Part shown: positions 1 to 64,000 of the stretch, one piece after another | Numbering within the stretch: the first letter of the stretch is position 1 | Layout of the letters: every line of letters starts with the position of its first letter | NCBI GenBank assembly: GCA_045132115.1 | Contig: JBGURT010000028.1 | Location: 2,293 to 66,292, forward strand | DNA: 64,000 bases | Reading direction: 5' to 3' | DNA from: Kiritimatiellia bacterium | GTDB lineage: Bacteria; Verrucomicrobiota; Kiritimatiellia; RFP12; UBA1067 | Notes under the pieces: model-generated | The model's input: only the letters and a program-made list of their open reading frames with translations | Databases searched by the model: none | Told to the model about the DNA's origin: nothing | Position numbers and translations under genes: made by a program

Positions 1-1002
1 TTGCCGTCGTAGGAGAAAACGAGATCTTCGCACCGGAACATCTCGACGCCGCTCGGCGGCGGCGGCGCGAGCCGCAGCCTGCCGGACTGCGTGTAGCGCT
101 TGGGCAGGACGATCCGCGCTTCGTCGATCTTGTCGATAAGCTTCTGGCGGCTTTGCGCCTGTGCCGCCTTCGTCGCCTGCGCGCGAAACCGGTCCACGAA
201 CCTTTGCAGCTGCTCGCGGTGGTGGTCCTGGTTTTCCTTGGCCGCCTTCAGATGTTCGTAGCGCACTTCGCGCTCGGTGAGATAGTAGTCGAGGTCTCCC
301 TCGTAGCGCGTGGCGGTGCCGGCGTCCACCTCCACGATGATGTTCGTGAGCGTCCGCAAAAGATAGCGGTCGTGCGAAATGAGCATCAGCGTGCCGTCGT
401 ACGCCTTGAGGAATTTCTGCAGCCAATCCACCGCAGGAAGATCCAGATAGTTGCTGGGTTCGTCGAGGAGCAGGAGGTCGGGCTTGGAGGCGAGCACCCG
501 CGAGAGCTCGGCGCGCATGCGCCAGCCGCCGGAGAAAGACTTGAACGGCTTGGCGAATTCGTCCGTCGCGAATCCTAGTCCCCCCAGCGCGACCTTCACG
601 CGCGTCTCGATGTCGTATCCGCCCAAGTGCTCGAAGGCGGTTTGCAGCTCGCCGTAGCGCTTCATCTTCGCGGGGTCTTGAAGGTCGCCTTCAAGTTCGG
701 CCATTTCCGCTTCCATATCGGAAAGGCCCGGGATGCCGCGAAGCGCATACTCGAGCAGCGTTTCGTTTTCGGAATCCGGCTCGGGGTTCTGGCGCGTCCA
801 GCCGATCCGCGGCGAACCTTCGATTATCACCTCGCCCTTGTCGGTTCCAAGCTCCCCGAGGACGATCTTGAAGAGCGTGGACTTGCCCGATCCGTTCGGC
901 CCCACGACGCCCACCCGGTCGCCGGCGTTCACGCGGAAGGTCACGTCCGTGAGCACGTCTTGATGGCCGTAATGGACGCTTATGTTCCTGAAATCAAGCA
1001 TA
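1..1002 (-). CDS. ABC-F family ATP-binding cassette protein (EttA/Uup-like), C-terminally truncated by window edge
   Basis: Reverse-strand translation from ATG at 1002-1000 gives MLDFRNISVHYGHQDVLTDVTFRVNAGDRVGVVGPNGSGKSTLFKIV... (Walker A GPNGSGKST), followed by linker and start of second ABC domain; runs off window start. Confidence 0.8.
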
Positions 1003-1776
1003 TATCCATTCGCTCGCCCTGCATTGGGAAAGCGCCTTGATTTCCGTCTGGCCGGATCCTGCGCGCACCAGCGAGTCCGCCATCGTCTTGAGCGCCAGAT
1101 GCGGCGCGTTGCAATCTTGCGAAAGATGCGCGAGCGAGAGGTGCTTCAGGCGCGGCGAAATGAATTCCGCCGCGAACTCCGCCGCCTGATCGTTGGAGAG
1201 ATGGCCGCGCGGACCTTCGATGCGGCGCACGAGATGGTACGGCCTGCCGCTGGCGCGGAGCAAGGGCAAGTCGTGGTTGCTCTCCAAAGTCGCAAGATCC
1301 GCCATGCCGAAAAACTCCGCCATCTCCTGCGTGGCTTCGCCGGTGTCGGTAACGTGGAAATAAGCGCCGCCCTCGCCGCTGACGAAAAACCCTACGGGGT
1401 CGGAAACATCGTGCGAGACGGGGAACGCCACCACCTCGAGACCGCCTATCGCAAACGGGCTTTCGTTCTCGAAAGCCATGATCGTTTCTTCGCGGATATC
1501 CTCGTACATTTCGCACACGGCGTTTGCGGTGGCGAGATTCATGTATACCGGGACCTCCGGGGCAAGGCGCTGGAACGCGGCGAGCCCGCCGACGTGGTCG
1601 CTGTGCTCGTGGGTCACGAGCATCGCGGTAATTTCGCCTGGCGCGACATTCGCCGCCGCAAGCCGCGCACTCAAGGTCCGGGGTCCTATTCCGCAATCGA
1701 TCAGAACGAGATCGCCGCCCTCGCCGACAAGATACGCATTTCCCTTGCTGCCGCTGGCTAGCGAACAAAGCCTCAT
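994..1776 (-). CDS. MBL-fold metallo-hydrolase (YycJ/WalJ-like)
   Basis: ORF track 994..1953; likely true start MRLCSLASGSKGNAY (ATG 1776-1774, ATGA overlap with purD stop); HEHSDH zinc-binding motif (THEHSDHVGG). Confidence 0.8.
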   Translation of the reverse strand: MRLCSLASGSKGNAYLVGEGGDLVLIDCGIGPRTLSARLAAANVAPGEITAMLVTHEHSDHVGGLAAFQRLAPEVPVYMNLATANAVCEMYEDIREETIMAFENESPFAIGGLEVVAFPVSHDVSDPVGFFVSGEGGAYFHVTDTGEATQEMAEFFGMADLATLESNHDLPLLRASGRPYHLVRRIEGPRGHLSNDQAAEFAAEFISPRLKHLSLAHLSQDCNAPHLALKTMADSLVRAGSGQTEIKALSQCRASEWIYA

Positions 1777-3074
1777 CTGGCGAAAGCACGGTGCGCAATA
1801 TCCTTGCGGTAGAACGCACCCTCGAAACCGATCTGCGCGACGCGCGCATAAGCCTTGTCCACCGCTTCGCGCAAAGTGCCGCCAAGCGCCGTGACCGAAA
1901 GCACCCGTCCGCCGCTCGTCAGGATCTTGCCGCCGTCTTCCTTCGTGCCGCAATGGAAGACTATCGCTCCGCCACCGTCTTGTTCAAGGCCGGAAATTTC
2001 CTTGCCCTTGGCGTAGCTCCCGGGATAGCCGCCGGACGCGATGATTACGGTCGCGGCGGCCTCGGGGTTGACGACGATGTCGCCATCCTTGAGGCAACCT
2101 TGCGCCGCATGCATGAGCGCCAACGCGAAATCGCCGCCGAGGCGCGGCAGCACGGCCTCGGTCTCGGGGTCGCCAAAACGCGCATTGAACTCGACGACAT
2201 TTATCCTGCTGCCGGACTTCGCGAGCTTGCCGCCCTCGGGCGTGACCATGAGCCCGGCATAGAGAATCCCCTTGTAGACAATGCCGCGCCTCTTGAGCTC
2301 GCGCACCACGGGGAGGATGATCTTCTCCTTGATGAAAGGAAGCGTCTCCGCCGTCACGACCGGCGCGGGCGAATACGCCCCCATGCCGCCGGTGTTCGGC
2401 CCCTTGTCGCCGTCGAAGACGCGCTTGTGATCCTGCGAAGAAGGCAGGAGCACGGCGTTTTCACCATCGACCATGGCGAGAATCGAACACTCTTCGCCAT
2501 CGAGAAATTCTTCGATCAAAACTTCCGCGCCGGCCGCGCCGAACTTGTTCGCGACGAGCATATCGTCGATCGCCGCCTCGGCCTGGGCGAGAGTTTCGGC
2601 GACAATCACGCCCTTGCCGGCCGCGAGGCCGTCCGCCTTGATGACGACGGGAAGGCCGTATGCCGCGAGCGCCGCCTTGGCCTTCGCAGGATCGGTGAAG
2701 ACTTCCGCCTTGCCGGTGGGCACGCCGGATGCGTCCATCACTTCCTTCGCGAAACGCTTGGAGCCTTCCATCCGCGCGCCGGCCGCGACCGGACCGAACG
2801 CGAGAATCCCCGCCGCCTCGAGCCGGTCGACAAGTCCCTTCACCAGCGGGGCCTCGGGACCTACGACCACGAGGTCCGGCCTGTTCGCCGTCGCCCAGGC
2901 GACAATCCCCTCGAGATCTTCCGCGCCGATCGCGAGATTCGTCGCCACCGCCGCCGTGCCGGCATTGCCGGGCACGCAATAAATCTCGCGCGCGCCTTCA
3001 TCCTTCGAAAGCCGCCACGCGATCGCATGCTCTCTGCCGCCGGACCCTACAACCAGAATCTTCATGACTCTCAC
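1773..3074 (-). CDS. purD: phosphoribosylamine--glycine ligase
   Basis: 433 aa, MKILVVGSGGREHAIAW..., full-length PurD ATP-grasp signature. Confidence 0.93.
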   Translation of the reverse strand: MRVMKILVVGSGGREHAIAWRLSKDEGAREIYCVPGNAGTAAVATNLAIGAEDLEGIVAWATANRPDLVVVGPEAPLVKGLVDRLEAAGILAFGPVAAGARMEGSKRFAKEVMDASGVPTGKAEVFTDPAKAKAALAAYGLPVVIKADGLAAGKGVIVAETLAQAEAAIDDMLVANKFGAAGAEVLIEEFLDGEECSILAMVDGENAVLLPSSQDHKRVFDGDKGPNTGGMGAYSPAPVVTAETLPFIKEKIILPVVRELKRRGIVYKGILYAGLMVTPEGGKLAKSGSRINVVEFNARFGDPETEAVLPRLGGDFALALMHAAQGCLKDGDIVVNPEAAATVIIASGGYPGSYAKGKEISGLEQDGGGAIVFHCGTKEDGGKILTSGGRVLSVTALGGTLREAVDKAYARVAQIGFEGAFYRKDIAHRAFAR

Positions 3075-3613
3075 TCCTTGGGAACTTTGATTTTCTGCCC
3101 CAGCTTCAGGGCGTTGGGATTGAGCCCCGGATTCATCGCCTTGATCTTCGCGACCGTCGTGTTGTAGGCGCGCGCGATGAGATAGAGGTTGTCGCCCTTC
3201 TCCACTTCGTATTCGATGTACGGCCCCTCCACGACGGTTTGCGTCTGCGGTTTTGATTTGGGCGGCGGCGGGGCCGACTCCTTCATCACCTTCGCCATCT
3301 TACCGGAAAGCTCGCTCACGATCTCCTCGCGCTGCGAGCGTAGCTGACGCTTGAGCTCGTCGACCTTGGCGTTGAGCGAACGGATCTCCGCACGAAGCTG
3401 CTCGGCCTCGCCGCCACCACGCTCGAGCTTCTCCACGCGCCGCTCCAAGGCGTCGTAGTTGCTCTGGAGCATATCGAGCTGGCTCGTGACCCGCTGGAGT
3501 TCGGCCATGGCCTGCTGACGGATAAACGTATCGCGCGCCGCATTCTGGGCGAACGCGAAAACCGGCGCCAGGCACAGCGCGCCCAGCAATATCTTGTTTG
3601 TCTTGTTTTTCAT
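3071..3613 (-). CDS. secreted coiled-coil protein with C-terminal LysM peptidoglycan-binding domain
   Basis: Signal peptide (LLGALCLAPVFAFAQ), coiled coil, C-terminal LysM (YEVEKGDNLYLIARAYNTTVAKIKAMNPGL). Confidence 0.75.
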   Translation of the reverse strand: MKNKTNKILLGALCLAPVFAFAQNAARDTFIRQQAMAELQRVTSQLDMLQSNYDALERRVEKLERGGGEAEQLRAEIRSLNAKVDELKRQLRSQREEIVSELSGKMAKVMKESAPPPPKSKPQTQTVVEGPYIEYEVEKGDNLYLIARAYNTTVAKIKAMNPGLNPNALKLGQKIKVPKE

Positions 3614-3837
3614 ACGAACATCAATATAAGGTAGATTATAGTTAGCGCGCCCGTCCAGACGAGAAAGCGGTTTTGACGCCGCTCGCGCTTGTCCTGCTCA
3701 AGCGTCCGCCCGAACGCCATCATGCCGCCGCCGGCGATGTAGCGCACCAGACGGTTCTCGATGAGAACCATCTTCCACGGCAGTTTGTCCGACGTGTAGG
3801 CGTGTCCTGGCTTGATGAAAAAGTCGTGTGTCATCTC
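3610..3837 (-). CDS. small hypothetical membrane-anchored protein
   Basis: ORF 3610..3921 trimmed to MTHDFFIKPGH... start to avoid overlap with upstream gene; C-terminal TM helix LVWTGALTIIYLILMFV. Confidence 0.4.
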   Translation of the reverse strand, partial: EMTHDFFIKPGHAYTSDKLPWKMVLIENRLVRYIAGGGMMAFGRTLEQDKRERRQNRFLVWTGALTIIYLILMFV

Positions 3838-4754
3838 GGCGGCAGTTTGATGACCTGCCCGGCGCGGATGCGTCCGTCGGTCGAGATCTTGTCCTTGTTG
3901 GCTTCGCGAATCTGCTTCCACGCGCTCACCGTGCCGTAGAAATCCTTCGCGATCTTGTAGAGCGTATCGCCTTCCTGCACGGTGTAGGTTTCCGGGAGCG
4001 GTTCAAGAGGTTCGGGCTTCGGCTCCTTCTCTTTCTTCTCCTTTTCCTTTGCCTCGATCTGAATCGGCGGCGTCATCGACTCCTCGGGCTCTTCGCTCAA
4101 CAAGAGCGCCACATCCTTGGAGAACCTGATGCGGTCCTCTTCATCCTCTTCTTCGTCCAGTAGTTTCTTGACGTCCGCTACATCCACCGGCCGCTCCGTG
4201 CTCTCGCCTTCACCGATCGACCCCACGAGACGCCGCACGCGCTCGGCCTCGAGCTGGAGCGCGGCGATGTTCCGGTCTCGGGTAGCCACCTCGGCTTCCA
4301 GCCGCGCCTTTTCGCGCTCGAGCTCCACGATGCGCGCTTGCTGACGCTGCAAGTCTGCGACCATGCCGGCATTCTCGCTGTTGCGGATATCGCGCTCCAT
4401 CTTCGTCTTGAACTGCTCCTCGCAAAGCTTGGCGCGCTCGATCGCGATGGCGCTTTTGTCGCTCTTGGGGGCGATCTCCGCGTAAATGCGGTAGTTGGCG
4501 ATCGCCTCCAGATACTTGTGCTGATGATCGTGCTGAAGGCTCGCGAGCTGGAAGCGCGCCGTGGCGTTCATCGGAGAGTTCGCGATCACCTTCTCGAAAC
4601 CTTCCGCCGCCGCATCGAGCCGCCCTGCCTGGTAATCGGCCATCGCGCTGCGAAACGCCGCATTGTCGCGATCGCTCACCGTCGCCTGGCGCCGGTCGAC
4701 ATCGCATCCGGCCAAAGCCACAACTGCCGCCGCCGCAAAAAACGCAAGTCTCAT
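3831..4754 (-). CDS. lipoprotein with coiled-coil region and C-terminal LysM domain
   Basis: Likely start MRLAFFAAAAVVALAGC (lipobox LAGC); coiled coil; acidic linker; C-terminal LysM (YTVQEGDTLYKIAKDFYGTVSAWKQIREANK). Confidence 0.7.
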   Translation of the reverse strand: MRLAFFAAAAVVALAGCDVDRRQATVSDRDNAAFRSAMADYQAGRLDAAAEGFEKVIANSPMNATARFQLASLQHDHQHKYLEAIANYRIYAEIAPKSDKSAIAIERAKLCEEQFKTKMERDIRNSENAGMVADLQRQQARIVELEREKARLEAEVATRDRNIAALQLEAERVRRLVGSIGEGESTERPVDVADVKKLLDEEEDEEDRIRFSKDVALLLSEEPEESMTPPIQIEAKEKEKKEKEPKPEPLEPLPETYTVQEGDTLYKIAKDFYGTVSAWKQIREANKDKISTDGRIRAGQVIKLPPR

Positions 4755-4755
4755 T

Positions 4756-5619
4756 TTATTCCTCCTCGTCTTCTTCGTCAAATTCATCTTCTTCCTCTTC
4801 TTCATCTTCGTCGTCGAACTCGTCCGGCGTATCGTCGATGAAGAAATCGTCTGTCTCGGGGCTCGTACCTTCTTCTCCGTTCCCCGTCTCGACCTCCGTA
4901 GCCTTGGCGTAGGAGGTTTCCCCGTTCCCTGTCTCTTCCTCCTCCTTCGTCGCTTCTTCGGCGGCGATTTCCAGTTCCGTCTTGCCGGGGCGCTTGTACG
5001 ACGCCGCCTTGAGCCGCGGATTCGAACGCTGCAGCGTGGGGTCGAGCTCGTTCAACTCCTGAAGGTTCGCAAGCCCGAAGTGCTCCAGGAAGAACGGCGT
5101 CGTGCCGTACAAAAACGGATGGCCTGGAAGTTCGCTCTTGCCCACGAGACGGATTATCTCCATCTCCATCAAGGTCTTGATGTTCGCGGTAACGTCCACG
5201 CCGCGGATTTGCTCGATCTCGCTTTTGGTGATCGGCTGACGGTAGGCGATGATTGCCAAGGTCTCCAGCGAAGCGCGGCCCAAGCGGCTCGGGCGGTCCA
5301 TCTTGAGCATGGCTCTCACGTATCTGCCGCAGCTCGGGACCGACTGGATGCGATACGCGCCGGCGGTGCACACGAGCGAAAAGCCGCACTTCGCGACTTC
5401 AAGCGCCTTGCCAACGCCTTTGATCGCCGCGTCCACTTCGCGCGACGTGCAACTTTTGTAGACGCCGAAAACCTCCGCATTGTCGCCGTCTTCCATCTCC
5501 AGCGACCTGATCGACTCGCGGATCTCGCCCGCCGTCAACGGCGTCTCGCTCGCAAACAACAGCGCGCCAACTATCTCCTGCAACGATCCCGGCAAGGGAA
5601 TTTTCGTTTCGTCACTCAT
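4756..5619 (-). CDS. scpB: segregation and condensation protein B with long polyacidic C-terminal tail
   Basis: 287 aa; ScpB winged-helix core (LEVAKCGFSLVCTAGAYRIQ, GRASLETLAIIAYRQPITKSEIEQIRG); tail DEFDDEDEEEEEDEFDEEDEEE. Confidence 0.85.
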   Translation of the reverse strand: MSDETKIPLPGSLQEIVGALLFASETPLTAGEIRESIRSLEMEDGDNAEVFGVYKSCTSREVDAAIKGVGKALEVAKCGFSLVCTAGAYRIQSVPSCGRYVRAMLKMDRPSRLGRASLETLAIIAYRQPITKSEIEQIRGVDVTANIKTLMEMEIIRLVGKSELPGHPFLYGTTPFFLEHFGLANLQELNELDPTLQRSNPRLKAASYKRPGKTELEIAAEEATKEEEETGNGETSYAKATEVETGNGEEGTSPETDDFFIDDTPDEFDDEDEEEEEDEFDEEDEEE

Positions 5620-6412
5620 AATCGTCAGGTTTCTCCAAAGGTTTGTCCTCGTCTTCCTCGTGCGACGGAAGAATCGTTATTTCGTGGAAGGCGGCGTTTT
5701 GGTAGATGATCACGCGGTGCTGCCTCAACAATTCCAGAAGCGCAAGGAAGGTAACGATGATTTCGCCCTTCGCCGCGTCCGGCGCGAAGAGCGAAGTGAA
5801 CGCCAACTGTCCGGAACTGCGCGCTCGCTCGAGCACGAGATCCATCTTTTCGGGCACGGAATAGCGAATGCCCTTCAATTCCTCCTGCGGCATTTCGTTC
5901 GCCCGTGCGACAACTTCCTGGAACGCCGTCAAAAGATCGTAAAGGTCCAGATTCTTCAAGGCGCCACGCGCGTCCGCCGCCGTTTTCTCGAACTTCGGCC
6001 GGCCGCCGCCGTAGTCGAAGGCATTCTGCCTCAGCGCTTCCATGCGCTCGAGCCGCAGCGCCGCATCCTTGAACTTTTTGTACTCGATAAGCTGCCGCAC
6101 GAGGTCGAGGCGCGGATCCGTCCACTCTTCGTCCTCGCCGCTCTCGGCGCGGCGGCGATCTACCGGCAACAGCATCCGGCTCTTGATCACCATAAGCGTG
6201 GCCGCCATCACCACGAATTCGCCGGCGATGTCGAGATTCAATTCCCGCGCCTCTTTGATGAACTTCATGTACTCGGCCGTCACGAACTCGATCGGGATGT
6301 CGTAGATGTCCAGCTCCTCGCGCCGGATCAGATACAACAGAAGATCCAAAGGACCCTCGAACACATCGAGCGTCACCTTGTAGTCCTCGGTCAAAAGTTC
6401 GTTCTGCGCCAA
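5612..6412 (-). CDS. scpA: segregation and condensation protein A
   Basis: 266 aa, FEGPLDLLLYLIRREELDIYDIPI... ScpA kleisin signature; immediately upstream of scpB. Confidence 0.88.
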   Translation of the reverse strand: MAQNELLTEDYKVTLDVFEGPLDLLLYLIRREELDIYDIPIEFVTAEYMKFIKEARELNLDIAGEFVVMAATLMVIKSRMLLPVDRRRAESGEDEEWTDPRLDLVRQLIEYKKFKDAALRLERMEALRQNAFDYGGGRPKFEKTAADARGALKNLDLYDLLTAFQEVVARANEMPQEELKGIRYSVPEKMDLVLERARSSGQLAFTSLFAPDAAKGEIIVTFLALLELLRQHRVIIYQNAAFHEITILPSHEEDEDKPLEKPDDYE

Positions 6413-6415
6413 GGC

Positions 6416-7936
6416 CTAGTTTTCTCCGTGGAAAAGTCCGGAAGTCGCGAAATAAGGATCGGACGTGAACCGGCACCCGAGACGCCGCAAACCGGCCTGG
6501 TCGCCGGGCGTCACGATGTGGGTCATGTGCACCTCGCAGCCCACAAGCTCGTTCAGTTTCTCCATCGCGATCTGCGCCGCAGGATTGGACGCGGCCGAAA
6601 TCGCAAGGCCGATAAGCGCCTCGTCCAGGTTGAGCGAGGCCGACCCTCCGCGCAGAATATCTTCCTTCATGTGCCGCACCGACTGCACGACGTTGGGCGC
6701 GATCAAGGGGATTTGCGAAGGTATCCCGCTAAGCTGCTTGATGGCGTTCAAAATCATCGCCGAGGCCGCATGGAGAGAGTCGGAATTCTTGCCGGTGACG
6801 ATCGTGCCGTCCTTGAGTTCTATCGCCGCGCCGGAAACGACGCCTCCGGTCTTGCCCTTGCCGGCCTGACGCGCCTCTTCCGCGCATTTGCGCGCCGCCT
6901 GCACCACCGGACGATCTTCCGGCGAGAGATCCATAGACCTCATCAGTTCGTTCGCCCGCTCCACGCTCGCGCGGTCGCATGTTCCTTCCGCGAACTGGCA
7001 CTGGTAACGCAGGAACCGGCGCACGATCTCCTGCTTGGACGCATACCGCACCGTCTCGTCGTCCACAATGCCGAAACCTATGCGGTTCACCCCCATGTCG
7101 GTTGGCGACTTGTACGGACATTCGCCATTGGTCATTTTCTCCCAGATCGCCTTCAAAAGCGGATAAGCATCCACATCGCGGTTGTAGTTGACCGTCTCCA
7201 CGCCATACGCCGCCTTGTGGTAGGGGTCGATGAGGTTTACATCGTTCAGATCGATCGTCGCCGCCTCGTACGCCACGTTCAGCGGATGCTTCAAAGGCAA
7301 GTTCCAAACCGGGAAGCTCTCGAATTTCGAATATCCGGCCATCCTGCCCATGCGATATTCGTGATAGATTTGGGTAAGGCACGTCGCAAACTTGCCCGAT
7401 CCCGGACCTGGCGCCGTCACGACCACGATTGGCTTCGTGGTCTCCACGAATTCGTTCCTGCCGTAGCCCTGCTCGGAAACGATCTTCTCCACGTTCGCAG
7501 GATAGCCCTCCGTCTTGTAGTGGAGATACACCTTCACGCCTTGCGCTTCAAGTTTAGTCCGGAACGCCTTGACGCCCGGCTGGTCCTGATAGCGCGTTAT
7601 GACCACGCCGGCAACCGAAATCCCAAGTCCCGTGAGGTCGTCGATTAGCTTCATAGCATCGGCGTCGTAGCTGATCCCGAAGTCCGCACGCATTTTCTTG
7701 CGCTCGATGTCGCCGGAGAAGATGCAAAGGATGATTTCGGCCTGATCTTTGAGGCTCTGCAAAAGCCTGAGCTTGACGTTTGGATCGTAGCCGGGCAAGC
7801 ACCGCGCGGCATGGAAATCGTTCATCAGCTTGCCGCCGAATTCCAAATACAGCTTGCCGTATTTCGCCGCCCGTTGGCGGATATACTCGCTTTGTTCGGC
7901 GAGGTATTTTTCGTTGTCAAAGCCGATTTTTCTCAT
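6416..7936 (-). CDS. UPF0371/DUF1846 family protein
   Basis: 506 aa; KLYLEFGGK, VTAPGPGSGK, SPTDMGVN motifs match streptococcal UPF0371 proteins over full length. Confidence 0.8.
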   Translation of the reverse strand: MRKIGFDNEKYLAEQSEYIRQRAAKYGKLYLEFGGKLMNDFHAARCLPGYDPNVKLRLLQSLKDQAEIILCIFSGDIERKKMRADFGISYDADAMKLIDDLTGLGISVAGVVITRYQDQPGVKAFRTKLEAQGVKVYLHYKTEGYPANVEKIVSEQGYGRNEFVETTKPIVVVTAPGPGSGKFATCLTQIYHEYRMGRMAGYSKFESFPVWNLPLKHPLNVAYEAATIDLNDVNLIDPYHKAAYGVETVNYNRDVDAYPLLKAIWEKMTNGECPYKSPTDMGVNRIGFGIVDDETVRYASKQEIVRRFLRYQCQFAEGTCDRASVERANELMRSMDLSPEDRPVVQAARKCAEEARQAGKGKTGGVVSGAAIELKDGTIVTGKNSDSLHAASAMILNAIKQLSGIPSQIPLIAPNVVQSVRHMKEDILRGGSASLNLDEALIGLAISAASNPAAQIAMEKLNELVGCEVHMTHIVTPGDQAGLRRLGCRFTSDPYFATSGLFHGEN

Positions 7937-7943
7937 AAAAACC

Positions 7944-8510
7944 TCATTTGCCGTTGATTTCGTCGAGAATAGCCTGGATCTTGGGGATGCAACGCCCGCA
8001 GCCGCCCCCGGCCTTGGTGTAGTTCGTCACCTCTTCGACCGTCGTGAGCGAATTTTCAGTGATTACGCGCCGTACTTCATTCTCGCTCACGTTGTAGCAC
8101 GAGCAAAGTATCGTCTCTTCAAGGTTCTTGTCCTGGTTTTCGCCGGTGCGATAATTCTTTATCGCCGCCTCCATGGCCTCGCGCCCCATGACGCTGCAGT
8201 GCATCTTCTGCGGCGGCAAGCCGCCAAGGTAGTCGGCAATTTCCTGGTTGGTGATTTTCGCCGCCTCGTCAAGCGTCTTGCCGATTACCATCTCGGTCAA
8301 AGCCGAAGAACTCGCGATCGCGCTCGCGCACCCGAATGTCTGGAACTTCGCTTCCGCGATGCGTCCGTCCTCGCCCAGACGGAATTGGAACTTCAAAGCG
8401 TCGCCGCACGCAAGCGACCCGACGGTCGCCTCGCCGTCCGGATTTTCAATCTTGCCCACGTTCCGCGGATTGCGGAAATGATCCATCATTTTCTCGGAAT
8501 AATTCCACAT
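7944..8510 (-). CDS. nifU: NifU-like Fe-S cluster scaffold protein (N-terminal IscU-like + C-terminal BFD-like [2Fe-2S] domain)
   Basis: 188 aa; SLACGDALKFQF, HCSVMGREA, C-terminal CxxC...GGGCGRC. Confidence 0.8.
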   Translation of the reverse strand: MWNYSEKMMDHFRNPRNVGKIENPDGEATVGSLACGDALKFQFRLGEDGRIAEAKFQTFGCASAIASSSALTEMVIGKTLDEAAKITNQEIADYLGGLPPQKMHCSVMGREAMEAAIKNYRTGENQDKNLEETILCSCYNVSENEVRRVITENSLTTVEEVTNYTKAGGGCGRCIPKIQAILDEINGK

Positions 8511-8618
8511 TTCTGTTCTCCAAAATTTATCTTTGTATTATACCAAAAATCGCTGGAAAAAACAACTATGGATTTCATACGCATGAAAGGATGATTTCAT
8601 ACGCATGAGACGGCGATT

Positions 8619-9575
8619 TCATACTAGCTCGGCGAGGATGGAATCGCAAATCTCGGTTCCGCGAGCGGTAAGGCGGTAAACCAGGCCTTCTTTCGTCAAA
8701 AGCCCTTCCCGGACATAAAAATCGAGCGCCTCGCGCCACTGGGGAAAATCTGCCGTATCCAGTCCGAAACGCGTCCTGAGAGATAGCATTTTTTCGCGAG
8801 GATCGCGATCGAGTCCGCTTTCCGCGCCATCGCCAAGCCCCAGATAATCCTCGCCGCGCCAGACGGCTAGATTGTGGCGGCACTCGAAGCCTTCCTTGGC
8901 GTATGACGAAATTTCGTAGCGCTTTAGTCCCAGCCGATCGAGAGATTCTGCGATTTCCCGTATGCGGTCGAGCGTTTCGTCGTCGCCGGGTATGGCGCGG
9001 CTTTGCCGCCCCAGAATACTTTCAGGCTCGAGGATGAGCGAATAGACGCTAACATGCTTGAAGCCCCAATCCTCCATCTCCCATTTGTCGCCCGGGTAGC
9101 CGACGATGAGATCGATTCCAGCGTTGTCGAAATATTCGAGTATCTGGTCGAACGCACGATGGGCCTGCAAAGCCGTATAACCTCGCCCCATGTCTTTGAG
9201 CGTCTCGTCGTTGAAGGATTGTACGCCCATCGAAATGCGGTTGACGCCGCCTGCCTTCAAGGTTTCAAGAAGTTCGCGCCTTACATCCAAGGGATGGAGC
9301 TCGACCGTCCATTCCGGGGCCTCGAGCCGCTCCAAAAGCGGTCTTAAATCGCACAATGCCGGAGTTCCGCCGCCAAAATAAATCGTCTTGAAGGGCCCCG
9401 GCGGCAATTGACGCACGATGCTGTCTACATACCCCGGAGTTGGACGCATAGCCTTGGAAGGCAATGCGCAATACGTGCATTTGCGGCGGCAAAAAGGAAA
9501 ATGGATGTAGAGGTTTTCGACCACTACATCGCGAAAAGAGCGCGAAGCTTCTTGACCTTGTCGGTCTTTTCCCAC
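8619..9575 (-). CDS. hemW: radical SAM heme chaperone HemW / coproporphyrinogen-III oxidase-like
   Basis: [16 protein letters not shown] radical-SAM CxxxCxxC; first ATG at 9575 would overlap metK by ~52 nt; true start may be GTG at 9524. Confidence 0.75.
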
Positions 9576-10699
9576 GGCAGACCTTTACGGCCGAAATGTC
9601 CGTACGACGCCGTTTGGGCGTAAATCGGACGCAAAAGCCCGAGGTCCTTCTGGATGGCATAGGGCCGGAAGTCGAACACCTTGCCGTCTTTGAGCATCGC
9701 TTCAAGCTTTTCGTTGGTGACGCCCTCGGCGGCAGTGCCGAACGTCTTGACGCAGAAACTCACGGGCCTCGCTACGCCAATCGCATAAGCAACCTGAATC
9801 TGGCACCGCGCGGCGAGTCCGGCAGCCACAATATTCTTGGCCGCATAGCGCGCGTAATACGCCGCGCTGCGGTCTACCTTGCTGGGATCCTTGCCGGAAA
9901 AAGCGCCGCCGCCGTGCGCCGCCATGCCGCCGTAAGTATCGACGATTATCTTCCGGCCGGTTAGACCCGAGTCTCCGCAAGGTCCGCCGACCACGAACTT
10001 GCCCGTGGGATTTATGAAGAACTTAGTCTTCGCCGTCAAAAGTCCGGTAGCCGAAAGGAACTTTTTAGCCTCTGCCTTGATAAGCGCGTAGTGCTTCTTC
10101 GTCGCGCCCTTCTCGGTCGTTTGATGCGAAACGACCACGGTATCTATCGCAACCGGTTTCCCGCCAGCATAAACGACAGAAAGCTGCGCCTTGGCATCCG
10201 GACGCAAAAACTCCCAAGCGCCATCCGACTTCCTCAAGGCGGCAAAATGCTTAAGCAAGGCGTGCGAATAGACGATTGCCGCAGGCATCAGCTCCGGCGT
10301 CTCGTCGGTCGCATAGCCGAACATCATGCCTTGGTCGCCGGCTCCCTGATCCTCCGCCGCCGTGCGGTCTACGCCTTGCGCTATGTCCGGGCTCTGGCCA
10401 TGGAGGAAAGATTCGTATTTGAAAGTATCGAAGCTGAAATGTTCGCCTGGACGATCGTAGCCGATTTCCTTCACTACCTTGCGTGCAATCTTTTCCGTAT
10501 CGACCTTCTCGAATCCCTTGCAGGTAATCTCGCCCATGTTGACGACGATATCCGGTCCGACCATCGTCTCGCAGGCGACTCGCGCATTCTTGTCGAGCTT
10601 CAGGCAAGCGTCGAGAATCGCGTCAGAAATCGCGTCGGCAACCTTGTCGGGATGGCCTTCCGAGACCGATTCCGAACTGAAAACGTGAGAATGGATCAT
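9524..10699 (-). CDS. metK: S-adenosylmethionine synthetase
   Basis: ORF 9524..10990 trimmed to [22 protein letters not shown]... (ATG 10699); GHPDK, GAGDQG, full-length MetK. Confidence 0.92.
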
Positions 10700-11073
10700 A
10701 GAACGGCGATGCACTCGATTTCGACCTTGACGTCCTTGGGCAGACGCGCGACCTCGACGCAACTGCGCGCAGGCTTGGTCTCCCCGAACATCTCGGCATA
10801 AACGCCGTTCAAGGCGGCAAAATCGTTCATATCCTTGATGAAAACCGTAGTCTTGACGACATTCGCGAGCGAGCCGCCGGCAGCGGCAAGGACGGCCGCG
10901 AGATTGGAAATCGACTGGCGCGTCTGGCCTTCGATAGTCGTCGCCTCGATCGCGCCGGTCGCAGGATTGATCGGAATCTGCCCGGAGCAATAGACGGTAT
11001 TGCCTACCTTGATCGCCTGACTGTAAGGACCTAGCGCCTTGGGCGCGTTTTCGCTGTGGATTATTGCCGCCAT
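10696..11073 (-). CDS. ridA: RidA family reactive-intermediate/imine deaminase (YjgF/TdcF)
   Basis: 125 aa; [25 protein letters not shown] ... [16 protein letters not shown]. Confidence 0.88.
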
Positions 11074-11088
11074 CTCTTATTCCTGAAT

Positions 11089-11166
11089 TGGAGCCGGGTA
11101 AGGGACTCGAACCCCTGGTAATTCCTCATTACAAATGAGGCGCAGTCGCCACTGTGCCAACCCGGC
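11089..11166 (-). tRNA. tRNA-Thr (anticodon TGT)
   Basis: Reverse complement folds as cloverleaf GCCGGGT.../...ACCCGGC-T-CCA; anticodon loop TTTGTAA; encoded CCA. Confidence 0.85.
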
Positions 11167-11169
11167 GTT

Positions 11170-11215
11170 TTTAGTGCGCGTATTATATCAAAAATCGCCC
11201 CCAAAAGTCAAGAGC
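11170..11215 (-). promoter_or_regulatory. sigma70-type promoter for tRNA-Thr: -35 TTGACT, 18-nt spacer, extended -10 TGATATAAT, GC-rich discriminator ACGCGC
   Basis: Minus-strand sequence cTTGACTtttgggggcgatttTTGATATAATACGCGCactaaaaacgcc immediately upstream of tRNA 5' end. Confidence 0.6.
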
Positions 11216-11242
11216 CCCGTCACGGCGATAGCCATGACTTCC

Positions 11243-14200
11243 TTACTTCGTTATTTCGACGCTGTAAAACGCCTCGCTACCGCCAAGTAAGCCACCGGAC
11301 GGATTTGGCGTCCAAGCCTCGCTGTTGCCAATAGTCGTGTCGGCCGGCTCGGAAGCAAGCATCGCCTGCAGCGTCGCGCCTTGACGGAAGTTGTAGGTAA
11401 GACCCGGCTTCGTCTTGGCCGTCGTGATTGTGCTCGCGCTACCGCCAAGGAATACATTCGCGCCCTCGCCGGTAAACACTTCCGCCACGATATCATCCTT
11501 AACCTTCGCCGCAGCCAGATCCACCACGCCTTCGGTATCCGGCGTCAGGCCCTGGAGGAAATCCTTAATATCGTTATCGTTGCCGCCGATAATCTGCACA
11601 TTGGCGCCATTCGCCTTGTAGCTGTTGGCAGTAGACGCAACGCGCACCGTCACCTTGTTCGCCTCCACATTCGCAGGAATCTCCACCACTACATCGGCGG
11701 TACTCGCGCTCGGCGTGACCGTATACCCGTTCTCCGCATCGCCCGTCACCACCGCATCCGGATCGCCGGCGATCGAAGGAGCCGCCTCGACTTTAAGACC
11801 ATCCGTATCCTTGACCAGTTTGAGACCCGATGCCAAATCATCGGTGGTAAAGCTACCCGCCGGCGCCGAACCCCAACTAATCAGCGTAACCGGAGCGGTT
11901 ATATTGAGCGCCGTAAGATCGACATCAACCGTGGTATTTGCCGCAACCGCAAGCTTGTTGCCATATCCAGACGCAAGTCCGGTGCTCGTGAATGCCAATA
12001 TAGCCCCATCCACAAGTTTTATGCTCGGAGTGGGCGCTACCGCCAACGGCAAAGTGAGCGTACCGGTAACCGTCAAGTCTCTATTTGATCCCCACCCGGT
12101 AATCTTTCCGTTGCCAGACAAATTACGGACAGTCGCCTGTACATTGTTGGCCGAAAGGAAGAATTCGCTAGACGAATTATTAAGCACGACATTGCAATAA
12201 AGATTTACGCCAGTGTAGGTATTGTCCACCCGATATATTCCCAAGTGACCGCCACTTACGCTTATGGTACCAAGCTCCTCGACCGTCTCCGCCGTCTGGG
12301 TATTGTCCAATGTGAGCGTATTAGTGCCGTTCTTCGTGAGTGTGTGCCCGTTGAGCGTCAACTTGGATTCGGCATGGTCGGTTTCCCGGATGTAGAAATT
12401 GCCGGAGCCGCCAATCGTGGAGTCTGCGGTCAGTTCCAGCCAAGCCACTACCGCCGTATTGGCATTGCCAAACGATATACCATTGTTGACCAACGCGCCA
12501 CCTGCCAAAATCACTTTGGCCCCGGAGGTGATGCCATACCCATTAAGGTCAAGCGCAACATTGGCCGGAATGGTAATGTCAGCCGCTTCCGTACAGGCGC
12601 AGAGCATCTTGACTGTCAGCGGAGCGTCTTGAGTGGCCGTAGTGGTAGCAGCACTCATTGCCGCTGCAAGCGTAGCATAGTAGGATTGAGTGCCGATCTG
12701 GGCAACGGCGGCGGTAGTGGTGTAGTCCTCAGGAGCCGCAATCACCTCTTCATTGGCAGGGGTTACCTGCTTAACTTGGGTGCCACCTGCGATGTATGCG
12801 CCGACGGCGGCATAGTTGATGGTCACTTCGTCGCCGGCATATGCCCAGTATCCGTTTCCGGAAACGAGCGTCGCACCCGCCACCTCAATGGCCGTATGCT
12901 CAGGCACCACGATGGTGAAGTTCACGATTACCGGCTCGGGGAAGGTATAGGCGTTGCGCTCTTCTTCGGTGAGCTTCTTGTCGAACACCGCAATCGCCTC
13001 GATCTTCATACCGGTAGCGTTATCCCAACCCTGACCAGGCCTGGTGCTCATGCGCAGACCGCCAATCGTCGCACCATAAATGCCGCTATTGGCATCGTCC
13101 GAATACCCAATCGAGTTCACGAAGTTGGTGGCATTGATTGCGCCTTCCGACCCACTGCACAACAGCGTCGTACCGTCATACGTAAACGCCATCACTCCGC
13201 TTGAGGCTGGCGGCTCGCCATCACCAGTGCCCACATCTATCGTCGCGGCACCAGTATTGTCGCCCTTGCTGGCCTTGATTTGATTACCTACCGTCAACCG
13301 GAGCGTGGTACGATCATGCGCCTTTTCGCTCTCGGCGCAACTGGTGAAGAACACGCGTCCAACATTCGAATTATAAACAAGATCGCTGTACTTGACGAGC
13401 GCGGTAATGGCACTTACCCCACTTGCCAGATTCACATCCACGCCCTGATACTCGTTGCCATCAACCGTAGCAATCGTTATCATCCTATCGTCGCCAAAGG
13501 TGTTGCCGTGCCAGTCGAGCGAGCAACCATCAACCGTGCGACGGAAGTCCTTGTTCCATGCCGCAATGGGAGTAGGCGCTACTGTCGGCTCCGGTTCCGG
13601 CTCCGCAGATTTCACCACCTCATTGCTGTAGATGTGCTTGGTCTCGCCGTTGGTCCAACGAACATCCACCCGGAAGCGGACATAGTTGGAACCAGGATTG
13701 TCGAACGAGGTATCCACCCATTCTCCGCCCTCGTCCGACGCATTACCCTGGAGCACATACGTAATCGGCATTGTGGCATCCGCCACCAGCGTCTCATTGG
13801 TGGGCGAATACGTAATCACTGGCGTTGAACCGTTCATTGTCAGCGTGGCCGTAAAGGTGCCAGAACCCATTGGATTCAACCCTAGTACATAGCACTCCCA
13901 CCACTTATAGCCGCTTGATGTCTGGCTATTCTTAATGGTATCAATGTAGCTCGCCGGGACTCCCATATCCGTAAACCACGAATACGGCACAGGATAGTCG
14001 GTGTCAGTGACCTGCTCCGACTTCGGATCACCAACAACAAAGTTAAGAGTATTGCTGTTCTTGACCTCTACCGAACATTCGCGATCAAGATTCGGCAGAT
14101 AAATGGTAGTTGGCTTAGATAGATATGTCGATGCGTAAATAAGCGGATAGGTGCCTTTTGGCATATCTGTGGGCGCGTCAATCCTCAGCTTCCAGTCGGT

Positions 14201-16903
14201 GATCGAAGCCATACCATTACCAAACTGCACTATCGCTTCGGAAGTTGACTGGTCGGAAGTGAGGTTAAGGTTCAGCAGCACATGCTCGCCAACCGACATG
14301 TCATACACCTTGATAGTCGTGCCTGCCTCCTGCACAAATGTACCTGTGCCTGCCAGCGTCAGCGTCTCCTCGTTGGCACTTTCAATGTTGAGCGAGTTGG
14401 TGAGGCTCTTGCTGTTTTCAAAAGTAATAGTCGCATTGGAACCTGCAATACTCAACTTCCCGGTGCCGTTAATGGTCGAGTTCGACACAACCGTGAACGA
14501 CGAGATTCCGTTCTGGTTGATGGCAAATGTATCATTGGCCGCAATTGTTCCACCCGCCATGACCAGCGAGCGGGTAAGTTCATAATCGTCGTTCATCGTC
14601 CACGTTTCCCCTTCACCAACGACAATCTTATCCTCGGTCATGCGCATTACAACATCGCGATGTACGGTAGTTCCGTTTGTGTCAGTCGCGTTGAGCGTAA
14701 GGATCATCCTCTGCCGATCGCGATTGGCCGGAATCACCGGATCGAAGGTAATCTCCCAGTTGCCGGCCGAAGCCTCCGTCACATGCACATTCGCGTCCTT
14801 CACCAGCTCCACATGGCTCGGCGTCGCTGTAAGCGCAGTCACTGTCGTTGGCGTCGTCACATAAAGCGTCGAACTGCCAATCGAACCGTCAGCGAGATAG
14901 CCATCCACCAAATCTGTAGCGGGCTTTCCATCCGCCGCATACTGGATGGAAGTAAACAATGCCGGCATTTCCGACGATGCGCCACTGCTGCAGGTCGTGA
15001 TTTTCGCATCGGAAGGTTCGCCATCCACAAGCGCACCATATACATATGGCGTAACCGAGAAATAATAATCGGAACCATTTGCGAGTCCATTTATGGTTTT
15101 GCTACGGTCAGTTGCTAAAGCCACTTCAAAAACATTCTCACCAGTAAGCGGGATCACATCCGTCACCTTAAAGTCACCAATTACCACATGTCCGTTATAA
15201 GTGGCGTGTCGCTTGTAGATGCGAAGCTGCACCGTCTGCCCCGCATATTCAGCAAGGCTCTTCGTGTTCTCTTTCCAAGTCCCAGGCCAGTACGCCCAGT
15301 TAATTTCTGGGACAAACAATTCGTGCCAATTACCGTCTTCACCGCAGATTTCAATCACTACATTGTCTTTGCATGCGTCGCCGCTCTTATGGGCGCCGCC
15401 GCTGATCTTGAAAGAAAGCTCTGAGTCTGACGTTATCGTTAGCGGCGTTGAGAACTGGTAGAAGCCATAAGTAAGGTCCTCTGCGTCCAAAGAGATTGAT
15501 GCAGCTCCGTAGTTATTTGTTGCATACCAAATATTTGCTGGATAAGCACTACCTGTCGTTGCATCCGAAAAATCAGCAGTCCAATCGATAACCTCGTTTG
15601 AAGTGCGGCGCTTACCTTTGATATAGAACATATAGTTCTTATCCGCATAGCAATCCGGGAAGGACCAAGAGAGCGTAACAGAGTTGCCGACAACTCTCGG
15701 AATCGGATCAAGCTGCGGTTTGGCGCGCGGATAGTGATCAAGCCAAAAATAATGCACAGGACCAGTCTTTACGTTGTAAAACTTGTCGCTCGCGTTACCG
15801 CCGTATCCATATACCAAATGGACATAATCTTCTTCATTCTCAACGCCCCATCCATCTGCGACCACGGCGTGACCACCAATACCAACGAAAACAGGAATGC
15901 CTGCTGACAGCGTTTGAGTCACCTTTTCCACCACATCGCTTTTTACGACACCTTCCGTATTAGTTACATTTCCACTACTATAGCCGATGGTGTACCAATC
16001 GCGCTCTGCGCCATGCGCCGATGTATATTTTGTTGAAGTCGACTCGCCTACATTATAGCTCATTGATGCCGATTGGTTGAGCCACAACACATAGCGTCCG
16101 ATTTCATAACGCTTGTCCTCTTCCGCGCCAGTCTTTCCGCGCATATCGCCGGAATACGAATAAGTGTCGGACATCTTGCTCCAATCGAACGGAACAGAGC
16201 CGTTGAAACGGATGGCGAAGTTTTCGCCACGCAAGTTGTGCGTCACCGTCTCAGTTCTTGCAGGATACTTCGGCCACTGCAGTTCCCTGAATATCGCCGC
16301 ATCAGCAATAGAAACGCAACCTGCACAACTACGACCACGCCAAATATAATCTGAAACCTTACTGGAAACAGGCGTCAAATCGTTCCAAGGCTGGTTTTGG
16401 TTGTACTTGGAATCAACGAACGGCTCGATATTGATATCCGAGCCCGATCCGGAACCCGCAGACAGAAGCTTGCGCACCTTCGTTCCTGCACTCGTTTCGG
16501 GCTCCGCGAGCAGCTTGTCCCAGCGCGCATGGCGCCCTTTCGTTTCGTCGGCTTCGGCTGCCGCCACTGCCGCATCTGCCGCATCGAGCATTGCGCGTTC
16601 GGCCGAATCCTCCTCCCCTTCCGAGAAGTCGTTTTGCGAAAAGCCGATTATTGGCGTCGCGCGGTCGCTGCCGCTCAAGAGGATATGCCCGGAAGGTGCA
16701 AGCCGCACCACCCAAAGGTTGCCGCGCTGCCCAATACTCTCAACGCTACGATCGGGTAGCGTTCTCGCCGCCATCTTGCTTGTCTGCAGGAAGCGCTCGG
16801 CCGCAGTTAGCGCAGTGGCCTCGTCATTCGGCGAAGCCGCGCAATAAATCGCCATACCGATTGCGCTGAATAAGGCGAGCAAAAACCTAGAATACTTTCT
16901 CAT
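11243..16903 (-). CDS. giant secreted protein: C10 (streptopain-like) cysteine peptidase domain + FN3-like + LamG-like + PATR beta-helix repeats, C-terminal FY motif
   Basis: 1886 aa; signal peptide; C10 motifs (NQNQPWNDLTP, Cys in AGCVSIADAAIF, His in GGHAVVADGWG); PATR-like repeats (LTLNGHTLTKNGTNTLTLDNT); ends GGSEAFYSVEITK. Confidence 0.8.
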   Translation of the reverse strand: MRKYSRFLLALFSAIGMAIYCAASPNDEATALTAAERFLQTSKMAARTLPDRSVESIGQRGNLWVVRLAPSGHILLSGSDRATPIIGFSQNDFSEGEEDSAERAMLDAADAAVAAAEADETKGRHARWDKLLAEPETSAGTKVRKLLSAGSGSGSDINIEPFVDSKYNQNQPWNDLTPVSSKVSDYIWRGRSCAGCVSIADAAIFRELQWPKYPARTETVTHNLRGENFAIRFNGSVPFDWSKMSDTYSYSGDMRGKTGAEEDKRYEIGRYVLWLNQSASMSYNVGESTSTKYTSAHGAERDWYTIGYSSGNVTNTEGVVKSDVVEKVTQTLSAGIPVFVGIGGHAVVADGWGVENEEDYVHLVYGYGGNASDKFYNVKTGPVHYFWLDHYPRAKPQLDPIPRVVGNSVTLSWSFPDCYADKNYMFYIKGKRRTSNEVIDWTADFSDATTGSAYPANIWYATNNYGAASISLDAEDLTYGFYQFSTPLTITSDSELSFKISGGAHKSGDACKDNVVIEICGEDGNWHELFVPEINWAYWPGTWKENTKSLAEYAGQTVQLRIYKRHATYNGHVVIGDFKVTDVIPLTGENVFEVALATDRSKTINGLANGSDYYFSVTPYVYGALVDGEPSDAKITTCSSGASSEMPALFTSIQYAADGKPATDLVDGYLADGSIGSSTLYVTTPTTVTALTATPSHVELVKDANVHVTEASAGNWEITFDPVIPANRDRQRMILTLNATDTNGTTVHRDVVMRMTEDKIVVGEGETWTMNDDYELTRSLVMAGGTIAANDTFAINQNGISSFTVVSNSTINGTGKLSIAGSNATITFENSKSLTNSLNIESANEETLTLAGTGTFVQEAGTTIKVYDMSVGEHVLLNLNLTSDQSTSEAIVQFGNGMASITDWKLRIDAPTDMPKGTYPLIYASTYLSKPTTIYLPNLDRECSVEVKNSNTLNFVVGDPKSEQVTDTDYPVPYSWFTDMGVPASYIDTIKNSQTSSGYKWWECYVLGLNPMGSGTFTATLTMNGSTPVITYSPTNETLVADATMPITYVLQGNASDEGGEWVDTSFDNPGSNYVRFRVDVRWTNGETKHIYSNEVVKSAEPEPEPTVAPTPIAAWNKDFRRTVDGCSLDWHGNTFGDDRMITIATVDGNEYQGVDVNLASGVSAITALVKYSDLVYNSNVGRVFFTSCAESEKAHDRTTLRLTVGNQIKASKGDNTGAATIDVGTGDGEPPASSGVMAFTYDGTTLLCSGSEGAINATNFVNSIGYSDDANSGIYGATIGGLRMSTRPGQGWDNATGMKIEAIAVFDKKLTEEERNAYTFPEPVIVNFTIVVPEHTAIEVAGATLVSGNGYWAYAGDEVTINYAAVGAYIAGGTQVKQVTPANEEVIAAPEDYTTTAAVAQIGTQSYYATLAAAMSAATTTATQDAPLTVKMLCACTEAADITIPANVALDLNGYGITSGAKVILAGGALVNNGISFGNANTAVVAWLELTADSTIGGSGNFYIRETDHAESKLTLNGHTLTKNGTNTLTLDNTQTAETVEELGTISVSGGHLGIYRVDNTYTGVNLYCNVVLNNSSSEFFLSANNVQATVRNLSGNGKITGWGSNRDLTVTGTLTLPLAVAPTPSIKLVDGAILAFTSTGLASGYGNKLAVAANTTVDVDLTALNITAPVTLISWGSAPAGSFTTDDLASGLKLVKDTDGLKVEAAPSIAGDPDAVVTGDAENGYTVTPSASTADVVVEIPANVEANKVTVRVASTANSYKANGANVQIIGGNDNDIKDFLQGLTPDTEGVVDLAAAKVKDDIVAEVFTGEGANVFLGGSASTITTAKTKPGLTYNFRQGATLQAMLASEPADTTIGNSEAWTPNPSGGLLGGSEAFYSVEITK

Positions 16904-18081
16904 GATGCTTTCCTCCTGGGTAAAGATTCAATTTCGGCAAGGCATGCGGCTCTTGCATCCTCGTCTATAAATTTTGGTTCGCGCCCTTTGTAGTCAATCT
17001 CTACCGCTCCATCGCGAGCGAGAAGTTGGGCGAGGCGGTTCAGAACACAGGCGTCTTCCCGAGTCATGGGCTTTGCCTGCGTCTGATATGGCCACGCCGC
17101 CGGCGCAAGCATCAAAAGTCTGCCGTCAGCAGTCTTGTCGAACAACTTGCCGCCAGGTTTGTACATTGGCGAAAAGCCCATATTCTTTAGCACCACCACC
17201 TTGGCACCGGAATCAAAGGCAAGACGCGCGATTTCGCGCTCGCCATCGGAAATGCATGGCGACACCAGCACCGCACCGTGCTTGGCGGCGGACAGCAACT
17301 CGGCGCATTTTTCTTCGAACCTGGCGCTAGAGCGCTCCATCATTGGAACACCTACGGCATCGTGGGCTATCTTGCTTCCTCCGCCAGATTTGGGAATACG
17401 CTTATATGCAAAGTCGCTACGAGAGCATTGCACCTGCAAAAGCGATGGCGCCGAAAGCAACGCGATGTTGCCGATTACCGAAAAACGACCGGTAAATTCT
17501 CCAAGCGGCAACACTACATCGTGGAGTACCCGGAAGTATTGCGGGTTATCGCGTTTTGTGGCGAGGCGGCGCGGATTGTCGGCGACATAATCAAGCATCG
17601 CCTTCAGCTGCCCCTCATGGAACAGGATTGTATCTTGGAAGCCTGGAGACCAGGATAGGCCGACACAAGAATTCGCCGGCACGCAACCAGATTCGACGTA
17701 GTTCCGTACCTCGCCACTGTTGGCGAGAGACTTCCAACGCGCCGCGGCACCGGCCTTTAAACCGCGCACCAACTCGCCCATAGGCTTCGGCAGCCGCTCG
17801 CGAACATGTACCACAAAGTGTAGATGGTCAGGCATCAGTTGCCGCACCAATATGCGAACTTGGGGATACAGGCGCGGCATCACATCGAGAGCGTCAAGCA
17901 CCGCCGCACCTTCTGGCGTGGGGACGATGTTCCATTCGCCGCCCTTGCGCACAAGGCGCCCCAATGCATCGTTATGTCTATCCGCAAGAGTAAGCGTAAT
18001 CATATATATGCAGGGGCTGGAGTAATCCCAATCCAGGCAGCGTCTCAACATCGAATGCTTGATCTCTTGGCGGATAGGCAT
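16900..18081 (-). CDS. fusion protein: N-terminal RAYT/IS200-like HUH Y1 domain + C-terminal DprA/Smf-like Rossmann domain
   Basis: 393 aa; HUH motif MPDHLHFVVHV; WSPGFQDTILFHEGQLKAMLDYVADNP resembles RAYT helix with catalytic Tyr; C-terminal region aligns by eye with DprA core; ATGA overlap with downstream giant gene, 3-nt gap to upstream one. Confidence 0.55.
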   Translation of the reverse strand: MPIRQEIKHSMLRRCLDWDYSSPCIYMITLTLADRHNDALGRLVRKGGEWNIVPTPEGAAVLDALDVMPRLYPQVRILVRQLMPDHLHFVVHVRERLPKPMGELVRGLKAGAAARWKSLANSGEVRNYVESGCVPANSCVGLSWSPGFQDTILFHEGQLKAMLDYVADNPRRLATKRDNPQYFRVLHDVVLPLGEFTGRFSVIGNIALLSAPSLLQVQCSRSDFAYKRIPKSGGGSKIAHDAVGVPMMERSSARFEEKCAELLSAAKHGAVLVSPCISDGEREIARLAFDSGAKVVVLKNMGFSPMYKPGGKLFDKTADGRLLMLAPAAWPYQTQAKPMTREDACVLNRLAQLLARDGAVEIDYKGREPKFIDEDARAACLAEIESLPRRKAS

Positions 18082-18084
18082 GAC

Positions 18085-28156: not shown

Positions 28157-28936
28157 TCAGGCGCGTTGGCGGAGAGCCTCGTACATGACAATCGAAGCGG
28201 CGGTGGCGGCATTCAGCGACTCGAATCCTCCTGGCATTGGGAGCCGCGCAATAAAGTCGCACTTCTCGCGCACCAGCCGGCCGATGCCATCGCCTTCGGC
28301 ACCCACCACGATGCCCGAAGGACCCTTGAAGTCGATTTCCGTGTAAAGCTTTGAATCGTCGCCCCAATCGAGCCCGGTGAACCAGACTCCGGCATCCTTG
28401 AGCTCTTCTATCGCACGGGGAATGTTGACTACATGCGCGATTTTGAGATACTCGCTGCCGCCGGCGGAAGCGCGCACCGCCGCGGGCGTTATCCCGCAGG
28501 CGCGGTCTTCGGCGATCACGACGCCGGTAGCGCCCGCCGCACACGCAGTGCGCAAGATGGCCCCGACATTTTGCGGATCTTCAAGATGGTCCAAGACGAC
28601 GACAAACGCATTCTCGTTATCGTGGACGTCCGACAAAATTTCGTTGAACCCGACATACGGATATCCTGTCGTCTTGATCGCAACACCTTGATGATGGCCG
28701 AAATGCGTGAGTTTGTCAAGGTCCTTGCGATCCATGCGCCGGATCATGATGCGGCGCGAATGGCATTCGTCGGCAATGCGCTGGAGCTGATCGTCAAAGA
28801 AATCCTGCGGCGGCAAAATAACCTCTGAACAAGTCCTGCGGCCGGCGGCGAGAACTTCTTCCACGGGATTCCTGCCGTAGATCCATTCGCCGCCCGAGAC
28901 CATCTCCCGAGGCCCGCGGATATGATGCGACGCCAT
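28157..28936 (-). CDS. rlmB: 23S rRNA (guanosine-2'-O)-methyltransferase RlmB (SpoU/TrmH family)
   Basis: 259 aa; SpoU substrate-binding N-domain (EWIYGRNPVEEVL) and SPOUT methylase motifs (VVVLDHLEDPQNVGAILRTA, IVVGAEGDGI, ESLNAATAASIVMYE). Confidence 0.85.
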   Translation of the reverse strand: MASHHIRGPREMVSGGEWIYGRNPVEEVLAAGRRTCSEVILPPQDFFDDQLQRIADECHSRRIMIRRMDRKDLDKLTHFGHHQGVAIKTTGYPYVGFNEILSDVHDNENAFVVVLDHLEDPQNVGAILRTACAAGATGVVIAEDRACGITPAAVRASAGGSEYLKIAHVVNIPRAIEELKDAGVWFTGLDWGDDSKLYTEIDFKGPSGIVVGAEGDGIGRLVREKCDFIARLPMPGGFESLNAATAASIVMYEALRQRA

Positions 28937-28937
28937 T

Positions 28938-30299
28938 TTACGGAGCCATTATGCCCAGCGATTCGGCGTCTGGATTGAAATAGTATTCCTGGCCGGTGGC
29001 GTCCAAAACGCCGCGCCACAGATCGCCCTTGAGGTTTACCGTCTGGCGCTCGATCGTCGCGAGCTTGATGGGGACTAGCGCATACGATTCGCCCAGGTTG
29101 CCGACAACGCAGCTAGTGCGTCCGGCCATGGCGGCATGCACCGCGTTGCGGGCGAGCATGTAGCAGCGGATCGCGTCCGTGCCGCGCGCCGCGCAGGAAC
29201 GGATGATATAAGACGGATCGAAATACTTCACCGAGCTCTTGATCTTGCGGCTCTTCATGTGGCATTCGATCGCGCGCTTCAGGTATTCGCCGATGTCCTT
29301 CTTGAGAATGTTGCCGGAAGCGTCGCGCACGTCCGGAACGTCCTTGAACATCTCCTGCCCGGCGCCCTCGGCGACCACGATGACCGTGTGGGTCTTGCCT
29401 TGGCGGAAGCGCTTTTCAAGCGCGGCGAAAAGTCCGTTGGGCCCGTCAAGGCGGAACGGATTCTCCGGAATGAGACAGAAATTGACAACCGGATTCGCGA
29501 GCGAAGCGTAGGCGGCGATAAACCCGGAATCGCGCCCCATGACCTTCACGAGACCGATGCCGCCGGCGGTGCCCTTCGCTTCAACATGCGCGTTGCGGAT
29601 GACATCTGCCGCCTCTGCGACCGCAGTCTCGAAACCGAACGAGCGCCCCACAAACTGGAGATCGTTGTCGATCGTCTTGGGGATGCCGACAACGGAAATG
29701 TTGAGATTGCGCTTGATGCACTCGTCGGCGACATCGCGGGCGCACCTGAGCGAGCCGTCGCCGCCCACGCAGAAAAGAACGTTGATGTTCATCCGCACGA
29801 GAGTGTCGACTATTATCTCGGTAGGCTGCTGGCCGCGGCTGGAGCCGAGGATTGTTCCGCCAAGTTCGTGGATCGTGTCCACGACGTCCGGATTGAGCAT
29901 CATCGGCTGGTAGCCGAACTCTGGATTTAGTCCGGCATAGCCGTAGCGGATGCCGAAAATATTTTTGACGCCGTAATCGTAGGTAAGGATTTCGACAAGC
30001 CCCTTGATTACGTTGTTGAGACCTGGGCAAAGCCCGCCGGCGGTAACGATTCCCACTCGCGTCCAGCTGGGATCGTGGAAAATCTTGCGGTGTGCGCCGG
30101 CTCTTTCGAAGCCGGGCAGATGGCCGATCTTGCCTTGGATGTCAAGCGCCAACTGTTCGTTCTCGGTAGAGAGGATTCGCTCTCCGTCCTCGATGAACTC
30201 CGCGTGCTTGACCGGCGAGGGAATCTTGCACTCCCCAAGCGTCCTGACCGTGCACGGATATTTCTGCGGATCTGAGGCGATAATTTCCAGCGAGGCCAT
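28938..30299 (-). CDS. pfk: 6-phosphofructokinase (long, likely PPi-dependent type)
   Basis: 453 aa; GIVTAGGLCPGLNNVIKG, FCVGGDGS, PKTIDND, MGR motifs. Confidence 0.85.
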   Translation of the reverse strand: MASLEIIASDPQKYPCTVRTLGECKIPSPVKHAEFIEDGERILSTENEQLALDIQGKIGHLPGFERAGAHRKIFHDPSWTRVGIVTAGGLCPGLNNVIKGLVEILTYDYGVKNIFGIRYGYAGLNPEFGYQPMMLNPDVVDTIHELGGTILGSSRGQQPTEIIVDTLVRMNINVLFCVGGDGSLRCARDVADECIKRNLNISVVGIPKTIDNDLQFVGRSFGFETAVAEAADVIRNAHVEAKGTAGGIGLVKVMGRDSGFIAAYASLANPVVNFCLIPENPFRLDGPNGLFAALEKRFRQGKTHTVIVVAEGAGQEMFKDVPDVRDASGNILKKDIGEYLKRAIECHMKSRKIKSSVKYFDPSYIIRSCAARGTDAIRCYMLARNAVHAAMAGRTSCVVGNLGESYALVPIKLATIERQTVNLKGDLWRGVLDATGQEYYFNPDAESLGIMAP

Positions 30300-30375
30300 G
30301 GCAGGATCTCCATTCGGTTCCGTAAAGACAATCGGGGCTGGAGGACCGGAACCGGCTCCCCCAGCCCCGTCGTTG

Positions 30376-32322
30376 TTACTTCTTGAGCTCGGCGGTTACC
30401 GTGGCGAGCACGTCGCGGAGAGCCTTCGGGACGCGACGCGCCGTGGTGGAGCGCGTCTCGGTGTCCTTGGAGGCCTTGGCGTCGTATTCGTCGTAGCTCT
30501 CGCCGATCGTCTTGATCTCGTTGAGCCAGCCGGCCTTGTCGACCTTGACGATTTCCTTGAGGAACTTCGGGTTGACGGTGTCCTTGCCCGTGTTGTTCTC
30601 GAGGCTGATGTCGGCGGCCTTCGGGAGGTTGCCGATCGGCGTCTTGACGCAGCCGACCTTGCCCTCGATACGGTCGCAGATCCACTTCAGCACGCGGCTG
30701 TTGTCGCCGAATCCCGGCCACATGAACTCGCCCTTGGCGGTCTTGCGGAACCAGTTGACGAAGTAGATCTTCGGGAGCTTCGTCGCATCGGCGCTGGTGC
30801 GCTCCATCTCCAGCCAGTGCTGGAAGTAGTCGGCGACGTTGTAGCCGAAGAACGGAAGCATCGCCATCGGGTCGCGACGGACCTGGCCGATCTTGTCGGA
30901 GATGACGGCGGCGGTGATTTCGGATCCGGCGGCCGAACCCATGAACACGCCATGCGTCCAGCTCTTGGCCTCGTTCACCAGCGGGATGGTGCTGGGACGG
31001 CGTCCGCCGAAGAGAATCGCGTCGATCGGCACGCCGGTGGGCTTGCCTTCGTACACGCCGTTGAAGCCATCCTTGTCGAGCACCGGGCAGTTCTCCGCGG
31101 GAGCGGTGAAGCGGCTGTTCTTGTGCGCCGCGACATAGCCCATCTCCTTGACTTCCTTCTTGGTCATGCCGGGCTTCGGTCCCATGCGCTTGGGGTCGTC
31201 CACGCAACGGTAGCAGGGATTGCCCTTCCAGTCGATGCCTTCTTCAGGAGCGTCGACGCCCATGTCTTCCCACCAGATGTCGCCGTTTGGCGTAAGGACG
31301 ACGTTCGTGAAGATCGTGCCCTTGGTGCAGGAGAGGAGCGCGTTGGGGTTGGAATCCTTGGAGGTGCCGGGCGCCACGCCGAAGAAGCCGTTCTCGGGGT
31401 TGATGGCGTAGAGGCGGCCGTCGTCGCCGGGCTTGAGCCACGCGATATCGTCGCCGATCGTCTCGAGCTTCCAGCCGGGGAGCTTCGGGAGCATCATCGC
31501 GAGGTTCGTCTTGCCGCAGGCGGACGGGAACGCCGCCGTTACGTGATACTGCTTCTTCTCCGGGGAAGTGAGCGTGAGGATGAGCATGTGCTCGGCCATC
31601 CAGCCCTCGTCCTTCGCGAGCTTGGAAGCGATGCGGAGCGCGAAGCACTTCTTGCCCAAAAGCGCATTGCCGCCGTAGCCAGAGCCGAACGACCAGATTT
31701 CGCGGTCTTCGGGGAACTGGGTGATGTACTTGTCCTCGATCTTCTTCGCGCAGGGCCAAGCGACATCCTTCTCGCCCTTCTTGAGAGGAGCGCCCACGGA
31801 GTGGATGCAGGGGATGAACGCGCCATCCTTGCCGAGGTGCTTCAAAACCGCGTCGCCCGTGCGGGTCATGATGTTCATGTTCACCACGACGTAAGGCGAG
31901 TCAGTGATCTCGATGCCGTACTGGGTGATCGGGTTGCCGATCGGGCCCATCGCGAACGGAATGACGTACATCGTGCGGCCCTTCATGCAGCCCTTGTACG
32001 CCTTCTCCATGCGCTTCTTCATCTCGACGGGATCCATCCAGTGGTTCGTAGGACCGGCGTCGATCTCGCGCTTCGAGCAGATGAACGTGCGGCCCTCGAC
32101 GCGTGCCACGTCGCTCTCGTGCGAACGGGCGAGGTAGCAGTCGGGACGGAGCTTCTGGTTGAGCTTGACGAACTGGCCGTTCTTGACCATCATCTCGCAA
32201 ATGGCCTTGTGTTCGGCCTTGGTGCCCTTCACGACGACAATCTTGTCGGGAGTGCAGATCTTGTTCCACTTTTCAACCCACGCCGCAACCTTGGCGTTGG
32301 CGAATTTGGGGGTAGTTGCCAT
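30376..32322 (-). CDS. pckG: phosphoenolpyruvate carboxykinase (GTP)
   Basis: 648 aa; PEPCK-GTP kinase-1a motif AFPSACGKTNLAM, FGVAPGTS, full-length similarity. Confidence 0.9.
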   Translation of the reverse strand: MATTPKFANAKVAAWVEKWNKICTPDKIVVVKGTKAEHKAICEMMVKNGQFVKLNQKLRPDCYLARSHESDVARVEGRTFICSKREIDAGPTNHWMDPVEMKKRMEKAYKGCMKGRTMYVIPFAMGPIGNPITQYGIEITDSPYVVVNMNIMTRTGDAVLKHLGKDGAFIPCIHSVGAPLKKGEKDVAWPCAKKIEDKYITQFPEDREIWSFGSGYGGNALLGKKCFALRIASKLAKDEGWMAEHMLILTLTSPEKKQYHVTAAFPSACGKTNLAMMLPKLPGWKLETIGDDIAWLKPGDDGRLYAINPENGFFGVAPGTSKDSNPNALLSCTKGTIFTNVVLTPNGDIWWEDMGVDAPEEGIDWKGNPCYRCVDDPKRMGPKPGMTKKEVKEMGYVAAHKNSRFTAPAENCPVLDKDGFNGVYEGKPTGVPIDAILFGGRRPSTIPLVNEAKSWTHGVFMGSAAGSEITAAVISDKIGQVRRDPMAMLPFFGYNVADYFQHWLEMERTSADATKLPKIYFVNWFRKTAKGEFMWPGFGDNSRVLKWICDRIEGKVGCVKTPIGNLPKAADISLENNTGKDTVNPKFLKEIVKVDKAGWLNEIKTIGESYDEYDAKASKDTETRSTTARRVPKALRDVLATVTAELKK

Positions 32323-32359
32323 TGTAGCTTTCTTTCCTGTTTTGTTGTTGAGAAAACGA

Positions 32360-33427
32360 TTAGTTCACGAACGTCACCTTGCCGGTGCCGCCCTTGCGGA
32401 TCGTGCCGATAACCGAATACGACTGGTGCTGGCCCTTGAGAATGTTCTTCGCCTTCTCGAGCTGGACCTTCGGGACGATGATCACGTAGCCGATGCCCAT
32501 GTTGAAGACGCGGTACATTTCGTCGGTATCCACCTTGCCGCGGTTCTGGATATACTTGAAGATCGTGGGGACCTCCCAGCTGGAGCGGTCGATCTCCGCG
32601 TTCACGACCTTGGGCAGCACGCGCGGAATGTTGTCCTGGAAGCCGCCGCCGGTGATATGCGCCATGCCGCTGATCTTGATGCCGCGCTCCATGAGTTTGG
32701 AGACCGGCTTCAGGAAGCTGCGGTGCGTCGCGAGGAGCGCCTCGCCGAACGTCTGGTTCGTGCCGGGGAGCTTGTCCTGCCAGGTGTGCTGGTCGAGATC
32801 GAAGATCACGCGGCGGGCGAGCGAAAAGCCGTTCGTCTGCAAACCGCCGGAAGGAAGACCGATGATCGCGTCTCCTGCGCGGATTGACTTGCCGGTGATG
32901 AGCTTCTTCTTAGGGACGCATCCGACGATCGTGCCCACGAGGTCGTATTCGCCGGCAGGATAGAGACCGGGCATTTCGGCGGTTTCGCCGCCCAAAAGCG
33001 CCATCTTGTTTTCCTTGCACGCCTTGCAAAGTCCTGCGACGATCTGCTTGAACTGATCGCCGTCGAACTTCGCCGCGCCCACGTAGTCCATGAAGAAGAG
33101 AGGCTTCGCGCCCTGCACGAGAATATCGTTCACGCAGTGGTTGACGATGTCCTGCCCGACCGTGTCGTGCTTGTTCATCATCGTCGCGACCTTGAGCTTC
33201 GTGCCTACGCCATCGGTGGAGGAGACAAGAATCATGTCGCGGCCCGGCGGCACCTTGTGCAGCCCGCCGAACGCACCGATCCCGCCGATCACTCCCTGCG
33301 TCTTCGTGGAGCCCACCATCGCCTTGATGGCGGTCAGGGCCGACATCTTGTTGTCGATGTTGACCCCGGCCTGCGCATAGGCGGATTTGGCCGCCGCCTT
33401 GGAGGGCTTCGTATTAGAGCTTGCCAT
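32360..33427 (-). CDS. purM: phosphoribosylformylglycinamidine cyclo-ligase
   Basis: 355 aa; SYAQAGVNID, VSSTDGVGTK, HITGGG motifs. Confidence 0.9.
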   Translation of the reverse strand: MASSNTKPSKAAAKSAYAQAGVNIDNKMSALTAIKAMVGSTKTQGVIGGIGAFGGLHKVPPGRDMILVSSTDGVGTKLKVATMMNKHDTVGQDIVNHCVNDILVQGAKPLFFMDYVGAAKFDGDQFKQIVAGLCKACKENKMALLGGETAEMPGLYPAGEYDLVGTIVGCVPKKKLITGKSIRAGDAIIGLPSGGLQTNGFSLARRVIFDLDQHTWQDKLPGTNQTFGEALLATHRSFLKPVSKLMERGIKISGMAHITGGGFQDNIPRVLPKVVNAEIDRSSWEVPTIFKYIQNRGKVDTDEMYRVFNMGIGYVIIVPKVQLEKAKNILKGQHQSYSVIGTIRKGGTGKVTFVN

Positions 33428-34412
33428 TGGAGCCGAGCACCTTCACAATCTTGTGGATGTACATCTTCTTCATATTTTCGCGCGCCGGCGTCAAGTACTG
33501 GCGCGGATCGAAGTGGTCAGGATGCTCCGCGAAGTGCTTGCGGATCGCCGCCGTCATCGCCAGACGCGAGTCGCTGTCGATGTTGATCTTGCACACCGCG
33601 CTCTTCGCCGCCTTGCGGAGCTGGCTCTCGGGAATGCCGACCGCGTCGGGAAGCTTGCCGCCGTACTTGTTGATCGTATCCACCTCTTCCTGCGGAACCG
33701 AGGACGACCCGTGAAGAACGATCGGGAAGCCGGGGAGCTTCTTCTCGATTGCGCGGAGAACGTCGAACGCCAGCGGCGGCGGAACTAGCTTGCCCGTCTT
33801 GGGGTCGCGCGTGCACTGCTCCGGCGTGAACTTGTAGGCGCCGTGCGAGGTGCCGATGGAAATCGCAAGCGAGTCGCAGCCGGTCTTCGTGGCGAACTCG
33901 ATAACTTCCTCGGGCTTCGTGTAGTGGCTCTCCGCCGCGGAAACTTCGTCTTCCACGCCGGCGAGAACGCCGAGCTCCGCCTCTACCGTCACGTCATGCT
34001 TGTGGGCGTAGTTCACGACCTTCTTCGTGAGCTTGATGTTCTCCTCGAAAGGAAGGTGGGAAGCGTCGATCATCACCGAGCTGAAGCCGGAATCGATGCA
34101 GCTCTTGCAGGTCTCGAAGCTGTCGCCATGATCGAGGTGCAACACGATCTGGGGCTTCTTGCAACCGAGCTCCTTGGCGTATTCGACCGCACCCTGGGCC
34201 ATGTAGCGCAGAATCGTGGGGTTGGCATACTTGCGCGCGCCCTTGGAAACCTGCATGATCACCGGACTCTTGGTCTCCACCGCTGCCTGGACGATGGCTT
34301 GCATCTGTTCCATGGTGTTGAAGTTGAACGCGGGGATGGCGTAACCGCCCTTGACGGCCTTGGCGAACATCTTTTTCGTGTTCACAAGACCTAGTTCCTT
34401 GTAACTGGTCAT
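33414..34412 (-). CDS. fba: class II fructose-1,6-bisphosphate aldolase
   Basis: 332 aa; AIPAFNFNTMEQ, LHLDHG, ISIGTSHGAYKF, VLHGSSSVPQE. Confidence 0.9.
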   Translation of the reverse strand: MTSYKELGLVNTKKMFAKAVKGGYAIPAFNFNTMEQMQAIVQAAVETKSPVIMQVSKGARKYANPTILRYMAQGAVEYAKELGCKKPQIVLHLDHGDSFETCKSCIDSGFSSVMIDASHLPFEENIKLTKKVVNYAHKHDVTVEAELGVLAGVEDEVSAAESHYTKPEEVIEFATKTGCDSLAISIGTSHGAYKFTPEQCTRDPKTGKLVPPPLAFDVLRAIEKKLPGFPIVLHGSSSVPQEEVDTINKYGGKLPDAVGIPESQLRKAAKSAVCKINIDSDSRLAMTAAIRKHFAEHPDHFDPRQYLTPARENMKKMYIHKIVKVLGSNGKL

Positions 34413-34438
34413 TTTTTATTCCTCATTAGGTTTGAAAC

Positions 34439-34515
34439 TGGTGGGCTATAGTGGATTCGAACCACTGACCTCTTCCATGTCAAGGAAGCGCTCTAACCAA
34501 CTGAGCTAATAGCCC
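34439..34515 (-). tRNA. tRNA-Val (anticodon GAC)
   Basis: RC: GGGCTATTAGCTCAGTTGGTTAGAGCGCTTCCTTGACATGGAAGAGGTCAGTGGTTCGAATCCACTATAGCCCACCA; anticodon loop TTGACAT. Confidence 0.88.
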
Positions 34516-34525
34516 TTCATTCCAA

Positions 34526-34611
34526 TGGTGGTGGGGCAAGGATTCGAACCTTGGAAGGCGCAAGCCAGCAGATTTACAGTCTGCCCTCGTTGACCACTTG
34601 AGTATCCCACC
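34526..34611 (-). tRNA. tRNA-Tyr (anticodon GTA), long variable arm
   Basis: RC: GGTGGGATACTCAAGTGGTCAACGAGGGCAGACTGTAAATCTGCTGGCTTGCGCCTTCCAAGGTTCGAATCCTTGCCCCACCACCA; anticodon loop CTGTAAA. Confidence 0.88.
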
Positions 34612-34614
34612 TTT

Positions 34615-34665
34615 GCGGAATGCGCGTATTATATCATATTCTACCACCATTTGTAAAGGGGGAAA
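34615..34665 (-). promoter_or_regulatory. sigma70 promoter for tRNA-Tyr/Val: -35 TTTACA, 18-nt spacer, extended -10 TGATATAAT + ACGCGCA discriminator
   Basis: Minus-strand cccccTTTACAaatggtggtagaatatgaTATAATACGCGCAttccgcaaag; same 16-mer as at tRNA-Thr and hisG promoters. Confidence 0.6.
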
Positions 34666-34812
34666 ATGCTTTTCCTGGGCTGTGCGGCGGCGATATCCTG
34701 GCTCTGCGCGCCATCTAAACCATTGCGGCAAATTCCTTGATGGCGGCAATAACTTCCTCGACCGGCAGCTCGTATTACAAAAGTTCCACCTCTTCTTTGA
34801 ATGTCATTGCCT

Positions 34813-35688
34813 TCATTCTGCAATCTCCTGACGAACCTTACAGGTAAGTTTCCTGGCGCCTTGATTGTTCAAATGGTCCCAATCGATAAAATCGTCATCC
34901 GTAAAATCAATATCGTAAAAGTGATTTAACAATTTTGCATTGCCATGTTCCCGCGCAACCGCTTCAACGCCGTCGAATATGTTTTTCTCATTCTTCAGCG
35001 CCTCCCGGTAGCCATTGCTGGCTGGCGGAACCACTATCCATACCTTTTGTCCGGCCGCCTCCGCCTCCTCAATCAACTTTACCAGATACACGTTCATTTT
35101 TGAATTTCGCTTGTTGTTTTTAAGGTGCGCAAACGCCCTTTCCACCGCCGTTGCCGTCTTGAATGGCGGATATGTCAACTCATTGCCGAGATCTCCGGGG
35201 ATCGGCTTGTGGCGTTCCAGATATCGCCGGCATTTGCACTTGCATTTCCACACCGCACCCTCCAATTGCGGATACATTCCCGGCCGCTCTTCCGGCCAGC
35301 CTATTCCAGTTGCCGCCCTTATTCCCACTGACATCTTTGAGTATGACGAAAGCAGGTTGTTGCTCCCCGGTGAAAATACCGAGTAAAACACTACCAATTG
35401 TTTGACTGACCGTCCCCATTTTCGGTATATCTCATACGTCGTATACAGATCCTCAAACGCCATGCCGATATTGAATTCTTTACCTTCCGCCCACCATCCC
35501 ATCTGCGCATGGGAAGATCCCAACACCAATGTATCGATTTCATCCTTAATTGCTTCAATCGCCCTAACCTTGCGCACCCATCCTGAATATCCGAATTCCA
35601 AATTCGACACCTTCTTTATATGCAATAAATATGCCAGTTGCCAACCCAGACATTTCAATCTATCTACAAGTCGCATCCCTTTCTTCAT
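34813..35688 (-). CDS. SGNH/GDSL-like hydrolase-fold protein (putative polysaccharide O-acyl esterase/transferase)
   Basis: 291 aa; GSSH near N-terminus (LVLGSSHA) and DWDHLNNQG near C-terminus resemble SGNH blocks I and V; assignment tentative. Confidence 0.4.
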   Translation of the reverse strand: MKKGMRLVDRLKCLGWQLAYLLHIKKVSNLEFGYSGWVRKVRAIEAIKDEIDTLVLGSSHAQMGWWAEGKEFNIGMAFEDLYTTYEIYRKWGRSVKQLVVFYSVFSPGSNNLLSSYSKMSVGIRAATGIGWPEERPGMYPQLEGAVWKCKCKCRRYLERHKPIPGDLGNELTYPPFKTATAVERAFAHLKNNKRNSKMNVYLVKLIEEAEAAGQKVWIVVPPASNGYREALKNEKNIFDGVEAVAREHGNAKLLNHFYDIDFTDDDFIDWDHLNNQGARKLTCKVRQEIAE

Positions 35689-35733
35689 TCCTCTATCTCC
35701 AGCACATTCTGCGCTATCGCCGCCAATGACATA

Positions 35734-36768
35734 TCAGCTCATCGGCTTCTTAATGCCATATTTAGAATAAAATCGCAACAATCCATATAGCCCGAGCTTC
35801 CGCCAAGCCATACTGCGCGCAAGCGCAAAAATTCTCTGCCGGAAATCAAGATCATAGTTGAATTTGCCGTTTTTTCGTGCAAGCACAATGTTTTTCATCA
35901 TCAACTTTATGCCCTTTCTGGCATAAAACCGCGAGATTTTCCGATTGCGACACCAAGCGAACTGAATATGCTGCTCGATAAGCATATTTATATGACGATT
36001 GTCGTCTTCTCCAAACGCACTTATGCCATTGCCTACACGATAAGCACTGACTACATCATTGAGATAGCATATTTTACCCGTCTCAGCCATAAGCAAAAGC
36101 ACAACAATATCATACCAAATTATGATTTCCGGGTGCTTGGCAACGCACTTTCCCCATGCCGAACGGCGCAACAGATAGGTTGTTGTGTGGAAGTAATGTT
36201 TCCCCAACAAATCTTTCAATCCAAGTAAGGTTCTCGTGCCGTTATATTTCTCTACGCTTACGGTCCCATCTTTGTATCGCCATTCAGTATCGGCAACACA
36301 CATGGCCGCATTGGTTTTGCGGATAAGATCGACCTGTTTCTGGAGTTTTTGCGGATCGGTCCAATAGTCGTCACCCTCGCAAAACGCAATAAATTCTCCT
36401 CTCCATCTTGCGTGAGCTCTCTTAGCATTGCCACCATATCGGTAAAGATTCTCATGCCACCAAAGGACGCGTATCTTGTCCGGATATTTCTTTTGGTACT
36501 CGAAACATATTTCACGGGTACCATCTGTAGATCCGTCATCGCCGACGATAAGCTCAAAGTCAAAATCAGTCTTCTGCATCATAACGCCTTCTATCGCCTG
36601 ACGGACGTACGGCGCTTGATTGTATGTCATCATGTGCACAGTAACTACAGGATTCTTGCACAGCCGCTCTGAATCTGATGTTTCGACACAAGGAATATCC
36701 ATTGGGTCACCGTCAAACAATTGAATCGGCGAGCCTCGCAATACTTCAAGTTCTTTCATCAGTGTCAT
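35734..36768 (-). CDS. glycosyltransferase family 2
   Basis: 344 aa; VTVHMMTYNQAPYVRQAIEGV, DFELIVGDDGSTDGT, CEGDDYW (DxD). Confidence 0.85.
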   Translation of the reverse strand: MTLMKELEVLRGSPIQLFDGDPMDIPCVETSDSERLCKNPVVTVHMMTYNQAPYVRQAIEGVMMQKTDFDFELIVGDDGSTDGTREICFEYQKKYPDKIRVLWWHENLYRYGGNAKRAHARWRGEFIAFCEGDDYWTDPQKLQKQVDLIRKTNAAMCVADTEWRYKDGTVSVEKYNGTRTLLGLKDLLGKHYFHTTTYLLRRSAWGKCVAKHPEIIIWYDIVVLLLMAETGKICYLNDVVSAYRVGNGISAFGEDDNRHINMLIEQHIQFAWCRNRKISRFYARKGIKLMMKNIVLARKNGKFNYDLDFRQRIFALARSMAWRKLGLYGLLRFYSKYGIKKPMS

Positions 36769-36830
36769 ACAAAACTATCCTTCTATTATAGACGATACGC
36801 GCGGCAAATTAACCATTTCGTAAAAACTCA

Positions 36831-37301
36831 TTAGACTCGTGCCACCATTTCAAACTGACTATCGATTGCACTGGATATAGTATACCCATACTTTTTATAA
36901 GCCGAGATCGCTTGGTCGTTGTCTTTGTTCACCATTAACTTAATTGTCTTGAAACCTTTTGCTTTTGAAATATTTGAAGCATACTGCATCAATTTAGCTC
37001 CGACACCTAATCTTCGCCAAACTTGACGAACATGAAATATTGAAATGAATGCATACCCTTGCTTAGGCATATTGAAATATCCTCCAAGAATGCCCATTAT
37101 TTTGCACTTGCATACTGCTGAGGATTGAACGGCAACCAGCACAGTTCCGCTATTGATGAGTTTAGTTGCATAACTGTCAATGTCAACTATAGTATTTAAC
37201 GGCGGAGTAAAATCATTGTTAACATCATTTAGATACGCTTTTAGTTCGTCGGCATTCGTCGTAATCTCCAAATGCGGATTTAAAAACACCTCTTCTTTCA
37301 T
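36831..37301 (-). CDS. GNAT family N-acetyltransferase
   Basis: 156 aa; GNAT motif A-like QVWRRLGVGAKLMQYA; AT-rich region. Confidence 0.7.
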   Translation of the reverse strand: MKEEVFLNPHLEITTNADELKAYLNDVNNDFTPPLNTIVDIDSYATKLINSGTVLVAVQSSAVCKCKIMGILGGYFNMPKQGYAFISIFHVRQVWRRLGVGAKLMQYASNISKAKGFKTIKLMVNKDNDQAISAYKKYGYTISSAIDSQFEMVARV

Positions 37302-37407
37302 TCTTGTAATGGCCTATAAGTTTCGTTCAATATTCTATTCGCTACATTGGCATGTCGCTCCCACGCTATAATCCATGCTGAAATATTCGCTTATGAAAAT
37401 ATCTGTC

Positions 37408-38589
37408 TCAATCATCTATCACCACTCTACACCATTCACTATATTTAGCAACAGCCTCTTCCGCCTGATTCCGAGAGTCGAACTTCAAAACAAGAGTGCC
37501 TATTGTTTGATTCGCACCAGTAAAGGATGTGACTTTATCACCCGGCTTCACCCAAAGATCATTTTGAACAAAATACTGCTTGGCAAAATCTTCGTCAATC
37601 TCAAGCGACTTGAATGTACCTGACTTGTTGGAATGTACAATAAACTCAGCCCACGAACCATTATAAACTGGGTCGCTCATTGGCATCATCGACAAAGCGA
37701 GCGCTCCACGAACACTGTTTTCAATCAAATCTTGCCCAGTAGCCAGCTCAAGCATCTCTGAAAGCCTATTGCCGCCACCTCGAGGCGATAGTTCCATTAT
37801 ATAAGGTTTGCCATCGGCTGCGACTCTGGTTTCAATATTGTAGATTGATGTACCAAGATTAAGGAGCTTTATGAGACGTTGAATCTCGCTTCGCAATTCA
37901 TTTTGTGCCTCTTTGGGCATCTCACTCGGCCAGGAATATGCTGCTGGCGTGTAGGGGTTTGGCGCAGTAGAGTCAAAATACTGACAATTGAAGGAGCAAA
38001 AAACGAGTTGGCTGCCTATTGAGAATGAGTCCGTATCAGATGATAAATATGCGTTATCCAAGAACTGTTCGATAATTATGCGACCACTGCGAGATTCGGA
38101 ACGGGCATATTCAATCGCTGACGCCAGCTCAGCACTCGAGCTAACACGAGAGCAACCTTTAGAGCCTGCTGAATCAACGGGCTTAACGATTACAGGGTAG
38201 ATAATCTCATCGTTAGGTTGGTACCGCTTTGGACAGTTAAAACCATTTACTTCCAAGAAGTCGCGAAATCGGTCTTTGTTTTGAAGTATCTCCACTGATG
38301 CAAGCGGCGGGAATGGCAGGCCCATTTTCTCGGCGACATAAGCGGCGGTCACAACGCCAGGATCGACGCCAAACGAAAGAATACCGTCAATTTGCTTCTC
38401 CCGTGCTACCTTCAATACTGCATCTCTGTCGATTATGCTGACATTGACATATTCATCGGAAAACTTATGCGCGATGTTGTCGGGCAGATAATCTGCAGTT
38501 ATGACATAGACTCCCAACTTGTGCGCAGCCTCGATGACCGGCAACAAGTAACGAATCCCGCCAAGCAACATCAGTTTCTTTTGCTTCAC
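37408..38589 (-). CDS. ATP-grasp domain ligase
   Basis: 393 aa; pre-ATP-grasp + ATP-grasp (IVKPVDSAGSKGCSRV, IIEQFLD, YIMELSPRGGG). Confidence 0.7.
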   Translation of the reverse strand: MKQKKLMLLGGIRYLLPVIEAAHKLGVYVITADYLPDNIAHKFSDEYVNVSIIDRDAVLKVAREKQIDGILSFGVDPGVVTAAYVAEKMGLPFPPLASVEILQNKDRFRDFLEVNGFNCPKRYQPNDEIIYPVIVKPVDSAGSKGCSRVSSSAELASAIEYARSESRSGRIIIEQFLDNAYLSSDTDSFSIGSQLVFCSFNCQYFDSTAPNPYTPAAYSWPSEMPKEAQNELRSEIQRLIKLLNLGTSIYNIETRVAADGKPYIMELSPRGGGNRLSEMLELATGQDLIENSVRGALALSMMPMSDPVYNGSWAEFIVHSNKSGTFKSLEIDEDFAKQYFVQNDLWVKPGDKVTSFTGANQTIGTLVLKFDSRNQAEEAVAKYSEWCRVVIDD

Positions 38590-39680
38590 TCGGCAATAAT
38601 CTCCTTCACATTCTCCGCAATCGCTTTTACATCTTCAAGCGACAGCCCATAGTAGGTCGGAAGAGTGAGTACGCGCGAGGCAATATCTGCAGCGATGGGG
38701 CAGGCGCCCTTGGCGTAGATATACGGCGCGAAGTCAGTCAGAAGCGGATAGAAGTAGCGGCGCGAGAATATGTTGCACTTCTCTTTCAATTCGGTATACA
38801 CCCGCTCGCGTGTCGCGAAATCATTGAAAAGAATTGGTATGTAGGCTTTGTTTCTTGATGTAGCAACCAACTTTACTGCATCACAGCCGGCGAACACCTC
38901 TTCATACGCCGAGTATATCTTCTGTCGATACTCAAGAAGATCATCGATCTTTTTCAAACACTCGAGCCCCATAAGCGCCTGCATTTCGTTCATTTTGGCA
39001 TTGGAGCCCACATCTACGCACTCGGTTTCACTATGAATGGCAAAGTTGCGCAGTTCATGCAACTTCTCTTGCACCTTAGCATCTTTGAAGACCAAGAGTC
39101 CACCTTCACATGAGTGGAAAAGCTTCGTCGGATGAAAACTGTACATACTCATGTCACCTTCACCAACCAATTCGGGTACACCAAAGGCGTGAGCGGCATC
39201 ATAAATTATTTTTATGCCATATTTGTCGGCCAGCCGCTGGAAGCCGACAACGTCGCAAGCACACCCATAAACATGCACGGGCACGATCGCCTTGGTGCGC
39301 GGAGTAATCAGTTTTTCCGCCGATTCTAGCGAAAGACACATGGTATCGGGGTCGATGTCCGCAAAGACGGGATTCGCGCCAATCCGCTTGAGCGCATGGC
39401 TGGTGGCCACAAAAGTAAATGGCGTCGTGACTACATCGCCGTCTGCAAGCCCCATGGCATAGTAGCCTAACTCCAGCGCCAAGGTTCCATTATTGAAAAG
39501 CGCAAGGTTCGTTTCAGGCACTCCAAGATATGCCGAAAGCTTCTCCTGGAATTTCTGCAGCATCGGGCCGTTATTCGTGAGCCACTGATTGGCCCAAACC
39601 TGCTCAAGCCCACACTTGAAATCCTCAATTGACGGCAGGTACGGCCTTGTTACCAAAATTGGCTTTTCAAATCTATGCAT
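38586..39680 (-). CDS. DegT/DnrJ/EryC1/StrS family sugar aminotransferase (PLP-dependent)
   Basis: 364 aa; VVTTPFTFVATSHAL, FSFHPTKLFHSCEGG (PLP-Lys region), NAKMNEMQALMGL. Confidence 0.85.
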   Translation of the reverse strand: MHRFEKPILVTRPYLPSIEDFKCGLEQVWANQWLTNNGPMLQKFQEKLSAYLGVPETNLALFNNGTLALELGYYAMGLADGDVVTTPFTFVATSHALKRIGANPVFADIDPDTMCLSLESAEKLITPRTKAIVPVHVYGCACDVVGFQRLADKYGIKIIYDAAHAFGVPELVGEGDMSMYSFHPTKLFHSCEGGLLVFKDAKVQEKLHELRNFAIHSETECVDVGSNAKMNEMQALMGLECLKKIDDLLEYRQKIYSAYEEVFAGCDAVKLVATSRNKAYIPILFNDFATRERVYTELKEKCNIFSRRYFYPLLTDFAPYIYAKGACPIAADIASRVLTLPTYYGLSLEDVKAIAENVKEIIAE

Positions 39681-39729
39681 CTCTGCCCTTACTTTGTGAC
39701 ATCAATCTTTATTTTGTACTCCAGCCGCC

Positions 39730-40521
39730 TCAACTGGAGAGCAACATGTACATTCTTTTACTGCCGAGACGTAGCGCCCATATTTTGTGCTCGCCGACGC
39801 GAAGTTCCGGCTCCAATACTTTTTCGCTTCCTTTTCGGCACAATTTGTGCACAAACTTGCAAAGCCGGTATTTGCCAAACCGCAGAATCAGTTTGCGCGA
39901 CCATGCATCCACCCAAGTGCCGGTCAAATGATGAAATGCATATCCTTCGCGGCTGTCGCAAAAATAGTCTGAGGGATAAACCGTCGTCCGCTCTCCCAGC
40001 TTTAGCGGAAAAGCGGCGTCCTCAAAAGAGACATGGCATTTTGCCTCGATAACCGACATCCACTCGAAAGTATTCGGGGCTAAATCCAACTCGCCGCGCC
40101 CATCAATAAAAGACTTGTTCGTGTATGATACGAGCAAATCGCCGATTAAAGGATTTTGGGCTGCACAACCAATAAAAGCCGTATTGAGAATGGTTTTGCC
40201 ATGGCTCTTGTAGTTGCAGCATACAAACTCTTCGCCGAGAAACCTATCCAACGGACGCAATATCTCAAGATCGGTATCGCAATAAAACCCGCCTTCTTCG
40301 TAAAGCGCCTTCAATCTGAGGAAATCCGAAGCAAAAGCGAACTTGCGATTGTCCACCGCATCCAAGGCGTAACGATTGCCTGCCTTGCGGAGTTCTTCAT
40401 CTCCCCATTCCTTGATTTCATAATCTGGGCAAAACTTGCGCCAGCTCTCCAGGCAACGAGGAAAGATTTCCGGCTTTTCGCCGCCTCCAAGCCAAACATA
40501 GTGCAACTTTTTCGGTATCAT
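39730..40521 (-). CDS. glycosyltransferase with DXD motif (GT32-like)
   Basis: 263 aa; KKLHYVWLGGGEKP, FASDFLRLKALYEEGGFYCDTD. Confidence 0.7.
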   Translation of the reverse strand: MIPKKLHYVWLGGGEKPEIFPRCLESWRKFCPDYEIKEWGDEELRKAGNRYALDAVDNRKFAFASDFLRLKALYEEGGFYCDTDLEILRPLDRFLGEEFVCCNYKSHGKTILNTAFIGCAAQNPLIGDLLVSYTNKSFIDGRGELDLAPNTFEWMSVIEAKCHVSFEDAAFPLKLGERTTVYPSDYFCDSREGYAFHHLTGTWVDAWSRKLILRFGKYRLCKFVHKLCRKGSEKVLEPELRVGEHKIWALRLGSKRMYMLLSS

Positions 40522-40532
40522 TGGCCTGTCTT

Positions 40533-41396
40533 TTACGATTGCTTGAATATCTTGTGTACGATCCAGATGCCAAAAAACTTGACCCTTATCCGCCTACGGG
40601 AAAACTCGAAGAAAAATAGTTTGTTCATCGTATAGGGAATGAGGTCATCAACCGTCACCGGCCTGACTACATACGGTTTAATCTTGCCAGACTCCTTGAG
40701 TTCGCGAATTTTGGCGATACACCCCTTGATGTCGCTCCAATCCAGTTCGCCGAATTCCGCGAGATCGTAATCCCACCACTTGAGCTCCATAAGTTCATGA
40801 ATGGTCTCTTCGTCGAACCGGTACCTGATTACCCTGGCGGGAGCGCCCCCCACAATTGCAAACGGCGGCACGTCTTTCGTCACTACGGCATGCGTACCGA
40901 TTACCGCGCCGTCGCCAATTGTTACGCCACCCCTTAAGAATGCGCAACTGCCGATCCACACGTCATTGCCGATTTTTATGGGCATTGCCGCACCAGTGTT
41001 CTTGCGAGTCGCCGCCTTGCAGGCGCTACGACCTTGCCGCCAGAAGGAAAACATTCCGTCCGCGTACACCATGGGATTCGTTGTCAACCATTGCACCGGA
41101 TGTTCATGCGGACTCATCCAAGTTCCTGCGGCAATGCTGCAATATCTCCCAAATGTCACATTGTGCATCAGCCTGCCGATATCTACCGACGGAGAAAGCG
41201 TGCTGAATGCGCCTACTTCGAAAGATGACTGCAAATCGGCTGAAACAGGAATGTCGCACGGCGGATAAAGCTTTAGGTCCCCATAGCCGATTTTGGATTT
41301 TCCCACTTGGAAATCCACCCCGAGCGCATTCTTTATTCGCTTTTTGTTGGCTCTCGTTATGTGAAGGCTCAGACTCTTTTTCTTTTTCATTTCCAC
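40533..41396 (-). CDS. hexapeptide-repeat (left-handed beta-helix) acetyltransferase, xenobiotic/sugar O-acetyltransferase class
   Basis: 287 aa; IGNDVWIGSCAFLRGGVTIGDGAVIGTHAVVTKDVPPFAIVGGAPARVIRYRF. Confidence 0.8.
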   Translation of the reverse strand: MEMKKKKSLSLHITRANKKRIKNALGVDFQVGKSKIGYGDLKLYPPCDIPVSADLQSSFEVGAFSTLSPSVDIGRLMHNVTFGRYCSIAAGTWMSPHEHPVQWLTTNPMVYADGMFSFWRQGRSACKAATRKNTGAAMPIKIGNDVWIGSCAFLRGGVTIGDGAVIGTHAVVTKDVPPFAIVGGAPARVIRYRFDEETIHELMELKWWDYDLAEFGELDWSDIKGCIAKIRELKESGKIKPYVVRPVTVDDLIPYTMNKLFFFEFSRRRIRVKFFGIWIVHKIFKQS

Positions 41397-41427
41397 ACCC
41401 TTATGCCGCTTCGGTCTGTATGTGTTT

Positions 41428-42231
41428 TCAATATTCGTTCCACTCCCTGAAGCGCATATTGGCGCAACCGGCGTTTGCCGCCTCCAGCCGGTTGCCCAGC
41501 CAATGCCAGAGTTTGTACATCAATTTGACCTTGAGATTTTTCTTGCGTACTTCGCGCACCGGCAATACGCCCTTGACGGTGATGCCGTCCATGAAACTCC
41601 ACTCGTGCGTAGTGAGCTGGTTGTCATACACTTTGTTGTACTGCCGTTCGAATTTCGCCACATGCACTTGCCCGTCGCAAATGTCGTACATCGCACAGCG
41701 GTCGGAAGCGAACTGGATATTTACGATTTCGATATCCGTCTTCGGGAAAACCTCATTGAACGCGCGATATATCGCCTCTATATCCTTATCTTCGCCAGGA
41801 AATCCGGTCGCCAGCACCAGCAAAACGTGTTCGGCATTTTCAATCGCCTTGTACATTCTGTCTATTCTGCGCCTGACGACTTTGTTTCCCCGTTCAAAGG
41901 CCGCACGGTCCGAGAAAGGCGGATTGAACGAATGGATATGCCGGTATCCGGTGGCCTTATCCTCAAGATTGAGCATCCATTCCTTGTGTTCGGGATGCGG
42001 CGGCGCAAACTCAAACATGTTTTCATACCGACAATAGTTCGCAAAACGCGTCCGCACAAGTTCCGGCAGCGCCAGCACCGGACGGGTGTCCGTCATCCAA
42101 GTCCAATCAAGTGGATACGAGCATTTACGCTTACCACGATGTTTCAGTTGCAAAGCAGCACTGCACGAACCGCCAAGGCTGATTACTTCATCATAATCCT
42201 GACGATTGGTTTTTATGACTTTATCAATCAT
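41428..42231 (-). CDS. DUF1796 family protein (putative papain-like cysteine peptidase fold)
   Basis: 267 aa; N-terminal VISLGGSCSAALQLK...SYPLDW matches DUF1796 signature. Confidence 0.55.
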   Translation of the reverse strand: MIDKVIKTNRQDYDEVISLGGSCSAALQLKHRGKRKCSYPLDWTWMTDTRPVLALPELVRTRFANYCRYENMFEFAPPHPEHKEWMLNLEDKATGYRHIHSFNPPFSDRAAFERGNKVVRRRIDRMYKAIENAEHVLLVLATGFPGEDKDIEAIYRAFNEVFPKTDIEIVNIQFASDRCAMYDICDGQVHVAKFERQYNKVYDNQLTTHEWSFMDGITVKGVLPVREVRKKNLKVKLMYKLWHWLGNRLEAANAGCANMRFREWNEY

Positions 42232-42318
42232 TTCACCCTGCCTCCAAACAATTTATCGTTTCCATACCCTTATACGCACACAAGAAATCTTTATGCATTC
42301 GCTCGCTTCCCTTGCCGC

Positions 42319-42534
42319 TCATTTTGCCGCTCGGTCGAATTCGCTTTTCAATTCCTCGGCCAGATATCCGTCGCTCATGCAATGTGTATCAGCGATTCCA
42401 TCGCGCATACAGCGATATGTCTGCGAATTGTAGAAATCGTTTAGCGCCTCGTCAAGCGAACAGCCACTACGCTCGGCGTATTTCTCGATTACACGCGCAA
42501 ATTTCATTCTGAGCAAATTTCTGTTTGCGGTCAT
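42319..42534 (-). CDS. DUF3791 family protein
   Basis: 71 aa; ATGA-coupled to upstream DUF3990 gene. Confidence 0.55.
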   Translation of the reverse strand: MTANRNLLRMKFARVIEKYAERSGCSLDEALNDFYNSQTYRCMRDGIADTHCMSDGYLAEELKSEFDRAAK

Positions 42535-43001
42535 ACCTGTTCACTTCCATCAAACCGTAACGATTCCAGCGCTTTCACGGTCCTGAAGCAATATTGAATA
42601 TTCGGCCGCTCCATTTTCAACCGTCCAATAGTCTGTTCTTTTGACGCAAACCCATCGAAATAAGCTTCAAGTGTATCAAAAACGCGATCGTTGGCGACAC
42701 CACCGATAACAATATCCCATGATGAACTGTCATGCCCAGACCTACATGCCACCACAAAGTCCAGCCATTCCTCCGAGTAAGAATCAAACCTCTTGGCGGA
42801 TAGATTGGAACACGAATCTTCGTCTAGAATATATCTTGAGATACAAGCCGTGCCATAGCGTAATTTGCGTTTGGATGCCCATCTCTCTGCCTGTTCTTTT
42901 ATCGGCGTCACGTAGAATCCAACGCCAAAATCCACTTCCTTGCGAGAATGGCGCAAGTCGGGGATTTCGACAATTTCGTTGCTCCCGTGATACAAAATCA
43001 T
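42531..43001 (-). CDS. DUF3990 family protein
   Basis: 156 aa; MILYHGSNEIVEIPD... typical DUF3990 N-terminus; ATGA overlaps on both sides. Confidence 0.65.
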   Translation of the reverse strand: MILYHGSNEIVEIPDLRHSRKEVDFGVGFYVTPIKEQAERWASKRKLRYGTACISRYILDEDSCSNLSAKRFDSYSEEWLDFVVACRSGHDSSSWDIVIGGVANDRVFDTLEAYFDGFASKEQTIGRLKMERPNIQYCFRTVKALESLRFDGSEQV

Positions 43002-43294
43002 GCAATGACTCCTCTTTCCCGCATGATATCGAGAATGTCGCCAACAATATATTCGCGCCCTTGGGTATGTAAAACATCATACGCAGGGATGATATATTGA
43101 TGGAGAATATCGCCTTTACTGGTCAATGCGCGATACACTTCATCCGAATCTCTTCCAAGCGCATTTGCCGCGTTTTCTATGCAATATACTGCGAATTCCA
43201 GTTCTCTCTTGTTCCCAATCGCCTTGCCTCTCGTTTTTGCGGCAGGCAAGTGCACGTTGGCTTCAGTTCCGGAGAGCGATTGCATTTTACTCAT
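42998..43294 (-). CDS. DUF3791 family protein
   Basis: 98 aa; AVYCIENAANALGRDSDEVYRALTSKGDILHQYIIPAYDVLHTQGREYIVGDI matches DUF3791. Confidence 0.65.
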   Translation of the reverse strand: MSKMQSLSGTEANVHLPAAKTRGKAIGNKRELEFAVYCIENAANALGRDSDEVYRALTSKGDILHQYIIPAYDVLHTQGREYIVGDILDIMRERGVIA

Positions 43295-43361
43295 TCTGTA
43301 TATGTATTATACCATTTTTTAGCCGGTTTGTCCACACGAAACCGCCAACCGGAAGGGAAAG

Positions 43362-44279
43362 TCAAAGCGATTTGCGCTTCCACACTCTTATCCCGCAAAC
43401 CAGATATCTTGTTCTGCCGTTTTTCGTGTACTTGAAAAAGAAGAATCCCTTGATATGTCCCCAAATGAAACGCCAGGCGTTGGCACGGTATGGCGTTTTG
43501 AGAAGGTACTTGAGATATGGGACCCAAGTAATGTTCTTCCAGAGGTTGCACCAGGGCTTTTGCGTCTGGCAGACGAAATGCCATATCCTTACGTCCCGGC
43601 GCAACGGATTGTAGCCCGTCACTCCGTTCCAAATTTCGCTCATCTCCTTGATACGACCCTCGCACACGAGATTTATGACATCCAAATCAGGGAACGCGAG
43701 CTGACCTGAAGCAGCCAAAGTCATTTCCCGGCATTTGCGGACGAAATCGAATTCTCTCAGGCCCTCCAGATCCATTACCAGAAAGCCGTTGAAATAGTAT
43801 GGTGATGATGGGGTGAAACCGAATTTCGCAAGCACCTCTTCGCGATAGGCTGTCTTTTCGCCTGCATAATTGCGCACCATCCCCAATAGATTGCCCTCAA
43901 GGTCATACTCTTTGAGACCGTCAAGCGGCATCCGGCAAAGAACATCCACGTCCGAATAAATGGTGCGCTTTTCGTCCTTCAACAGGTCAGGCAGGAAATA
44001 CCTGAGAAACGCGTCTACGGTAACATGTGCAACAGTGGGCGGCATCTTGAAACCGGCGATGGCCGACTCGTCAACTTTATGGAACGCAAGACGATGGTTT
44101 TTGTACATCCGCTCTAGGAGGCGCAATTTTGCCTCGGTCGCGGGCGTGATATTGCGGTGGACAACGTGAAATACAAACTTTTCGTCTGGATTATTGACGA
44201 GGATCGACGCAATCACCACCGCCAAATGCTGAGCGTAGTTGTCAGAAATGCAAAAAGAAAAAGAGAGTTCGTCGCTCAT
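43362..44279 (-). CDS. glycosyltransferase family 8 (LPS glycosyltransferase RfaJ-like)
   Basis: ORF 43362..44507 trimmed to MSDELSFSFCISDNYAQHLAVVIASIL (ATG 44279, ATGA overlap with upstream kinase gene); IYSDVDVLC, FNGFLVMDL. Confidence 0.8.
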   Translation of the reverse strand: MSDELSFSFCISDNYAQHLAVVIASILVNNPDEKFVFHVVHRNITPATEAKLRLLERMYKNHRLAFHKVDESAIAGFKMPPTVAHVTVDAFLRYFLPDLLKDEKRTIYSDVDVLCRMPLDGLKEYDLEGNLLGMVRNYAGEKTAYREEVLAKFGFTPSSPYYFNGFLVMDLEGLREFDFVRKCREMTLAASGQLAFPDLDVINLVCEGRIKEMSEIWNGVTGYNPLRRDVRIWHFVCQTQKPWCNLWKNITWVPYLKYLLKTPYRANAWRFIWGHIKGFFFFKYTKNGRTRYLVCGIRVWKRKSL

Positions 44280-45124
44280 GGCATGACCTTCGCTTTCTTT
44301 TTTTGTCTTGAAAGCCGTCCCAACCGGCGATTCAGAGTCTCGCGCTTCTTGCCACGGGCAAAAAGTTTTTGCACGCGCAGACTCGCTTTGTAGAAAGCCA
44401 GCACCATCCGTTCGTAAATGCCGGGCGGCAGTTTGGCGACTGTTTTCCCGAGCATCTCCGCAATCTTCTTTTCTGCACAGTCTCTCTCCGGCGACGGCGG
44501 CAAACACGCCAGAGCCTTCAAAAACGCCCCTGCATCATCCCAGGCGCCAAGCTCGATTTCGTCCTCAATGCCGAATGTGCAATAGTGATACTTCGGGTTT
44601 TTCGCGAGATACGAATCCCGTTGCGGATTCGCGGCATCGACGGCAAACTGGAAATCGAAAATCCGCAAATGCCCGTCCGCTCCGCAAGTCATATTCCAGA
44701 TGCTTACGTCGCGGTGGGTTATCCCGGCCTTTGCCAGCGTTTCCGCCATGCGCACCATATCGTCCGCGAACCAAGGCTGTGACTTTCCTTCCGGCAGCAT
44801 GTGTTTTAGTTCCGGACCCGGCAAGAGTTCCTGGATCTGGAAAGCCTTTTTCCCGTCTGGCGAAATCCAAACTCCAAGCGGCCGAGGACAAATGTCCGGG
44901 TTCACGGCGCGACACCGCTCCAGCATTTCATGCTCGTTGACGAGAGAGCCGGGCGCGACGGATGAGCACTTGACCAGCACCTCCATGCCGTCTTTTTCGC
45001 CAATGTAGAAAGCATCGTTTATGAGTTTGTTGAAGTCCTGCCAACGCAATTTAGCGAGCCCGAATTTGTCGCCCTCTCGTTCAAGCAGCTTGTCCCAGCC
45101 GTCTTTGGTCATGCGTCGCTTCAT
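44276..45124 (-). CDS. protein-kinase-like fold protein (lipopolysaccharide/Kdo kinase-like)
   Basis: ORF 44276..45334 trimmed to MKRRMTKDGWD (ATG 45124); catalytic loop ITHRDVSIWNM, DFG-like IFDFQFA. Confidence 0.65.
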   Translation of the reverse strand: MKRRMTKDGWDKLLEREGDKFGLAKLRWQDFNKLINDAFYIGEKDGMEVLVKCSSVAPGSLVNEHEMLERCRAVNPDICPRPLGVWISPDGKKAFQIQELLPGPELKHMLPEGKSQPWFADDMVRMAETLAKAGITHRDVSIWNMTCGADGHLRIFDFQFAVDAANPQRDSYLAKNPKYHYCTFGIEDEIELGAWDDAGAFLKALACLPPSPERDCAEKKIAEMLGKTVAKLPPGIYERMVLAFYKASLRVQKLFARGKKRETLNRRLGRLSRQKKKAKVMP

Positions 45125-46128
45125 TTGAGAACCTCTTCCCATTGTCGGCAAATCGTCTCCGGCGAAAAATCGCGCCGCGCCTTTTCGCGCGCAGCCACGC
45201 CCAATCTGCGGACAAGCCCTTCGTCTTCCATTAGCATGCAAATCGCCTCCGCAACCGACTGCGCGTTGGGCTCTGCGAGCAACCCGGTTTCGCCATCGAC
45301 GATCAATTCGTTCACGCCCGAGGCGTCGGCACATCCGACGGTAGGTTTTCCGCAGAGCGCCGCCTCGACTATCGTGAGCCCAAACCCTTCGCCGGCCGAA
45401 GTCTGGGCGGCAAACGCACAGCCTTCATACGCTGTCGCAAGGTCGCCATATCCCATGAGCTTCACTTTATCCTCAACCCCTGACTTCGCAGCCAGTCGAT
45501 GCAATTCTCGCACGTACCCTTCCTTGCCCCTTCCGTAAAGATGAAGCTCGAACTGCGGATGTTTCGCCGCCGCAATCGCAAAAGCCTCGATCAGCAAATC
45601 CTGACGCTTCGCTTTCTCCAGCGACGCAGGGTAAACTATGAAAGGGCTGTTCCCAAATTCCTGTTCCCCGTTCCCCGTTCCCTGTTCCCCCCCCACCATA
45701 TTCCCGATTGCGACAATTTTCGCCGGTGCGTTTTCGCCAAGAACTTTTCTGGCCGCAGCAATTTGCGAAGGCAAAAGGACTTGCAGAAGCGAAAGCCTTC
45801 CGAACGCCGCCCTCAAATCCCGATTGAACCGGCGCTTGCGCAATTTCCAGAATGGCGCCTTCTTGAAAATCCCGGCAGGTCGCGTATGGAGCTGCATTGC
45901 GACCGGCCACGGAAACTCCTTCGGAAACTCACGCGCAATATCCACCAATTCGTTCGTTCCGGTGACAATTAGCACATCGGCATCCGAGCGAATCGTCTCC
46001 GTGAATCTGGATTTGTCGAAGAGCACCATCTCGTGACCGCGCGCCGACATCGCGGCGGCAAACGCTTTGACAGCACGGTCGGCCCCTCGCCCGGCCTCCA
46101 GATTGTCCTTATATACGAGAATCTTCAT
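45121..46128 (-). CDS. glycosyltransferase family 4
   Basis: 335 aa; GT4 motif EGFGLTIVEAALCGKPTV; contains heptamer repeat and G8 tract at 45661-45700. Confidence 0.85.
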   Translation of the reverse strand: MKILVYKDNLEAGRGADRAVKAFAAAMSARGHEMVLFDKSRFTETIRSDADVLIVTGTNELVDIAREFPKEFPWPVAMQLHTRPAGIFKKAPFWKLRKRRFNRDLRAAFGRLSLLQVLLPSQIAAARKVLGENAPAKIVAIGNMVGGEQGTGNGEQEFGNSPFIVYPASLEKAKRQDLLIEAFAIAAAKHPQFELHLYGRGKEGYVRELHRLAAKSGVEDKVKLMGYGDLATAYEGCAFAAQTSAGEGFGLTIVEAALCGKPTVGCADASGVNELIVDGETGLLAEPNAQSVAEAICMLMEDEGLVRRLGVAAREKARRDFSPETICRQWEEVLK

Positions 46129-46329
46129 TCTGTTTGGGTTGCTCTGCCGCTAGCCGATCTGCCCGATTCTCCGCTTGATGCCCTCGGCTATTTTCCCATC
46201 GCCGTTTTCATCATCCAAATTCCCTATCGGCGAATCGTTCAGATAGACCGTGAGTGTTTCCATTCTTCGATTTCGGATTCGGTCATTATGTAAATTCCCG
46301 CACCACTCTCTGCCCGATTTCAGCTACTG

Positions 46330-46425
46330 TCTTCCGTTTTGTCATGTCAAAAGTCATTACCGGACGGTATTATATCATATCTTTCAGGCGCTTGTCAACA
46401 AATTTCATTCCCGTACGGGAATCGG
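46330..46425 (-). promoter_or_regulatory. consensus sigma70 promoter (-35 TTGACA, 18-nt spacer, TGATATAAT) preceded by perfect 14-bp palindrome TTCCCGTACGGGAA
   Basis: Minus-strand attcccgtacgggaatgaaatTTGTTGACAagcgcctgaaagatatgaTATAATaccgtcc; ~200 nt upstream of GT4 start. Confidence 0.5.
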
Positions 46426-46447
46426 AATTTGCGCGGAAATTGCGCCC

Positions 46448-47146
46448 TCACACCTCCGGCTGGAGGGTGATGCCGCAATCGTGCATAAAGCGCAGGAAGC
46501 GGCGGCGAACCTTGGGTCTGGTTATCGCAGGTATGGAGTCTATCGGGATAAGAAGCCGGGTACCGGGTTCGAAGTCGGTAATTCTCAGGCGGAAATCGCC
46601 ATCCGGCAAGTCTTGCACGAGCACATTCTGGGGATCGAAGAACCTGACGGTGTTCTCGACCAACTCGTCAACCAAAATATTCAAGGCGGCAAAAAGCCGT
46701 TCGCGCTTTGCGCGGTCCGAAAGCGCCCATTCTTCGGCGAATCTGCGCGGCGCGGAGCCGTCGGCATTGATCACGGCTTCCTCGATCGTAGCCCAGCCGC
46801 GCCCGGACAACTTCACCATCTCCATTGTCGAAGGGAACGCCGCCATCAATTCCCTTGGCAACCGCGTTTTGAGTTTAAGCCAGTAGCGGTATTCCTGGCA
46901 GCCGGTATTGCGCTTTTCGTCGAACCGGCAGCGCCGTATTTCATTGACGACCGTAGGCAAAAGCGGCTTGCTGCGCACAGTGCCTGGGTATTTTCCCTCG
47001 GCGATTTCCGCCTCGCTGCGGTAGCATTTGAGGCAAAGCTCGCCGCCCGGCAGAATGTAGCACGCCCTGCGCGTACCGATCCCGATCCGCTTAAGCTCGC
47101 CTGCCGCGAGCATGCGCTCTATCGCTTCGCTGTCTGGCACTTCCAT
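46448..47146 (-). CDS. YrbL-family (PhoP-regulatory-network) kinase-like protein
   Basis: ORF 46448..47179 trimmed to MEVPDSEAIER to avoid overlap with tRNA-Arg; LRITDFEPG resembles YrbL family DFx motif. Confidence 0.5.
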   Translation of the reverse strand: MEVPDSEAIERMLAAGELKRIGIGTRRACYILPGGELCLKCYRSEAEIAEGKYPGTVRSKPLLPTVVNEIRRCRFDEKRNTGCQEYRYWLKLKTRLPRELMAAFPSTMEMVKLSGRGWATIEEAVINADGSAPRRFAEEWALSDRAKRERLFAALNILVDELVENTVRFFDPQNVLVQDLPDGDFRLRITDFEPGTRLLIPIDSIPAITRPKVRRRFLRFMHDCGITLQPEV

Positions 47147-47151
47147 AAATC

Positions 47152-47228
47152 TGGCGGTCCTGGCGGGACTCGAACCCACTACCCGCTGCTTAGAAGGCAG
47201 CTGCTCTGTCCAGATGAGCTACAGGACC
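47152..47228 (-). tRNA. tRNA-Arg (anticodon TCT)
   Basis: RC: GGTCCTGTAGCTCATCTGGACAGAGCAGCTGCCTTCTAAGCAGCGGGTAGTGGGTTCGAGTCCCGCCAGGACCGCCA; anticodon loop CTTCTAA. Confidence 0.88.
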
Positions 47229-47232
47229 GAAA

Positions 47233-47270
47233 AGCAGCCTGCCGCCGGAGAATGGCGGCAGGGAGTTACA
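47233..47270 (-). terminator. GC-rich hairpin (CTGCCGCC-ggagaat-GGCGGCAG) followed by T-run on minus strand; putative intrinsic terminator after small peptide gene
   Basis: Stem of 8 bp seen directly; minus-strand sequence ...ctgccgccattctccggcggcaggctgcttttcgg. Confidence 0.45.
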
Positions 47271-47276
47271 AGACGA

Positions 47277-47366
47277 TTACTTGTTCTTGTGGCGCTGAGC
47301 CTTCATACGCTTGTCGTATTTGTGCTTCGACATTTTTTTGCGCCTTTTCTTCTTGATGGATCCCAT
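47277..47366 (-). CDS. possible 29-aa highly basic small protein (MGSIKKKRRKKMSKHKYDKRMKAQRHKNK)
   Basis: Short ORF not in track (<60 aa); followed by terminator hairpin; no confident family assignment. Confidence 0.3.
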   Translation of the reverse strand: MGSIKKKRRKKMSKHKYDKRMKAQRHKNK

Positions 47367-47417
47367 TTTGTTTTTTCCTTGTTGTGAGTTGCCAGGTTAG
47401 CTAGACCTGTTTTCCGA

Positions 47418-48287
47418 TCAGAAAATTATCTTGTTGAGCGGCAGTTCGATTATGCCGGTCGCGCCGGCGGCGGTAAGCGCGGGAATGATGTCGCGGACCT
47501 TCTTCTCCTCGACGACCGCCTCTACCGCATACCAGCCCTCGCCATGGAGTTTGTTGACGGTAGGCGCGTGCAGCCCGGGCAGAACCTTCGTCACCTTGGC
47601 GAGCGACTTCTCCGGCGCGTTGCATTTGAGAAGCACGCGGCGCTGCGCCTCCAAAGCTCCCGTGAGCAGCATTTTGAGCTGCTCGAGCTTGGCGCGCTTG
47701 GCCTTGTTCTTCCAGCTCGCCTTGTTGGCGATGAAACGCGTTGTGGAAGTTAGGATCGTGTCGACGATGCGCAAGTTGTTGGCCCTGAGCGAGCTGCCGG
47801 TCTCGGTGAGATCGACAATCGCATCCACAAGCTCCGGCGCCTTGACTTCCGTCGCGCCCCAACTGAACTACACGTCCGCCTTGACGCCGTTCTTCTTGAG
47901 ATAGCGCTTCACCAGGCCCATCGCCTCCGTGGAAATGCGCTTGCCCTCAAGGTCCTTCACCGTCTTGATCTTGGAGTCGTTCGGGACCGCGAGCACCCAG
48001 CGCACCGGATTGGAGGTGGCCTTGGAATAGTTGAGCTCGCAGATTTCATGCACGTCCGAACCGTTTTCGTAGACCCAGTCGTAACCGCAGATGCCGGCAT
48101 CGAGGAGCCCCAGCTCCACATAGCGGCTCATCTCCTGCGGCCTCAAAAGGCGGCACTTTATCTCCTCGTCGTCAATCGACGGAATATAGCTGCGCGAAGA
48201 GCACGCCACGTTGAACCCGGCGCGCTTGAAGAGCGCGAAAGTCGAATCCTGCAGCGAGCCTTTGGGGAGTCCCAGAACAATTGCCAT
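47418..48287 (-). pseudogene. hisG: ATP phosphoribosyltransferase (long form) interrupted by a single in-frame TAG at 47868-47870
   Basis: Two same-frame ORFs (47868..48287 and 47418..47828) read ...GVKADV[TAG]FSWGATEVKAPELVDAIVDLTETGSSLRANNLRIVD...; HisG motif spans the stop. Confidence 0.7.
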
Positions 48288-48289
48288 TT

Positions 48290-48345
48290 CGAAATTACCT
48301 TATTTTGATACGTAGGCGCGTATTATATCATTTTTCCGACGGATT
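48290..48345 (-). promoter_or_regulatory. sigma70 promoter for hisG: -35 TTGCAA, 17-nt spacer, extended -10 TGATATAATACGCGCC
   Basis: Minus-strand tcTTGCAAatccgtcggaaaaatgaTATAATACGCGCctacg; lies in 3' end of oprM-like gene. Confidence 0.55.
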
Positions 48346-49806
48346 TGCAAGACCGCCGCCCAAAGTTTTGTAAAGCTCGATGAGGTTCAGCGTAATCTGT
48401 CCGCGGCTCACGACAAACTGTTCTTCGAGCGACAGACGGCTGCGCTGCGCATCGAGGACATTGTTGAAGTCCTTGAGGCCGTTGCGGTAGAGATCCTGGG
48501 AAATGGCCACGGCATCGGTCGCCGCCTTGACCGCATTCTCGAGCGCGCTGTAGATGTGGTATTCCTGCGAATAGGCGCTATAGGCGTTGCGCACCTCGGC
48601 ATAAGCCTGGTCGATGGCAAGCTCGTAGGTGAGCGCCGCCTGCTCGGTGCGGGCTTCCTCGGCCTTGACCGAAGAGTAGATCGCCCCGGCGCTGAAGATC
48701 GACCACGAAGCGCTGGGCCCGAAGCTGGACATGAGCGCGCCCTTGGTGATGAGGCGGCTCGTCTGCACCGACTGGTAGCCGATCGATCCGGTTATGAAGA
48801 GCTTGGGGTACCAGGCCGACTTGGCGACGCCGATCCTGGCGCACTGCGCGGCGAGCTTGCGCTCCGCGCTCTGGACATCCGGCCGCGAACGGATCATGTC
48901 AAGCGGGAGCTCGCCAAGCTTCTGCGGCGCAAGCAGCCAATCGCGCTTCAGCTCCACCGGCGCGAGCTTCGCGTGCAAGGCGCCGGGCTTCTCTCCCGCG
49001 AGAATCTCGATCGCGTTCATGAGCTCTTCTTCCTGGGCTTTGAGCGCCGGAATGCGCGCACGCGTCTGCTCCACGACATACGCACACTGGTTAACGGCGA
49101 GTTCGTCGCCGATGCCGGAATCGAGCCGCGACTTGAGGATTTCGTAGGTCTCGGTCTGCAGCATGAGGTTCGCCTCCGCCACGGCAATGCGTTCCTGACA
49201 GGTGCGCAGCGCAATGTATTGCTCGCCAATCTGGGTGGAAAGCTGCAACCATGCGTTGTCCATGTCGCTTGCCGCCCCTTCCATGAGCGCGAGCGCAGCC
49301 TCGGTGGCGCGACGGCTGCCGCCGAAGATATCGATCTCCCAATCCGCCCCGAGTCCGAGATCCGCAACATTGCTGTGGCGCTTCTTGTTGCCGGTAAGCG
49401 CATAAGTTGAAGCCATCGACGAATTGCGGCGGCGGTTCACATTGTCGTACCAGTCTCCGCTCGCGCCAACCTTGGGGAGGAATTCCGAGTATGTCCCCAT
49501 GAGCTCCCAGCTCGCTTCCTCGAGGCGTTTCTGCGCTATCTTATAGGAGATGTTGCTCGCGAACGCGCTCTCGATGAGCGAATCGAGAATAGGGTCGTTG
49601 AACTGCTTCCACCAAAGGTGCATCGTGTCGTCTGAAATCTCGACGCGTTCGTCGCCGTTCGTCATCTGCGGCGGTTCGCCGGCGTCAGGGAGCGCGGCGT
49701 CGATCGCTTTCACTTCCGGTTCCACGTAGTCCGGTCCCACGCTGGGCAGATCCATGCATCCGCAAACGGCCGCCGCCGCGGCAAAACCGATGATCGCTTT
49801 CTTCAT
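48328..49806 (-). CDS. RND efflux outer-membrane factor lipoprotein (NodT/OprM/TolC family)
   Basis: 492 aa; lipobox AAVCGC; two TolC-like repeats. Confidence 0.85.
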   Translation of the reverse strand: MKKAIIGFAAAAAVCGCMDLPSVGPDYVEPEVKAIDAALPDAGEPPQMTNGDERVEISDDTMHLWWKQFNDPILDSLIESAFASNISYKIAQKRLEEASWELMGTYSEFLPKVGASGDWYDNVNRRRNSSMASTYALTGNKKRHSNVADLGLGADWEIDIFGGSRRATEAALALMEGAASDMDNAWLQLSTQIGEQYIALRTCQERIAVAEANLMLQTETYEILKSRLDSGIGDELAVNQCAYVVEQTRARIPALKAQEEELMNAIEILAGEKPGALHAKLAPVELKRDWLLAPQKLGELPLDMIRSRPDVQSAERKLAAQCARIGVAKSAWYPKLFITGSIGYQSVQTSRLITKGALMSSFGPSASWSIFSAGAIYSSVKAEEARTEQAALTYELAIDQAYAEVRNAYSAYSQEYHIYSALENAVKAATDAVAISQDLYRNGLKDFNNVLDAQRSRLSLEEQFVVSRGQITLNLIELYKTLGGGLANPSEK

Positions 49807-49807
49807 G

Positions 49808-52800
49808 TCACTTCTCCTTTGAGAAAATTCCCTTTACGTATTCGCGCCACGTCTGGAAGAGCGCGTAAAGCCCCGGCACCAGCAGTATACCGAAAGCAAC
49901 CGACGCGGCCATGCCGAAGAACTCCGCCGTCCCGAGGTGGTTGCGGCTTGCGGCGCCGGCGCCGGTCGCAAGCATCATCGGGAGCGTGCCGAGGAGCGTG
50001 GTCAATGCCGTCATCAAGAGCGCGCGCAAACGTTCACCCGCCGCGAGTCCCGCCGCGTCCACGATTCCCATACCCTCGATCTCGCGCTTGTCCTTCGCGA
50101 ACTCGACGATCAAAATCGCGTTCTTGGAGGCTAGGCCTATGAGCAGCACGAGCCCGAGCTGAGCATAGATCGAAAGCGAGAAGCCGTATATCTTAAGTCC
50201 GAACAACGCTCCGCACACCGCCACGAATATAGACAGCATCACCGGCAGCGGAATCGTCCAGCTCTCGTACTGCGCCACGAGGAAGAGATACCCGAAGAGA
50301 ATCGCAAGCGCAATCAAAGGCGCGGCGGATCCGGAGTTGCGCTCCTCCTGGTAGGTAAGTCCAGACCACTCGAATCCGTAGTCCTGCGGCAGTTCTTCCC
50401 TGAGCAGATTCTTGATCTGCGCCATCACTTCGCCAGACGCAACGCCGGGCTTGGGCATCACCGTGATCGATGCGGCGAGGAACTGCTGGTAGCGGCTGAC
50501 CGCGCGCGGCCCGATCTCGCGGGTTATCGTCCCCAGGGCCCCCATCGGCACCATGTCGCCAGTGGCGCTGCGCACGTAAAGGCGTTCTACCGCCTCGGGC
50601 GTGGAACGGCCGGCCCAGTCTGACTGCACAGTCACGCGGTTCACCTGGGTGCCGAGATTCACGTCGTTTACATAGCGCGAACCAAGATAATTCTGCAACG
50701 TCGTATAGACGGTGGAAACCGGCACGCGGTACATCTCCGCCTTGGTGCGGTCGAGATGGAATCTGAGGTGCGGAGTCTCGGCGGTGTAGCCGGAGAACGC
50801 GACCATGACGCCTGGAAGAGCGTTGAGTTTGCCCAAAATCCTGTTCTTGACGGTATCGAGGCGCATGGCGTCGGTATCGCCCTTCGATTGCAGTCTCAAG
50901 TCGATGCCGCTGTTGGTGCCGAGGCCCGGAATTGCCGGCGGCACGAACACCTTGACCGACGGCTCGGGAATTTGCGAAAGCACCTGGGTGAGCTTGGGTA
51001 TCATCGCGACGGCATTCTGGTCTGGACGCTTGCGCTCGGACCATGGCGTCAGCTGGATAATCACCATGTTCTGGTTTTCTCCGCGTCCGCCAACCATCGA
51101 AAAGCCGCTGATCGTAAGGACGCTGTCGACTTCCGGCACCTGTTTGAGAAGCACCTCCGTGGCGCGCGCGACCATATCCACGGAGCGCTGCCGCGTGGAG
51201 CCCTCAGGCATTTCCAGCGAAGCGAACACCACCTTCTGGTCTTCCTCCGGGAGGAAGCTCGTCTGGGTGTCGAGATACATCTTCGCCGTGAGGATAATCG
51301 TGAACAAGAGCAGCATGAGCGCAATGAAGATGCGGCTTGCGATCCACTTTGCGAGCATGATGAAGAAGCTCTTGAATTTATCGAGCGCCCAGTTGAACCA
51401 CGCGAACGGGCCGTGCTTGTAGGGGGTGGCCTCGCGCAGCAACAGCGAGCACAATGCCGGCGCCAGCGTGAGCGCGCACACCGTGGAGAAGCAAACCGCC
51501 GCCGAAAGCGTAACCGAGAACTGTTGGTAGATGCGCCCGGTGATGCCGGTCAAAAATCCCACCGGCACGAAGATGCCGAGCAACACGAGCGTAGTCGCGA
51601 TGACCGCGCTCGTCACGTCCTTCATCGCCTGGATCGACGCCTCTTTGGAATTGAGTCCGCGCGTCTCGATGAGATACTGCACACGTTCGACGACGACGAT
51701 GCAGTCGTCCACCACCACGCCGATCGCCAGCACCAGTCCGAAGAGCGTCAAGATGTTGATCGAGTAGTCCAGGACCGCCATCAAGATGAAGGTGGAGGTA
51801 AGCGACACCGGAATCGTAAGGCACGGGATCAAAGTCGCGCGCCAGTCCTGCAGGAAGAGATAGCAGACGAACACCACGAGGAGGAAGGTGATGACGAGCG
51901 TCGCGACGATTTCGCGGATGCACATTCTCACGTATTCCGTGGCGTCGTATGCAAGGACATATTCCATATCCTCAGGGAAAGATTCGCTAAGTTCCTTGAA
52001 CGCCTTCTGCACGGCGTTCATGGCGGCGATGGCATTCGCGCCGGGCTTCTGCTGCAGCGCGATCGAAACCGCGTTGGCACCGTTGTAGAGACCCGCGAAG
52101 GAGTAGTTTTGCTCGCCGATCTCCGTGCGCGCCACGTCTTTGAGCTTGACGATGCCGCCCTTCTCGTCGCGGCGGACGACAATCTCGTCGAACTCCGCCG
52201 GCGTCATCAGACGGCCCTTGGCGACCAGCGAGTAGTTGAACGCCGCATGGTCGCCGGTGGGCGACGCGCCAACCGTGCCTAGCGACGCCTGGATGTTCTG
52301 CTTGGAGATGGCGCTGATGACTTCTTCGGAGTTCATCCCCTGCGCAGCCATGCGCGCCGGATCTAGCCACACGCGCATCGAAAGCTTCGGCCCGTAGATC
52401 GTGCACTCGCCAACGCCGGCGACGCGCAACAACACCGGCTGGATGTTCGCGTAGCAATAGTCGCTAAGCTCCAGGCGCGAGTATGTCCCATTGGGGCTGC
52501 GGAGCGCGAAGAACCCAAGGAAGTCCGTAGACTGCGCACGCACCCTGCCGCCCAATTGCTTCACCTCCGAAGGCAACTTCGCCTCCGCCTGCGAAAGGCG
52601 GTTCTGCACCTTCACGAGGTCCATGTCGCGGTCGCTGCCAACCTCGAACGACACGGTGAGCGAGTATTGTCCGTCGTCCGAGCACTGGCTCGTCATGTAG
52701 ATCATGTCGTCCACGCCGTTGATCTCGTCTTCAACTGGTGTGGCGACGGTGTTGAGCACTTCCGAAGCATTCGCGCCGGGATAGGAATAGCTTACCTGGA

Positions 52801-52969
52801 TTTCCGGCGGCGTGAGCTGGGGATACTGGGAGATCGGCAGTTTGGTGATGCTCAGCGCACCCGCGAGCGTCAGGACGATCGCGATGACCATCGCGAAGCG
52901 CGGGCGCTCGATGAAGACCCTCGAGAAGGTCTTGACCTGATCGATACTTGCGCGGATCGAGAGTTTCAC
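49808..52969 (-). CDS. RND efflux permease (AcrB/MexB HAE1 family)
   Basis: 1053 aa; 12-TM AcrB architecture, conserved motifs (DDCIVVVE, GLASKNAILIVEFA). Confidence 0.9.
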   Translation of the reverse strand: MKLSIRASIDQVKTFSRVFIERPRFAMVIAIVLTLAGALSITKLPISQYPQLTPPEIQVSYSYPGANASEVLNTVATPVEDEINGVDDMIYMTSQCSDDGQYSLTVSFEVGSDRDMDLVKVQNRLSQAEAKLPSEVKQLGGRVRAQSTDFLGFFALRSPNGTYSRLELSDYCYANIQPVLLRVAGVGECTIYGPKLSMRVWLDPARMAAQGMNSEEVISAISKQNIQASLGTVGASPTGDHAAFNYSLVAKGRLMTPAEFDEIVVRRDEKGGIVKLKDVARTEIGEQNYSFAGLYNGANAVSIALQQKPGANAIAAMNAVQKAFKELSESFPEDMEYVLAYDATEYVRMCIREIVATLVITFLLVVFVCYLFLQDWRATLIPCLTIPVSLTSTFILMAVLDYSINILTLFGLVLAIGVVVDDCIVVVERVQYLIETRGLNSKEASIQAMKDVTSAVIATTLVLLGIFVPVGFLTGITGRIYQQFSVTLSAAVCFSTVCALTLAPALCSLLLREATPYKHGPFAWFNWALDKFKSFFIMLAKWIASRIFIALMLLLFTIILTAKMYLDTQTSFLPEEDQKVVFASLEMPEGSTRQRSVDMVARATEVLLKQVPEVDSVLTISGFSMVGGRGENQNMVIIQLTPWSERKRPDQNAVAMIPKLTQVLSQIPEPSVKVFVPPAIPGLGTNSGIDLRLQSKGDTDAMRLDTVKNRILGKLNALPGVMVAFSGYTAETPHLRFHLDRTKAEMYRVPVSTVYTTLQNYLGSRYVNDVNLGTQVNRVTVQSDWAGRSTPEAVERLYVRSATGDMVPMGALGTITREIGPRAVSRYQQFLAASITVMPKPGVASGEVMAQIKNLLREELPQDYGFEWSGLTYQEERNSGSAAPLIALAILFGYLFLVAQYESWTIPLPVMLSIFVAVCGALFGLKIYGFSLSIYAQLGLVLLIGLASKNAILIVEFAKDKREIEGMGIVDAAGLAAGERLRALLMTALTTLLGTLPMMLATGAGAASRNHLGTAEFFGMAASVAFGILLVPGLYALFQTWREYVKGIFSKEK

Positions 52970-54159
52970 AGCTTGAATCCTTCGTAGTCGGCGGCGTTTT
53001 CTTCCGTCTTGGTGGGTTCTACTTCCATCACCTTGGCGCCATCGACAAGCTTGCGCGTGCCGGATATGACATACTTCTGGCCAACAGCGAGACCGCTCAC
53101 CACCGGCACGAATCCCTCATACGTCGGCAACGTCTCCACCGGCACCACGCGAGCGCGGCCTTCTTCGGTAACCGTCCACACCCCGAGTCCGCCCGTAGGC
53201 AAATCGACAACGGCCGACTGCTGGACCATTGGATACTTCGGCGGCTTGGCGCGGTCATAGAGAAGCGTCACGAAGCTGTTCGGGATGAGCATCCGGTCCG
53301 GGTTCGGGAACAGCAGGCGCAACATGATCGACGCCGTTTCGCTGCTCATCTGGTTGTCGTCGAAATCGAACTTGCCGGCATAATCGTATTCTGATCCGTC
53401 CGCGAGGATGATGCGCATGCGCTGCTCGTAGGTCTCGCCGCGCTTCTGGAGTTGGCGCCACTGGATGTAGAGACGGTCCGGAAGCGGGAACGAAACGCGG
53501 ATCGGGTCTACCTGGACGATTCGCGCAAGCGGCCCTTTGGACGGCGCCACATAGTCGCCAACATAAGCGTTGGACTTGCCGATCTGACCGCTTATCGGCG
53601 CGATTACGCGCGTTTTCTTGAGATCGTACTGCGCCACGATGAGGTTGGCTTCGGCCTGCAAAACCTGGGCCTTCGCAGTCTCTACCTGAGCTTCGGCGTT
53701 GTCGCGCTCAAGCTGGGTAATGCCACGCGCGTCGACGCTCTTGAGACGATCGAAATGACGGTTCGCACGACGCTGTTCGGCCTTCGCCGACTCTAGGTCC
53801 GCAAGGCGCTGATTCACCACCGCTTGATAGCGCTCGTCGTCGAGGATGTAAAGGACTTGCCCCTCGGAGACGATGTCGCCTTCCTTGAATTTGATTTCCT
53901 TTACATACCCGTCAACCTGCGGCAGAAGATCCACTTCCTGTGCAGCTTCCGCGTGAGCCACATAGCGCTCAGGAAGATTGTATTCCATCTCCTTTACTTC
54001 ATCCACGGCGATTGTAACCGCCGCCGCTTGCGGCATCGCCGCAATCGCGCCGCCCTTGCCGGCATGGTTTTTCTGCCAGATGCCGCAAAGCATCCAGCCC
54101 GATGCGATACAGATCGCCGCCAGCACTATCGGTCCCACGACTTTCTTCAGGAAATTCAT
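52966..54159 (-). CDS. RND efflux periplasmic adaptor (membrane fusion protein, AcrA family)
   Basis: 397 aa; signal/TM anchor, coiled-coil hairpin, beta-barrel domains. Confidence 0.85.
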   Translation of the reverse strand: MNFLKKVVGPIVLAAICIASGWMLCGIWQKNHAGKGGAIAAMPQAAAVTIAVDEVKEMEYNLPERYVAHAEAAQEVDLLPQVDGYVKEIKFKEGDIVSEGQVLYILDDERYQAVVNQRLADLESAKAEQRRANRHFDRLKSVDARGITQLERDNAEAQVETAKAQVLQAEANLIVAQYDLKKTRVIAPISGQIGKSNAYVGDYVAPSKGPLARIVQVDPIRVSFPLPDRLYIQWRQLQKRGETYEQRMRIILADGSEYDYAGKFDFDDNQMSSETASIMLRLLFPNPDRMLIPNSFVTLLYDRAKPPKYPMVQQSAVVDLPTGGLGVWTVTEEGRARVVPVETLPTYEGFVPVVSGLAVGQKYVISGTRKLVDGAKVMEVEPTKTEENAADYEGFKL

Positions 54160-54268
54160 TTCAGGTGAATCCTTTCTGACTTATTTTTGGATATTGTTTG
54201 TATTATACTATAAATCGGCAAAAAATACAAGAGCGGCCCGGTGGCATGGCGATCTCGGCATCTCAGTG

Positions 54269-54982
54269 CTACCACAGGTTTTCAACCCATTCAATCGCGC
54301 CATCCAAAAGCCCCTTGGGCTTGCTCTCGCTTTGACCGGATGGCGTTGATGATTTAGCGACCGGGACCTCCCCGGGACCAGTCTCCTCGCTCTGCGCCTC
54401 CGTGTCTCTGTGTGGTTTTTCTTCGGCTGCTTTACGCGCCTTGCGCTCGGCAATTATACGGTCGGTCTCGGCCTGGATGCGGTCGAACTCTTCTTTCTCC
54501 TTGCGCTTGCGCTCGAGATTCGCCCGATACTTTTCCTCGGCCTTGGCTTTTCTTTCTTTCTCGATCTGCGCCTTCGTTTTCTTGGGCGGCGCGGTGGGTT
54601 TCTTTTTGTTTTCGCTTGTCGCCTTGGCGGTTTCGTTGCTTACGCTAACCACGGAGTTTGAAGGAGCCGCGGAGGCGCGGAGATCTTTCAAAGAATTCTC
54701 TGCGTTCTTCGCGTCTGCTGCCGGCGCAATGGGGTCGTCGCGCCCTGCCTCCCCTAGACCCTCTGTTCCCGATTCCCTGTTCCCTGTTCCCTCTTTTTCC
54801 CTCGTACGCTCGGCGCTTGCGAGGTTGGCGGCTTTCATGTCGGCGAGCTCGGCGCGGTTCGTGGCCATCGCCGCCATTTGCCGCGCCTCAACGTCGCGCT
54901 CGATGGCCGCCAACTCCTCTTCGTCCGGGGCACACCCGGCGACAAGGACGGCCAGCGCCAGCACGTAGAAAAAGCGTATCAC
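54269..54982 (-). CDS. charged low-complexity lipoprotein (hypothetical)
   Basis: 237 aa; lipobox LVAGC; K/E/R-rich; ATGA overlap with stop of giant gene upstream; contains (TGTTCCC)x4 repeat. Confidence 0.6.
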   Translation of the reverse strand: MIRFFYVLALAVLVAGCAPDEEELAAIERDVEARQMAAMATNRAELADMKAANLASAERTREKEGTGNRESGTEGLGEAGRDDPIAPAADAKNAENSLKDLRASAAPSNSVVSVSNETAKATSENKKKPTAPPKKTKAQIEKERKAKAEEKYRANLERKRKEKEEFDRIQAETDRIIAERKARKAAEEKPHRDTEAQSEETGPGEVPVAKSSTPSGQSESKPKGLLDGAIEWVENLW

Positions 54983-57900
54983 CTTATATGCAGATAGAAT
55001 CCGCCGCGCCTCAAAGACCAGCCTTTTCCGTCGCCGTCCTTCACGAGAATCTTGCCGGCGGCATTGCCTTTTATGATTATATTGTCTTTGGACGGCAGAT
55101 AATCAGAGTCGGAAACGCGCATCACCTGCACGCCGCCTTCGGACAAAATATCCGCGAGGTCTACCGTGAGCCCATTTGCCGTTACCTCGACCGGCGCCAG
55201 AAACATCGGATATGCGCCTTCCGGCAGAACGAGCGTGCCGCCATCGAACGATACGTTGCCGGTAGATACTACCGCCTGTTCGCCGGTCACCTTGAGCGTG
55301 CCGCGCACCGTGAAATTCGTGGAGGCGTAAATGGCGTCTGCAATCGTGAGCTCGCCATCGGACGCAATGAGCACGCCCTCCGCCGCCGTCGCCTCGTCCG
55401 ACCCGATCTCGAAGAGCAATCCGCCCGTCGCTTCTTCCGGCACGGTATTCGAGATCACGCCGGTAAAGTCGCTCGCATCAAGGACCTTGAAGGTGGCAAC
55501 CTTGGCCGATGCTTCTGTCGTGCCCGGGCTCACGAACGTGCCGTCTCCCGTTAGCGACTTGATCTGGGTAACAATACCGGCTGTAGTGGCGTAATTGTAT
55601 TTGAGGCCATAGCCATAATCGCCATCCACAAGTTCTAGCTTGAATGCGCATTCGCTGCCGCCTTGCGGAGTAATCGAGCAGCCTGAAAGCCGCAACTTGG
55701 AATTCTCGTTGCCGAAGTTATCCAGCGACGTGTTGCCGAAATTGACGCCGCGGATTTCCAGCAAGCCCTTCCATTTGGCGGAGTCTTTCAAGGCGGTAGC
55801 CGCCGCGCCTTCGGACGCCTTGGGCCGCGCGCCATCCATGAGGATATTGCCTTCGCCGGACACCGCGACGGAAAGTTCGTTCGTCAACACGAGCGTGATT
55901 CCCGCCGGGATGGAGAAGCCTCCGACCACGAGGCTTGGCGCGATCGTATTCGTGGGGGCGCTGTCCTCGGTGAAGTGCAACACGTCGCCATCGATAGGCA
56001 AGGTGGAGACCTCGGTGTCGCCGTCGAGATAGTAGACCTCCGTATCGCCGTCGACCACACCATCCCCGACCGTCCTGACATAAACATTCATAGCCTCGCG
56101 GGCGGCTTCAGTCTCCATGTAATAGCACCGCTTGGTCGAATCGTACCCGAACGACTTGAAGCGGATTATGCCGCTGTTGGAGGTTGGAGCGCAAGTGACG
56201 CGCGGATTGCTGGTAGAGTCGAGGAATTCCTCGCAAACGCCGGTCAGATCGATGCGGCCGGCGGTGCGGAGCCCGATCAGACAATCGGTGGGATCGAAAT
56301 GCAGCGTGGCGTCTTCGCTCATGTAAAGCGGCACCGTATTCATCTCGATCGCCCCCACATGGACGGTAAGATCAGTCGCGTTGGACATGATGCCGCTAGG
56401 CTCCAGCGCAAACCCGCCGATCGACTTGCGCACGGTGATGGGCTGCGTACCGGTGAAGACAAGATCGCCTACGACCGCATTTTGATTCTGGCCGTTATCC
56501 TCGTTGAGGACAACGTCGAGCCACTGTTCGCAATCGCCTCCGGAGGTGATCGTGACATCGGCATCTTCGAGCGGCAGCGATCCATCGTCGCCTTCGGCCG
56601 CCTCGCCATTGATGGTGTTGATCCAGACCCCGCCGGCCGGTACGTACCAGTCGTTTACGTACCAGTCGTTATCGCCGGTCGAGGAATCAAGTGTGCGCTC
56701 CGATTTTCTGCCAGGCGAGATAAACGGATATTTTTCCGCAAGCGACGCACTCATTGTAGCGCCAATCTGCTGCTGCCACACCTTGATCATGCCGATCTCG
56801 GCCGGATCGTCCGATGCCGGGCGCGTAAGTCCGTTCGTCTTGTCTCCATTGAAAATCGAGCCAACCTGGAAGCCGCTGCCGATCGACAGCCCGGAAGCTG
56901 GATATTGGACTACATGCACGCCGTCGATATAGACATTCACATACGAGGAATTCTTGGAGAATACCACCAAGTGATGCGCAATTGTGGCCGCCTTCACTTT
57001 CATCGCGGCGAGCGTCGTGTAGGATTGCTCGCTGCTCTTGCCCCAGACAAGCTTGATCTCGTTTTCGGTAGAGCCGCGAATCAGCGCCAGGAAGCCGCCG
57101 CCGGCCGAGCCGAACATCACCAGCACGTTATCCTCCAGCGCCGGCAAGGTCGCATATATCGCCGCCGACCATTCTGTCGGATACGAATAACCTTTGTAAG
57201 GATGTACACGCATGTAAAGGCCGCCGGTTTCCGGATCGAGCGATTGCGCCACCGTGAAACCATCTTCCTTCAAATCGCCGTCCGTTCCGCCGGTGCCGGA
57301 GTTCTTGATGGAGTTGTTGTTGAGCAGGCCGTAATTGATGAACGGCCCGTAATTGTCCGTGTTGAAATCGAAGTCCGCCCACGCGAGCACCATCGGCGCC
57401 CAGGAATATGTCCAGGTGCCGTCGCCGTTGTCAACCGCGGTAATCTTGGAACTGGATGCGGTCATGTCGCTATTGTAAAGTTTGATGGCGGTCTTTTCAT
57501 CGTCCCAAATTACCGTAGTGCGGTCGATGGTAAACTTGCCGTCGTTCGCGAAGCTGTCGACAAGGCCCAGCTGGGTTCCCTCCGCAAACTCGATCATGCC
57601 GGCGCCTGCGTTGTGCGTATTCCTGAATACCAAGGTCCCTGCATCGACCACAATCTTGCCGGTGAAGTTATCAAGGTTGCAATCAAGAATCAGCATGCCG
57701 GCACCCCGCTTGACAAGCGTACCCGACCCCGTAAGCGCAGCCGAAAGCGTTACCTTGTTTTCGCGCGTATCGAGAATCGTGGTCGTACCCTCAGCCAACA
57801 CCGTGCCGTTCGCCTTGGCATTGGCGATTTCCATATTGTCCGCCGCGACGATCTTGCCGCCCATCAAATTCAACGTGGCATTCTCCGACAAGAACTGAAT

Positions 57901-64000: not shown

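Follow-up and report, generated by a model that had tools for sequence, protein, structure and literature searches.

In the window, by which the whole 64-kb stretch analysed here is meant, a 393-aa open reading frame is located between two giant genes (Table 1). Its ATG follows the end of the upstream giant after a 3-nt gap, and its stop codon is overlapped by the start of the downstream giant (ATGA, 4-nt overlap); the coordinates and both junctions given in the original prediction were confirmed. The AGGAGG present within the 3' end of the frame lies 8 nt ahead of the ATG of the downstream giant. Both flanking giants matched Peptidase_C10 (E 1.7e-22 and 3.5e-21), and Inhibitor_I69 was matched in addition by the downstream giant. 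They had been taken as paralogs, and with the shared C10 domain but only 27% protein identity over ~630 aa they are so in a distant sense only. In the 393-aa protein, MPDHLHFVVHV covers aa 83-93 and WSPGFQDTILFHEGQLKAMLDYVADNP aa 144-170, while VLVSPCISDGE... begins at aa 271.

Table 1. Features of the 393-aa gene and its two neighbours, in positions of the window.
Feature	Positions	Strand	Basis or remark
393-aa ORF, RAYT-like HUH/Y1 + DprA-like domain	16900..18081	minus	ATG start; translation, fold
N-terminal HUH/Y1 domain (RAYT / IS200 TnpA fold), aa 11-183	17533..18051	minus	
HUH motif H86-L-H88 inside MPDHLHF	17818..17826	minus	H86 and H88 invariant in 30 relatives
Presumed catalytic Tyr165, helix ...LDYVADNPRR	17587..17589	minus	conservation and model helix 156-178
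Decayed hairpin-module doublet, encoding the loop LANSGEVRNYVESGCVPANSCVG	17659..17729	minus	intact modules here in homologs
C-terminal DprA/ShosA-like Rossmann-type domain, aa 184-383	16933..17532	minus	
AGGAGG Shine-Dalgarno of the downstream giant, within the 3' end of the ORF	16912..16917	minus	read from sequence
Upstream neighbour, 1851-aa Peptidase_C10 protein	18085..23640	minus	context only
Downstream neighbour, 1886-aa Inhibitor_I69 + Peptidase_C10 protein, signal peptide	11243..16903	minus	context only

A second, independent contig from a metagenome has the three genes in this order, at 92.9% DNA identity across 2.26 kb, and the locus is therefore real and inherited, not an assembly artefact. 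The ortholog locus L095 is collinear with the window at 93% identity, and a dN/dS of 0.21 was obtained for the 393-aa gene against it, by which measure the gene is under purifying selection. It is probably the middle, co-transcribed gene of an operon with the two C10 giants; scanning the locus for internal promoters and terminators revealed nothing notable. No second copy of the gene is present in the 64-kb window, and an equally long ORF at 37408-38589, considered as a candidate paralog, proved to be unrelated. Other genes of the window contain in-frame heptamer arrays, which are unrelated to the hairpin modules described below.

The AlphaFold model of the protein reached a pLDDT of 84.5 and a pTM of 0.78, and the fold of its N-terminal domain agreed with solved RAYT and IS200 TnpA structures in the model comparison. 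The HUH motif is placed on strand 86-93 and Y165 on helix 156-178. Among 30 relatives with 44-94% identity, H86, H88, Y165, N169 and R172 never vary and P170 is near-invariant, which, together with the fold, bears out the RAYT-like reading of the motif and the tyrosine helix. The tyrosine belongs to a Y-x3-NP motif, the form of the RAYT type. The spacing from HUH to Tyr is 77 aa, the reported subclass medians being 58-110 aa. In sequence searches the domain was weakly detectable. Pfam Y1_Tnp (PF01797) did not match the window protein and gave weak matches in 18 of the 30 relatives (best E 0.003), and NCBIfam REP_Tyr_transpos (NF047646) matched the window protein with E 1.2e-7 and 31.7 bits, below its cut-off of 80. 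Searches of Pfam, NCBIfam, PADLOC and PDB sequences with the protein and a 30-member profile produced weak HUH matches, and neither DprA nor defence matches. It is mainly the modelled fold that supports the domain architecture.

The C-terminal domain adopts a DprA-type Rossmann fold in the model comparison. Its relation to DprA is, as far as the model goes, one of fold only and undetectable by sequence: PF02481 gave no match even at E ≤ 10 among the 30 members, and when hhalign was used to compare the C-terminal profile with an alignment of E. coli Smf relatives representing DprA, the probability was a non-significant 1.2% and the local match fell on a different beta-alpha-beta unit. The latter test is weak because the alignment is narrow, all of its members being Enterobacteriaceae. 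The predicted joining of an HUH and a DprA domain thus stands by the AlphaFold fold but not by sequence, where HUH is weak and DprA absent. The HMM outcome was accordingly divided, with Y1_Tnp weakly present in relatives and DNA_processg_A missing, yet the structural evidence overrides it. The Rossmann domain of ShosA binds ssDNA (PMC11961720), and by analogy the DprA/ShosA-like domain probably binds single-stranded DNA as well. No report of a DprA domain fused to HUH, RAYT or IS200 proteins was found in the literature, and the combination of an HUH/Y1 nuclease with a DprA-like ssDNA-binding fold is unreported, the novel part being the DprA-like domain.

The family included 636 clusters (50% identity) at E ≤ 1e-30, and neither Pfam, NCBIfam and PADLOC nor the source annotations have a name for it. 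All its 108 copies in GTDB species genomes were in Kiritimatiellae, Lentisphaeria or 'Verrucomicrobia' MAGs; large as it is, the family is confined to PVC bacteria of gut and rumen. Two to three divergent paralogs were present in 14 MAGs, and paralogs of one MAG sit in different deep clades and are not near-identical. The homologs were found in dozens of unrelated contexts, and most loci, that of the window included, belong to operons for metabolism, the envelope or glycan degradation. Over 84 loci, type I R-M genes alone recurred as conserved neighbours, approximately 14% of the homologous loci being placed inside operons of this kind. One locus is enclosed by cas4 and cas1. The R-M-embedded copies did not form a single clade. 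An association with C10 or giant genes was rejected, since none of the ~80 species-level homologous loci has a C10 gene next to it, and the recurrence of such fusions beside C10 giants, which had been put forward as a check, was consequently not seen. No TnpB-like gene was present among the annotated neighbours in the window and at the homologous loci. Together with the single copy and the lack of IS ends, this agrees with the earlier view that the gene is not a mobile IS200.

Many members of the family are accompanied by a hairpin module, which consists of an 8-bp GC-rich stem, a 4-nt loop and the foot CACAG(A/G)AC(AG), usually 30 nt in total. At least one module was found in or near the gene at 47 of the 83 loci. 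Candidates were picked by the 8-nt foot alone and their stem pairing was scored thereafter in register; at least seven of the eight stem pairs were formed in 69 of the 116 occurrences inside the family gene and in 28 of the 64 outside it, and in none with a shifted register. The stems also covary, with 71% of cells paired in comparison to 31-37% in slid controls, and with 319 double-sided changes; none of the 500 shuffles scored as high. The density of covariance-model matches per kb was 1.01 in the gene, 0.31 within 500 nt, 0.05 at 0.5-2.5 kb and 0.004 beyond, forming a 250-fold gradient centred on the family gene; farther out than 2.5 kb, only two matches were present in 446 kb of sequence. 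The loop follows the protein clade, being A(G/A)AA in 32 of 32 modules and T(T/G/A)CC in 42 of 43, and the correspondence holds also for two paralogs of one MAG. Examples are CCCGGCAC-TTCC-GTGCCGGG-CACAGGACAG, with the TTCC loop found at locus L017 (clade B), and the AAAA-loop module CCTCGCCA-AAAA-TGGCGAGG-CACAGAAC; a representative of clade A is the protein of L016.

Within the genes the modules are in frame and in surface loops, at several non-adjacent sites. The main insertion site is the loop matching aa 119-141 of the window protein, and four or five further loops contain insertions, some of them in the C-terminal domain. Either orientation is seen, and modules are also present in the intergenic flanks and within genes nearby, for example in hsdR and in a secreted protein, the latter having in-frame modules at L017, L019 and L080. 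At L017 hairpins with the conserved foot also flank the gene on both sides (4293-4471 and 5811-5925). Between near-identical orthologs every difference in module copy number was an expansion or contraction of a tandem array and no insertion at a new unique site was found, and such changes within existing arrays cannot separate the action of an enzyme from replication slippage.

The window copy is an orphan in this respect, its sole trace of a module being the decayed doublet in one loop. The loop LANSGEVRNYVESGCVPANSCVG comes after the helix that follows the HUH strand and precedes the subsequent core strand, and homologs have intact modules at the equivalent loop. A perfect 7-bp stem with a 4-nt loop at 17710-17727 is the sole exact match in the 64-kb window, and the foot of the doublet reads TACGGAAC where CACAGAAC is expected. 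The covariance model detected no module in the window and did not score the doublet.

The protein is rather probably a relative of RAYT / TnpA-REP (Y1 HUH) enzymes, predicted to be catalytically intact, with a DprA/ShosA-like domain, a probable binder of single-stranded DNA, joined to its C-terminus. Its HUH domain would recognise the folded hairpin and foot on single-stranded DNA, as in RAYT/REP and IS200/IS605 systems, and would cut and rejoin the strand beside the hairpin by way of a 5'-phosphotyrosine link. Judged from DprA and ShosA, the DprA-like domain may hold or reach the single strand, which is possibly SSB-coated or RecA-related. The enzyme would act mainly in cis, so that modules are seeded and turned over locally. 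The gene is of a kind that lodges in many operons, and its place between the giants is owed to historical accident and involves no functional link.

A more far-reaching and rather unlikely extension is a cis-acting 'coding-sequence REP' system, where the DprA-like domain captures ssDNA at its own locus and in-frame 30-nt modules are pasted or removed. The single strand would be that exposed at the transcribed or replicating locus, and the targets would be the surface loops of the enzyme itself, hsdR and secreted proteins; in R-M and CRISPR-adaptation operons, the gene could be a hitch-hiker or an accessory for processing single-stranded DNA. About equally doubtful is that the protein is a defence accessory, an ssDNA nuclease working with type I R-M, CRISPR adaptation or other immune systems, of which the window copy would be a stray. 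Such a nuclease might process DNA ends, or attack DNA that comes in single-stranded. That the gene is repeatedly found inside type I R-M operons, and once in a cas4-cas1 module, suggests a possible immune connection, but PADLOC models gave no match to the four family members searched, the R-M association may just reflect that defence islands gather mobile or selfish genes, and the predominance of metabolic, envelope and glycan-degradation operons among the loci is against it.

The modules could also be unrelated to the enzyme, as slippage-prone, hairpin-forming low-complexity repeats tolerated in loops, the protein having some other, possibly non-DNA role. The length differences between near-identical orthologs, all gains or losses of tandem units, and the heptamer arrays in other genes of the window would fit this. 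It is nevertheless improbable, as it does not account for the steep density gradient around the family gene, for the presence of one module type, in either orientation, at several separate loops as well as in flanks and nearby genes, or for loop types that follow the protein clade even within one MAG; a hairpin with a conserved foot is moreover the architecture of known HUH substrates. Still less probable is an active IS200/IS605-type insertion sequence, an autonomous transposon caught between two genes. The Y1 HUH fold, the several family copies per MAG and the footed hairpins on both sides of the gene at loci such as L017 are compatible with it, but the window has a single copy, no TnpB and no non-coding flank in which ends could lie, the Tyr motif is not that of IS200, the paralogs within a MAG are deeply divergent, and the locus is stable between strains with a low dN/dS. 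Least tenable, and already largely refuted, is the recombination or gene conversion between the flanking C10 giants that the original prediction suggested the protein might mediate, giving surface-protein variation: the tight and probably co-transcribed position of the gene, folds of DNA-strand-transfer and RecA-loading types and the modules in the neighbouring secreted protein at three loci would favour it, but the giants are distant even as proteins, their best blastn match is 29 nt at 90%, their longest exact run is 17 nt, no REP-like hairpin or other short repeat is common to both, homologs have unrelated neighbours and never a C10 gene, and the ortholog locus is collinear.

For the window the message is thus negative: the gene does not indicate that the C10 surface proteases on either side of it undergo programmed variation. 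More generally, the fusion bears on the host role of RAYTs and the spread of REP-type repeats, and suggests that strand cleavage specific to hairpins is linked mechanistically to the capture of ssDNA or to its handling of the RecA type. The repeats are mainly inside coding sequence, as 10-codon units and also in the gene of the enzyme itself, so that protein loops are built from mobile DNA hairpins. Because the module is compact and easily synthesised and its loop covaries with the protein, specificity is testable by matched and mismatched pairs. If modules are indeed pasted and removed in cis within coding sequence, the family would form a new functional class among the domesticated HUH enzymes, and REP biology, DprA/RecA-type ssDNA handling and immunity would become linked.

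Of known systems, DprA/Smf (PF02481; PDB 4LJK, 3UQZ, 3MAJ) is close to the C-terminal domain, in which neither the SAM-like N-domain nor the winged helix at the C-terminus is present, nor, as read from the motifs, the final beta-alpha-beta unit with SGSLxTA, and which is fused to a nuclease whereas DprA/Smf stands alone. Also close is ShosA of the ShosTA (Shosta) defence toxin-antitoxin (PDB 8ZVA), but the window family has other domain partners, no PADLOC match and no ShosT phosphoribosyltransferase partner, a PRTase not being seen among the annotated neighbours of the homologous loci. In comparison to the TnpA of IS200/IS605 elements (IS608, ISDra2; PDB 2VHG, 2XM3), the window protein is approximately three times longer, its gene has no IS ends, TnpB or near-identical copies, and its Tyr motif is Y-x3-NP instead of Y-x3-Q, the signature of IS200 (PMC6006769). 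As a whole the protein is closest to RAYT / TnpA-REP, class 2 of the TnpA-Y1 family (E. coli YafM, PDB 4ER8; PMC6006769), from which it differs by scoring under the curated HMM thresholds and by the additional C-terminal DprA-like domain of ~200 aa; Quentin et al. 2018 list DnaA_C, HTH and subclass-2.3-specific additions at the C-terminus, with no DprA-like domain among them (PMC6006769). The foot is 5' GT(C/T)CTGTG (on the other strand 3' CACAGRAC) instead of the canonical RAYT 5' GT[AG]G, and where RAYT/REP systems have hundreds of dispersed intergenic copies, the modules here are, in the loci scanned, essentially confined to the gene and ~2.5 kb around it. A parallel is RAYT subclass 2.4 of Cyanobacteria and Bacteroidetes, where REPs are inserted in frame into the stretch of the gene from HuH to Y (PMC6006769): also there the repeats are inside the gene of the enzyme and in the same loop, but the present family belongs to another lineage, has an extra domain and another foot, and carries insertions in other loops and in neighbouring genes as well.

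The 393-aa ORF lies in a gene arrangement that is also present in L095, an ortholog locus on an independent metagenome contig, at 92.9% DNA identity over 2.26 kb. The dN/dS between the two copies of the gene is 0.21, which marks the ORF as a genuine gene kept by purifying selection. Same-strand tight junctions (-4 to +3 nt) are common among the homologous loci, and 4-nt overlaps were found also between other gene pairs of the window. A third giant ORF is present besides the two Peptidase_C10 giants flanking the gene (table).

Sequence searches were nearly blind to the protein. Pfam gave no match at E ≤ 0.1 and a phmmer search of PDB sequences no match at all, and the NCBIfam model REP_Tyr_transpos matched with E 1.2e-7 and 31.7 bits, below its cut-off of 80. 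A profile of 30 family members reached ISDra2 TnpA with E 0.066 at best. Among the 30 relatives, Pfam Y1_Tnp matched weakly in 18 and DprA models in none. The domain identity is decided by the predicted structure, an AlphaFold model (pLDDT 84.5, pTM 0.78) built on the 30-sequence alignment. Residues H86, H88, Y165, N169 and R172 are invariant in relatives at 44–94% identity, and the motifs quoted in the original prediction were located at aa 83–93, 144–170 and 271–309. Judged from the model, that prediction's calls of a HUH domain and a DprA-like domain are both right; membership in the curated families was not established. The C-domain profile, compared by hhalign with a DprA alignment from enterobacteria, gave no significant match either, so that the relation to DprA holds at the level of the fold only. 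The DprA-like domain carries a beta-rich insert (aa 224–251) between its first strands and first helix, with R228, K231, G233, G235, K237 and P246 invariant (KxGGGxK loop); split matches in the representative search suggest that the insert may be missing from shorter family members.

Relatives were gathered in three ways: as more than 2189 matches, as 108 copies in GTDB species genomes and as individual locus contexts. The family comprises 636 clusters (50% identity, E ≤ 1e-30), restricted to Kiritimatiellae, 'Verrucomicrobia' MAGs and Lentisphaeria/Victivallales, and the source is rumen or gut wherever record titles state one. It was without a name everywhere looked up; the RAYT-like HUH–DprA-like fusion is real and previously unnamed. 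Fourteen MAGs have two or three copies each, belonging to different deep clades, and in the family tree the window copy forms a long branch by itself.

The proposal that the gene recombines its flanking giants has to be rejected. The giants share 27% protein identity over ~630 aa. At the DNA level nothing better than a 29-nt match at 90% links them, and no exact run exceeds 17 nt, so that they offer no substrate for homologous recombination. No REP-like hairpin or other repeat common to both was found, and no C10 gene adjoined a relative in the contexts collected.

Features of the window, and gene orders of family loci in type I R-M operons (X, family gene; L-numbers, contigs carrying homologous loci)
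Feature	Location	Remarks
393-aa ORF, ATG start	16900..18081	minus strand
Upstream giant, 1851 aa, Peptidase_C10	18085..23640	ends 3 nt ahead of the ORF's ATG
Downstream giant, 1886 aa, Peptidase_C10 and Inhibitor_I69	11243..16903	ATGA overlap with ORF end
AGGAGG of downstream giant	16912-16917	within final codons of 393-aa ORF
Third giant ORF, 2998 aa	54979-63975	minus strand, reaches window edge
Decayed module doublet in loop LANSGEVRNYVESGCVPANSCVG	17659-17729	
GGGAAC(A/G) heptamer arrays	4873-4945, 45647-45691, 54763-54800	in frame, minus-strand coding
GCGCGTATTATATCA(A/T)A motif	8532-8565, 11176-11210, 28110-28143, 34622-34640, 46363-46381, 48316-48334, 54197-54230	mostly intergenic
hsdM-X-hsdS-hsdR	L002, L040, L041, L043, L091	
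hsdM-hsdS-X-hsdR	L025, L033	
X-hsdR or hsdS-X	L031, L038, L053, L057	

In the family alignment, five or six surface loops carry low-complexity variable insertions (NGEAQN, SVPGHSC, PGTSVPGTGQ, LALPRQAQDRP). Their DNA shows them to be a single type of element, translated in differing frames and orientations. In this module, a REP-like hairpin, a GC-rich stem of 8 bp with a loop of 4 nt is followed by a foot, CACAG(A/G)AC(AG); units usually measure 30 nt, and tandem arrays also include partial units of 21 and 15 nt. When sites were selected by the 8-nt foot alone, 84 loci yielded 180 of them, of which 116 lay in the family gene. At least seven of the eight stem pairs were in register at 69 of the 116 in-gene sites and 28 of the 64 outside, and at none in a shifted-register control. 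In 149 foot-selected 36-mers 71% of the cells pair, compared with 31–37% in slid controls, and 319 changes are double-sided; 0 of 500 shuffles came up to the observed value.

A covariance model found 145 matches at E ≤ 1e-3 in 973 kb, with at least one in 47 of 83 loci. Density per kb was 1.01 in the gene, 0.31 within 500 nt, 0.05 at 0.5–2.5 kb and 0.004 beyond. Outside the gene the modules form intergenic arrays in both orientations, as in L017 (4293-4471), where a dense, REPIN/BIME-like array of five or six lies directly upstream of the gene. They also occur in frame in neighbouring genes: hsdR (L025, L031, L033, L053; in L025 two modules, ~80–125 and 715–760 nt beyond the family gene end) and a secreted protein of ~1000 aa (L017, L019, L080), in the downstream one of L017 immediately past the signal peptide. 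The loop follows the protein clade, being A(G/A)AA in 32/32 and T(T/G/A)CC in 42/43, even for two paralogs from a single MAG. Between near-identical orthologs, nearly all differences are gains or losses of whole units (L009 and L026 match at 100% save one 21-nt unit); as all these changes lie in tandem arrays, they may stem from slippage.

The window copy retains one decayed doublet. A perfect stem of 7 bp with a loop of 4 nt occupies 17710-17727; next come TACGGAAC, where CACAGAAC is expected, and then a degenerate inverted unit. The doublet's fold barely surpasses that of shuffled sequences (z -1.8), and no module was found in the 64-kb window by the covariance model.

Other repeats were observed in the window. 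Translated, the heptamer arrays give GGEQGTGNGEQ, part of a loop in the unannotated 335-aa product of ORF 45121-46128, and KEGTGNRESGT in a 237-aa product (ORF 54269-54982); matches to RCRGGRAACRG number 6 against 0.76 expected. In sequence the arrays look similar to the family's arrays of partial units (NGEARNGEAR) and to a variant of the module foot, ...ACGGAAC. The GCGCGTATTATATCA(A/T)A motif is probably a local promoter consensus, one copy overlapping the best sigma-70-like promoter match (11211-11182, minus strand) upstream of metK.

Neighbour clustering of 84 non-identical loci identified type I R-M genes as the sole recurrent partner, the remaining neighbours being mostly metabolic or envelope genes. 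At least 11 species-level loci lie within Pfam-verified type I R-M operons, spread over at least five clades. The HsdR of L025 (7314-10859, 1181 aa) has a C-terminal Peptidase_S24 (LexA-like) domain, as have those of L031 and L053. In L075 (5231-8117) the gene lies within a CRISPR adaptation module, cas4-X-cas1, with 4-nt overlaps on both sides; in L031 ApeA-HEPN is upstream, and L013 carries a defence-like island. PADLOC found nothing on four family members. We regard the enrichment near type I R-M and defence genes as real; the gene may serve there as a functional accessory, or it may hitch-hike in islands of defence genes.

The best supported mechanism, which we consider moderately probable, is that the HUH domain would cleave and join ssDNA specifically at hairpin and foot, assisted by the putatively ssDNA-binding DprA-like domain and acting mainly in cis.

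A literature search for HUH, RAYT or IS200 linked to DprA found no paper. ShosA, whose Rossmann domain binds ssDNA (PMC11961720), is among the closest structural relatives of the C-terminal domain. This domain, of ~200 aa, is absent from the C-terminal additions catalogued for RAYTs, namely DnaA_C, HTH and a 2.3-specific one (PMC6006769). For RAYT subclass 2.4, REPs inserted in frame between the HuH motif and the Y have already been described (PMC6006769). The family resembles RAYTs in its REPtron logic but differs from them in its foot, which is not GT[AG]G, in the short stem of its modules and in their gene-centred spread, known RAYT REPs being dispersed.
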